Of a DNA stretch of 64,000 bases, positions 1 to 64,000 are shown piece after piece. The translations under genes were made by a program, and so were the position numbers. How positions within the stretch are numbered: the first letter of the stretch is position 1; each line of letters begins with the position of its first letter. Under the pieces are notes generated by a model. It was not told the DNA's origin. It worked only from the letters and a program-made list of their open reading frames with translations, and ran no database searches. The stretch is from Monocercomonoides exilis PA203 (taxonomy: Eukaryota > Protista > Preaxostyla): the NCBI GenBank assembly GCA_001643675.2, contig LSRY02000020.1, forward strand, positions 496,001 to 560,000, read 5' to 3'.

Positions 1-670
1 CAACGATTTTCTGTACCTCTTCCTGGTTCAAATTTGAGTGAAGCGTTTTCTGCTGTTAAACCTTATCCACAACCATGTTTCCGTGCTTTGACATCTCCAA
101 TTGGAGAATCTGCACTCATCACAGCAGGTTCTGATAGAGTTATACGGCTTGTCCTTTGCATTTCATTGCTATGTTTCAAGCTTAATTTTTAATCACAAAA
201 TGTTTTCGTTTGTGTTTGATTCAAACATTTATTTGATGTAAATTATTGAATTGTACAGACATTGGAGTTGGGATGATGACGGACGAGTAACATCCACCAG
301 AATTACTCACAAGAATCCACGATGTGGTCTCATCGATGAGTCAGAGGGTTCAACTACACATGTTGTTGAATGTTTGTCTTTTCTTTCCTCATCCACTTTT
401 AAATAACTTTATATATATATTTTTTTCTAACCAAAAATATTTTGTTTGTTTTCTGTGTATGATGACAAATCAGATGACTCGTCGCTGAGCAGCATTGACA
501 CGGATTCAGCTGCCGATGATGCAGGGCTTGGAAGTGAATATGCCTTTGAAGAAGACGACTGGTCTAACCACCAGGACTGCATCACGTGCTTAACTCTTGT
601 TGATAATAAGCTAATCTCTGCCTCGCGCGACGGCTCTTTGATTGTGTGGGGCAGAGACAAAGAGAGATAG
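1..670 (+). CDS. VPS15: 3' end of a WD40 protein, Vps15/PIK3R4-like (5' part outside the window); exons 1-146, 259-371, 474-670
   Basis: The spliced translation gives LITAGSDRVIRHW and NHQDCITCLTLVDNKLISASRDGSLIVWG. These resemble the last Vps15 WD repeats (LLTAGSDxxIRxWD; HxDxITD...TASRDGxVKVW). The introns 147-258 (GC-AG) and 372-473 (GT-AG) keep the frame. Confidence 0.6.
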
Positions 671-1028
671 TTATTATTTATTATGCTTTGTTTCAATTAT
701 TTTATTTGTGTATTATGTTGTTTGTATATATTCTTTTTTCGTTTGTATAATTGATGATGTCAAATTAAAAAAAATACATAAAACAATCGAAAAACAAAAA
801 GAGAAAAGCTAATCGTTATGGTAAAAAGTAAGACAACAACTGAAACAGTAATCTAATAAAAATCTCAACGTTCAGCCAAGTAGTGACTGTGCAACTACAA
901 AATTATTAAGCTAAAGGTAAATACATCAAATAAAAATAAAATACAGACCCAAAAAAATAATAAAATATGATTTGAAATTATAATGACTAAAAATTTGTGT
1001 GTGAAATGGAGTGAAATGATTTTTTTTT

Positions 1029-4000
1029 TTACATAACTGCAGCTTCGTCCATATCATCATCGTCGTCATCGTCATCGCTGTCGATGTCTTCCAAAATGAT
1101 ATTCTTCTCTTTTGCGTAGTGTGCTGCAAACACTTTGTCCATCGAGCTGAAGTGCTCGTGCAATACAGTTCCAAAGATATTCACGGCGCCAAAAGCGATG
1201 CTGTCTTCTCTATTTCTCAAAATAGAACACAAAATTGTCAGACGCTGTCTCAGACGCAGATGCTCCTTTGCATGCTCCTTCCTGTCTTCTTCTGGGTAGT
1301 TTGACTCCACCATCATCTTTTCCTCTGAAAGGAAGACTTGCTTCGTCTGCAGAAGAAGCTCGTTGCTCAAAGAGCGAAGTTCTGTTTTTGGTGAATATGA
1401 GACAACCGAGTCATACATTTGGGCAATGACTTCAAGTAGCTTCTTTCTGGGCGTGTCAATCTGAGCAACGCCAGTCTTCATTTCTGTGGAAAGTTCGATG
1501 TGCTCAGTGAGCGAGGAAGGAATGAGCTGCTTCAGATGCATCGTCTCAAGCGCCATAGAAGACATAAGTCGCTTGAAGGGGATTATAAACACGGCAAACG
1601 CACATACAAGGAAGACCAATTCAACAGCCAAGCAAGCAATGGTCGTTGTTGTGACTTTTGTGAATGATTCTTCAAGCGAATGGAAAAAGCCACGTGTATA
1701 TAGATCATATTGTGCAGCCAGATCATACATTGCAGCTGTTGTTATAAATCCATAGTTTCTGTTCTGAGGCGTCAATGCCCCACTCAAATTGAGACCCACC
1801 TGCACCATCTTCCTGTCAAACCGTGCAGACATCAAGCCGAATGAAAAGAACATGTCATATCCAGATATCCTGCCATCCACACAGTCATCTTTGTTCTCCA
1901 ATGGGCAGTTATCTTCACCATCAGCCCCTTTGAATATGATGCTTGTTACTTCGGGTGAGCACTCCACAGTCGCCACATCCAGCTTCGAATCCGTCGTCCA
2001 TCCTGTTTTCTTCCCAGTTCCAGATATAACAGCATTCGTCACAGACGTCAAAGTGTCGTAAGATTTTCCCAAAACTTCAGAAAGCAGTGGAACAGAAGTT
2101 GAAAGATGATCAAACCCGCAATAGACATCGCTGGTGCACCAGCCGTCTGGCATCTCAGGCTGTTTTGTGAGTGTAATCTCGCCTTTGTGGAAGACTGTCG
2201 ACTGGAGTAACAAGATCGTCTGATAGAATTGTATTTCTCTGTATCCAGACAGCATCACAGAAGACGAGACAGTTCCAACATTGACCACAAACACCAAAAG
2301 AATCACAGAGAACACAATGCCCACAACAAGGAAAATTGCAATCATCAGCGCCATTCTGATAATATGTGACGCTGTGATGACTGATGGAAGGCTTTTATAC
2401 GAAGCAATGGACTTCTGCACAGCCTTTGTGAGCATGTCAATCCATTCATCGTCCTGCACTTTGTTCATGACTGCTCCATTCATTTTCCCATCTTCTTTCT
2501 CCTCTTCCTCTGCAAACGTATATGCTGTTGCTGCAGCTGGATTCACTGGAGCTGCAACTTGCACACTTGTCGGCACTTCTGGTTCTGAATTACGCTGATT
2601 CTTCTGTTTTCCTTTGCTTTTGGATTTGCCTTGCTTTGATCTGTTTGGTGAATTGCGAGGCGGGTTCTTCACAGAGCGATTTCCTCCCTTTTGCTTCGGA
2701 GACCTTGGTGCATTGCGATGTCTGTTATCATCATTGTCCGCAAATTGATCATCGCTCTCTTCAAAATCTGTTGAGTTTGATTCAGCAGCACTCCGTTTTG
2801 GCTTGCGTTTTTGGTGTGTTCGCTGCATTTCAATCTCTTTCCTTGATCTGTCATTCAACTTGCGTGGCTTACTGCTTCTGTTCGGACTCTCCCAGTCATC
2901 ATCGCCATCCACATCATATTCAGAATACTCATCTTCATCTGGTCCAGTTTCTCTCTTATCTCGTGAAGCTTCTCTTCCTCTGCCTCCTTTTGTTTTAGCT
3001 TTGCCATCATTTCTCTTTCCTTCGCCGCTTTGTCTCTTTTTGGCCTGTGCTACACCTTCTTCATCGTTCCACTGCCTGTCAAAGTCATCACTGTTTCGGT
3101 AGTCATCTTTTTGCCTGATGTTACCTTTCTTCTTTTCTGTTTCTTTTGAACTGCCCTCCTTTTTGCCTTCATGATGGTCCGATTTTTGCATGCGTTTTAA
3201 TTCTTCCTCAGAGGTTCGTTTTTCGTCTGCCATTGCAGACACAAGCTCAGACTGCGAGTTTTGTTTTTCTCCATTGATCAACGAGCCATTGGTGGGTGGA
3301 GGAAGCATCGTAAAGACGGGCCCTGTCTGATGCGTGTTTGACGGTGTGCCTGACTGCATGTGCATGTAATACTTCTGAGAGGCATAGTAAGGCATCGGCT
3401 GCATCATCATCATCGGCTGAGGCGACTGCTGCCCATTCGACTGCATTGGCCACATCGACGGGTCGTATGCAGGCACCATGATGGGAGCTCCATTCATCGG
3501 CGACGCTGCATTCACTCCACTCGCACTGTTTGTCGGATTCATGCCATCCATCTCTCTCACTGAGGCAATGCTGTCTCTGCGTGCATCGTCCCCTTCTGCT
3601 CCAACTTGGCGCGCATTTGGCGAAGGCCCCGGTGAATCCACTTGCTCATATCGTTCGCCCTGTGGTGGCATCTGATTGAACGGCGGTCCGACCATCATCT
3701 GCATGGGATAGGAGGATGGGCTGTATGGGCCAGAAGACATTCCCATGTTCATTCCCATGTTCATGTTCATGCCCATCCCCATTGGCATAGGCATCCCCAT
3801 CTGCATCTGTGGAGAGAAGTTCGTAGGAAACGTCAGATAGATTGGCTGCCCTTGCATCTGCATTGGAGTGGTTGTGTTTGATGGAGATGGTGCGGAAGAG
3901 GAGTGTGCAGGTGTGGATGAAATGTGTGGAGGTACAGATGTGTTGAATTCAGACTTTTGAGAAGAATATGATGTCTCGTTCGATGGTGGAAGTTGCCCAT

Positions 4001-7000
4001 GAAGAGGTGCATTTTCATCAGAGGCAGACAATGTATGTGTCAATGTTGCATTTGCCGATTCTTGTGTTGGAGTCATATTTTGAGTGTGCGATTGCTTGGA
4101 AGACGAATTGGTGCTATTGCGAGAAAGCTCTTGTGGAACACCATCAGCCACATCCGACTGCAGTGGAGCAGGTGGAGAAGAAGGAGACTTCGGAACATTC
4201 ACTTTGTTTGCATCCATTTCGTCAATAAGTGTCAAATTCTTTGGTACAGCGTTTGCGTTCTTCTTCTTCTTCTTCTTCTTCTTTTTCTTCTTTCCGTCTG
4301 CTGTGTAGAAGTACTCAAACTTCGGTGAGTCTGTCTGCACTGACTGAGACACTTCCAAAGTCCCCGAGGATTTCGAGGTCGACAAAGAGGCTGCATACGA
4401 AGAGCGCTGCGTTGTTGTTTCCGTTTCCTTCGCAGATGACGAGTGTGTTATGATTGGAATGGGCTGCATGGAAGTTTGTTGAGTAGCAGATGAATCAGAT
4501 GTAGCTTCTTTCGAGTGTTTATCAGCCTCTGCCTCTGTATCTTTCTCGTTTGCTTCACTGGACGCTTTCTCCTTTTGTTGTGTTGGCTGTTCAAATACAT
4601 CTGAGTCTTGCTTCTTATCAATTTCATCATTTGGCATTTCTGTAAATTCTTCCCGGTCAAACATGTTCCTCGGAGAAGACGAATTCTGAGGCTTTTCATT
4701 TGCTTGCAGCTCGCTTCGTGATGCGTTCGGGCTGGCCATATCTTCCACATTCAATGGCTTAACCATTGTTAGTTCTTCGCTATCCTCTTCTGCTGCATCA
4801 CTTTCTGTTTTAGCTCCTGCGCTTTCCATTTTCTGTTCTTCATCCTTCGAATCCAATCTGTTCAAACTCTTCCCTTCATCTTCCAATGAACTCACTTCAT
4901 CATCAATCTTTTCCTTCTCCTCTTCTTCAAACATCAATCTGCTTTCTGACTCAGCCGAATGTATCGTCTCTTCCTTTTTCGCTGAAGATGGACGACGCTG
5001 CATCTCTTCATTTGGCTCAAATGAATGTGGCGATTGATTGCCAGCTGTGTCTGTTTCACTTTCAGTTGACAAGCCCTCACCAGCAGAGGAAGGAGACAGC
5101 GACGCAGCCTTCTGGTGCTGCGATAAATACGATGTCAGATGGTCTGTTTGCCCAATCAGTGGAGGATTCTCCTCGTTTGGCTCAAACTTCGCACCCAGCT
5201 GCTGTTCCTCGGCTGTCTGTGATGGCTGTGCCATTTGATCAGCAGCATCCAACGAGAAGTTTGGCATGTCTGTTCGGAACGGCTGCATCGACATCGAATG
5301 AACAGAGGCAGAGGGACTGATGGATGTCGAAGGCACACCCGATCGATCGTAGGAAACAGGTGGATAGATGACTGGAGCTGCTACTACGCCCTGGCTATAT
5401 CTTCCTCCTGTCATCACCTCAGACGGACTTACTTTCCCACTTGTAGCAAGAGGAAAGATCACTTCCTGTGATTGTGCATGTGTGTCGTCATCAAAGCGCA
5501 GATCGAGGTGGTTGTCATCCGCATTGTTCTGTGCAGTATTGCTAATACCTCCACCACTGCCACCTCCTCCTCCCTCTGTCGCATCAGCCATCCCATCCAT
5601 ACTTCTGACAGACTGATGGCGCGATACAAAGCTGTTTGGCCCATTCGCATCCAAATTCTGCTCTGCACCTCCTGTCTCGCTGGCAAGGCCATGATGCGAT
5701 ATTCCCCCCGCAGACTCGCTGATGGAGGCAGCACGAGCAGCGTCTTCCTGGTCAGAAGAGAGCAGTGCAATGGAGATTTGGTGGATGTATGACTTGGGGA
5801 TGACAAGGAGCTGGTGGAACGCACGCTTCCGCTGTCTGTTCATGATGATAAGGGCAATCATGATGATCAGCACAGACGCTGCACTCAGCTCGAACCAGAA
5901 GGCGATGTATGTGACATAAATGCACACGCGGACAAAAGAAAGAGAGCGGTTGACTCTCGCATTGAACTGCAGATTGGCCCGCTTCACACTCTCAATCACG
6001 ACTGAAGGGAAATTGATGATCACATTCGACAGCTTCGAAAAATATGACTTCTCAAGCAAAGTATCAACTCGTGCCACGTCGTGTGCATTGTATGCAAATG
6101 ACCTGACAGCATCATACAGCCCACGGTTGATGATGTACTCATCATCCACAAGAAGTGTGTCGCCTGAATACGACGCCTGCACCAAGTTCACGTCCTGCAG
6201 CTCCCACGGGTCGAAGTACTCACCGTCGAAGATTGCCACCAGCTTTCCCAGGATGGCCTGGCTCTGCTGCTCCAGATTGTCCTTCAGCTTCTCTTCGGTC
6301 GGGAACCATGTAGGAAGCAGGCTCTGGTCAGAGGCATAGAGTGGATGCACCCTCACCATCAGCATCTTCGAAGAAAGCGCAATTTCGCCGACTTTTGAGA
6401 TGACATTCGCCATCGTGTGCATCGACTCAGCATGGATGTGGGCATACTCCAAGTTGTACTTCACAATGAAGTAACCTGCAATGACATCAGCAATAAACAG
6501 GAAGAATATCAAGATCTGTACCGGATAATACGCAGGCAGCGACAGCTCTCCTCTTCTGTGTGTTCCGCCTTCGTCAGCCTGCACCTGCTCCAGCAGCTGC
6601 ATACGGTGCTGCGCTTTCTTCTTCTTCCGCTGCTTCTGCTTCCTCCTCCTCTGAATAGACGATCTGTCTGACGTGCCTGATGCCCCATCACCCAAGTTGG
6701 TGCGTGAAGCAGTCATTGAGAACGTGTCGCCGTTGTCTTCGTCGATCTGATCAGCACGCTGCTGGTACACTTCAGCCGCATCGTCGTCTCGATAGATCTC
6801 TCTCAGCAGAGACGCATAGCCCCGCAGGACTGCTGTGGAGGTTGGATGCGACGCCAGCAGCTCTTCGTAGTTGTCTCTCGCTTTCTTCTCGTTCTCGATG
6901 ATCCGCCGGAGTATCTCTGGGATCGCCTCGTAGTTCACTTTTGGGCGCAGCAGGTTGTTCCAAAACTCCTTCGTCCACATCTTGGCCTCTTCGTGGTGCT

Positions 7001-9026
7001 TCTGCGCTGTCTCCAGCATCTGCCTTGCAGATACAGATGCCAATCCTCCACTCCCACCCGCACTGCCTCCTGCACTGCCTGTTGACATGAGGTCCATCCC
7101 GCTGCCAAAGGTGCCCATCGACATCGTCATCGACATCGTGCCTGTCTTTCCATTGTCGTCAAGCAAATCATCGCCCTTTGCTGACGCCTCGTTTGCCTCT
7201 TCCACTGCGTTCTTGAAGTGCGAGTATATCACAAACTTCACAAAGACGTTGTTTGTCATCGCTCGTGCCCTGCGCAGGATGGTGTCGCCTTTCAGCTGGT
7301 GCTTGCGGAAGAGCTGGGTGAACAGCCCGTACTGCATCATCATCTGCGCATGGCTCGGGTGTGTGTGGAGGGCAATCCGGTAGATCAAGTCTGCATACTG
7401 CACATTCTCGGGGTCTCTGTTCTTCTTCTCCTGGAGGAACCTCAATCCAAGTTCAACAAGAAGCGTTGAGCGGAATTTTGGTAGCTGTTTTTCTGCATCG
7501 TCTGATGAGATGTCGACAAGCGGGTGGCCATCCGGTGTGATGAGAAGGAGCTTGTGCTGTCTGTGGCGGAGGACAATGCACAAGACAATTGAAGTGACTA
7601 AGGCAAAACATAACATCACTACCCAGAGAATAATATAGTTTGTTGGATTGCCGTTCATGAAATAACCTGATATAATTTATATTTGACATAAAAGTTGGGT
7701 AAAAAAAGCATAACACAAAAATAGAAAAATGTATAACGTTGTTCAAAAATTGAAGTTTAAAACTTCGACAAACTTAATTCGCATGTCAGCCTCACAATCC
7801 AATAAAAGTTCAGTTGGACCAACAGCCACATGTTTCTGGGGAGTCTGTGATATGGAATGCAATAAAAGATAGCGATGATCATTGCAAGTGTTGGTGCAAT
7901 GGTTAATATTGATCTCCATCCTCTGTCTGTTGGTGTGACACGCATCACAACAGCCTGCATTGTGAGGAAAACAGAATATGCTCCGTTGAAATAGAAGTTG
8001 AATGTCGAATTGAGCCCGCCGTGCTTTTGGTTCAGGCGAAGGATAAAGAATCCGTAGATGCTGCTCCAAATTGCAAAGGCAAGAAACATTATCATGTTGA
8101 AAACAGTTAAGACAATGTGCTCAGTTCCCCTTAAAGGAAATATATTTTTTTAAAAAAAAATTCAGAAAATTATGATCATTTTTCATAGATATTTTAAGAA
8201 TACAAAGGAAAAATACAATGAAAACTCCAATTGAAATATTTGAAAAACACTTTCATACCAGCATTCAGTGGTTGTAGATGCTCTCATATAGCCGTCAACG
8301 CAATCCAATGAAGATAAAAGCGTTGAAAAAAACGGTATAACTCTATATGGGAATTTTTAAACATTAAAATTAAAATAAAAAAACAACTGTACATACAAAA
8401 TTGATTGTGTAACAGAAACTATATTTCGATAAACTCTACGAATCCAAGGAGCTGTGGCCAAAATTTTCTGTGCACATTTGAAAAATAAATTAATATAAAC
8501 CGATGGAAATGATGTTTCAAACTTTATAAGACGCTGCCACAATAAAAAGCATCGAAATATACAAAAAAATGTACGCGAGTATAATAACAGAAAACACCAG
8601 GAATCCAAGTTGAAACAAGCTCATGTAATAACTCCCTTCCAATATTCCAAAAACCTGTTTTGTTAATATTTATAGTAATTGCAAAAAATGCAAAAGAAAG
8701 AAAAATACCAAATTTACTGCAGAAACTCCATTAAAGTTTATTCCGTACATTGCCAATGAAAGTAATTGAATAGTCTCTATTATCCATGATAAAATAGTCC
8801 ACTTTCTTTCTCTATGTCTCGTCTAAAATTTCAAAAATAGATAAATTCATAAAGAAAGAAAAACAAGACATTTCAGAAATATATCTTCTGAAAATTACTA
8901 AAAAACAATTCAAACTTGATCATATAATGGATAAATTACAAAAAAAGCAATTTCCTCGAATTTTGTCGGCTTATCCGACAAAAGATCGGCTTCAGCGCCT
9001 GTTGGCCGATAATTCCGTTCGCTCAT
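1029..9026 (-). CDS. TmcB/TmcC-like multi-pass membrane protein with TPR-like region, very long disordered loop and C-terminal hemerythrin-like domain; multi-exon 5' end
   Basis: ATG at 9026 (MSERNYRPTGAEADLLSDKPTKFEEIAFFVIYPLYDQ), followed by several hydrophobic exons (7757-8900) and the 2209-aa ORF. The ORF contains a TmcB/C TPR-like block (HHEEAKMWTKEFWNNLL...ARDNYEELLASHPTSTAVLRGYASLLREIYRD), further TM helices, and a terminal TGVAQID...FLSEEKMM...YP...HAKEH...HFSSMD hemerythrin pattern. Confidence 0.75.
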
Positions 9027-9331
9027 CAAAGTTACAATGTGGAAAAGTTGTTATTATAAAATAATAAAAAATAACCAGTCAGAAATATGTGAATGAAGTA
9101 AATTCTATGACTGTTTAAAAAGCTGTAAGTGTTTTAGAATTATTCTTTTCCCATACTTTTTAAATTTCATCATAAAAAATTAACTGCTTATTAAATAATT
9201 GAATATGTTTTTGCAATAGGAAATGGAATGATTGGTGAAAACACGCGAGTATTATTTTCAAAAATTAAAAGTAAATTAAAAAAATATTTTTTAAAAAATA
9301 GAAAGAAAAGAAAAGGTGGAATTGAATATAA

Positions 9332-12300
9332 TTACAATTCTTGCTCAATATCTTCGACTTCTGGTTGAGGTGTGTCTGTAGTGTCATCATTGTTCTGAAG
9401 AATTTCATCGTACCCGCCTTCTTCCTGAAGCTTCTTCTTCTTCTTTTCTTCTCTCTTTGCCTTTTCTTTCTTCAGCTTTTCCTTCTCCTTCGCTTTTCTC
9501 TCCTCTCTTTCTCTCCTCTCTTTCTCATATTTCTCTTTCCTTCTCTTTGCATCGCTCTCTTTGATCATATCTTCCGCTCTCTTCTCAATCCTCTGCATCT
9601 CTTCAGTGATATCAGCGCTGGTTTGCCTCAAATCTTCACCAGGCTTAATCGACTTATAGTCAGTCTCCTGCTCCTTCAGCCAGTTCATGCCTTCATCCAA
9701 AACAGCCTCCATCTCATCTGCCTCTGCATCAGTCATCGTGCCAGCCACCACAGCCTCGTCCTGCTTCTCCTTCATCTTCGACACCATGTCCCTGAACTTC
9801 TTCACAGCCATCGGAAACGCACTCCTCTCCTTCAGCTTCAGATCCATCATGTTGCAAGCTTTCTCTGCAACTGACTGCTTCTCCTTCAAAACACCCATCA
9901 CATAATCCATCTCCTTCTGCAGTGCATCGTCGCTGCTGGCTTCTGTCCCAACGGGCTCTCCTTTCTCTTTTTTCTCTCTTTCTTCCTTCAGAATCTTCTC
10001 TCTCATCAAAAGTGGGTCTGTAAGTGAAACACCTTCGTCTTCAAGCCACAATCCAATATCGTTCAGCTCCTTCATCGCATTGTCAATCTGCTCTTCCAAT
10101 GCCAACCCTTTCAGAAGCTCTGCTTTGTGTATGTCAAGCTTCTCCTTCATCTCAAACACATATGACTCCAACCTGTTGCGTGCCTCTGCAATTTTTTCCT
10201 TCTCCTTCTCGTAAATCTCAAACCTCTCCAATCTCTTCTTAGCTGCTTTGATCTGCTTCTTGGTCATTGGGTAGTAGTGATATGAGTCGTCTGGGCGATA
10301 CACAAAGTCATATCTGCAGCCAAACTGACACGATGAAGCAGCTGAGCCTTCTTTCTCTGATGGCTTGTTCTCGTTCTCGCTCTTCTTCTTCTCACACAGC
10401 TCTTTCCACTCATTCGAATCTTCAATATCTTCCTGGCGGTTCAATCTGTGGAGCTCCAACGCCATTCTACGCTTCACATACTTCTTCTTCTTCTTCTTCT
10501 TTTCGGCTTGTTGTGCTTCTTTGTTTGCAGCAGCCTCCTCAACTTTCTTCTCCTCTTTCTTTGCCTTCTCTTCTTCAGCCTCATCATCAAACTTCTCTGT
10601 CTCTTCCTCTTCCTCTGGATTCGGCTTCTTTGCTGCCTGATCGTTTTCTGGCACTTTCTCTCCAACAACGTCGAGTGTCGCCTTCTTCACTCGCAGCACT
10701 CCGTCTCTTCCGATCTCAACCACAACACGCGTTGCCCAATCGACAGTGTTGCTGAACAAGCCAAGAGATGAGCCTGATCCAACAACTTTCACCTTCAGTA
10801 GATTTCCGGTGACGCCAACAGGAACACTTTCTGAGCGGAGCTTCGGGCAGCCACTGCAGTTTGTGTTGGCTTTGTCTTTGTCTTTGCAGCAGCAGCAGCA
10901 CTGGGCATAATCGAATGAGAGGGTGTATGCAGATGTACGTGGAATGATAAGAGTCTTTTTCAGCGGAAGTGTCTCTCCAACACGCACAACAACGGCGTGT
11001 GTGGCATCGTCTGGAATGTACACTCCATCATCGGTGTCCATTCCGCACTCGCCATAAAGAGGCGACTTCTCTGAAGGCAGACGCAGTGATTTGTCGAGTG
11101 CGTTCTTGTCCTCCTCTGGTTTGGCTTCGTTGTTCTTCAGTGTGCCGCCAATGATGTCTCTGATACGCACAACAATCTCGCGCTGAGCACGCTCAACCAG
11201 CTTAACGCCTTTCAGTCTGTATCTCTCCACAAGTGTGGCTGCATACATTGTCGATCCCAATGCAGCAGCTTCGTCGACATTCAGAAGTCTGCCAAGCTCT
11301 GTCTTGTTGAACACAGACAGCGCAATTGATTGCAGCCCTGGAATTCTCATGGAGCCACCCATCATCTGCACTACAACTGATGACAATGGAACTTTTGACT
11401 CGACCTCCCATTCAGGATGTGTCTTGTTCAGAGTCCAGTATTTGGCAACCATCTCTTCGCACAGCAGGCGGAAGCGGTTAAACAAGGGACGCGCGATCTC
11501 TTCCAGTTGCTCTTTCTTGATGCAGAAGTGGAATTCTGGCAGCTCAGGAAGCAAATCATCCAAAGTGCCATGATATTCAGGTGACACTGTAAGCATTTCT
11601 TTTGCACCAGATGCGATTTTCGTGATGTATGGAACGATTGAGGGAGAGTCAAGGAGACGACGGCATTTCGGTCCTGGATACTTCTTCTTCTCTGCCTCTT
11701 CAGCAGAAAGTGGAGGATTCAAAGGTGTTGGCAAAACTCTCTTTCTATGCTTGTGATCTCTTTCCTCATCCAAAGCTTGCTTTTGTTGTTTTTCCTCCTC
11801 TGTATCGAGATATGGTCTGCATTCTCCGTATTTCTCAACTTCTTCAGGTGCAGCTTGTTTGTGGAATTCGCGGATAAGATGATCAGCGATGAGTGCATCA
11901 AACTGCCTTCCTCCAAGTGATTCGTCTGTAACAGTAAGCAGCACATCCATCTTTCCTGTATGCTTTTCTGGGTCAAAGCCTTCGTCCAATGAAAAGCCTT
12001 TCACTTTCTTGCTTTTACCTGCTCCAGCTTTTCTCGATTTGCGGATCGTGCGTATCTCATGAAGCCTCTTCTTTCTCTCCTCACGCAACTTCTTCTTCTT
12101 CTGGCGCTCTTCTTGCTTCTTCATATAAGCCTGAAGATCATCGTTGTTCCTAATGTTGATGGTTTCCGAAACAACCTCTTCCTCTTCATCATCTTCAGCA
12201 ATTTCTCTTTCAAGTCTCTTTCTCTCCTCTCTTTCTTCAGGAGTTTCTGCTGCTAAATCTTCATCATCGTCATCATCGTCATCTTCCTCTTCCTCTTCCT

Positions 12301-13241
12301 CTTCTTTCTTCTTTCTGGCTTCTTCTTCCTCTTTCTTTCTTTTCTCCTCCTCTTCTTTCTTTCTCTTTGCTTCGGCTACTTTTTCTTTCTTTGTTTTTTT
12401 CTCTTCTTTTTCTGTGACATTTGGCTTGGGGAATTCGTATCTCACCAAAGAAATAGATGTTTGGCTTCCTCCCATATCAATAAATACAACATTTCTTGCT
12501 GAGCTTTGCTCTTCTTTTGACTTATCTTCAGCATCTTTTTGCGCAGTTTCATTTACGGGAGCTGCTGCTTCTTCGCTCATTGTTCTGGAACGTTCCATTC
12601 CATATTGATATGCAGCTGCATCATTTGAAGTAATCAATCCCATTACATTCAAATCAGCAATTTTGGCCGCATCAAGAAGAGCTTGACGCTGACTTTGAGT
12701 AAAATAGGCTGGGATGGTAATTACAACATCTTTGATTAAAACATCATTTGATTTATATGTTGTTTGTTGCGCTTGCTGAAGAATAAGAGCAGCAAGATCT
12801 TCAACTGGAATTGGCTCTTCAACATTCGAAGCATTGAAAAGCAGAGTTCCACGTTGCTCATCGAGTTCGTAATGAGGATGAGGATAAGGGTACGCCAGTC
12901 TAGGAGGTAATGAATACCTTCCGAGAAGTTGAATTATGTTGTTTGCAGTCTGTCGAGACTGTCTTGCTGTCTGGAGAAATAAATAGAATTTGTTCAATAT
13001 TCGATATGCTAAAAATTGATCAGACCTTTGATGCTGCACGTACGCCAGCAAATCGTTCAAGTCCATCAATTGTAACCAATGCTGGTGTTATACGCTTCTC
13101 ATTTTCATTCCGAACAACAGTGATCGGTTTCCCGGATTTTAACAGTCCAAATGAAAGGAAATTGGAACCTAAATCGATTCCAATCACATTAGCATAACTG
13201 AAAGAAAGTCCTAGCAAAATTGCCATAAAAAAGACTTTCAT
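9332..13241 (-). CDS. HYOU1: ER luminal Hsp70-family chaperone/nucleotide-exchange factor, GRP170/HYOU1/Lhs1-like; intron 12971-13025
   Basis: Signal peptide MKVFFMAILLGLSFSYA, then VIGIDLGS, ENEKRITP, DVVITIPAYF..SQRQALLDAAKIA, FIDMGG, LGGRQFD, MGGSMRIP, LNVDEAAALG, EARNRLESYVF. The C-terminus is EQEL, a KDEL-like signal. Confidence 0.88.
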
Positions 13242-13603
13242 ATTAAAATGTTCTTTGGTGGTCATCTCTTCCCTTTCCAAGATCAATACATATATATTAT
13301 TCAAAATTTTTTGAATTATGACAAAATCATTGAAGTTTGCTGACGTTATCATTGAACAGATGTTCAATTATTTTATCATTATAGAGAAATAATTCAATTT
13401 TCGGAAACCCCTTTATTTTTTTGGAGATAAACGTTTATTGAAGAATTTTTGTTTTCTTTGCGCGAGATAAGGTTTAATGATAATTATAATTAATCGAAAT
13501 TTTAATTGAAATTTTATTTTTAATAAAATGAAGCAACTTTTTAGCAAATTACACTTTTGATAGAGCATATTGAAGAATTTATTTAGATTTCTGCAAAATA
13601 TCA

Positions 13604-16600
13604 ATGACAGAACAACAAAAAGGTCTTGATCCTAATGCAAATGATACGGTTTCTTTTTTATATTTGCTGCAAATATTTTATTTTTTAATTTTAATCTTTA
13701 TTGCCAATTTTTGATAATTTTTTAACAATTGTTCAAATTTGTTTTGCATTATTGCATTTCGGTGTTCTATTTAGCATTCTAATCAACAATTTGTTCCGTC
13801 ATTGCTTTCAAACACGGATAATCTATTATCATCGGTCGACTCTTCATGTTTGACTTTATTTATGTTTTTCCTCTGATTTCAGCTTTGCTTTTCTACTTGT
13901 GCTAATATATCAATAGATAATGGCCCTTTGTCCCCAATGCAGCGGCAGCAATTGCAATCCGAACTGAAAGTTGCGCAACAACGAATTGCATTAATTCATG
14001 ATCAGCATAAACAACTTCAGCAGCAATTGGATCAACTTGAAGCTGTGAACCAAGGACTTCAACTTCAAAGCCAACAGCAACAGGAACTGCTCCAACAGCA
14101 ATACGAGCAGCAATTACAGCAGTTACAATTACAGATAACTCAATCTCAACTGCCTGCAACAGAACAGCAGCAACAGTTTGCAGTTGGGCAACAGCAGCTT
14201 CAGCTTTCTCTTCTGCAGCAGTTGGAGCAGTTAGAAACGCAATTGCAGCAGCAGATCGCACCACTGCAAGTGCAAGCACAAGAAATCAACCAGCAACAAC
14301 TGCTTCTTGAGCAGCAGCTGCCTCCGCTTCAGCAGTACGAGACTGATGCGCTGCAGCTTCTGGGGCTGAAGACGGCCAGCGAAACACCAACCACACCATC
14401 AATGCCAGACTCAATGACGTCATCTGCATTTGCATCGAGTCTGCAGAAGCTGCAGGCGCTATCTGAGCTGGATGAAGTTGGGTCAGGCACACAGTCGTCA
14501 GAGAGGCTGTCAGTAGAAAGAGATGATGGCAGCAAGGCAGGTGGGAGTGTGTATGCGAATAGAGCAGAACAGCCGCTGGGGCTGAGTGGATTGGCAGATG
14601 ATGATGATGCTGTGGATGGCAAAGGAGGAAGATTTGATAGAGTGAAAGGAGATAAAATAGAGGAAAAGGAAGAAGAGCATTGGCAAGTGAATAAGGAAGA
14701 ATCTGGCGAAGAGCAAGAGAACAGAACAGAAAAAGCAAATGTCAGCTCTTTTGAGGCTGAAAAGAATGAAAAGACGCCTCGATCAGTATCTCCACGCTCT
14801 GACCGATCCAGAACAAAAAGTGAGAAAGATGGCTCAACAAGAGAAACCACTCAAAGCAATCAAAAATCTGAAGGAAAAGTTCCATTGAACGATAATTTTA
14901 TGGATGAAAATGAAAAAGATGAGAAAGCGAAGAATGCAGTAGAACCAAAAAAGCAAAACAGCTCAGAAAAAATTGATCAAAAAAGCAATGAAAAATCTTC
15001 ACTCCGTTCAGAATTGAAGCCAACAGGCAAAGCAAAACAGCAATTAACTCCAAAAACGGAGAAATCAAATAATTTCTCCGATGCTGCCAGCGGAGAAATA
15101 GAAAGTGCAAAGCAAGCACCAAACAAAACACCTTCTGTTAAGAGCTCTTCCTCATCAAAAGCATCCAAATCTAATCAACTTCCACACAACACACTTCACT
15201 CCACTTCAGATCAACACATTCAATCACCTTCTTCTTCCTCATCTTCTTCCTCTTCCTCTTCCTCCTCCTCTTCTTCTTCTTCCTCTTCTTCTTCCTCTTC
15301 TTCAGATTCACGTCATTCAAACTCTCTTTCCTCCACAAGCACCCAAATGAACTCTTTGACATCTTCATCCATCACAAATCCTTCTTCTTCTTCTTCTTCT
15401 TTCTCTTCTTCTTACACAAAACAGCCTGACTCCGCAAACACCTCTTTTCTTTCGAATTCTTCTGTTCAAGAAAGCAATAGCTTACCTCCTTCTTCTTCTT
15501 CTTCTAACACGAAATCATCATCACCACATCGCACTTCGCCTTCCCGCCGCGCCAATCGCACAACACACACATCACCTCAGAAAGAGGACTTATTAAACAA
15601 CCAAAAGGAATTAGAAAAAGATAAAGAAAAAGAAAAAGAAAAAGAAAAAGAAAAAGAAAAAGAAAAAGAAAAAGAAAAAGAAAAAGAAAAAGAAAAAGAA
15701 AAAGAAAAAGAAAAAGAAAAAGATCTTATCAAAAATCGCAAAAGTGACAATACCAATTCCAATATAACTGTTAATGCTAATGCTAATGCTAATGCCACAC
15801 CCAAAGGCAAAAGACACAGCATGCGATCTTCACTGAAGATAGTGGCATACACCCCTGTTCCTGTCACTTCTCATCATCTGTCTCCAAAAGGGGATGAAAT
15901 GCTGTCGCCCACAAGAAAGAATAAAAAGAATAAAAAAAGAAGTAATAAATCAATTAGATCTCCTCATTCGAATGCGAATGCTGCTGTTGAGTCAGGATTG
16001 CCTCGTTCTTCTTCAGAAGAGGAGGAGAAAGATGGTTCTGTTTCAAACACAAATGAAACAAAAGAAGGCAAAAAAGGAGGAGGTGAATTTCAAGGGATGC
16101 AGCTGGGTGATTGTGATGCGACGGGAGATAATGAAGACGGGAAGTGGATATTGGATGAGCTGCAAGAAGCAGAAGGACAAAAAGAGAAAGAAAAAGAGAA
16201 AGAGAAAGAGAAAGAACTTCAATCAGAACAATATCAGAACAGTTCATTTGATGACAGATACGACACAGAAATGCACTCCACACAGCACTCACTGCAGCAG
16301 TCTCAATCTCATCTTCTATCTAATTCTCAATCTAATCCTCATTCACAGCCAGCTGATCAGCCACGCACACTCACAGCAATGCGCATGTCTTCCAGTTCAA
16401 TTGGCTCTTCCTCTTCTCTTTTGACTCAACACAGCAGTTCGAATTCTTCTAAGCATCGCACATCTTCCTCTTCCTCCTCTTCCTCCTCTTCCTCCTCTGC
16501 TTCTTCTTCTCTTCCCCCTCGTTCCTCCTCTCCTCTTTCTCCTCTTTCTCCTCATTCTCCATTGGGCTCTTCTCCAAACAGATCTTCCCTCTTCACTGCC

Positions 16601-18457
16601 TCTCGCTCCACCCGCCCTTCCAACACATCCTCCACACGCAGCCCGTACCTCTCTCGTGTTGTGCCTGTCAAATCACCAAAGATGAAGAAGAATCCTGTTA
16701 ATTCTTCTTCTTCTGGTGCTTCTTCGTCTTCTTCTGGTTCTTCTTCTTCTTCTTCATCTTCTCCTTCTCCTCTTCCTTCATCAGGAGCCATCGACCAAAG
16801 AGAACGTCGTTCTGATTCCTTCAAACAGCGCAATTCAGAGAAAGATAAAGAAAGAGAAAGAGAAAGAGAAAAAGAAAAAGAGAGAGAAAGAGAAGAAGAG
16901 CGCTGGCGAGAGCGAGAAAACGGGTGGAACTCCTCCACTTTCCCTACTGCCAGTGCAGAAGGCAGAGCAATGCCACCTGTCCGCTCGTCATTCACACTGG
17001 GCAGTATGCACAGGGCAGACTCAGCCGGCTTTTCGTTCTATTCATCAACGGCATGCAACCAGGGGCAGTTTGGTTCCTCTTCTAATTCTGCTAATGCTTC
17101 TTGTTATGGTGGTGGTGGAGGAGGAAGTGGTGGAGGAAGTGGAAGCATCCAACAGACAGAACAACAGCCAAAGTATCGTTCACAGACATCGCTTTCACAG
17201 CGCTATGGGAAGAGCAACAAGCAGAGAAGAATCGGAAAAAGGAAAGGGAAAAGCAGAGAAAACAAGGAAAAAGGAGAAAGAGAAGGGGAAGGGGAAGGAG
17301 AGGGTGAAGGGGAAGGAGGGGAATATGAAGATGGTGAACAAGTGTGGGAGCTGCCTGACGACAGAAATGTGAAGCTGCCTTCGTGTTCTCAGTCGTCTCG
17401 TGTCTGCACTCCTTCTTCTTCTTCCTCTTCCTCTTCCTTCTCTCCTTCTTCTTCTCCTCACTCCTCTGCCTCTCATCTTCCCCCTCTCCGTTCCACTTCT
17501 TCAATGGCAGCTGCGCCAAGCCACTACAGAACACGCCCATCCACCAGACAGGCATCCACTCAGGGAAGAACATTGACTCCTCCTTCTTCTTCTATCTCCC
17601 CTCCTCTTCTGGCTTCGTCTTCTTCTCCTCCTCTTCCTTCTTATCCTTCTTCTTCTTCTTCTTCTTCTTCTTCTTCTTCTCAATATTCCGCCTACCCTCT
17701 CCTTCAGCAGCGCCGCAGTCAGTTGTATTCCTCCCTGGGCACCCAGCGCACATCTGCCACGTTGTCGTCCGTGTCGATGCAGAAAGAGCAGATGCTGCTG
17801 TCTGCACTGGAGGCCGAGCGAGAGAGGCAGAGGCTGAGAAAGAGGCTGGTGAAGCTGCAGGTGGAGGACGAGCGGGTGTCTGCGTCGATTGGCGTGTGCG
17901 AGAGCCAGTGGAAGGACATCACACAGAAGAGGATGGAGATCAGGAAGGAAAGGAGCAAAGTGATGGATGGGAAGAGGGCGTATCTGCAGCAGAAGGAGCA
18001 GGAGGTGCGGAATATTCAGAGAAAAAGAGAGGAAGACAGACAGAGGGCGCTGGCTGAGCAGGAGCGGGCGCAGCAGATGAAGCAGGAGCAGCGGACGCAG
18101 CTGCGGAGCGAGCTGAGGAGAGCGGAGGAGGAGAAGAGGAGGAAAGGGGAAAAAGATCTGAATGAGAAGAGGAGGCAGAAGGAGATGATAAGTGAGGAGA
18201 AGAGGGAGGCGAGGGAGAGGATTGCAGAGCATAAGCAAAGGGTGATTCTGCAGGCGCTGGAAGGCAAAGAAGAGGAACGGCTGCTGTTGGAGGAGAAGAA
18301 GAGGGAGATCGATGAAGAGGTGGCGTATCTGCTGATGATGACGAGGGAGATGGAGGAGAAAGTGAATAAAAAGCAGAAAGAAGAAGAGAGAATCAAAGAA
18401 AGGCTGGTTGATGTCAAAGGAACAGCGTATCGAACACCGCGTGCTCGGCATAAGTGA
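13604..18457 (+). CDS. Large low-complexity protein: N-terminal Gln-rich coiled coil, Ser-rich disordered middle, C-terminal charged coiled coil; function unknown
   Basis: 1509-aa ORF, plus two short upstream exons starting at ATG 13604 (MTEQQKGLDPNANDT) with GT-AG boundaries. No recognisable globular domain. Confidence 0.65.
15623..15722 (+). repeat. Perfect (AAAGAA)n hexamer microsatellite encoding (KE)n
   Basis: About 16 uninterrupted units, directly visible. Confidence 0.95.
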
Positions 18458-18495
18458 ATGCAGAGCAGTTGTTATTTGAAGTAATTGCTTCAAAT

Positions 18496-18497
<2 letters not shown>

Positions 18498-18529
<32 letters not shown>
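18498..18529 (+). repeat. Poly-T tract about 40 nt after the stop codon (probable U-rich 3' UTR)
   Basis: About 30 consecutive T. Confidence 0.85.
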
Positions 18530-18533
<4 letters not shown>

Positions 18534-19261
18534 TGAAATCAGATGGGCTATATTTTGATTAATTTTATCTGGTTTATAATGTTTCAGTTGATTGAAGAGA
18601 TTAATTGCTGCTTCAAAAAACATTGTATGTATGTTGTGTGTTTTTCTGAAAGCATTCAGATGTTTGTGTTGAATTCATAGTAATTTTTTATTATTTTTTA
18701 TTTTTTATTGGAATTTTTATTTATTCTTATAAATTTCACGTGATTCGCATTGTTTCGTTTGTCTCTTGTTTTTCATCTAAATATTTTCTCAATTTTGCTC
18801 AACCTTAATTGGAGATTAAAGCAATCTTCAATCCACTTTTCAGCATCTGCCAAATATTATGAAATTTTTCAGTTATTAACGTTGAGCAATCCTTCTCCAT
18901 TTTTCTCTTGTTAACGATTTTTACAATGTTTTTTATGTAGATAAAGCAGAATTCGAGGAATCACACTTCTTTCGTTCTTGAATGACAAGATACGTATTAT
19001 CTTTTTGCAAAAAAGTTTTTATTGGTTGAATTAAAAAAACACCATAAATTATTTATTATTTATGATTATTAAGTCAATTACACAGCTCAAAAACGTGAAT
19101 GGGTCAAAAAACGTTGAAAATAAAAAGTGAAAAAAAAAATTCAATCAGCAACGAATATTAATTGGTCGATTGATGATTATTTTCATCGGAAAACATCCGA
19201 AACAAATCTCTCTTCACTATTAAATGGGTCAATAGGAAGACTTCATAACAACAACGCAAAT

Positions 19262-20572
19262 TTAGCAAGGAGGGAACATTCCAAATCTTCTCCACATCTT
19301 CCATGGTCTGTGATGCATCATCATCATTTCTTCAAAGTTCATTTCAGGGGGGCATGGAGGGCATGGAGGGCATGGAGGACAAGGTGGGCACGGTTTGCAG
19401 CAGCAGCATGGAGGCTTGCAGGGACCGCATGGACCGCATGGACCGCATGGACCGCATGGACCGCATGGACCGCATGGACCGCATGGACCACAGGGACCAC
19501 AGGGACCACAGGGACCACAGGGACCACAGGGACCACAGGGTGGGCATGGCATGCCAAATGGTGGCTTGCATGGTCCGAAAGGCTCAAAAGGTGGGCATGG
19601 AGGATGAGGCTTGCAACAGCAGCATGGAGGTTTGCATGGTCCGCAGGGTCCACATGGAGGGCATGGTGGGCAAGGCTTGCACGGTCCACATGGTCCAGGT
19701 GGGCATGGTTTGCAACAGCAGCATGGAGGCTTGCATGGTCCACATGGTTCACAAGGAGGGAAAGGCTTGCATGGTCCACATGGAGGGCAAGGGCATGGAG
19801 GCATGCAACAGCATTTTCCACCGCAGCAAGGTTTCTCGCAAGGCTTCTCGGGGCATGGTCCTTTGCATGGACCGCATGGACCGCATGGTCCACATGGTCC
19901 GCAAGATTCTCCACATGGCTTGGTGCACATCTTATGTGCAAGATAACGACGAATCATCCTTCTCTTGTACCACAAAGCGGTATTGCATGGGAATGGGCAA
20001 GATGGATCACAGCCATCAGGTCCGCAGCATCCTGGACCGCATTTGCATTTATCGCAGCACTTCTTCTTGCAACACTCTTCCTTGCAGCATTCTTCTTTGC
20101 AGCATTTGTCTTTGCAACATTTATCTTTGCATCCGCAGCAGCAATCCTTCTTGCAGCATTCTTCGTCGCATTCTTTTTTCTCACATTTTTCCGAAGAGCA
20201 AGAAGATGACGATGCGGAGCATGAATCTTTTTCTTGGCATCCGCAATCGCATTTTCCTTTGCATGGTTTTGTGCATTTACCCTCACAATCGCATTTGCCC
20301 TTGCATTTGCTATCGCAACAGCATGTCAAAAATATGGTCAAAAGCTTCTTCTCCTTAAACAAATCCATTGCAACTTCAATATCGTTTGAAGTCTTAATTG
20401 TAACAAAATCGCTCTCGCAATCAACATATGTCAGGCAAATTTTCTCCGGTTCTTCAACACCATAAAACTCCGAAATCATTGCACGAAGCTCTTCAATTGT
20501 TGGGGGCTTCTCAACAAGGGTGCGACGAATATCGAAAGTTTTAGTGCAGATAAATTTCAATCCAAAAGACAT
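19262..20572 (-). CDS. PB1-domain protein with metallothionein-like Cys-rich region and Pro/Cys/Gly repeats; intronless
   Basis: The first ~83 aa form a PB1 domain (LKF...DIRR; [25 protein letters not shown]-like motif). They are followed by CC/CxC/CCC clusters, three [12 protein letters not shown] modules and (GPC)13. Confidence 0.85.
19422..19538. repeat. 9-bp tandem repeat: 7x GGACCGCAT followed by 6x GGACCACAG, encoding the Cys-Gly-Pro repeat on the minus strand
   Basis: Two homogeneous blocks of 9-mers, directly visible. Confidence 0.92.
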
Positions 20573-20771
20573 GTTAATTTGTTCCTGTTTGTAATCAAAA
20601 CCAACGGAAAAACAAAACCATATTTGCTTCGCTCGGTAAATATCAATTGTATTGCGAATGTTATATCACGTTGACAGAAAAAAGATAGCTGTTGAACCAT
20701 TGTTATAATTTTTCGTATAATAAGAATAGTTTTCCTCCGAACATTTTTGTGACTTTATTCAAAAAAGAACC

Positions 20772-22495
20772 ATGACAAAAAACATATATGATGGTATCAA
20801 GATCATATCAATTTATGTTATGCTTATTTCACAACTTCTGGATAAAAATGCGAATATTAGCAATATAGCAGAATTTAAATCATTGATTCCTTTGATTTCC
20901 ATGGGACACGTTGAAGATGCACAATCGAATGCAAAATTAATTACTGAATCAAATTTTTTTGATTACTCAAGTCCTGAATTGATTGAAATTTCTGGATCCT
21001 CTTGCAGTTGGAAAACAAATGTATTTTCATTTTGAGTTTTATCAAATCTTCCATGGTATTATGTTTTTAAAATTTTTTCAATGAATTTATATCTAGATAT
21101 TGTTCAGAAAGGCGTTCAAACATCTTATTTTGAATCAAGAGTCCAGGTGTTATTTTATTGGAAATATGTTACAGATAGATGGATTGTCGGCTGTGGCTAA
21201 TAATATGCTATTTGAATGCAGACCTCATGAGAAAGTTGTTGATTGCTTTCATCCATTGCTTGAACAGTATCTGAAAAGGATACAATTCATTCCTTGTTCG
21301 GATTCGTGGAATTTGATAACAGCTTTAAAAACAGTTTGGAGCATGCAAGGAATTTCTTTCTTTTCAAAAGAGAATAATGATGAACAAAGAAAATTCACAA
21401 AACGACAGAAGAAATCTTGCGATGATAAATGTGAAGCTCACACTCGCGACGCTGGGCATTCTTCTTCTTCGGATTCGTGTCAAGAAAGTGAGCAGAATGA
21501 ATTATTCGTTGATAATATGGAATTATCTCAAAATTTTAGCTTCACAGCTTTTGATGGATCAGGAACGCATTTGCAATTGGATTCAGATCAAAAGCAAAGC
21601 ACTTTAATAAGCGTTGACAGCAATGTATCAGTTGATGTGAAGCCTTTGCCCCCTTTTGATGTTTCTTCGGAAAGTGAACATCTTTCTCCAAGAGATATAA
21701 CTTCTGCGCATTTGTTATCTGATTTCTCTGAAATGGCGCCTGCGGATATAATTCCAACGTCTTCTTCAGTTTCATCAACTGAGCCTCAAACAATAGAAGA
21801 TTCTTCTGCATTGCAACTGTTGTTGAACTCTAAGCAAAGTGAAATGCCATCAACCGTTCCATTTAGCGTAGTTGTGATTGATAACATTGATTCAATATTG
21901 TCTTTGCTGTCTGACACTCAAAGTGGAGCTGCTGTTCTTCACAAAGTTCAGCATTTGCTTTTGGAAACTGCACAAAGAGCTAACTGCATGGTCTTGGTTT
22001 GTGTATTTGTTGCATTGTTATTATTGGAATAATTGTTTTTGAAAATGTTCGACTTCGTATTTTTATTGTTATATTGTAAATGTAAAATTGTCATGTATTT
22101 TTTTTTTTCAATTACATTCAGACTTCTACTCATTTCAGCGAGTTTCAAGGAACAGTCAAAATACGTCCAACACCTTTGTGGCATTCAGCTGTGCAGACAA
22201 GATATCTTATCACATCTGCAACTGTTGTTAATGAAGCAACACGTCAGCAGGCTTTGACAACTCAACAGAAAATATCAACATCTCAAAGTGAAGGAAAGGC
22301 AAAGAAAGTACAAATTTCAATGACTTTGGTTAAATCCAGTGATAAGGTTTGTGATCATGATTTGATTGTTTTTTTAAAGAAAATATTGCTTTATTGCGTT
22401 TATGTATTTTGTAATTATCCTATTTATATTGATATGAATCTTTTCAGCCAACACCTCAGGTATTCACAATATCATTGCCAATTCCTCAATCATGA
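20772..22495 (+). CDS. RAD51D: RAD51 paralog, RAD51D-like (4 exons; start at 20772 or 20820)
   Basis: EISGSSCSWKT at the Walker A position, IQFIPCSDSWNL, Walker B VVVIDNI, then WHSAVQTRYLI and LVKSSDK/PT, resembling RAD51D WSFVPSTRILL...LAKSSRQPT. Stop TGA at 22493-22495 after splicing. Confidence 0.6.
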
Positions 22496-22579
22496 TGAGT
22501 TCAATCCAAAATATTTGTAAAAGCTTTTTGTAATGTTTATTTAAAAAATAGATTATGTTCAATTTTGATTTGTAATTAA

Positions 22580-22581
<2 letters not shown>

Positions 22582-22621
<40 letters not shown>
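22582..22621 (+). repeat. About 40-nt poly-T tract between convergent genes
   Basis: Directly visible homopolymer. Confidence 0.9.
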
Positions 22622-22622
<1 letters not shown>

Positions 22623-22744
22623 TTTTATTGTTGAATTTTAAAATAAAAACTGAAAAGAATATTTCTATCAATTATAAATGCAACCTTTTTTTTTTTAATT
22701 CAAAGTAAATAATAATTTTTCTGATCGAAACCCACATCAGAATC

Positions 22745-25700
22745 TCATCCTGGTGAAAAAGGCACCTCAGTTGCTTCGCGTATTATTTTGTTCTTTTTTG
22801 GAGATTTCACTTTCATGTCTGTCAGTCTGTGTTCAGTAACAAGATGCCTGCGAGGGTCAGCAATATCATCAGCATCATTTCTTATTGGCTGTGGTGCAAT
22901 GCCCCCTCCTCTTTTAAGTCTCTTCTCTTCCTCTTTCTCTCTCTTTTTCAGTAGCTCTTTCTCTCTCTCTTTCGCAATCAAGTACAGTCTCCTGTTCTCC
23001 CACTTCAGATTCTCCTCTTCTTGCGCTTGCTTCATCTGCTCTCTGATCTCAACAATCGTCTGCACCGCGGCGCTTCCTGTGGAAGAGAGAGAAGACGCTG
23101 AAGCAGACTGAGTAAATGACTGCTGCCTCTCTTGCACTGGGTGTCTGCTTGGCGAAAAGGGAGAATTCTGAGAGTGAGGAGAAGAAGAAGGAGAAGAAGG
23201 TGAAGGTGAAGAAGAAGGAGAGAAAGTAGAATGAGCTGTGTCTGAGAAAGATGGAGAAGAAGATGCATTTGGTGATCTGAGTGCGTCTCCTGAGGCAATG
23301 ATAGCAGTCGCTGATGGTTTTGATGCAGAAGATGGCTGAGGCATTGAAAAAAGAGAGGAAGAGGAAGAAGAAGAAGAAGAAGAAGAAGACTGATTGTTTT
23401 GAATAGCGTCTTTTGGATTGTTTGTTGTAGAAATTGCAATTGAATCCATATCTAAACACAAATGTGACTGAGCCATTGGAGACGAAGCAAAAGAGTCCAT
23501 ACGAGGCGAAGAAAGGCTGTGTCTGCGTGTGTCAGAGACAGAAGAGGAGCGTCTATGAGGATTGAAGGAATGCAGCGAATGAGGAGACGACGGGGCTGAG
23601 GAGGTGAAAGAGGAAGGAGAAAAAGCACTGGAGAACAAGTCGCGCTTCGAGTGGGAAGGAGAAGGAGACAGAAAAGAAGGGTATGATTGCTCAGTTGTGT
23701 TTGATGACTCGATGTGAGGAGATGGCGAAGGCAGAGGCGAAAGCTCGGCAGATGCTGTTTTGATGAAAAGAGAAGGAGAACTGTCCTTTGTGGATGATGT
23801 GTTGCCTGAAGCAGATGGGATGGCTGCAGGCGATGTGGGGAAAGCAAGCTGCCGAAGAAGCTTCGCATCTTCCAGGTTGATTTCTTTTGGAGTGGAAGAA
23901 AAGGAAGATCGACGGTTAGTCGTTGTTTTGACCTCATCTGCTGCTGAAGCTGATCTTTCGGTGAGTGTTTTGCTTGAAGACGGCTCACTTATTTTGTTGC
24001 TTTGTTTCTTGTTCTCTTTCATTTCTGTCGAAAGATCAGAAGCAATTGACACTGAAACAGAAGGAGGAAACGGCTGTCGATTGGATTGTTGTGGCTTTTG
24101 CATGTTTTGAAGATTTTGTATGTTTTGTATAAGTTCTTCGCTTTCATCTTCACTCTCCTCCATTTCTGGCTTGAATTCTGCTTCAGCCTCAGCTTTTGCC
24201 TGTCGAAATGACATTCTTGTAATACTCTTCCCTTTCACATTTACATTTACATTCCCATTCTTCTTCTTCTTCTTCTTCATTTCATTCATCAATAGCATTT
24301 TCTCTCTCCTCTGTGCCTCGATCTCTTCCGGACTCATCAGCTTCTTCTTCTTTCTCCTTGCCTCTTCCTCAGCTGTCGTCGGAGGAACCAGCGACGCAGT
24401 AAATGCCCCAATCATTGCGTGTCTATCAAACGGCAGCTCGTTCGAAGCAACATCCACTTTCTTCAAGCAAACCTCGTCTTCTGCACAGAAAGTGTCAAAA
24501 AGCGACTCTTTCGATGAAGAAGAGAGGACAGTTGATGAAGATCTTGCTACTGTGGCTGAAGGGACTGATGATAATGGTGGTGCGTGCTGCAGTGCAATAG
24601 ATGAAAGGAGGTCGGGTGATTCTCTTCCATGCATTGCAGTGAAAGAGAGAGAAAGTGGATAGACAGGATGCGAAGAGTGTTTGGCTTGAGTAGGGGAAGA
24701 AGGAGATAAGCTCACAAGAGACGAGTACGGGGTGACGATGGATGAAGTCAGTGATGCTGTTGACGAAGTTAATTGAGAACCAAGAGGATTCAATGCAGCT
24801 GAATTAAGAAGAAGATCTTTTTCCTTCAGCTTTTCAGGCAGGCGTCTTTTGTGGATATGTGCTGAGACAGATTCTCTCATGTATTTCGTGCTTTTGCTTT
24901 CTTTGCCTGTGTTATTGACAACAATCCTGTCAGCCACAACTGAAGAGCGCGGAGTGTGCTGAAAGGAAGGCACCCGCAGCGTTGAGGCAAAAGTGTGTGG
25001 GGTGATGACTGAACGACCCACTTCCAATGAGCTTGGCAGCAAAGCACTGCGACACCTGGCTGGAGGGCACGGCTTCTGTGTGGACGGCAGCTGCAGAGAA
25101 CGGAGTGTGGCCAGAGGAGTGCTGGAAGAAGCAGGTGTGTCTGAAGAGAAGAAATGGACGTTGGAGCGAGTTGACATCAGCTGAGGGGACAGAGGCTGGC
25201 GATGGACATTCGGCGAAAGAGGTCTTTGTGTGGGCGCAGTGAACAGACGAAGCAGAGGCGGTTTTTTGCATCCAAATGAAAAAGATTCTTCTGCTTCAGA
25301 GGCAGCTTCAGTATTTTCATTGAGCAGTGACTCGTCGTCTGCTGTGATGTCTACAACAGGTGTCTTGAGGCGCTCTCTATCACGCAGCGAGCGATTCATC
25401 AGCGTTTTTGCCGCATCATTTGCAGCGAGTGTGGCAGCTGGCACACAAAGAGGCTTCTCCAGCAGAGGGATCATTGGTGGCAGTGGGTGAGAAGGGAGCG
25501 CAGTGGCTGGGCGCATCGTGGCGTTGTAGCGGGCGACGTGTGATTTGGAGGCAGAAGAGTTGCTTTTGCCGGTGAGAAACTGGGGAACATGGTAGCGCGG
25601 GTAGACCAGCTTGGAGACAGCTGAACTGTCTTTGGGGGATAAAGAGTGGTCGGTGGATGGATTGTCGTGTGCGATGGGGTTGTTCAGAATGGAGTCTAAT

Positions 25701-27475
25701 GACTTGAAGCGATAAGGTGTTTGTGGGGGTGCTTCTGAAAGCGGATCGTCTGATTCAAAGGATTTATGCTGCTGTTGATGATGATGAAACATTTTGGGTT
25801 CATCGCTTTGTTGCAGAGGTGTTTCTGATGAAGAAAAAAGAGTAAACTTTTTTTGCTCGTGATTGGCTGTGTTTCCATTGGTATTCGAGTGCCGTGCTGA
25901 CAAAGAATAAGACTCATCCAGTTTTTCGATGCCATTTGATTGATGAGGCAGGTTGAGCTCGTCTTCTGTCTGAACAGCTGGAGAAGTGAATTCAGGTGTT
26001 GCAGGGCACAGTGGGGAGAAAGTGCTACCAGGTGATTTGCTGATAGACGAGACTCTCAGCGAAGAAAGAAGCGGAGAGCGGAGAAGAGGAGAGGAGGAGG
26101 AGGAGGAGGAAGTAGAAGCAGCAGAAGAAGAGGAGGAAGAGGAAGAAGGAGATAAAGGTGAAAGATCAGGAGAGAAAGAAGAAGGCAGCATCAACGAAGG
26201 AGAAGCAGAGCGAGAGCGCGGCAGCAAAGCAGTGTGAGGCAGATTGTTTGCTGGACTGCCTGAGAAAAGGCGCTGAGCTGCAAATTGGCTGGGACGAGAA
26301 GAGAATGTGGAAAGCTTCTGGAAAAACTCTGACTGAATCTTCGCAGATTCTGGTGCGATGAGGCGAGGAGCTACGCTTATGGCATGAGGTAGTGGGGATG
26401 TGCTGGTATTGTCTGTCTCATCGTATGATTGCTTGTTAGCTTCAAAGTCTTCTTTCACATTTTCTTTGAGAGGTTCGTCTTCTGTTTGAGTATTGTTTGT
26501 TGTTTCATTCAAATTTGGGTTGCTGTGTAATTCATTTCTCTTATGCAATATTTCAACCCGTTTTTCTTCTGTCAGCCCTCTTTTTCTTGCCATTTCTATT
26601 CTCTTTCGTTCCTCTTCCTCTTCTTTTCTAACATTGGCAATGTTTTTTTCGACGGACTGAATAATCTCCTCAAATACAGTTTCATCTTCTTTCATTCTTC
26701 GAAGCGACTTCTCATTCACAACACGGAAAATCCCACTTGGACCCATCGGCAAGGGTTTTGCTGCAATAGATTTGAATAACAGTTGCGGGTAATGTGCTCT
26801 GTCTGGTGGAATCTCAAATTCTCTTTTTTGAATTAATTCTGTTGATTGAAGTTCTTCAAGATCGTCTTTTTCGTCACTTCTAGAAGAATTTGTATTTGGT
26901 TTAGAAAATCCTTGAAAAAAAGATTCATCATAAATTGGTAAAGCTGTTGATGATGGTACGCAACCAGTTGGTTTTGAGGTTTTGCAAAATGAAAATGAAT
27001 TATCAGAAAAAATAGATGGAGATGTGATGGTAATTGAAGATGTTTTATTCAATTCATCTTCATCTTCACTTCTTTTATTTTCTTCCAGCCCTTTATCATA
27101 CTTTTGCAAATTTGAGGAAGGTATTGATGTGGAAGATGATGGAAGTGGAGCACAAATTCGCTGTGAATGAGATGTCCAGCAAAGTCGTTCTGGAAACAGA
27201 CGCGAATTGTTTACAATTACTGAAGATCCTTGAGGTATTATTGAGTGTGTGGTTTGACATTTATTGGGCACGTGCTTGCGAGTTATTTTGTTTGGTAAAT
27301 ATAACGATTTTTTCAAAATGTTTTGATCGAAGCTTATTCGTTGTTGGGAATAATCTAATTTTTCTTTCCTGTGTGCAACTAAGTATGAAGATTGATAGTC
27401 ATAATGCTTTTGTTGCTTTGTAATGTCAGGATGAAGTCTTTCTATAGAAATTCTTGAAAAAGATGATTTTTGCAT
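22745..27475 (-). CDS. Ser/Pro-rich intrinsically disordered orphan protein (~1575 aa)
   Basis: A 4.7-kb uninterrupted ORF in AT-rich DNA. First ATG at 27475. Short charged helical patches; no recognisable domain. Confidence 0.65.
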   Translation of the reverse strand: MQKSSFSRISIERLHPDITKQQKHYDYQSSYLVAHRKEKLDYSQQRISFDQNILKKSLYLPNKITRKHVPNKCQTTHSIIPQGSSVIVNNSRLFPERLCWTSHSQRICAPLPSSSTSIPSSNLQKYDKGLEENKRSEDEDELNKTSSITITSPSIFSDNSFSFCKTSKPTGCVPSSTALPIYDESFFQGFSKPNTNSSRSDEKDDLEELQSTELIQKREFEIPPDRAHYPQLLFKSIAAKPLPMGPSGIFRVVNEKSLRRMKEDETVFEEIIQSVEKNIANVRKEEEEERKRIEMARKRGLTEEKRVEILHKRNELHSNPNLNETTNNTQTEDEPLKENVKEDFEANKQSYDETDNTSTSPLPHAISVAPRLIAPESAKIQSEFFQKLSTFSSRPSQFAAQRLFSGSPANNLPHTALLPRSRSASPSLMLPSSFSPDLSPLSPSSSSSSSSAASTSSSSSSSPLLRSPLLSSLRVSSISKSPGSTFSPLCPATPEFTSPAVQTEDELNLPHQSNGIEKLDESYSLSARHSNTNGNTANHEQKKFTLFSSSETPLQQSDEPKMFHHHQQQHKSFESDDPLSEAPPQTPYRFKSLDSILNNPIAHDNPSTDHSLSPKDSSAVSKLVYPRYHVPQFLTGKSNSSASKSHVARYNATMRPATALPSHPLPPMIPLLEKPLCVPAATLAANDAAKTLMNRSLRDRERLKTPVVDITADDESLLNENTEAASEAEESFSFGCKKPPLLRLFTAPTQRPLSPNVHRQPLSPQLMSTRSNVHFFSSDTPASSSTPLATLRSLQLPSTQKPCPPARCRSALLPSSLEVGRSVITPHTFASTLRVPSFQHTPRSSVVADRIVVNNTGKESKSTKYMRESVSAHIHKRRLPEKLKEKDLLLNSAALNPLGSQLTSSTASLTSSIVTPYSSLVSLSPSSPTQAKHSSHPVYPLSLSFTAMHGRESPDLLSSIALQHAPPLSSVPSATVARSSSTVLSSSSKESLFDTFCAEDEVCLKKVDVASNELPFDRHAMIGAFTASLVPPTTAEEEARRKKKKLMSPEEIEAQRREKMLLMNEMKKKKKKNGNVNVNVKGKSITRMSFRQAKAEAEAEFKPEMEESEDESEELIQNIQNLQNMQKPQQSNRQPFPPSVSVSIASDLSTEMKENKKQSNKISEPSSSKTLTERSASAADEVKTTTNRRSSFSSTPKEINLEDAKLLRQLAFPTSPAAIPSASGNTSSTKDSSPSLFIKTASAELSPLPSPSPHIESSNTTEQSYPSFLSPSPSHSKRDLFSSAFSPSSFTSSAPSSPHSLHSFNPHRRSSSVSDTRRHSLSSPRMDSFASSPMAQSHLCLDMDSIAISTTNNPKDAIQNNQSSSSSSSSSSSSLFSMPQPSSASKPSATAIIASGDALRSPNASSSPSFSDTAHSTFSPSSSPSPSSPSSSPHSQNSPFSPSRHPVQERQQSFTQSASASSLSSTGSAAVQTIVEIREQMKQAQEEENLKWENRRLYLIAKEREKELLKKREKEEEKRLKRGGGIAPQPIRNDADDIADPRRHLVTEHRLTDMKVKSPKKNKIIREATEVPFSPG

Positions 27476-28030
27476 ATAAATAGAATTCACAAATTTTGCT
27501 GTGTTCTTTTATTATGAAGTTGAAATTTAATGAGTCTGTTTTTTGTTATTTAAGTAAAATATGTCACTTTTAATCTACAAATAAATATATTTATTTTATA
27601 AAGGTTGTTTCATTCAACTTTTCCTCTTTTTCCTAATAATGACGAAAATAAAAAATTTTGTTAAAGAAATATCTTGAACAAAAGCAATTTTTTGCATGAA
27701 GAAATTAATTCTCTATTAACTGAAATGTTCCACTGCTTGAAAAGATGGTTATCTTTTTCATGCTGACGCTGCGAGCAAATGTGGAATAATTCACGTTTTT
27801 TAAAATTGTTTTTAATCTTTTTTTAATTCTAATTCATGTTATAAGTTTTGTTCTTTGTGTTTATAAGATATTTCAGAAAAATCAAAAATAGTTTTGTGTT
27901 TCCTTTTTAAAGAAAATTATGGATCCTGTTCAATTCACATTCAAAGAATCTTATTATCAATATTTTTCAATTATTCAGAAAAAGAAATGAATATTGGTTT
28001 TTTTGTTAACCATAATGAAACATTTGTTAA

Positions 28031-29031
28031 ATGAGTGAAATGGAATTGTATCATCGGCTTTTAACTGAATATACTTTAATTGCGCGTGAAAGCATGAAAG
28101 GGATTTGGGTTATGCCTTCTCAAAATCCTTTAAGAAATATGCTTTTTTTCCATTATGATTATTGATAAACTCTTTTTTTATTTATTATTATTCTTTGTAA
28201 ATAACTCAACTAAATTGAAAATGATATTTTATTGGAATTTTTTTTTGTTTAAGATGGGATGGAATTCTTTTTTTGAACTGGGGAGATTATAAAGGTGGGC
28301 AGTTTAAATTTGTTATATATTTTGATGAAAAGTTTGCATATGACGATTTATTTTCAATTTAATAAATTTTGAATTTTAATACATTAAGTTTTCCTGAAAG
28401 TTGTCCAATGATTCAATTTCTCGATTATGTGTTTAATCCTTTTATTTCTGAAGATGGCTCTGTATGAGTTTCTTTTTTCTTATTTTTCACAAGCTTTGAA
28501 AATATTTCTCGAATAAATAAAGATTTCTATTCCTAAAAGTTTTAAGTGGACAACTCAATCACATATGTACGAACTTCTACGTCTTATGAAAGCACTTTTT
28601 CTGCCATCTGATCCCTCAAATCCAGGAACAATTGGAGGATTTGCAGAAGGTGACTTCTCAATTTTAAATCCAGATGCAGGAGTGCTGTATGTGTTAAATT
28701 TAATATAAAATTCGCTGAAATTTTTGAAAATTTGTTATTGCTGAATTTTCTTTTTGTTTTGAATGTCTGATTCAGGAAAATTTCTTCATCAGCGGATTAT
28801 TTAAAAAAAGTTAATGAAAGCGTTTCAAAAAGTCGAGACCATCTTCGAACTATTCATACAACTATTACAGATTTTTCACTGCATTTTGATGAGATTAAGA
28901 AAATAACTTCAGAGAATATGTTAGATGGTGAAGAAAATGTTCGTTTGAAAAATAAAGATATTTTCAAAGAGAACCAAGAATTTGAAAAGAAAGTTAAAGA
29001 AGAAATGTTATCCTTCGAACAAATGGTATGA
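28031..29031 (+). CDS. AKTIP: Catalytically inactive E2 variant, AKTIP/FTS/Crossbronx-like (5 exons; absent from the ORF track)
   Basis: Spliced: MSEMELYHRLLTEYTLIARESMKGIWVMPSQNPL..WDGILFLNWGDYKGGQFKFVIYFDENFPESCPMIQFLDYVFNPFISEDGSISIP...LNPDAG. This is a UBC fold with no Cys at the catalytic position, and it parallels AKTIP (LLAEF..GVYVQPS..WFGVIF..GLYQDGVFKF). Confidence 0.7.
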
Positions 29032-29398
29032 GACATTCATTTGAAATTGAGTATTTTTCAATTAATAATTTTGTGAAAATTATCCTGAACTTTAAAAATC
29101 ATTTATTTATCCATCTTCTTACGTGTGAATTGCATGATTGTTTATTTGAATTCTAGAGTGAAGAAGAACAATTACATCATTCCTGGATCTCATTTTTTGA
29201 AAAACAATGCATTTGAAAACAATGACATTTTATTATTTGAATTACAAGATAATAAATAATAATGATTTGATTCGTTGATATCTTGATAAATGTTGAAGAA
29301 ATCTTCAATTCTAATTTTGTGAATAGGTTTATGGTTAACTCACCCCTCATAATTTTTTCGAAAATCAGATCAACTACCCTTAAGTTGAATATAGATAA

Positions 29399-30601
29399 AT
29401 GTCTTGGACAACTGGTTTTGATATAAATACTGTTAGCGAAATTCGCACTGACTCACGTGTATTTTTGGGCGTTGGTGCTATTAAGCAGATCGATTTTATT
29501 GTTGAAGAACTTAAGAAGCGAGGAGTGACTACGATCTTAGTTGTCTCCGGACGTTCTGCTTATCAGAAAACTGGTGCATGGGGATTTGTTCAGGCTGCAT
29601 TTGAAAAGCATGGAATGAAGCACGTATTATACAATAAGGTTTCCGCAAACCCTGAGACACACATGGTCGATGAAGCTGTTGCAATGGGAAAAGAAGCTGG
29701 TGCGAATGCAGTTCTTGCAATTGGAGGAGGAAGTCCTTTGGACGCAGGAAAAAGTGCAGCAATTTTGTTAGCAAATCCAGAAAAGAATTGCACACAACTG
29801 TTTAAATTTGAATTTGTCCCAGAAAAGGCAGTACCATTTGTTGCAATCAACTTGACCCATGGAACCGGAAGTGAAGGAAATAGATTTGCAGTTGTTACAA
29901 TTCCAGAAGAGAACTATAAACCAGCTATTGGATATGATTGCATTTATCCCATGTATTCAATTGATGACCCAGCTCTGATGGTGAGTTTGCCTCCTGACCA
30001 ATCTGTCTACGTTAGTGTCGATGCAGTGAATCATGTTACAGAGGCTGCAACATCAACTTGCTATAATCCACTTGCAGTGACATTAGGATGTGAAGTTGTT
30101 TCTTTGGTTGCAACATACTTACCAAAAGTTATGGCCAATCCTTCTGATCTTGAAGCTCGTTATTATTTGGCTTATGCTGCTCTTATTGCAGGTGTTGGAT
30201 TTGATAACGGATTGCTTCATTACACTCATGCACTTGAACATCCTTTGAGTGGATTGAAAAGCCAGGTTACTCATGGTCTTGGGTTAGCTGTTTTATTACC
30301 ATCTGTTATTAGAGAAATATATCCAGCAAGAGCTCAAATTCTCGCAAAACTTTATGCACCAATTGTTCCAGGATTAAAGGGAGAACCCTCGGAAGCAGAA
30401 GCTGCTGCTGAAGGAACATTGAAATGGCTTCATTCAATTGGTGTCAAAGAAAAATTGCACGATTTGGGATTCAAAAAGGAAGATGTTGAAAAGATGGTTG
30501 ATCTTGCATTTACAACACCAAGTCTTGCTGGTTTGCTTGGCTGTGCTCCAACAAAGGCAACAAGAGAAGTTGTTAAAAGAATTTACGAAACATCTTTTTA
30601 A
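29399..30601 (+). CDS. Iron-containing (group III) alcohol dehydrogenase, prokaryote-type, intronless
   Basis: GVGAI, IGGGSPLDAGK, NLTHGTGSE, SIDDPALM, metal ligands D-AVN-H, HYTHALEH and HGLGLA; 400 aa, complete. Confidence 0.95.
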   Translation: MSWTTGFDINTVSEIRTDSRVFLGVGAIKQIDFIVEELKKRGVTTILVVSGRSAYQKTGAWGFVQAAFEKHGMKHVLYNKVSANPETHMVDEAVAMGKEAGANAVLAIGGGSPLDAGKSAAILLANPEKNCTQLFKFEFVPEKAVPFVAINLTHGTGSEGNRFAVVTIPEENYKPAIGYDCIYPMYSIDDPALMVSLPPDQSVYVSVDAVNHVTEAATSTCYNPLAVTLGCEVVSLVATYLPKVMANPSDLEARYYLAYAALIAGVGFDNGLLHYTHALEHPLSGLKSQVTHGLGLAVLLPSVIREIYPARAQILAKLYAPIVPGLKGEPSEAEAAAEGTLKWLHSIGVKEKLHDLGFKKEDVEKMVDLAFTTPSLAGLLGCAPTKATREVVKRIYETSF

Positions 30602-31163
30602 GAGAAAAATATTTTTCGGAGTGCTAACATTCAAGAGTCTTGCATTAAACATATGAACGAATTGAACAATTGTTTAAAAGTTGTTGCTATATTTTATTTT
30701 CTCTGTATTCTTAATCATTCCAAAGATGTATTTATGTTTTATATTTTTAATTAATCAAATTATTTTAGATGTATTTATCACCATTTAATATTTAGCATAT
30801 GAAATTTCAAATTCTGTTTGTATATTTTTATAAATAAAATTGCCATCGGTTTAAGTGAAGCAAAGAAGCTTTTTTAAGCTGTTATTTCACCCGTTGGATG
30901 GGTGTTAATCCATGAAATTTCAATTTATAGACCTTCATCTTGAAATAGCATTTTATTTCAAGGAATATTACTAAATCAAGAATCAAAAATTGTTATTATT
31001 TTAGTTATTCTTGGTTTATAAATATCCTGTGTGATAATTATTGTTTGCATAAAATTGAAAGAGCTTACCAAATTTCAATACAGTCTCTCACCATTCATGT
31101 TAATTGACAAATGGAGGAAACAGTAATTCTAAAAAAATTTTTTGTTGTTTCAGAAAGGCCCAT

Positions 31164-32398
31164 ATGTGTATCTTTTTCAAAATGCATTAAGTATCATCAA
31201 CTTTTTGCATCTCTTCAATTGAATCAGAATTAACAGGATTCATTCCTAAATTTGACTTGCACTTCATTTCTTCCTTCTCATTTCTAAACGCTTCGGAAAC
31301 AAAAGTTTCATTAATTCGTTCCTTCTTCGAAGAATGCAAAATGAGAACAGTCAAAATTCCTTCAAGCGTTCGAATTGTAAAAACACTCAACTGTTAACAG
31401 ATTCCTATTTGTCACATTCGAACTTGATACAAAAGAAAAAAGGTTGCTGAGAAAAAGAACATGTTGATGACCAGGAAACAAGAAAAACGAGTTATGGAAA
31501 TGCAGAAAATTTTGAGGGATAAAAGAAAGCAAATCACACCGAAAACGCTAAAAGCCGTTGTTGCGAAAGCTTGTCATAAAACGCCTTCTCACAATTTTCA
31601 ATCTTCATTCATAAAAAGGCATAGCGAAAAATTGATGGTCGCCTCTTCAAGCGTGAGAGACGAAAAAAGAATGAAAATTTCGGAACAAAGTATTATAACC
31701 TGGAAAAATTTCTTGACTCAATATGTGAATGGAAAATATTCATCCATGATCTTCTGTGCTGATGAATCAGGTTATCACGCGCATGAAGATACTAGAAAGA
31801 TGAGCCTTATGGTCGGAACAAATGAAAATCTTGAAATGAATCACACGCCTGTTGACAGAGGAGAAAAAAGGATTTCATTGCTCCACTGCATTTCACTTGA
31901 TGGAACTTTTGTTCCTCCTTGTTTTCTTGTGTAAAAAGCTTTCAATACAAGATTCCTTCAGTCTCCAAGCTATCAAATCGAAATTCATGGATGTGTGGAA
32001 ATCGGAAATACGTCTTATTTCACAAAGGAATTGTTTGAAAACTGGATTGAGAAAGTTTTCATTCCTCACATAAACATTAAAAGAATGATTTCACCAGACA
32101 AGCATGCACAGGCTGTGTTAATGCTTGATGGTTGCAGAATCCACCTGTCAGATAATATATTGACTCGACTTGCTAGTGAAAATATATTGCAATTGATTTT
32201 GCCTCCGAATACAACACGTTTGCTTTTATCATTGGATTTATTGTTTTTCTCACTTTGGATGCTCCAAATTCAACAGGTTATATCTTGTTCAACACATAAT
32301 TGTGTGGAGTAACTTTTGTAAGTTGCAAAGAATGATATGTTGCAAATTTCTTCATCGATCAACAAATTTTCTGTTTTTTTAAAGAAAGTTGTCTTGTG
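31164..32398 (+). mobile_element. Decayed pogo/Tigger-type (Tc1/mariner superfamily, DDE_1) transposase pseudogene
   Basis: IFCADESG, RISLLHCISLDGTFVPP, FENWIEKVFIPHI, AVLMLDGCRIH and LPPNTTRLLLSLD lie in one frame interrupted by in-frame stops. No convincing TIR pair was found. Confidence 0.8.
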
Positions 32399-33709
32399 AA
32401 AATTTTTCACAGAAGTCCTTCAAAAGTCCAAATCTTCAGAAAAGGCTTCGAAAAAAGTTGCATAAATTGTGAAAAAGGATAACAAATCATTATCGTTGTC
32501 AAACAAAAGAATAACAAGACAAACAAAAAGAGGTGAAATGGGGAATAATAAACATCGACAGAATGCTATTTCATTTTGGACTTTCGCAATAGACTATATG
32601 TTGTTAACAATTGAAATGTTGATGAATTTCTTTTCATTCAACAACTTTTGCACATTTCAGTGATTAATTTTGGAATCATAACTTTTTTCGGGGAGTTGAT
32701 TTTTCAAAAGTTGTTCGTCTTTGACTAGAAATATATCCTTTTAATGATGAATGTTTAACATTTCTTTAAAAAGCACATGTTTGAGATTTATTAATGACAT
32801 TTTTTTGCAGATGGTGTTGTCACTTTTTAACGTTCTCTAACAAAAATACAAAACAATATTTCAAACCAAATATTTTTATTGAAATAACATGATTTGAAAA
32901 TTATTACCAATTTCAAAACAATAAAAATCGCAATCCATTAAGAATTGGGATATATTCTTTCATCTCTGATATTGTTTTATGGAAATAGTTCTTTAATTGA
33001 AATATTCAAATATGAATTATTCATGTCAATGATAACAATAAATTCATTTTCCACATTCATAATTTTTTTTCAATTTCAACGATAATCTCCATTCAGGAAA
33101 AGAACTTTTTTTTGAAAATAATAAAGAAAGAGTTTTGTTTTAATTGAAGGTTGAGAATGAAAAAATAATTTCTTTAATTTGAAGCAACTTCATTGATTTA
33201 ATCAAAAAATGTTTGTTCAAAATCAGCATTAAATAATCAGCAATTTTTTAGTTATTATTTCTTAGAAAATTTTTGTTTTTGATCTCAGATTATTGTAAAT
33301 TTAATGTCAAAGCAAGAGTGTTAAAAAAAAAAATAAAAGCCATTTCATAATGACTATATTATTTCTCGTTCATCAAAGAAAAACAAACAAACAAACAAAA
33401 AAAAAAAAATAAAAATGCTGAGAGCTCTCTGGAATTACAAATAATTAAACTCATAAGCTATCAAAAAAATGAAACTTAAAAAACTTAAATTCAATTATGA
33501 TTGATAAAAATAAATTAATTGGCGCTTTCAAAGATAACACAATTAATAATTTTAATTTAACATATCATTTCATTAATAAATGATATGTCAAACGGGCATG
33601 AAATAATACATTGAATAGAAATTTATTAAATTAAAATATACCAAAATTCTAATATTTCACATCAATAAATCAACAAATAAAACAATATTAATTGTTTTCA
33701 CTTTATAAG

Positions 33710-33988
33710 TTACACAGGAATACTAAATCTAAAAATGTTTTCAATTTTATAATAATTAATACAAACATTAATAAACACATACAATATCAGAAATATAACA
33801 ATTGCTGAAGTTATGCATATTAGAAATGAATACAGCCCAGAATCATCCACCACAAAGTTAAATGAGTTTGAAGGCTTCTTAAATCCTGTACCCTCAACCC
33901 CGAGAGCTACCAAAATTACAGCAATTAATGGTATCAATCCATAAATTATTAATATCCACGCCAAACAACAACCGCACTTTTTCTTCAT
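33710..33988 (-). CDS. First exon of a small or multi-exon membrane protein (3' exons unresolved)
   Basis: MKKKCGCCLAWILIIYGLIPLIAVILVALG..., with two hydrophobic helices; divergent from the thioredoxin gene. Confidence 0.4.
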   Translation of the reverse strand: MKKKCGCCLAWILIIYGLIPLIAVILVALGVEGTGFKKPSNSFNFVVDDSGLYSFLICITSAIVIFLILYVFINVCINYYKIENIFRFSIPV

Positions 33989-34064
33989 CTTTGAAATTAT
34001 TTATGGTTTGTTCTCCCACTATATAAAATAAAAGAACCGTAATAACATTATTCAGAAATTATTT

Positions 34065-34938
34065 ATGTTATTTTTTGTTGTTGTGAACTTAATTGGCAAT
34101 ATTTTTCCACTTGAAGCCATAGAACTTAATCAAACTGGATTTAGGCACGAAGTTTTGAGATCAGATAAAACTTATTTTATCAGTTTGAATTCTATTTGAA
34201 AAAAGACTTGAAGACTTTAATTTTCAACTTTCAGTGTTTCATCGTTCTGATTGTCATGAGTGTGATAAAGCGGCTCCAGAAGTTGACAAACTAGCGGATC
34301 AGATGAAAACAATTGGAATTGGAGTGGGAAAAATCAGTCTTGACGAATATCCTCAGTTTTCCAAAGCTTACAAAGTGTATAGCACACCAACAATGATGCT
34401 GTTTCGACCACATAAAGAACAATTAACATACAAAGGAAGCAATCTTTTTGCTCCAATGAGCAAATGGATATTGGAGAATCAGCTTGGAGGGAGAGAAACT
34501 CCTCAGTTAAAAGATGATGAAAAAGTTGATCAATTTTTTTCTCAATCTGAAAAAAAACCAAGATTTTTGATGTTATCAGAAGAGAATATGATACCACCTC
34601 CTTTTAAAGAATTTTGCTTCAGGCAACGAAAAACTGTTAAGTGTGCTTTTGCTTGCCCAAAATATCCTCAATATCAAACTGTCATTCAAAAGTTAAAGGA
34701 CATTCAAAATGTTGATATTGCTTCATCGGACAACCCTGTCATTTATGCGATTCATACTCCAAGTGATAATGATAATGATAAAAAATTGAATATATCAATT
34801 TATAACGATGGAATGGTATTTAACTGGCTGACAGAATTTTATTACAAAATTGTCCCTTCAGCTAAACCAAAGGTGATAGCTCCAAATAATGATGAATCTT
34901 CTTCAACCGAGAATAATAATCAAAAGAATGATCTTTAA
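34065..34938 (+). CDS. ER thioredoxin/PDI-family protein, CHEC active site, C-terminal KNDL; intron 34183-34234
   Basis: Signal peptide MLFFVVVNLIGNIFPLEA, IELNQTGFRHEVLRSDKTYFIMFHRSDCHECDKAAP, YKVYSTPTMMLF, then a second Trx-like domain; ends KNDL. Confidence 0.82.
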
Positions 34939-35104
34939 TCTGGTTAAAGTTTTATTTTAATATTAATTTCATTTCAAGTGTGAACCCGAATCTTTTATTT
35001 TTGTGTTATTTGCGTGTTTATGTGTACTTAAAATTCGTTATGGATCAAAATTTCCATTTATTTTTATTCAAATTCACTGATTGGGTTTGTGGGGAGCTTC
35101 AGGC

Positions 35105-37497
35105 ATGATAATTGATCAATCACTGATCCATCATCAACTGCCAGGTATTGTGATTACATTTGCCGATATTTTATTTTATTATAATTGTTTTTTAAGTTGT
35201 ATTTGGATCAGGAAGTGGTCCAATTATATGTTTGTTTATTGCCTTTTTTGGATGTTTGCTATACGCAACATTTCAAGCTGGGCACATCCACAGGCAAGGA
35301 TTAAAACAAAATGGAGTTAGATTCGCGTTTTTTTTCACTATCGGATGTTACTTGGGAATTAATTCACTTTTGTTTATAACTCCTTTTCCTTGGGGAGTGT
35401 ATACATTCTTTATATTTGCTGACGGTCTTCCACGCTTTTTGTTAAATTTATCAATTCTTCTTTATTCATGGTGGCTTATGCAAACAATGTTGGAACAAAA
35501 AATAAAACTGAGATGGAATAATGCTATTCATTCAGTTGCCGTGATTGCTCTTTCAACTTTGCACATAATATCGTTGATTTTGCAGATAACAAATTCAGTT
35601 TGAGATTTATTGAGCTTTAATGATTAATAATTTTTAACTTCTTCCACAGCTGAAAAGCGAATCTGAGGATCGACAGTCAATTGGATCAAGACTTTCAACA
35701 ACCGCACTTCTAAGTACTCTATTATACGGAATAATAGCTGTAGCTATGATCATTGATTGCATGTTTTTGTTTAAAATGCTTAAAGACACAAAAGATCAAA
35801 CTATGAGAAGAATGGAATTACTGTTCATATTTGGAACAATTGGCGTATTAAGCATTTACCTAGTTCATATTATTTGGCTGATACTGATTATTTGTCGAAA
35901 AAATCGCTATTTTCAATTAACAGAAGAATTCGCAGGGAGCTGCACATCAATTTATAACGAAGACAGTGATTTTCGCTCCTCATGGTATTTGCACATATGA
36001 TAATTTTTAATAAGCTTAAATTTTGTTTTGCAATTGCGCTGCAAAAAAAAATTTTTTTAAATGCGACAGTTCAATATTCTCTTTTTTGTACATGTTTTCA
36101 GCTTTGTTTTTTGAAGTGCTACCGATTCTTGTTCTCTTGGCGTTCTATTCTTTTATTGACCAAGAAGCCACAGTCTCCCGAGAACAGTACGTGTCAATGA
36201 ACCCTCTTTTGAAAGGCCTTTCCAAAAGCAAAAGGAAGAAAAAAAACTCCTTCAGCTCGCGCAAGCACAGCCACTCGCACCGCCGCTCCACCCGCATCTT
36301 CGATCACATGTCGACTGTGCAGGCAGCAGCTGACCTTGTCGACCGCAGCCGTGTTTTGTACTCGCGGCGGATTTCTGTGGCGCAGGCAGCCGACGACAGC
36401 CGGCTCGACATCACCGTCAACGGGCGCCGCGGCACCATCCACCGCGTGTCTGTGTCGAAGGGGAGAGAGAGCATCGACGGCGGGCCGCGGACACTCGTCA
36501 TCAGACGCGTGGGCAGAGGCGGAGAACACAACCAGTACGTCTCCTCGTCCACACCGCTGGGGAAGCTGATGATGCTCCCCGAGCGCATGGCTCAGCCAGA
36601 GCTGGCACTGGAGGACAACGGCCTTTCCCCGTTTCACCATGTCACTCCTTCTGTTCCGGTGATCCCAACAATATCGTCTGCACAAGCAATGCCAGGCGAT
36701 GCAGCTAAAACTGCTCAAAACGCAACTGGAATAGAAAATCTGGCTGGGGCACAGAAAACACTTCACAGGCCTTCGATATCACCTTCTTCTTCTTCTTCTT
36801 CTTCTTCACTTTCACCTTCAGCTCCTTTTGCAGGACACACTTCACAGACAAATGCACCGACACTTCACATGAGCACCCAAGCAGTCAGACATCAAACAGG
36901 CCCATCACAAACCGACTCGTCAATGCAGAATGGACTGCAAGGGAGAGATTCAATCGTATGTCAATTTTTTATTCTATTTCTCTCATTTTGAAATAAATTA
37001 TTTATTTAAAAAAAATCAAATATTATAAAATGAAATAGAGTTTTGCTGGTACTTCATTCGACACAACCCGAAAAACATCCATTGATGACTTGATAAGAAA
37101 AAGGTGTGGATCCACCGACACACAACAATGGCGAGGGGCGCTTGAACACAACGGACTGCTCAACTTACCAGAAAACAGCGAAATCATTGTTGAAGCCATT
37201 GATGAGTCCGGACAGCCCTTTTACACGACGCTTGATGCACTGGAGCAGGATGGGGAGTACGAGTTCGAGTTCTATGACACCGAAGGAGAATACATTGGAG
37301 ACGACGGTTTTGTTCTGGAGACTGACGATTATGTGCCTGGAGACGAAGCTGCGAAACAACAAGGCGCATTCCAGGAGGAGGAGGAGTATGACGAATACGA
37401 GGAAGAAGGCGAAGAATATTATGAGGAATATGCAGAACAGGGTGTTGGAAATATTCTAGAAACCGCACAGCAAGAAAGGAATAGATTGAACAGTTAA
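35105..37497 (+). CDS. Multi-pass (about 7 TM) membrane protein, GPR137/TOM1-like, with a long disordered acidic C-tail; 5 exons
   Basis: Consecutive hydrophobic helices across ORFs 35232, 35746 and 36023, LPRFLLNLSILLYSWW, last TM ending FFEVLP; GT-AG introns join the frames. Confidence 0.55.
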
Positions 37498-37938
37498 TTA
37501 TGCTCAATTAATAATTGTGATTTAGCAATATTAACTGAATCATATTAGATTTTATTTTTATCTTATGAATTCAAATGATTAGTTGTTGTAAAGTTGTTAA
37601 TTATTATTTTATGTGTTATATGTTGATTTATTTTTATTATTTACATGAATTTTTGTATTTTTGTGAGATTATTAAAAGAAAACTACATATTATTTTATTT
37701 GTAAAGGGATAACATGATCTTAAATGGATTTATTTGAAGAGAATCAGCTTGTAAAAGAAGAATGCTACAATTCTTCCATGAAAAACCATACACATTTACA
37801 AAATAGCATACCACCAAATGAATTTGAAATGGTTTAAAATATTTATTGTGACTGAAATATTTATGTTGTTATTTTTCTTTTTATTCATGTGTGCTATTTG
37901 TAAATGAATTTTTTAATTCAAAAATTCACTTTACAAAT

Positions 37939-40915
37939 ATGGCAAATGTGCTTCAATATAAAAACGTTGAATTTAATATTAAGTCTCCAATTTATTACAC
38001 AGCTAAAGATGAAAACAAATCTCAAAATTCTTTTAAAAGTGATTATGCAAAAGAGCAATCAAAAGTTGTTTCTGAAGTTTGATGTTATAATCAAATTTGA
38101 TTTTGCTATAACTTTTTGTTTTATTTCAGTCGAATTCCCGTCTTTCTGTGATAAGAAATTGCCTTGTGGGCTACTCTATCAGAAAGTTCGACCAAATTTT
38201 CTTTGAATTAGGATTTATTGAATTTTCATTTATTTAAAATTGTATTTTAAGGTCAAAGCAACACGAAATATATCGAGATTCTTCTTTTATAACAAAGCCT
38301 TCATTTGTATGTTTTTTCATTTACTATTTTTTTATTTATTTTATTTTCATTTTTTCAAGCATCTTACGCAACTTCCAATGAAATGTTACAAAGGAATCGA
38401 ATCAAAGAGAATAACATGCTGCTCTTTCTTCCATTATTCAGCAAAACATTCTATCGAACCTTCATATCTTCTCACAGGAGGAGATGAGATAAAACTTTGG
38501 TCAATATTCCACAACAACTGTTTAACAGCAAAAAATTATCAAAGCATGTAAATTTTAGTTTATTTTCAATATGTATAATTGAAATTCATTTCTTCTTCTT
38601 TTTTTCAATCATTGAACATAAATAGCGAAAACGCCAACTGGATGCACTTGTCTACAATGGCAGCATCAACCATTGAAATCGTCTGGTCTTTTCGTAGATC
38701 CATCAGAATCTCATCTATTTGCAGCTGGGTTTGGCGATGGGACAATATCATTGTATTCTTCGTCTTCCTCATGCCCTATTCTTAACATCCCCTTGAGCAT
38801 GCAATCACCGCCACTTAGCACATTTTGTGCTTCTGCTGATTCTCTTTCTCTTCAGTCATATCCGTCCTCTGAACGAATAGTACCCCTTTCATCTGTCATG
38901 TTCCATCCCATAATCAGATCGCTGCTGTTTGCAGTTGACTGCAGTGGAAGATGGGGAATGTGGGAAATCGAGCGAAAAGAGCGAATTGCGTGCTCTTCAC
39001 TCACCGAAGGCAACTTTTCATCGACTCCCCATTCTCCAAAGGCAATGTCAACTACATCATTTCTGTCTCCTCAATGCTCGTCGAACGCATACTCACCATT
39101 TTCTAACGCGATAAAGCCATTTCACAGTGTTGCTTCTTCTTCTTATTCACGATCTTTGGCTGGTGCAGAATGGGCTCCACATCCTTTGGCATTTCATACA
39201 GATGGATCTTTGATGGCTGTTGGGTTTGCACTTGCATTTTATTTACCAGCTTTTAGTGATTATATACATCGATACTTTCTTTATCATGATTTATATGTTT
39301 TCTTCATTTGGTTGATGAATACATTTGTAATGCTTTGTTTTATTCTTTTTATGAATTTTTATTTAAATTTTAATCAATTGAAATCAAACAGAGACAACAC
39401 AACAATTCGATTAATTGATTTGCGCACAGGAAAAGAGACATCAACACTCAAGAATTACAGCAGCTCTCCAATCAATTCAGCGTCATTTTGCGACTCTGCT
39501 TTCCAGTCAACGCCTGCAACCTCAAGGCAAACAAAATCTGAATATTCCACAATTTTTGATGCTGGATCACCTGAAAAGGATATGAAGACATTGAGATCTT
39601 CATCAGGCGTGCTGCCTTCTTCTGTGTCAAACTGCTTACCGTCATCGTCATTTCATAACTCGTTTTATTCGCTTGCTGCCTCTTCTTCAAAAGCGCTGTA
39701 TCTTTTTGATCTTCGCATGACAGAGCCTCTTGCCTTTGTCAATTCGTCTTCACTGGCTGCTCTTCACCACTCTTCCCAGATGTCTCCAATTTCTGGTTGC
39801 ACTTGGATGGTTTGATCATTCATTCTTCAGAATATTTTAAGACATTTTTTCTTTAATTGATTAAATCTTTTTCGATTTCAAAATAAAAATTTGCGTTTTT
39901 TTAAAATCCAATTTAGCCATCTTATGATTGTCTTGTCTCTGCATCTGGTTCTGATGTAACGATGTGGAACGGAAATTTGACATATCTTACTTCTACTCGT
40001 TCTCCAATTGACACATTTACTTCGAGTTCATTACCTTCTTCTTATTTTTCAAACACAAGATCTTCATCAGGCCTGTTTGAAAGTCAGTCATTAGAACAAA
40101 ATGAATTATTCACGAAATTCAGTTCACCATTGTCTTCGTCGTCTTCACTTTTTCAATATTCTTCAAGCCCTTTGTTTTATTCCTCTTCTCTTTCTACTTC
40201 ATTTCGCAATCCACATCACATTACTCAACCATCAATCACTTCAACGACAATCTCCACGCATCCATCTTTTGATTCAGACGGATATCTGCCATTTCACACT
40301 AATCAAACAATCACGCATCAACAAAACTTTCGCCCTCAAAGTATTCCATTTGGATACAGATTAGATGTTTCTTCTGGTATGCAATGCACATTTTCTTTTT
40401 TTCTTTTCTTTTTAATTAATCATATTCCAAAAATTTGAATATTTGATTCCACATGAAAATTAATTTGTAATCAATTAGATGCTGAATTCATTGCAGTCAT
40501 TGATGATGATGGTAATCTTTGCGTGTTTTCGACGAATGACAGTCAGCATTCGACAAGTACAGATGCCAATTTTCAGGGAGTCAGATTGCTTGAAGACAGA
40601 GAGATACGCAAACATAACATTCCGTTTGATTCGAAAAGAGAGAAAATGGTCTTTATTGACATGGCATGGGGCGGGAAAAAAGCAATGAAAATTTGTGATT
40701 ATCTTGATGAAGATGATGATGACAATGACCAAGAAGAAGAAAATGAAGACGATGATGAAATTGACGAAAATGAAGTTGAAGGAAAAAGCGAAAGCGCTTC
40801 AGAGGGAAAATATGTTGATTTTTACACAAAGCCTATTGCGCCATTTGAACCATTTTTGATAGAATCAAGTGGATGTGATCGTCGAATGAAAATGAGGATG
40901 GACGATGAATGTTGA
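37939..40915 (+). CDS. PRPF4: U4/U6 snRNP WD40 protein Prp4-like, highly divergent, multi-exon
   Basis: SVIRNCLVGYSIR, RITCCSF...IKLWSI, FAAGFGDGTISLY, VMFHP...RWGMWEIE, LAFHTDGSLMAVG, LIDLRTGK and SSGCDRRMKM follow the order of PRPF4 motifs (ANYSLPR, CKLWSV, DGSVKLW, VMWHP..WRLWDLE, AFHQDGSL, VWDLRTGR, SYDRTFKLW). Confidence 0.62.
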
Positions 40916-41378
40916 CACACCATAGATTTTTTTTTAAAAAAAATCTTTAAAGCAACCAATTGACAACCACCATTGTTTAAAATGTATTGCTTTTCATATT
41001 GTTTCATTTTTTTTATCAAATTTTTATTTTTTTAAGAAAATAACGTTGTGAATATTTTTCGTGATAATTTTTGTGTTGTTGAAAGTTGTATGTTGTATTA
41101 AATATAAGCTTTGAAATGTAATTGACTTGTATGAACAAATCTGTATTATTTGTTGAATTATTATTTCATGTTTAGTCTCTTTAGTTTCTTTTGTTTCTTT
41201 CTTTTTTCATTTTCAATAATGGAAATAAATACGATTATGATGCCACAACATTTGGAATCAATGTGTAAAACGGCTATCTAACGATAACACAATACTTAAA
41301 ATAAGATAAAAACAAATGTCAACAAAAAATCATTGTAAACACGAATCGATAACATAAAAGATAAAGTTATAAATAAAA

Positions 41379-43239
41379 TCAATTGACCGCCAATGGAATA
41401 GTATCTTCTGCAATTAAAGGAAGTTCTTGAGTTCTATTTCTCCTGCGACTTGACGCACTTAAGCTTTTTGTTTCTGTTGTATTTACGAATGCTTGAGAAT
41501 CTTCCTGATCAACCAGAAGATCATCAATCATCTGATAAATGTCATCGACTTGTTGCTGACTTAAAGCATCTAAACTCTCACATCCATTGTTTCTATTTGA
41601 ATCTTCTAACCCAACCAACACATCATTTCCACCTTCAGTCTCATCATTAAGCATTTGTCTTTCGCTCATATCAATTCGCTTTTGTTTGTCATTATCAGAA
41701 GAAGAGCTACTGGAGCTACTTTGCTTCTGATTTGCACATAGTTTGCTGCATCGAGTTGGACAGAATGGCAAAGATGGGAGAGCATTGCTTGAAACAAGCG
41801 ATGGTGGAATAACGAAAAGTCGTCTTAGGAGCAAGCGCAGAGCTTTTATGAAAGAGATTTTAGTTTTTGAATAGTCATTTTTCGATGGCCAGAGGCTTGC
41901 AATGCTCACAATAGAGAATGGTAAAAGGATCAGAGAAATAAACAGCAGCATCATCGAACCTAATAAAACAATGACATGATCATTCTTTAAAGAAATGAAA
42001 AAAAAAAACAGAAAGATGCAATGAATATGATTGAAATTATTACAAGTCATGATTTTTTCTCTTCGAATAGATTCATTTAAAAGGTCATAAAAAAAACTTT
42101 CACCGCTTTTCATCACTGAAGATACAGTTGAAGCATACCAAATAATCAGATCCATTTGTTTTGATGCATCCATAAACCAATGTTACCATCATCGTTACAC
42201 ATTCAATGGAGCTTCCGAGAAAACTTCCGATGGCAAATAACGAAAACAGTCCATTATTTCTTCTCCCTACGCAGCTGTTTACTGCAGGGCAATGATGGTC
42301 AAATCCGACAACACAACATTCACAATCATCGCAATGAGAAGTATGAGGAGGTTGGTAGATTTGGCATGTTTGACAGAACTCAAATTGCTCAATAGGAAAC
42401 CCGACTCCATCCGACCCATCGTTTCCCATTTCTTCTGATGTTTTATCGTTTTGAAGTGTTGAATGCAGGGTATGTTCAGAATGTAAAGCTTGTTGAGATG
42501 ATTGGCAATCTTTAATTAGTGAAGTTGGTCGATCATATTCCGAGAAGATTTGTGATGGAAGTGGAGAAGGAGTAGAAAATTGGAAGTTTTGTAATACAGG
42601 ATCCTTGTATGTCTGAAATTTCTGACTTTTGTTATCTTTAGGTTTCTCTGAGATTTCTTTAATTGACGTTTGAATTGAATTGCTCCCTTGCGCTTTCTCT
42701 GGAAATAATAATGATGAATTCTAAATATTAGTTTAAGCAACGTATATTAGATAAATAAATGCACATTTTCAGTTTTTGCTATGCTACTACGAGATGAAGG
42801 AGGCTGGTAAGGCTTCAGCAAAGGATGATTCTTTGGAAGTTGAAATCCTTTTGGCAAATAGCCTGGATCCGTGCACTGTATTGACATATATAGAGTCAAT
42901 GGGAGAATACTGCAAAAGATTACTTCAGCAAGAAATAATCCAAATGGTATCAATGGATATAAAAATACAAGACCACTTTGATAATAATGAATATTTTATT
43001 TTTGAAAAACAAGCATAATCTTTCTAAATATAAACCTAATAGAAACTCCCAATATTAGACTAATCAAGAAAACAGAGCCAACAGGAGACGGACCACACAT
43101 ACATCGCCCCTAAAACAATAGAAAATGGAAATATGTTTTTCAGTAAAAAGGAAAATACTTATAATTTAACAAGTTTAACCCAGCAACAAATGAAATTATG
43201 CGATGTTATTTGTGGCTTCCGATAGAGCTCCTTTTTCAT
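41379..43239 (-). CDS. DHHC palmitoyltransferase (Erf2/ZDHHC9-like), multi-exon
   Basis: FCQTCQIYQPPHTSHCDDCECCVVGFDHHCPAVNSCVGRRN, TDPGYLPK, N-terminal HNFICCW/GRCMCGP, and TM helices. Confidence 0.9.
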
Positions 43240-43609
43240 GTACCAATAATTATATTATGGCTAAGGTTTATTTGGCACAATCATGAATTCATTAACTTAT
43301 TCCAGAAAAATTATAATCATTTCATTCAGAGAAATAATCATTTAATCTTGTAATTTACATTTATACGAAATGATGATAATTTTTCAACAAAAGTTATAAA
43401 TAATAAAACAAATCTTTAAAAAAAATATGATTGCAGTCTCTTCAAAAAATGAATCAAGCATGTGGATTTGATATCACAAATTAAGTATGAAGCGAATGCT
43501 ATGTCCCTGCATTTTGCTCAGGTTCACAATTTCCAGAGTGTTCATCAAAAACAGACGAAGCACAAAAATAGAAATAATTGTTTTAAAAAATACATCCTTA
43601 AATATCTTT

Positions 43610-44545
43610 CTATGTAATTTTTTTCCTAGATCTTCTTGCACGAATAAAAGCAAATGGCTTTAAGAAGAGAAGACAAAATACAGGCAACAAAACAAGTCCA
43701 GCATAAATAAAAGCTTGACTAATCTTCTTTTGATTATCCGCTGCATCAAATGCAACTCTTCTAAGTGCCCTACTCATCTTTAACGCTTCTAGCTCTCGAG
43801 TGGAAGGATCATTTAGCCATTTTTCTACAACGCATGTATCGTTCCAATTACACATCACATTTAGTTTAAAAATTGTATCTTCCGTTCGTTTAACAATAAT
43901 TTTTGTATCATTTGGTACCCGTTTTTGAAGCGCTGTTTGAAGTGCAACATGTGCGGTCAAATAAATGTTCGGATCTCCCAAAGTGTAAAGCTTTTTAACA
44001 AGATCGACCCCTTCGTAATGCTTCTCGACAATGTAATCTCGAAATCCTTGATCAATTGCTTTGTGATATTCTTTGACCCATGCATTTATTACACTACTTC
44101 CTTTTGGAGCAATTAGGAAGCCATTTTCAATATATCTTATCCCCCAGTCAAAAGACGACAATGCAAGAAGCTGTGCTTGTTGTTCCTTTGCTTCTTCATG
44201 ATAGCGCTCAACAATTTTTGAATCTTTGAAATAAGTTGTTGCGTCTATCCATATTCCTCCATATTTTTCTAAAAGCCGTAAGCGAATGTAATCTGCTTTG
44301 TTTTGATCACAAAGCCAATAAAAATGTTTTGGAAAAGTTTTCATGTCCAGATAAAATTTAACGTTATCTGGATTTAAGAAAATTAACGGCATGTGATGAA
44401 AAATTTTAATGTTCCGTTCAATATAAGCAGGAACATGCCACGGCATTCTATTTCCCCAATACATCCATATTGTGGTTGGATACTCCTGAGAAACCTCCGC
44501 TCCCATCAGTAGAACACATAGCATTAAAATAAAATAACTTGACAT
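43610..44545 (-). CDS. DXD glycosyltransferase (GT32/capsular-polysaccharide-synthesis-like), signal peptide plus C-terminal TM; intronless
   Basis: PTTIWMYW, KADYIRLRLLEKYGGIWIDAT, IENGFLIAPKGSSVINAW; ends with a TM helix and RSRKKIT. Confidence 0.85.
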   Translation of the reverse strand: MSSYFILMLCVLLMGAEVSQEYPTTIWMYWGNRMPWHVPAYIERNIKIFHHMPLIFLNPDNVKFYLDMKTFPKHFYWLCDQNKADYIRLRLLEKYGGIWIDATTYFKDSKIVERYHEEAKEQQAQLLALSSFDWGIRYIENGFLIAPKGSSVINAWVKEYHKAIDQGFRDYIVEKHYEGVDLVKKLYTLGDPNIYLTAHVALQTALQKRVPNDTKIIVKRTEDTIFKLNVMCNWNDTCVVEKWLNDPSTRELEALKMSRALRRVAFDAADNQKKISQAFIYAGLVLLPVFCLLFLKPFAFIRARRSRKKIT

Positions 44546-44953
44546 AGTATTAATGTTGAAATTAATTTGTTCTCAAAACGATATAAAAGCAAAAAGAATT
44601 AATTAAATAGAATTACGTTGGTAACATTTATAATGGGAACAATTGAAGTGTTAATCTTGAAGAATGAAAGAAAACCTCCATGTATCTGCAGCTTCAAAGC
44701 AAAATATGTTAAAATCGTTATTCAACAAAAAAGATTACAAAGAAAATTCAAAACATTCATACAAAAATTTTCAAATTTCAATTTTGCTCACTCTGTTTTT
44801 CACAAAAATTATTATTATTATTTTATTCTCTTTTCAATAAATTTTATTCAATTTTTTATTTCATTTTGCAAGAGTTTTGAAAAGATTGCATTTTTTTCCA
44901 ATCAACTTTATCCATAACAAAAATAGTTTGATCGTTGTTGAAGAAGCATTGAA

Positions 44954-45834
44954 ATGTGTGCAGTATCCGTACAGATTGTTAAACCAAGTTACCCTTCGGA
45001 TTCTTATTGTTCTAGTATTCGAGAAGATATATCTGTGGAGTTTGAAGCGTTATTTGTTTCTGTGGAAATTTTTTTAATTGTAAATTTAATTTATGAAATA
45101 CTTTTTATTCACATTTTTAAACGAATATCTTACGGTTGCTACTGAAACCTGCTAGCTCGCAAGATCTTATTGTTGGATCCATTTCAACTTCTCCTCAACC
45201 TTCAATTACTCCGACGAAACCATCAACTCCATTTTCACCAAGTCATTCATTCTTTGATATGCAAATTCCTTTTTCACTTGCAGAACAACGACCATCACTT
45301 AAATTTGTTATTGCTGCTTCTAATGCAATTTGCATCCTTCTTCAACCAGTTTTTCACGATTTATTTATTTCTGTAATTCCGACAGATCCAACCTTGGAAG
45401 ACTTTGACGAACTTTTTACAGAACACGGAAAGGTGATTCATGACAAAACAAAACATATGTTTCATTTCGTTGGACATTACGCACCAATAACCATTGGGGA
45501 GATAATTCATTCAATATTTTTATTTTATCAATTAATTCTTATTGAAGAAGATAACAAAAGCAATTTATCTTCAACGATCGTAACTGAAGATAACCTTGGA
45601 ACCCTTCTTATGTGTGGAATGATGATTTCTGTGAAGATGGATCGCGATGTACCTTTCAGAAATAGTTGGTGGGCAAAACTGTTCAGGATTGGTTTGGAAG
45701 TTGTGAATCAATCAGAATTGGTTTTTTTGGAAAAAATTCATTTTCAAACATTAATGGAAGAGAGAGATTTTCAAGATATGTTTACAGTACTTATCGGAGG
45801 ACTGCTGTTAAATGAGAGAAGAAACTCCCTTTGA
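44954..45834 (+). CDS. Divergent cyclin, PHO80/cyclin-P(U)-like; intron 45040-45155
   Basis: VTEDNLGTLLMCGMMISVKMDRDVPFRNSWWAKLFRIGLEVVNQSELVFLEKIHFQTLMEERDF fits the Pho80-type pattern (K..DD..Y.N..wa...g.....lN.lE..fL..l.f.l). Confidence 0.7.
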
Positions 45835-47063
45835 AAGTTTTAAATTCAAACATTTTAAAGTGTAAAAAAATCTTCTTTTTGATCCTTATTAACGATCCAT
45901 CGCTTCTGAACCATGAAAGTTATTTTGCATGTTTTTTAATTTCGAGCTTTTAGATTAAAATTATCGATATATGTTTTTTTATTTTGTTTTTATTTCTAAA
46001 TGTTAGCTGTACATTATTTCTACGCCTTTGATTGTTTTGTTTATTACAGGCCGTATTTGTGCTTTCATCTGTTTAACATACGTTTTTACCTTTATTTTTT
46101 ACAAGAACTTATTGTTATTTTTTTTCATATTGAACTTATAGATTTTTTGTTTGGAAGATTCGTTCCGATTATTTGGTAAGGTTTTACCTGAGAAATCGTT
46201 TTCGAATTGAACTTTGTTTGTTAGAGATTTTAGTTTTATTTTTAATGTTTCATGCCTGTATTACCTATGATGTGTTCCCTCTTATACTTTTATTTTTTTC
46301 TGTTTGCACTATAAGTGAGTGTGTAGTTTTATTATGATTTTAGAAATATTAAATGAAACAAAGGTATTTTTTGCCTTTTATAAAAAAGGAATATTGTAAA
46401 ATGATTAATATTGTTAATGTTAAGTTTGTTGTGTGACAACAAACGCTTTTTAATGGTACTTTTATGTTGGGATTTGGAGCGTTTTTTGTATTCTTCAGTA
46501 TGGCTTTTGATTTTATTATTATTATATTTTTTTTGTTTGATTCTTGAAAGTAAATATTGGATTTACAGAGACAACAAATCCACTGTTATTTGGCAATGGC
46601 ATTTCATAAGCATATTTCTGGATTATTACACTCGATATTTTATTTTTCATATAATATCCTTTTCATTTTATTTTTTTTTTATTTTTCATATTTCTTTCAA
46701 GATTCCATTTATTCCATTTGCTTTAATAAAACGACTGTCATTAATTAATCCTTTTTGATTTTTGAGATTTTTCAATTAAACTTTTTAAAAAATATACTTC
46801 ATCTTAATTTGCTAATATTCAATGAATTTATTGCCATTCATAACAGAAGCATAGTGATAATATTTAGATATCGTAAAGAATATCCGCAACGTGCAGTGTA
46901 TTACTTAAAAAGTATTTAGCCACGCATTACCAAAAGAGCGAAAATAAAATGAAGTGCTAATTACTATAACTTCAAAACTAAAAAAAAAAATCAGATAACA
47001 CCAATACAAAAGCGTTTCTTTTTAATTTTTCTTAAATGTACTGGTGCTGCTTAAAAACTTTGT

Positions 47064-48006
47064 TCATGCAACTTTCTGAGAAACAAAGAAGCGTTTAAGA
47101 TAGAACACTTCCCACACAGATACTACAACAATGAAAATAATTGAAACAACAGAGTAACGTTTAACGGTTCGAAGTGTTTTTGCTTTATGAGTCGATTTGT
47201 TTTCAAATTTGTGGAAAGCGAACACAAAATTTTTTCGGTTGCGTTTGAACAGTTGAAATAAATTATTAAAAGTATTTAGTTAACACATAAATTAAGTCAA
47301 ATAAAAGTATACCTGACTGAGCTGCACTTTCTGTTTCCCGTTCTCGTGTCGCAGCGATTTCAGATGAAACTGCTTTTGAAACTTCTGCCATTGATCTAAC
47401 ATTTGCTGCGACATGATCAATTTCACTTGCTCCACTTTCAGCCTAACAAATTTGCGAAATTATTTGTAAAAGTTCAAAAAAAATATTTCCAAAACTCCTT
47501 TAAAAGTAACTGCAGATGCACCAGATCTCAATTTCAGATCAACGATTGTATGAACATCAAATATTGTGCTATCGACTAATCATAAATAAATTGTAAAAAA
47601 AAATATTCAAAAAAATAAATACCTTTTTCTGTTTTATTGTTCCAAAAACAAATAGAATAATCTCCATATGCTTGGGCGGTGAATGCAAACGATCCTTTAT
47701 CCAGATCAGTACGAGAAACGATAACTTTATGTTTTGAATCAGTAACCTTTTAATAATATCAATAGCAAAGAAAAATATATAATCAAATAAAGCAAAAAGA
47801 AGTTAATTATTTATACATCTTTTACAAAATTATTATTATCAAACGTTAAAATCAACAGTACGTCCATATGGAATTAAAGTGAAATTCCCGACAAAAAGTT
47901 CTCCGCTATTCAATTCTTCGAAAATGCACTGCTTTCCTGGATAACGAATCTCCAATTTGATGCTGGAGCTGAATGAAACCAACAGGCAAAAAATAAAGCC
48001 AATCAT
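47064..48006 (-). CDS. p24/emp24/TMED GOLD-domain cargo receptor (delta-like), 5 exons
   Basis: Signal peptide, GKQCIFEEL, GSFAFTAQAYGDYSICFWN, a coiled coil, a TM helix, and the tail WEVFYLKRFFVSQKVA. Confidence 0.88.
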
Positions 48007-48056
48007 AATCTTGTCAGCTTTGTTATCTAACTTATGGGCAAAGATCAAACGGTTGA
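48007..48056. promoter_or_regulatory. Probable bidirectional promoter/overlapping 5' regions (50 bp between divergent ATGs)
   Basis: p24 ATG at 48006 (minus strand) and SPAG8-like ATG at 48057 (plus strand). Confidence 0.5.
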
Positions 48057-48896
48057 ATGGAACCAAGACCTTTTGTAAGAAGATACGGAGCTGGAGTACA
48101 TATCGGAAATTGGTTTGATTTTGCTTAATTGTATTTTATTCGTTGCCTATATTCACATTATTTGATTATTTGTTTGCTTTAGGGTTGAAGAAGATAAATT
48201 AAACGAAGATGTTGCTGAAGGGAGAGCACTTGGAACTATTAAACCCGATTCTGTTAAAACAAGATCATCTCCATTTGTTGTTAAACAAGATTTGACTTTA
48301 ACAGATATGCAATCAACAACAAAATCAACATATCAAGGAGTTCAAATTCCAACCGATTCTAGAGGAAAACGTGGAGATGTCTGCTTCTTTATTTTCAATT
48401 GTTTCATTTTATAATATTTGATAAATATTTTTTTCTCATATAACTTTTTGTTTTAATTCACAATAAATTTTTATTACTCAATTTGATTTAGGTTATCGAA
48501 GATGCTTTTGTGGCCACAGCTCGTTCAATGTTAAAACAGCCCGAACCAGAAAAAGTTGAAATGAAAGCAACTTCTCGTGAGTATGGTGGTTGGTCACCTG
48601 TTCAACCAACAGCTCCGCCAGTTACATCCACAACGTTAATGAAAAAAGAAAGAAGTTACAGAACAGAACAAGGCCCTCCAACAGAAGAAGAGCTTGCCGA
48701 ACTTAGAGAGAAGATAGCTCATCCTCCTCCCCTTTCTGAACCGATTTCAATTTATTGCAAGGAAGATGGCACACAGACTCGCAGCTTGGCTGGAACATTC
48801 TCTTCGGCAGTAGGAGGAAAGACTACATTCCGCAAACAATCTGACTTCACCATGCCAATCGATCAATACACAAAATCAAAGTGGAAAGATATTTGA
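48057..48896 (+). CDS. Axonemal microtubule inner protein with GNWxEE motif, SPAG8/FAP143-like; introns 48113-48182, 48379-48491
   Basis: Spliced MEPRPFVRRYGAGVHIGNWVEE..., STTKSTY, RGKRG, and C-terminal FRKQSDFTMPI resembling SPAG8 FRKNCSFSTPV. Confidence 0.62.
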
Positions 48897-49325
48897 GAAA
48901 CACATCAACTTTAAAATATATTGACATTTTGAGAAATAATGAGACATTTGTTTTTCAACTTGTTTCAAAACACTTCACATCACTTCAACCTTTTCGTCGT
49001 ACCTCTTCTATGTTTTACTGTTATTGTATCTTTCATTTTTTCGTGAAAAAAATTTAAAGTTATGTTTAATTTGGTTTTTGAATATCATTATCAAAAAAAG
49101 CACTTTGAAAAAAATTTTTTCTCGATGCCCTTTTCCTTTCATCCAATAAATACTCTTCGCGTCAACAGTTACTAAATTCAGAAGTTTATCAACGAAAATA
49201 AAAGAGATTGTATTGGATGAATTGATCTTTATTCTTTTCTCATTAAAAATGAAGTGATTTGAGAATGGAAATTGTAACTGAAGAATCAAAAAAAGCAATA
49301 TTAAATGAATTGAATATGTTGCATT

Positions 49326-52300
49326 TTACTCTTCGTCAAGCTCTTCACCTTCTTCATCGTCATCTTCCATTTGGAACGGAATTCCCATCGACTCGAGCTC
49401 TTCTTTTTGCTGTTGCGTCTTCAATGTTGTGAACTGGTCGGCAATCTCCTTCACTCTTTCCATTGTGCTGTTATCTCCATATTTCTCTTCAAAAGCCTTG
49501 TATCGCTTGATCAGGAACATCATCTTCTTCGATGACGAAACTCGTAGAGTGCACGCTCTTTCATACATTGCCCTGCACACTTCAATTGCTTCCCTCAGCT
49601 TCGCCTCCATTCTTTGTACTTCCTCTCCCTTTTCTCCGTCTGCACCTTTTCCTTTCTTTCCTTGTTTATTTTTCCGTTTATTTCCCTCATTTTCCAATCC
49701 TGCTTTTCCTTTTTCCTCGAGGTCCTTCTGTCTTCTTGCCACTTCCTTCTCTTCCAAATCAAAGAACACTGACCACAAATCCATTCTTTTCGGGTTGTTT
49801 GTGATCATCTCTTCAATCGCAGCTCGCCCTCTAAGCAGAAGATGGGCCTGGAAAAAGCAGCGCACGCAGTGTGTGCACAGCTCGATGTACTCCTTTGCAG
49901 ACAGACTCTGCTTTGCTCTGTCAATCAACTGGTCAAAGTACACCTCACTCTCTTCTCTCTCATCCTCGTCTAATATCTCTTCAAATTTGTCTTCCAACTC
50001 TTTCTGCTCAAGTGCTCCTGCTGAATAACCAGCTCCTTCCACTTCCATCGAATTGCTATCAGAAGCCTTCTCCGCAGCACGTTGCTTCTTTTGCCTCGCT
50101 TCATCATCAATGGCATACTTCACAATGCTCCTCCATATGATCATTGATCCTTTCGCCTTCTTTGCCATCTCATCGCAAACTGTCTTTGCAACTCTGAACT
50201 GCCCAGCTCTCTGAAGCAGCTCCAAAGCACGAGGATAGATCTTGTTCTTATTCACTGCAGCAGCAGCTTCTCTCAGCACTTGAAGGAAGACAGCTCCACC
50301 AGCTGCACCTTCTTCATCACCTGAGATGTCAGAAGAAGAAGCTGGCGTGATCATTGGCAGCTTCGCAGATGATGTCATCAAGCGCACCTCAAGTGCAAGC
50401 AACCCAGCCCAAACATCTATTCGTTCGTCTTCTTTCTCAGGGCTGATTCTTGAAAGACCTCTTCGTGCAATTTTCCTTGCTGCGTCTGTCTCGCCAATGG
50501 CAATGAGATGGGCCATGTACCGCAGCCACACTTGAGCAGAATCTGGATGTGCCACAAGAAGTCGCTCGTAGTCTGCTTCAGTTGTTGGTGCTTGCGATGC
50601 TGGATTCAACAAGAACGGAGTGGGACCTGCTTTAGAGGCGCTGACACGAGAAGCAGATGCTTCGGATGGAGATGTCTCAATAGCATTCTTTTTGGTGCTT
50701 TGCTGGGCATTCTCTTTCTGTGCTTTCTTTGAAGATGCAGAAGTTGTTTCAGTTAACGTGTGTCTGTCTGCGGTGATGAATCCAGGGGGCGGAGATGGGG
50801 ATGGGCTTGGTGAAGGTGCTGGATGCACATCAGACGATTCGTTGCCTTCATCGTCGCTTTCATTCAAATGCTCTAATTCATCGTCTTCAATATCAGACAT
50901 GTCAGAGTCGAGCAAATCTTCTTCACCAGCTTCATCAGCCTCGGACAGATGGAAATCCTCATCTTCTTCCTCTTCGCTTTCATCATCTTCATCATCTCCT
51001 GAATCCTTGGCATTTTTCCTTTTCTCTCTCATCAGCTCCATCATTGAATTCATTGCAGAAGTGCCTTCTTTGATATCCAATTGCTGTGAAATGTCAGAGC
51101 CATCATCTTCTTCTTCCTCTTCTCCTTCTCCATTTGTAAAGTAGCTTGGCTTCAACCCAACCCACACTTTCTTTTCTTCCACTGAAACTTTTGTTACTTT
51201 AGCTTTGACAATATCGCCCACCTCATAAAACTCTTTAGTGTCAAACGAATATGTTCCATCAGTTCCTTTCTCAACTTTCGCATCTGTCAGTTCAGAAACA
51301 TGTGCAAATGCAGAGAAAGGTGGCTTCTTCTTCCTCTGAGCAGAGCTGGAATCAGCAGCTTGCTCGTTGAGTTCTTCTTTCGTAACAGGCACCATAAACA
51401 GACCGAAGTTCTGCACACCTGACACACGGCACTGCAGCACCTGACCAACCTTCAGGTCAGCAATGCGGAGAGGAGGAGGAGGGATAGTGGTTCTTGTTCT
51501 CAACGTGATCTCATACCCACAGTTTCTCACAAAAGCAGGCTTGCTCTTTTCTTCGCTGCTGTCTTTTGGCTTGCTTGTCTCAATTTCTTCTTCATCGCTT
51601 TTCGGCTTCTCTTCTTCTGTTTCCATCTCATTTGCACCCGTCCCTTTGAAGACGACTTGATGCACAGCAGCAACAAGTCGCTTTCCACTTGGGTAATCTG
51701 CAGCTGGGTCGACGACATAGTCATCTCTTAGCAGATACATTGGAATCTTCCCGCACAACACATGCGACAGCCACACAATCACTCCCATGCGCTTCGCTGC
51801 CACTTTCACATACACTTCCAGACGCTGTCCAGCTGTCAATGACTCAATGAACGATGCTGGATCATAGAGAGATGGGAGGAAGTTCATGCGGAAGAACTTG
51901 GCAGCTTTGTTGTTGAGCACATTGAACAGCGGAGGGAACGGGATGGCTGCAGAAGATGAATGCTTTCCGCTGCTTTGAACAGCTGTGGCTTCGGAATGCG
52001 ATGAATTAGTGGGGTAAATTGGTGGAAGAGGGAATGGATCAACATACGGATCAGGATTCTCTGAGGTGTTTTTCAGCACAAGAGAAGAAGCAGCAGTTGC
52101 TGATCCATCTTCCTTTTTGTTTGATTCCTTTTCTGTCTTCTCCTTCGCTGCTGTATCAATAACAGCAGTCGACTGCGACAGAAGTGTCTGAGTCAACGGC
52201 TCAACGAACGACAGCGCCTCATCGACGATCTCCTTCTTTGTGGAGACGAACAGCATCGGCGTCAAATCTGTGGGGCTTACCTTTCTGTAGTCAACGGCCA

Positions 52301-54804
52301 CACATTGGATGTAGTCTCCTACATGGTATGTCTGCTGCAGTGAACTGAGCTCTTGACGAGGCTTGCCATATGCAGAGTTGTATCCTCTACTTTCTTCTTC
52401 TTCTTCTTCAGCATCGCTGTCATCAATCAATCTGCGCTTGCCATTCACAACAGCACGTTTGCTTTGCTTATCTTTTCCTTTTTTTGCTTCTTCTGCCTTT
52501 TTGGCATCTTTCTTTGATTGTTTGTTTGAAAGCTGGGCATCTGCAATGTGAAGCATTCCACAGAACAAGTTCTCGCCTTTCTGCGCCCTCAGCATTATTT
52601 TTTCACTCTTAGACATTGCTTGCTGTCTCATTTTGTTCAGCATCTCTTCAATTTCATCTGATGATGAATCGTCTTCGTCTTCCAAACTGTCATCATCATC
52701 TTCTTCCTCATCTTCCTCCTCCTCTTCCTCCTCTTCACTTTCATCTGAAGAATTTTTCTCCATTTTTTTGGTCTTTAACACATTCTTTTTGTTATTCTTA
52801 ATTTGTTTTGATTTTTCTTTGCTTTCTTCTTTTTCTTCGCTCTTTTCGCTTTCATCTACCTCTTCTTCTTCCTCATTTTCTTCCTCCTCTTCCTTTTCTT
52901 CTTCTTCCTCCTCTCCCTTCTCTTCTTCTTCTTTCTCCTCTTCCTCTTCTTTCTGTATGCATGCTTTGATCACAGCCTCCTCACCTTCTGGCCCATTTCC
53001 TGCGCCTGTTGGAATTGTCAGCACAGCACCACACGGTGAAATCGATGAAACATAAGCAACAAACGGCAGTCCAATGCGGATGGGCGATATTTCATTGCAG
53101 TTGTTCGCACCCACAATTTCGTGTGAGTCTGCTTTTGGCAACTCCAAGCTATCCTTTTTGGCATCTTTGGACTTGTTTGTTGGATTCGGGTCAAAATACG
53201 CTTCAGGCAAAAGTGTCATTGACGCCCCAACAACTTCGTGAACAAGTTTGATCTTATCGTCTTTCTCGCTTTTCTTGCTTTTCTCTTTCTTTCCTTTCTT
53301 TGCTGTTTTTTTATTTTTGGAATCTTCATCATCATCATCTTCTTCCTCTTCACTTTCATCTTCATCCTCCTCCTCTCTTTCCCACGAATAATGCAGTTTT
53401 TGTATTCTCCCCGTAACCACACGCCCAACCACTGCAAACGCCTTCCACTTCTCTTCATCGCCCACAAAGTGCAGCAGCGGCGAGCAGTCGATCCTCCGCA
53501 GCACAACAGACACAAAAGGCGACAGCGACACAATCAGCGTCGACTGCGCCTGGCGCTGCCCTTCAAACGAATGCGATTGTTGCAACACCTTTGTTACCAC
53601 CCCTGTCACATGCATTCCAACATACAGATCCTTCAGCTGAATCATCGGATGCGGTGGAGGAAGAGAAGCTATCGTCAATGACTCGGCTTCCTCTTTCTCG
53701 CTTCCTTTCTTTGAACTTGCCTTTTTCGCTGCTTTCTTTTTGGAGCCTGCAGATTCAACAATGGCAGATTCAGAGAGGGAGCCAGGTATTTTGAAAGAAG
53801 GGTCCAAATGTGATGGCAAGAGCGACAGATAGACACGCAGCCTTGTCACCCCAAGTTTAGTCTCAGACTTGCAGATGTCGATGATTCGGAAGATGTGCGT
53901 CTGCCGTATCCGGAAAGGAAACAGTGGTGAAATTGGAGATGGACGCTCGCTCCATTTCTGATATATTTCCGGTCTGTGCTCACCATCCAGCTCATCTTCA
54001 GAGTCATCTTCGCTCTCTTCTCCTTCATTGTGCTTGTGGAATTTGTGTGAGTCCTTCACCTTCATTGCCCACTCATTGTGACCTTCTCTTTTACCCTTTG
54101 CATTCTGACTGGTCTCAACAACAGTGTGCAGCGAAGGTGATGACATCAACAGCTGCAGAGTCGATCGTCTCAGCTGCAGCGGCACACAGCTGATGTGCAC
54201 ACGCGCATAGATGAGGAACTCCTTCTTCTCCTTCTCGTCCACATTCACCTCGTTCACCAGCTTCACATCCAGCTGGTCAGGATATGCCCCAACGATCTTG
54301 CCTTCCACAAACATCCCAATGTGCAGGTCGTCTGTCTTTTTAAATAAGCTGCGGGTGACGAGCTTCTCCGGAACAGCCGGAAGAGGAGGGAGCTCCGGAG
54401 GCTGAAACAGGTCAGGGAAAGCAGCATTGACTTCAGTCCGGATCGACTGCCCGCGCGGCGCCGGTGCCAGAACAGCAAAGACGAATGGCTCAGCAACAAC
54501 TGGAAGCTTCATTGAGCAGCTTTCAACAGCACGTTTTAAAGCAGATGAAGATGACAGCTTCTTCGGTGAAGAGAAGGTGCCACACGCCAAAAGAGACGAG
54601 GAATAGACGAAAACTGTGCTGTGGACAGGGAAGTCGAAAGGTGATGGGGCTGGATTTGATGCTGAATCGACGAGAAGAGGGCTGTTGAACGATTTCAGAG
54701 GAACATACGCAATCACAGACTTCTCCTTTGCGGGTGCTTCTGTATCTTTCTTTGAGGATGATGAGGAATCTGCAGAGTCGGTTGATGTTGAAGCAGAAGT
54801 AGTT

Positions 54805-54839
<35 letters not shown>

Positions 54840-57070
54840 GGAGGAAGAGGAAGAAGAAGAAGAAGGAAGAGATACTTTGATAACCAAATACAATGAGTTG
54901 CATGCCTCGACTGTGGCTGGAAGCACAGATGGTACATTTTCTACGCCAAGTGTCGAGAAAAGATCATTGTGCATCATCATCTGTGAAGATGGGAGTGAGA
55001 AAGAGGAAGAGGAAGAAGAAGAAGTTGAAGAAGAATTGATGTTTATTGCTCCTTCTGCAACAAGCGAGCGGAAGAAGGCGAAGAGATACGACGGGTTAAC
55101 ACGAAGCAGCCCAAGATTCTTCTTCTTCGGCTGCGGTGTGTCTGACGTGTATTTTGAGTTGGCCTGCGAAGAGGCAGCATCCAACACAGCCTCAGTCATC
55201 TTAGCGACTTCTTTGTGGACGCCAATCGGATTCTCACTCGCCATGACAGTGTCTGTTGGGCGTACGGAGAAACACACTCTGTCCATTCGAGTTTTGACTG
55301 AAGAAGAAGAAGAAGAAGAGGAAGAGGAAGAAGACGATGAAAAAGGAGGAAGTGGAAGCGTCTGAACAGTTCCTGACTTCTTGTCAAACTGTTCAAGCAC
55401 GCCCTCGTTATACTCATCTTCTCCTTTCTTTCCCTTGTGCTTTTTGCTGCTCTTCTTGTTCGAGTCACGGTTGACTCTTTCGATCCTCATTGCCCGCGCA
55501 AACAGCGTCTGCCCATTCACCACAAATGCATTGTCTTCAACGCTTCTTCCTTTCAACTGCTCGCTTTCCTCTTCCTCTTCGTCTTCGTCTTCTTCTGAAG
55601 AGTCTTCATCATCATCTTCGCTTTCGTCTTCGCTTTCGAAGGTTTTTTTTCCTTTTTTGTTTCCTTTTTTTGCTTGCTTTTTATCTTTCTTTTTTCCATT
55701 CTTCTTTTCCTTTTTCCCTCTTTCTTCTTCTTCTTCCTCCTCTTTCTTCTTTTCCGAATCCATTTCATTAGCATCATTTTGACCTTTTCCCTTTAAATTA
55801 TTGCGATTGTACACTTGGCTGGTTAAATATGTCCTCGGCACCAATCCTGAAATCGTTCCAAATGACTCCACAAAGATCGATTTAGCCTTCCCTTCCTCTT
55901 CTCCCTCTGATTCATCATCATCATCATCATCGTCTTCCTCATATCTTCCCCTCCTTCCTTTCTTCGACTTTTGCATGACTTTTGGTTTATGCGCTGTCTT
56001 TTTCTTTCCGCTGCTTACAACAGAAACAGGCACAATTTCTCCAACATGGAGCTCAGAAATGCTGTGTGGTGGAGTCACACCTGACTCAGAGGCAAAAGAC
56101 ATCGCATAGTCAACAAAGGACCGTTTCAGTGTGATGCAGATGACAACAGACGGAAACAGTGCAGAAGGAGTAAATTCCTCAGCTGTTGAAGTCGTTTTCT
56201 GCCCTTTTTGTTGTGGGCGTCCATCGTGGGTTCTTTTCTGGAAGGATTCCTTCTCAGCTTTCTTTCGTTCAGCCAATGGTTTAAGTTCAAATTCCTCTTC
56301 CTCATCAACTTCCTTTGACAAAAATAGAGGATGATTTGCGTAAAATAACTCGTGCTTTTTGGATTTTGAATCTTTTTGATTTTGTTCAATTGACTTTGGT
56401 AAAAACTTGATTAATTTTGACACCATTGTTCGATCATGACGTAATATAGCAAAATCTACTTCACTTATCTCTGATCCTGGTTTAAACTTCTCCATCAATT
56501 CTTTCTTTTTTTCACCACAATCATCGCAAATATGTTCAACTGGCAAAAATCCAATTGGATTCAAGCTGAGTTTTGTTTTCGTGTTTTTAATTGGATCTTT
56601 ATATTTCATTGATACATGAGGAAGCCGAATTAAATATCCATATATTGAAGATTGTGCCGACTTTTGATGCTTAAATTTATTTGAATCAAGTTGTTTATAA
56701 ACGACTTGTTCAACGAATACGCGATCATTTTCTTGCTGAAATTCTTTCTTTGACACTGTATATACATTTCCTATATCGAGCTTTTCTGTAACAAATTGGC
56801 CCCATGCTTTCTGTTCGTCATAAGACCAATTTTGCCATTTTGATTTGTCCACTTCAATTTCCTTCAAAAGTTTTTCACACAAGAAATTTAAATAAATAGT
56901 TGTAATAAATCAAATCAGAAATTTTTAAAAGCCAAAACGTCAAAGCAATAAAAGCAAACTTCATTTTGTTTCATCATTTTCCCAAGATCCTGTGGAAGTG
57001 TTAACTTTCCACTGGTTGGAGCTTGATCCCTAAAAATTTCATTGCTTTTCTCTTTGATTTTACGCGACAT
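49326..57070 (-). CDS. RRP5: rRNA biogenesis protein Rrp5/PDCD11 (S1 domains plus C-terminal HAT repeats); intron ~56862-56959
   Basis: S1 repeats (LKVGQVLQCRVSGVQNFGLF, AFAHVSELTD, VGDIVKAKVTKV...VGLKPSYF), PTTEADYERLLVAHPDSAQVWLRYMA, NPKRMDLWSVFFDLE, KKMMFLIKRYKAFEEKYGD. Confidence 0.93.
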
Positions 57071-57374
57071 TAACTTTTCTTCAAAGAGAAATAAAAAGAA
57101 ATTTATTTTGATCAACACATTATTGTACGTTAATTCATAATAGATTATGGTTTGTTTGAAGTGAATAAAAAAATGAATATAACAAAATTCAAAACTTTTC
57201 GAATAAAAATGTTACACATTCAATTCATTTGTTCATTTTTCTTGAAAAATATGTATTGGAATTCACATTAAATTTGAATAAAGAGAAGTAAATTCCATCT
57301 TTTAAAAATCGTTTTTCTTATTTTTTTGAAGAAATGAAATGATGTTGTTATTTATTTATTTTATTTTTAAAATA

Positions 57375-60300
57375 TTATTTAGGCTTTTGATGTTGAAACA
57401 ATGTGCTCTTTGGACGACAAAAATCCCAAATCCTTATGGAATCATCAAGAGAGCCAGACACAATACGAGTCTGGTCTATTGAAATAGCTTCCACAGGGCG
57501 TGTGTGGCCAAGGAGCCTGTAGAAATGGGGCTGAAGCCTCGATGGCAATGATGCCTGTGCGGAACGAGGGGTGTTTGGCAGATGTGAAGTGGGTGATAAC
57601 AATGAAGAAGGAGTGGAGCGAGAGGAAGAGGAAACGGAAGAGGTGACAGAAAAAGGAAGAGGAGGAGCAGAAGAAGAAGAAGATGATGATGAAGAGGAAG
57701 TTGCAAATGGAGTCGAAAAACTCAATCCAGCTGAGCCGAGAAATGCCAAAGGCTCCCTCCTTTCACCCTGCAGCACCTGCGAGCCCTCAATGAACGACTG
57801 TTTAGGCGAAGTATGTTTCACTTTGTTTTTGTCATCTTCCTCTTGTCTGTGTCTGTGATGATGCCTGTCTCTTCTCACAAACTTTTCAATTTTTCTGTCT
57901 TTGCGGTTCGGCTGCCCCTGCCGCTGGCTTTCTTTGCCCATTTGCTGTTTCATTTGTGTTCTTGTCTGTAAATTCACTTCTGTTTTGCTCTGTGTTTGCT
58001 TCGATTTCCCTTTTGCTGCCTCGTTTCGAGTGCGAACGGACAAGTGCGAATGTACTGAATGTGTTGCTGAATCACTTCCACTTGCACTGCTGCCATCTGA
58101 AGCTGAGCCATCGCTTCTCTCTCCATCAGACGAACATCTCGAAGAAGAACAAGAAGAAGAACGAGAAGAAGAACAAGATGATGATGAAGAGCTTGTTTCT
58201 GAGTCTGATTCCACTTCTTCTGTCTGACTTTCTCCATTTTCCTCGAATACCCCTCCATCTTGTCTTTCCCCATCTCTTTTCCCAGTCTCCGGCACAAGCC
58301 CAAACAGCTCTCTATCAACCCTTCTTCTTCTCCACGGCAACGCTCTGCTGCTTTCCGGCTTCATCGCACGCTGCAGCTGATGTCTTGTGGGGGCTGGCTG
58401 GGGAGAACGGGATCTGCCCCTTCTTTCTGCCTTATCATCTCCAGCCATTCTGCTGATGTTGCTGACAGACGGAGGAGAAATACCACTCAGCTGCGGGTCA
58501 GACAATGCATCGTCTGCAGCAGGTGAAGAGGAGCCGTCGTGTGCTTCTGAAATGGAGAGGAAATGGCTATTGTTGTTCTTATTGCTGTGATGATGATGAT
58601 GATGATGATGATGGCTATTATGATGATGATGAATGTGATGATTGCGATTTTCTTTGTTCTCATTGTTTTCTTGTGGAAATGAAGAAAAATCGTTCAACAA
58701 GGAGAAAGGAGGGAATGCAGTGGAAGACAGCTGTGATGTGGAGGATGTGGCTGTTGGTGAAGAAAGTGAATGAGAAATCGGAGGAACTGATATTCCGACA
58801 GGCGAAGTGGAGTAAAACGAGGAAGGAGACAGAAATGAAAGAGAACGAGAAGAAGAAGAAGAAGAAGAAGAAGAAGAGCCATAGCTGCTGTATGCTGATT
58901 CCACTGGACTTGATGTGAATTCATTGAAGTTGCTTGTGCCTGTTTTGCGCATGTCCCACACAACAACTGCACCATCGTCGCCTCCAGTGGCCAGTCTGTA
59001 TCCATTGTCTGAGAAATTGAGAAGAAATGATTTTTCCAATTAAAAAGGAAGAAAGGAAGAAAGAAAAGTTAGAAAAGAAAAGAAAAGAAAAAAAAGAAAA
59101 GAAAAGTTAGAAAAGAAAAGAAAAGAAAAGAAAGTCAGAAAAAGGAAAAGAAATCACAAGAAAAAGAAAGCAATCAAAAATATAAACATTCAATAAAAAA
59201 ATAAAATAAAATAAAAAAATAAAAATAAAAAAGAATCAGAATGTCCAAAAAAGTGACTCAAACCAAATTGAAGAGCACCGACTCCACCTGAATGTCTTTT
59301 CTCAGAATACACTTTTGCGCCTGTGTATCTGTCATACACACTCATCGTGCCGTCACTCTGCCCACACACAATCTAACATTAGAAGTTGGATAAATATTCA
59401 TTTAAATTTTTAATATATATTTATATTTTTAATTTTATTTGATTATTTTATTTTTTATTTCCCCAATAAATTTTGATAATATCAAATGAACATAACAATT
59501 CTCACACCTTCTGCTGGTCCCACTGCAGCGACCACACAGGATAATGAACAGAAATCACCGACTCGCAGTTTCCCGATCCCACATCCCAGAGCCTGATCGT
59601 TTTATCTGCCGAAGACGAGCACGCCTTCATGTTTTCTCCATCCAGCTGCAGGGCAAGCACAGACCCGTTGTGCCCCCTCAGCCTCTGCGGCGCCAAGTTG
59701 AGCGAAGTGACATGCCTGTCAATTTGATAGGTGGTTTTAATCGTGGTTGTCGTTGTGATCGTCGTGCTGTTTGGGGATTTGCGAAAATGGGAAGAAGAAG
59801 AAGAAGATGATGATGATGAGCTGCTATTTTTCTTCTTGTCTGCACAAGGCGAAGAATTGTCTTCACTGACAAAGTGAACACTTGATGAATCTTCTTCTTC
59901 TTCTTCATTTTCCTCCTCCTCATTTTCCTCCTCTTCTTCTTCACTTGACTCTCCTTTTTCTTTTCTATTTTTGCCTTTGTTTTTGTTTTTATAGTTAAAT
60001 TCACCCGCTTTTGATGAATTTTCATATGTCAATGCATTTTTATCTCTTCTGCGTCTTTTGCCTTTCTTCTCATTTTTGTCTCTTTCATCATCTGCATCCA
60101 GAAGCATCTGAATCATCTTCTCGTTTTCTTCTGCTTTGCTTCTTTTCCCCCTTTCACTTCGAAATTCATCTCCTCGTTCCACTTGCCATTTACTTTCTCC
60201 TTCTCCTCCTCTTCCTCCTCCCCTTTCTCCTCTTCCTCTTCCACCTCCACCTCCACCTCCACTAATACCTCCTCCCCCTCTTCTTTTCCCTCCTCTTCCT

Positions 60301-63300
60301 TTCGCAAACTTCGCTTCCCACTTCGCTTTCTCCTCTTTCATCATCTCCCTCTCATTCAGCATCAGCTCTGCAATAATCTCTTCTCTAATGCTTTCCTCAC
60401 TCTCACTGTCAACTGCCAAGCATTTCTGCTTCTGGTTCTTTTGGTGTTTGCCGTATTTTCTGTTCTGCTCCCTCTCTTTCTGAGACTTGAAATGAATCAC
60501 ACCCATTGGCTCATCGCTTGTCTCCTGCTCGTTCGAAGACGCACTTTCATCTTCAAACTTCGCTTTTCTTTGATTCTTCGCTTCTTCTTTATATGCTTTT
60601 TGTCCCTTTTGTGTCTGTTTATTGGTTTTTCCCTCAGTCTCTTTGCTGTTCTGCTTCCTTGCCAGCTGTTTCGACCGCTTTCTCATCATCTTTCCAATCA
60701 TCTCTCCAACCTCGTCTTCGATGTCTTCTTCTGTCTGCCCTTTCTTCATCTTCACCTCCACCGCCAGATACAGCGAATCCGACTCTTCATCACTTCCTTC
60801 ATATTCTTCCATTCCTTTTATATTCCCTCTTTTCTTCAGTTCCTCTTTTGTTTGATAGCTCAAACTGCCTTTGCTTCCAGAGACAGGCGAGGAAGACGGC
60901 AGCGGGCTGGCTCCTTTCACCACTTTGCTTGTGTTGTGTCTTTTTCCTTTCCTTTTTGGCTGGCGTGCCTTCTGCTTCGTATACGACGCTTCCAACAGCC
61001 TCTTCTCTGTCTCCATGTCGAGATGCCTGGAAAGCGCTGCGGAATTCAAAGAAAAGGCGTTCTGCGCAAATTGTGGCTTCGGCGTTTTGATAGACACAGA
61101 CTTCGAACTCTGTTTGTTGCTGTGCCTTTTTGAATGCTCATCTTCTGAGGTGTCTTCAGATGAGTCTTTCTCATTCACGCCAAAATCACCTCCATCTTCA
61201 GATGTCTCTTCTTCCTCTCTTTCCTTACACTCTTCTTCTTCCTCTTCTTCTTCTTCTCTTTCTTCCTCCTCTCCCTCTTTCTCATCAACAGGCTCGAGTT
61301 CTTGCTTGGCTTCAATGATTGTCTCTCTCTTCGTCTTCCACTCAGTCACACACTCGTCTTTAATGTTCCACACACAGATCGCATTCCGCGCTCCTCTTCC
61401 GCCTGTGAGAAGATGATCCTTCGACAGAGCAATGGCACTGAAAATAAATAAATTAATTAATTAATAAATTAATAAAAATAAAAAATATGTCAAAGAGAAA
61501 CATTAAAAGTGAATTATTAAAATGAACAATACAGCAGAATAATGATTTAAATCACAGAAAAATGAATGAGTCATTCATTAAAAAAAGAAAGAAAGAAAGA
61601 AAAAACGAAAAAAAAAATCTTATTTAAAAAAATGCACATTTAACACACTAGATATCGTCATGGGGTGTGGTTATCGATATTGACGGAATCGTCACGTTTC
61701 TCTGTTTTGCTATGCGATTCGAGTATTCTTCCTCTTCTTCATCAATCAGCTGCCCTGAGCCTTCCATCCCGAACGGCGTGTCCGCGTCATTCAGAAGCAA
61801 CCCCCCTTCTCTTTGGAAATCAAACATCATCTTCTGCTTCATCTGCCTCTTCCGCTTCTCTTTCCTCCGCTTTCGCTGCTGCGTGAGGTAAATATCGTCT
61901 CCGTCCCATCTGTCGCGATATCCCTCGTCTTTCTCATAGACATCGCCATAGCTGCTTTCTGAACTCTGCTCTGAATCCCTTTCGTTCTCATCTGCATCTT
62001 CAAGCAAGTCATCCTCATCGCGCCGCTTCTGCTCATTCACAACGACCCTCACTTTGCGCTTTCCAGTGAATGCTTCAAAGGCATTGTCTACAAAAGATTT
62101 GCTCTTGTTTTTGGGTTCTTTCCTGCCCAGCCGTGCTTCTTTGAGCTGTGCCTGTGGAAGCTCCAAGTGCTGAATGCCAGCTGAAAGCGGGGCAGACGCG
62201 CTGTCTGCTGCTGTGAACAGCTCCGACGATGCAAACGCCGCAGGTGCAGAAGAAGAATCCACCACGTGCTGAGGCGCACAAAGCGCAGACGATAGCATCT
62301 TTCCTGTTTTCTGTGTTTTCTGTGCTTTTTGTGTCTTTAGTGTCTTTTGTGTTTTCCGCTGCTTTGCTGCCTTCGCCTCTCCGCACAGGTCGAAGTTGAA
62401 GTGCAGCGGGTCGTCTCGCCAAAGCGCAAGCCGTCCTCTTTCCCCGCCCGCAACCAGCGTGCGCGAGTCAAAGGCCACACACAGCAGCGCCCCTGAGGCA
62501 TGCGACGGCGGCAGGCGGTGCAGCTCGCGCTGGTCGATGAATGTCGGAGGCGCCGATAGCTGGGTGACGGAGACTGTGTGTGCACTGCCCTTTGGCGGAG
62601 TGGACAAGGCAGAGGAAGAGGAGAGCGGTGCAGATGAAGAAGGAGGAGGAGAGGAAACGCTATCTGAATGCACTGGTTCTTCATCATACGGCTGGCTGAT
62701 GTCACTTTCATCGTTTTTGCCTGGTTTCGATTTTTTAGTTCCTGATTGATCATTAGATTTTTTCTGCTTCTTGCTTTGCTTTGCCTGCTCTCTGTCATTT
62801 TCCACATCCACTTCTGTCTCTCTGGAAACCGCTCTTCTCACCATCCAAGCATCTCTGTCGATGTCGAGCAAGTACGGAGACATAAAAGACCGCAGCTGCC
62901 GCCCTGTGCTGGAGTGGAACACCTTCACATTTCCGCGATCCCCACAAGCGACAATCAGATGCTCCTGGACTTGCATCGAGCGGATTCCGTCCAAATGCGC
63001 TGTGAGAGGTGTTGTTTAATAATGATGTTTGCAATTACGGAACAAATACAGAATTTTTTTTAAAAAAAAATAGACTCACATAAAAAGAAGTGCTGCATGA
63101 TATAAAAGAAACACACCGTCAATTTTGTTAACGGTGCATATCCCTTCTTTCCATCGTTTTTGAAGTGCAATTAGATCAAACAATCTTTCTTGAAATGTTC
63201 TAATAACTGGTGTTTCTGGAGTTAATATTCCGAATGGAGAGGAAATCTGAGTAGTTAGAGATGAAAAAGATTCTGCAGTGTTTGCTAGAGGAGGAGTGGT

Positions 63301-64000
63301 TGAGACCGATAATGGAAGAGGCGATTGAGAAGAAAAAGAAAGTGTTGGCGAAGTTGGTGGAGAAGACAATGAGTTATTTGATAGGGACAACCTTCGATGG
63401 GGCGCTATTTCTTTCGATGAAATATGCTCTTCATTTCTGTTTTTATCTGTTTGAGTCTTCCAGGATGCGTAAGGAAACAAATCATTGCCCGCATGACGAA
63501 GGGCAAATAAATGTTGATGCAAACAACCTAAACATAGAACATTAAACAATGAAACATTATTTTCTATAACTTTTGAAAAGAATATGCAATAAACACTGAA
63601 GATGTGCATCAAGATTGTCTTGTAGAGCCGTCTCCATCTCAATGTTTGAACCAAGTGAAAAAGCATGTTCTTGGACATTCAAAGGAGAAAAAAAGCGATT
63701 TTCCTTTGGATGAGAAAAAGGCATTGACCATCCAAGAAGGCTCCAACTTCTTTCGATTTGAATTTGCCTTTTATAAAAATGTTTCCAGATACTTTTTGAA
63801 TAGCAATTTTTGAAAAGTTCAAAAGCATAATCAAAATAGGGGGGAAAAAATCTAACCCTGAGTGATGCGAAACATCTCTCCATTTTTTGCATCTAAAACA
63901 AAGTTCAAAATACAGAAATGATGAATATATATCACAAATTATTCAAACACAAGTGCTAGAGAACAAATCACATCCTCTGGAGAAGAATATTTAAAGATCT
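57375..64000 (-). CDS. F-box/WD40 protein (Cdc4/FBXW-like), multi-exon, 5' end beyond the window
   Basis: Spliced F-box IFKYSSPEDVICSLALVCKKWRDVSHHSGIWK at the window end. WD repeats: LRGHNGSVLALQLD..SSSADKTIRLWD, LATGGDDGAVVVWD, LLGHTRPVEAISIDQTRIVSGSLDDSIRIWDF. Confidence 0.85.
59042..59152. repeat. Degenerate (AAAAG)n tract, i.e. a long intronic polypyrimidine tract on the minus strand
   Basis: Visible pentamer repeat inside an intron of the F-box gene. Confidence 0.75.

What the first reader, a model, noticed from the sequence alone, without database searches (positions are those of the whole stretch)
19262..20572. PB1 domain fused to a metallothionein-like tail with ~105 Cys: candidate self-polymerising metal/thiol sink
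Seen: about 105 of 436 residues are Cys (hand count). The order is PB1; a CC/CxC/CCC-K/E/D block like a metallothionein ([12 protein letters not shown]); a basic-aromatic linker ([14 protein letters not shown]); Pro-Cys repeats with three [12 protein letters not shown] modules; and a Met/His/aromatic end. There is no signal peptide and no ZZ or UBA domain. Established: PB1 domains that have both the N-terminal Lys/Arg cluster (LKF..DIRR) and the acidic OPCA motif (DCESD...D) can polymerise head-to-tail, as in p62/SQSTM1. Inference: a cytosolic filament or condensate presenting a very dense thiol array for metal (Zn/Cu/Cd or Fe-S) storage or oxidant buffering in an anaerobe. Alternatively it is a disulfide-crosslinked structural fibre. 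I do not recognise this architecture from described proteins; it is the top candidate for a new system here.
Basis: partly seen in the sequence, partly recalled or inferred. Interest (0 to 1): 0.82.

Follow-up and report, generated by a model that had tools for sequence, protein, structure and literature searches.

The report
PB1 domain fused to hyper-cysteine tail
A gut flagellate that has no mitochondria (Monocercomonoides exilis) encodes a protein whose self-associating PB1 head carries a tail that is about 29% cysteine; the design is conserved in related oxymonads, is not described in any paper I could search, and is most likely a polymer-forming metal- or thiol-binding scaffold, though its chemistry and expression are untested.

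Summary

Residues 1-83 are a real PB1 domain. It passes the Pfam cut-off, gives an AF2 model of pLDDT 87, and best matches the PB1 folds of NBR1, p40phox, PKC-zeta and p62. It has both the basic and the acidic (OPCA) interaction faces.

The genome is Monocercomonoides exilis. All six PB1 domains detectable in it belong to one oxymonad family: N-terminal PB1, a short Cys patch, a basic/aromatic helix, a low-complexity tail rich in Cys, His or Met, and a 'PW..RR.GF' motif near the end.

The hyper-Cys member has an ortholog in a metagenome contig (348 aa, 20% Cys, same module order). A Streblomastix ortholog is cut off by its contig end, and a Blattamonas PB1 protein shares the plan. No PB1 protein outside this group shows this Cys level.

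The tail matches no metallothionein, keratin-associated or collagen family at threshold.

My best reading (about 0.4) is a PB1-polymerised thiolate array that binds metals. Rivals are a redox buffer, a cross-linked fibre and a generic condensate scaffold.

The scan had not noted this before.

The parts
19262..20572 (-). Complete coding sequence, 436 codons plus TAA stop, no intron needed
   Evidence: ORF list and translation. The start Met coincides with the start of all orthologs and paralogs. CDS GC is 50% against 28% in both flanks.
20324..20572 (-). PB1 domain (residues 1-83), type A/B: K6, R16, R17 and OPCA Y49-D51-E53-D55-D64
   Evidence: Pfam PF00564, E 4.2e-7, above cut-off. AF2 pLDDT 87 with beta-beta-alpha-beta-beta-alpha-beta topology. 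Foldseek top hits are the PB1 domains of NBR1, p40phox, PKC-zeta, p62 and AtNBR1. OPCA aligned to Cdc24.
19982..20323 (-). Cys block A (residues 84-197): CC/CCC/CxC separated by Lys/Glu/Asp, including pentads of the CCK-x-x type
   Evidence: 38 Cys, 24 Lys, 0 Arg, 0 Leu/Ile/Val and 1 aromatic residue in 114 residues. The same (CCKEK)n block occurs in ortholog L017. AF2 pLDDT is below 50. Only a sub-threshold Keratin_B2_2 match, 18.5 bits against a cut-off of 27.
19925..19981 (-). Conserved basic/aromatic helix (residues 198-216), family motif W.KR.M.+RY...K(M/F)
   Evidence: Predicted helix 198-215. Y210 and K214 are invariant across 7 family members from 3 or more taxa. The motif is found in the paralogs and in the Blattamonas and metagenome proteins.
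19349..19924 (-). Pro/Cys block B (residues 217-408): CGP, CPP and KPPCCCCKP units
   Evidence: 62 Cys, 73 Pro, 29 Gly and 0 Arg in 192 residues. The protein has 35 CxxC spacings in all. AF2 pLDDT is below 50.
19418..19534 (-). 9-bp tandem array encoding (CGP)13, made of two sub-arrays that differ only at synonymous positions
   Evidence: TRF gives period 9, 13 copies, 97% matches.
19706..19741 (-). [12 protein letters not shown] module 1 (residues 278-289)
   Evidence: It differs from modules 2 and 3 by synonymous changes only.
19607..19642 (-). [12 protein letters not shown] module 2 (residues 311-322)
19391..19426 (-). [12 protein letters not shown] module 3 (residues 383-394)
19265..19348 (-). 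C-terminal Met/His/aromatic end (residues 409-436) with the family motif PW.MWRRFG
   Evidence: Predicted helices 413-419 and 421-429. The motif is shared with the Blattamonas paralogs (PWMFRRGGFG) and, displaced, with L017.
19049..19061 (-). Cluster of AAATAA/AATAAA poly(A)-signal-like hexamers about 200 nt after the stop codon
   Evidence: These are the two signals reported for M. exilis 3'UTRs, whose mean length is 312 bp (PMC8767320).

Best explanation
This is a real, conserved gene of Monocercomonoides exilis for a cytosolic two-part protein.

Shown:
- The N-terminal PB1 domain has both the basic and the acidic interaction faces.
- All PB1 domains detectable in the genome sit in six related genes.
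- The tail is predicted to be unstructured on its own. It consists of a Lys/Glu-spaced CC/CCC block and a Pro/Gly-spaced CxxC and CCCC block, separated and capped by two short conserved helices.

Inferred:
- The PB1 heads chain head to tail with themselves or with the five paralogs, as the PB1 domains of p62, plant NBR1 and TFG do. This would align many tails side by side.
- The roughly 100 thiolates per chain then coordinate soft or borderline metal ions (Zn, Cu(I), Cd, possibly Fe). The assembly would work as a polymeric, high-capacity metallothionein-like store or sink.
- The 3-residue CGP and CPP repeats, if they adopt a polyproline-II conformation, would place their Cys along one edge. 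That favours bridging between neighbouring tails.
For: - Gene reality and conservation: the PB1 frame is the conserved one. A complete ortholog on metagenome contig L017 is 53% identical overall, has 70 Cys in 348 aa and keeps the same module order. Streblomastix KAA6394159.1 is 54% identical in the PB1 domain, and its tail starts with CC, CxC and CGP units before the contig ends. The clade has 90/85 support.
- Selection in this reading frame: the three 12-residue modules and the 24 CGP units differ only synonymously. This is partly an ascertainment effect, because the units were chosen by their peptide sequence.
- Constraint on tails in the family: tails of the paralog trio have dN/dS of 0.17-0.56, similar to their PB1 domains.
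- PB1 type A/B.
- Only six PB1 genes in the genome, all in this family, so any PB1 partner must be a family member.
- Metal reading, block A: 33% Cys in CC/CCC/CxC clusters, Lys 24 against Arg 0, and almost no aromatic or aliphatic residues. These are the features listed for Tetrahymena subfamily 7a Cd/Zn metallothioneins, including the Lys-over-Arg asymmetry and growth by module repeats (PMC1808422).
- Metal reading, paralogs: their tails are enriched in the other metal ligands, His and Met.
- Disorder: the tail is modelled without structure, as expected of a thionein without metal.
- Genome context: no phytochelatin synthase, eukaryote-type glutamate-cysteine ligase or vertebrate- or plant-type metallothionein was detected. 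These are weak negatives.
Against: - There is no experimental or transcript evidence.
- The exact protein is not in the 15-billion-protein collection, so it may be unannotated or modelled differently.
- No curated metallothionein family matches. At 436 aa with a folded domain, it is far from the metallothionein definition.
- Cys content is not uniform in the clade. The metagenome relative P0004 has 6.5% Cys and Blattamonas P0007 has 6.9%. The tail chemistry is therefore evolutionarily labile, which fits a generic low-complexity role as well.
- Part of the Cys count comes from a young slippage array.
- Block B resembles structural Cys/Pro proteins more than metallothioneins.
Confidence: 0.4

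Rival explanations
1. Cross-linked structural fibre. PB1 polymerisation aligns rigid Pro/Cys rods, which are locked together by disulfides or by Zn bridges. The result would be a cytoskeletal element of the flagellar apparatus, axostyle or preaxostyle, analogous to the sperm-tail Cys-Gly-Pro proteins and the high-sulfur keratin-associated proteins. One variant is that the uninterrupted (Gly-Pro-Cys)13 run forms a collagen-like triple helix.
For: - There are 24 CGP units. The Drosophila Mst(3)CGP family is defined by the same repeat, and its deletion disturbs axoneme assembly (PMC10645079).
- The only Pfam similarities of the tail are Keratin_B2_2 and Collagen, both below cut-off.
- (GPC)13 aligns in register with the (GPT)n collagen-like region of BclA.
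- Block B is 38% Pro, which favours extended rods.
- The family is restricted to oxymonads, which have lineage-specific cytoskeletal structures.
Against: - The organism is an anaerobe or microaerophile with a reducing cytosol, and the protein has no secretory signal, so stable disulfides are unlikely.
- The Lys/Glu-rich block A is unlike keratin-associated proteins.
- The family matches are compositional and below threshold.
- Clade members with Gly/Arg-rich, low-Cys tails (P0004) could not cross-link in the same way.
Confidence: 0.2
2. Protein-based redox buffer. The many CxxC pairs, including tandem overlapping CGPC (the thioredoxin active-site tetrapeptide), cycle between dithiol and disulfide. 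They would absorb oxidants during transient O2 exposure and be re-reduced by the expanded thioredoxin system, in a cell that appears to lack glutathione.
For: - There are 35 CxxC spacings and 24 CGP units, giving runs of CGPC.
- CGPC is the conserved thioredoxin motif (abstracts listed).
- M. exilis is proposed to use cysteine as its main low-molecular-weight thiol and has an expanded thioredoxin family (PMC6759080).
- No glutamate-cysteine ligase was detected (a weak negative).
Against: - Block A is dominated by adjacent CC and CCC clusters, whose vicinal disulfides are strained. This fits metal clusters better than redox cycling.
- A stoichiometric buffer needs high abundance, and abundance is unknown.
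- The His-rich and Gly/Arg-rich relatives cannot serve this role.
Confidence: 0.15
3. Generic PB1-driven condensate or adaptor scaffold of the p62, NBR1 or TFG kind. Function would reside in the PB1 head and the two short conserved helices, which would be binding motifs. The tail would only need to be disordered and 'sticky', and its cysteine richness would be a drifting by-product of repeat slippage.
For: - All six paralogs share the PB1 domain and the motifs but have very different tail compositions.
- The tail composition changes within the query's own clade.
- The (CGP)13 array is a young slippage product.
- ATG8 genes are present, but no NBR1 FW domain was found in the genome, so an autophagy-receptor role is vacant.
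- TFG, p62 and NBR1 PB1 domains are among the nearest solved relatives.
Against: - A tail of 20-29% Cys with the same block order is kept in at least two, and probably three, oxymonad lineages.
- Arg is totally excluded from 306 tail residues, and Leu/Ile/Val are absent. This argues for selection on chemistry, not only on disorder.
- No ZZ, UBA or clear LIR motif was found.
Confidence: 0.15
4. Not a functional protein: a chance or decaying ORF over a GC-rich minisatellite.
For: - The exact sequence is absent from the protein collection.
- Five of the six reading frames are open over the repeat.
- No transcript evidence was obtained.
Against: - The PB1 domain is intact and above the Pfam threshold, in frame with the whole tail.
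- Orthologs with the same start, motifs and module order exist in other oxymonads.
- Repeat variants differ only synonymously.
- Poly(A) signals and an AT-rich flank lie where expected.
Confidence: 0.05

Closest known systems
p62/SQSTM1 and plant NBR1 (PB1-polymerising autophagy receptors)
   Same: Both have an N-terminal type A/B PB1 domain with the beta-1 Lys, the beta-2 'IRR' and an OPCA motif. Their PB1 structures and filaments (2bkf, 4uf8, 6tgy, 6tgn) are among the best fold matches.
   Different: The query has no ZZ, FW or UBA domain and no evident LIR. The rest of the protein is a hyper-Cys low-complexity tail instead of cargo- and ATG8-binding modules.
TFG (Trk-fused gene protein): N-terminal PB1, then coiled coil, then a Pro/Gln-rich disordered tail
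   Same: The overall plan matches: a PB1 head followed by a long Pro-rich low-complexity tail. TFG PB1 (9e7c) is a significant profile hit. That TFG assembles through its PB1 and coiled coil is from my own knowledge.
   Different: The query has no coiled coil, and its tail chemistry is Cys/Pro/Lys rather than Pro/Gln. TFG orthology was not tested and is unlikely, given the lineage-specific motifs.
Ciliate (Tetrahymena) subfamily 7a metallothioneins
   Same: Both have very high Cys in CC and CCC clusters, strong Lys-over-Arg asymmetry, few aromatic or aliphatic residues, unusual length for a metallothionein, and growth by internal module duplication (PMC1808422).
   Different: There is no sequence-family match. 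The query tail is 353 aa, is fused to a folded PB1 domain, is half Pro/Gly-spaced, and contains two conserved helices. Metal binding is untested.
Mst(3)CGP sperm-tail proteins of Drosophila, and high-sulfur keratin-associated proteins
   Same: Both have repetitive Cys-Gly-Pro units (PMC10645079). The Keratin_B2_2 similarity is compositional only.
   Different: Those proteins are small and have no PB1 domain. The Pfam match is below cut-off. They act in oxidising or maturing structures, not in an anaerobe's cytosol. Homology is not supported.
Oxymonad PB1 proteins annotated only as hypothetical or 'PB1 domain-containing' (M. exilis MONOS_245/225/7200/1366; Blattamonas KAK2949585.1 and KAK2961517.1 with paralogs; Streblomastix KAA6394159.1)
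   Same: This is the true family of the query. Members share the PB1 domain, a Cys patch, the basic/aromatic helix, a low-complexity tail and the PW..RR.GF motif.
   Different: The query and L017 are the extreme Cys/Pro members (24% and 20% Cys). The others carry 0.6-7% Cys, with His, Gly, Arg, Met or Ser enrichment.

Membership tests
PB1 domain (Pfam PF00564) | Profile match above the curated cut-off | tested here: met
   30.3 bits against a cut-off of 23.6, residues 14-82. The genome-frame match scores 33.8 bits.
PB1 domain (Pfam PF00564) | Ubiquitin-like beta-grasp fold, beta-beta-alpha-beta-beta-alpha-beta | tested here: met
   AF2 pLDDT 87 with strands and helices in that order. Foldseek probability is 1.00 to the PB1 domains of NBR1, p40phox, PKC-zeta and p62, with TM 0.7-0.8.
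PB1 domain, type A/B (able to chain head to tail) | Conserved Lys on beta-1 plus basic residues on beta-2, and an OPCA acidic motif | tested here: met
   K6 is invariant in the family. R16 and R17 lie in 'DIRR'. Y49, D51, E53, D55 and D64 align with the Cdc24 OPCA; one canonical acidic position is Cys52.
PB1 domain, type A/B (able to chain head to tail) | Actual homo- or hetero-oligomerisation | not testable with these tools
   This needs SEC-MALS or EM of the recombinant domain, with K6/R16/R17 and D51/E53/D55 mutants.
p62/SQSTM1-NBR1 autophagy receptors | ZZ zinc finger, UBA domain, and (for NBR1) the FW domain | tested here: not met
   No such Pfam hits at E up to 1 in the query or the paralogs. 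No FW domain anywhere in the genome.
p62/SQSTM1-NBR1 autophagy receptors | ATG8-interacting LIR/AIM motif | tested here: inconclusive
   By eye there is no canonical acidic [WFY]xx[LIV] motif. The tail has no Leu/Ile/Val at all. No dedicated predictor was available.
Metallothionein (superfamily definition) | 15-30% Cys arranged as CC, CxC and CxxC, with few aromatic residues or His | tested here: met
   The tail is 28.9% Cys. Blocks A and B together have 5 aromatic residues and 1 His in 306 residues.
Metallothionein (superfamily definition) | Small size and no other folded domain | tested here: not met
   The protein is 436 aa with a folded PB1 domain. The longest Tetrahymena metallothioneins cited are 162 aa (PMC1808422).
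Metallothionein (superfamily definition) | Match to a curated metallothionein sequence family | tested here: not met
   No metallothionein family was found with thresholds of E up to 1 (whole protein) and up to 10 (isolated blocks); HMMER's speed filters drop most matches above about E 0.1, so the effective screen is tighter.
Metallothionein (superfamily definition) | Metal-thiolate clusters | not testable with these tools
   This needs ICP-MS, ESI-MS and UV/CD of recombinant protein.
High-sulfur keratin-associated proteins (PF13885) | Profile match above cut-off | tested here: not met
   18.5 bits against a cut-off of 27, on block A only.
Collagen-like triple-helix repeat (PF01391) | Profile match above cut-off, with long uninterrupted Gly-X-Y | tested here: not met
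   15.0-17.7 bits against a cut-off of 27.2. The Gly-X-Y register holds for only 13 triplets, residues 346-384.
Oxymonad PB1 low-complexity-tail family (defined here) | N-terminal PB1, plus a basic/aromatic helix with invariant Tyr and Lys, plus PW..RR.GF near the C-end | tested here: met
   The alignment of 7 members has Y210 and K214 invariant. Motif scan. The clade with Streblomastix, L017 and P0004 has 90/85 support.

The most novel reading that the evidence does not exclude
The six PB1 proteins of M. exilis co-polymerise through their type A/B PB1 heads into one cytosolic filament or condensate. Its mixed Cys-, His- and Met-rich tails would form the cell's main metal and thiol reservoir. 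This would be a polymeric, metallothionein-like organelle substitute in a eukaryote that has no mitochondria, no detectable glutathione synthesis and a cytosolic SUF Fe-S pathway. It might buffer or hand over Fe, Zn or Cu.
Probability: 0.15. Interest if true: 0.85.

Novelty: new variant of a known kind. Interest (0 to 1): 0.62.

Why it matters
PB1 domains are known as polymerisation and adaptor modules. Metallothionein-like and high-sulfur tails are known as small free-standing proteins. A conserved fusion of the two has not been described in anything I could search.

If the PB1 head really templates a filament that displays about 100 thiols per subunit, it would be a new way to build a high-capacity metal or redox store. 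It would sit in the model organism for life without mitochondria, where metal, Fe-S and thiol homeostasis are open questions.

The hypothesis is directly testable: the gene is intronless, small and expressible. The locus also seems to be missing from, or mis-modelled in, the public protein set. That is a practical annotation point for oxymonad genomes, where low-complexity genes break assemblies; the Streblomastix ortholog ends at a contig end.

Tried and rejected
- Word-index protein search of residues 1-90 found nothing.
- The same search with the whole protein gave 40 hits. All were (CGP)n low-complexity matches in unrelated, mostly bacterial proteins, and none had a PB1 domain.
- The ESM Atlas feature search of the tail gave no usable hit.
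- The first metagenome scan with a 10-sequence alignment failed for lack of a conserved stretch. A 3-sequence alignment then worked.
- Synteny gave nothing: the neighbours of the Blattamonas and metagenome relatives are unrelated to the window's neighbours.
- PDB sequence searches of the tail gave no hit for block A and only compositional hits for block B (BclA, AKAP14, collagen peptides).
- I considered and rejected a secreted or membrane protein, because there is no hydrophobic segment.
- I rejected an upstream exon, because the orthologs start at the same Met.
- I rejected the ORFs in other frames as repeat artefacts.
- An animal-type metal-response element (MRE core TGCRCNC) in the 527-bp upstream region was absent. 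It would not be expected to apply in this organism anyway.
- Literature searches for PB1 with cysteine-rich or metallothionein, and for PB1, NBR1, glutathione or metallothionein in the oxymonad genome papers, found nothing relevant.
Full report
**Observation**

Window 19262-20572 on the minus strand is an uninterrupted ORF from ATG to TAA, 436 codons long. Long ORFs in the same window contain about 0.8% Cys.

- PB1, residues 1-83.
- Block A, residues 84-197: 38 Cys, 24 Lys, no Arg, no Leu/Ile/Val, one aromatic residue.
- A basic/aromatic stretch, residues 198-216.
- Block B, residues 217-408: 62 Cys, 73 Pro, 29 Gly, no Arg.
- A Met/His/aromatic end, residues 409-436.

Block B holds three exact [12 protein letters not shown] modules and 24 CGP units. 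Thirteen of those units form a 9-bp tandem array at 19418-19534. Several other frames are open over the same DNA, but that is a by-product of the repeat.

**Organism and gene context**

The assembly has 82.3 Mb in 101 contigs. A paralog is identical to M. exilis protein KAH7827901.1 (MONOS_245), on a contig of the same length as G000:C5. The genome is therefore Monocercomonoides exilis, the long-read assembly of PMC8767320.

The CDS is 50% GC between flanks of 28% GC. A cluster of AAATAA/AATAAA hexamers lies about 200 nt after the stop. Those are the two poly(A) signals reported for this species, whose 3'UTRs average 312 bp and 26% GC. Neighbouring ORFs are uninformative: a huge low-complexity ORF, an unassigned ORF and an Hsp70-like ORF.

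The exact 436-aa sequence is not in the 15-billion-protein collection, and no M. exilis model for it appeared in any protein search. It is probably unannotated or modelled differently, but I could not check the GenBank record itself.

**The head is a PB1 domain of the chain-forming type**

- Pfam PB1 scores 30.3 bits against a cut-off of 23.6.
- An AF2 model of residues 1-92, built on the paralog alignment, has pLDDT 87 and the beta-beta-alpha-beta-beta-alpha-beta order.
- Foldseek ranks the PB1 domains of NBR1, p40phox, PKC-zeta, p62 and Arabidopsis NBR1 first, including p62 and AtNBR1 filament structures.
- The family profile hits the PB1 domains of Cdc24, PKC-zeta, NBR1, TFG and p62 in the PDB.
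- The beta-1 Lys (K6) is invariant in the family, and 'DIRR' supplies R16 and R17.
- The OPCA stretch Y49-D51-E53-D55...D64 aligns with the Cdc24 OPCA; one canonical acidic position is Cys52.

Both interaction faces are therefore present. That is the prerequisite for head-to-tail chains, but not proof of them.

**It belongs to a lineage-specific family**

Six places in the genome match PB1, whether searched with the Pfam model or with the family's own profile. All six are N-terminal domains of intron-free ORFs with odd tails:
- the query;
- a near-identical trio, MONOS_245/225/7200, with Cys/His/Arg/Met-rich tails;
- MONOS_1366, with a His/Pro/Ser tail;
- a 680-aa Ser/Met/Phe-rich protein.

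An exhaustive profile search of 1.84 billion representative proteins gave 1095 PB1 hits. The nearest are oxymonad proteins:
- Streblomastix strix KAA6394159.1;
- Blattamonas nauphoetae KAK2949585.1;
- a six-member Blattamonas cluster around KAK2961517.1;
- unnamed metagenome proteins.

Members share five parts in the same order: PB1; a short Cys patch; a basic/aromatic motif of the form W.KR.M.+RY...K(M/F), with invariant Tyr and Lys; a low-complexity tail; and PW.M(W/F)RR.GF near the C-end. AF2 models them as the only helices in an otherwise unstructured tail: 198-215, and 413-419 with 421-429. The rest of the tail has pLDDT below 50.

**The hyper-Cys version is conserved**

- A PB1 tree groups the query with Streblomastix KAA6394159.1, metagenome protein P0004 and a new locus, L017, with 90/85 support.
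- L017 is JGI contig Ga0307335_105890, found by a metagenome scan. It encodes a complete 348-aa protein that is 53% identical overall, with 70 Cys (20%; 26% in the tail).
- L017 keeps the same order: PB1, a run of CCKEK pentads, the basic/aromatic helix, then a Pro/Cys block with a CGP run and CC/CCC clusters.
- The Streblomastix protein is 54% identical in the PB1 domain. Its tail begins with CC, CxC and CGP units, but it is cut off at residue 119 by the end of its contig.
- Blattamonas KAK2949585.1 has a C-K-E/D block and the helix, but only 6.9% Cys. P0004 has 6.5%.

The architecture is therefore old within oxymonads, while the degree of Cys enrichment varies. Among the 150 best PB1 hits, only the Streblomastix fragment exceeds 8% Cys. 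A whole-protein word search returned only unrelated (CGP)n low-complexity proteins without a PB1 domain. Literature searches found no PB1-metallothionein or PB1-Cys-rich fusion, and no mention of PB1 in the two oxymonad comparative-genomics papers searched for it.

**Evidence that the tail is translated and constrained**

- It lies in frame with the PB1 domain and contains the two family motifs.
- The three 12-residue modules differ at 3-4 nucleotide positions each, all synonymous. The 24 CGP units use nine nucleotide versions. This is partly ascertainment, because the units were picked by their peptide sequence.
- The (CGP)13 array consists of two sub-arrays with different synonymous codons. 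It is therefore a young slippage product, and its copy number may be unstable.
- In the paralog trio, tail dN/dS is 0.17-0.56, similar to the PB1 domain.

Direct expression evidence is missing. 

**What the tail is like, and what it is not**

It matches no curated family:
- No metallothionein family is hit, even at lenient thresholds.
- Keratin_B2_2 scores 18.5 bits against a cut-off of 27.
- Collagen scores 15-17.7 bits against a cut-off of 27.2.

PDB sequence hits are compositional. (GPC)13 aligns with the (GPT)n collagen-like region of BclA, and there is a Pro/Ala repeat match in AKAP14.

By composition, block A has the features listed for Tetrahymena subfamily 7a metallothioneins: CC and CCC clusters, many Lys but no Arg, few aromatic or aliphatic residues, and growth by module repetition (PMC1808422). 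Block B is closer to structural Cys/Pro proteins. The Cys-Gly-Pro repeat defines the Drosophila Mst(3)CGP sperm-tail family (PMC10645079). Its tandem units also generate overlapping CGPC, the thioredoxin active-site tetrapeptide (abstracts).

**Cellular context**

M. exilis is proposed to use cysteine as its main low-molecular-weight thiol and has an expanded thioredoxin family (PMC6759080). I found:
- no eukaryote-type glutamate-cysteine ligase, phytochelatin synthase, or vertebrate- or plant-type metallothionein;
- no NBR1 FW domain;
- several ATG8 matches;
- weak ferritin-like matches.

The negatives are weak. The control genomes are prokaryotic, and introns split the matches.

**Mechanism**

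Shown:
- a type A/B PB1 head;
- a genome in which the only PB1 partners are family members;
- a conserved, disordered tail with about 29% Cys.

Inferred:
- The heads form homo- or hetero-polymers, as the PB1 domains of p62, plant NBR1 and TFG do. This would align the tails.
- The thiolates bind metal ions. In my own structural reasoning, the 3-residue CGP and CPP repeats, if in a polyproline-II conformation with three residues per turn, put their Cys on one edge. That favours bridges between neighbouring tails.

I put about 0.4 on this polymeric metal-binding reading. Three things favour it: the metallothionein-like block A, the enrichment of the other metal ligands (His, Met) in the sister tails, and the reducing cytosol, which argues against stable disulfides.

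The rivals are:
- a cross-linked cytoskeletal fibre (0.2);
- a CxxC redox buffer (0.15);
- a generic condensate or adaptor scaffold whose tail chemistry drifts (0.15);
- a non-functional ORF (0.05).

The metal and redox readings are not mutually exclusive.

**Verdict**

The gene is a real, conserved and apparently undescribed architecture: a new variant built from known kinds of parts. It is restricted, as far as the searches show, to oxymonads. Function, oligomerisation and expression all remain to be tested.

Noticed in passing
L003:1468-2910:+ (G000:C19), L015:2816-4858:- (G000:C5), L004:1489-2580:+, L005:775-1848:-, L008:1492-2583:+: These are the five other PB1 genes of the genome. All have an N-terminal type A/B PB1 domain and a low-complexity tail. 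One tail is His/Pro/Ser-rich with HSPHS repeats (MONOS_1366). One belongs to a 680-aa Ser/Met/Phe-rich protein that is not in the protein collection. Three are near-identical Cys/His/Arg/Met-rich copies (MONOS_245/225/7200) with tail dN/dS of 0.17-0.56.
   Followed up: partly
Proteins P0160, P0166, P0173, P0176, P0180, P0185, P0186: Several are bacterial-looking proteins with a cytochrome P460 domain (PF16694; not recorded for P0160). They carry long N-terminal runs of CNPC, CGPC and CSPC triplet repeats (9-17% Cys). This is an unexplained Cys-x-Pro repeat array in front of a haem domain.
   Followed up: no
G000 genome-wide: At least eight ATG8-like matches were found, but no NBR1 FW domain. 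No ZZ or UBA domain is found in any PB1 protein. If M. exilis has a PB1-type selective-autophagy receptor, it must be one of these divergent family members.
   Followed up: no
window 13928-18457 (+): This 1509-codon ORF has extreme low complexity: poly-Ser, (EK)n, Gln-rich and Glu/Arg/Lys-rich coiled-coil-like segments. It lies directly next to the finding. Its only Pfam hit, SR-25, is below cut-off.
   Followed up: partly
P0027 (Blattamonas KAK2951330.1, 1068 aa): This protein is annotated as VPS45 but begins with a family-type PB1 domain at residues 1-88. It may be a fused gene model or a real PB1-Sec1 fusion.
   Followed up: no
L016 (Streblomastix SNRW01002024.1, end of contig): The Streblomastix ortholog is cut off at residue 119 by the contig end, just as the Cys-rich repeats start. 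This suggests that such genes break short-read assemblies and are under-represented in oxymonad proteomes.
   Followed up: partly
window 9332-13069 (-): A 1245-codon ORF has an Hsp70-family match (E 9e-30) covering only part of the profile. It may be a long, atypical Hsp70/Hsp110-like protein.
   Followed up: no
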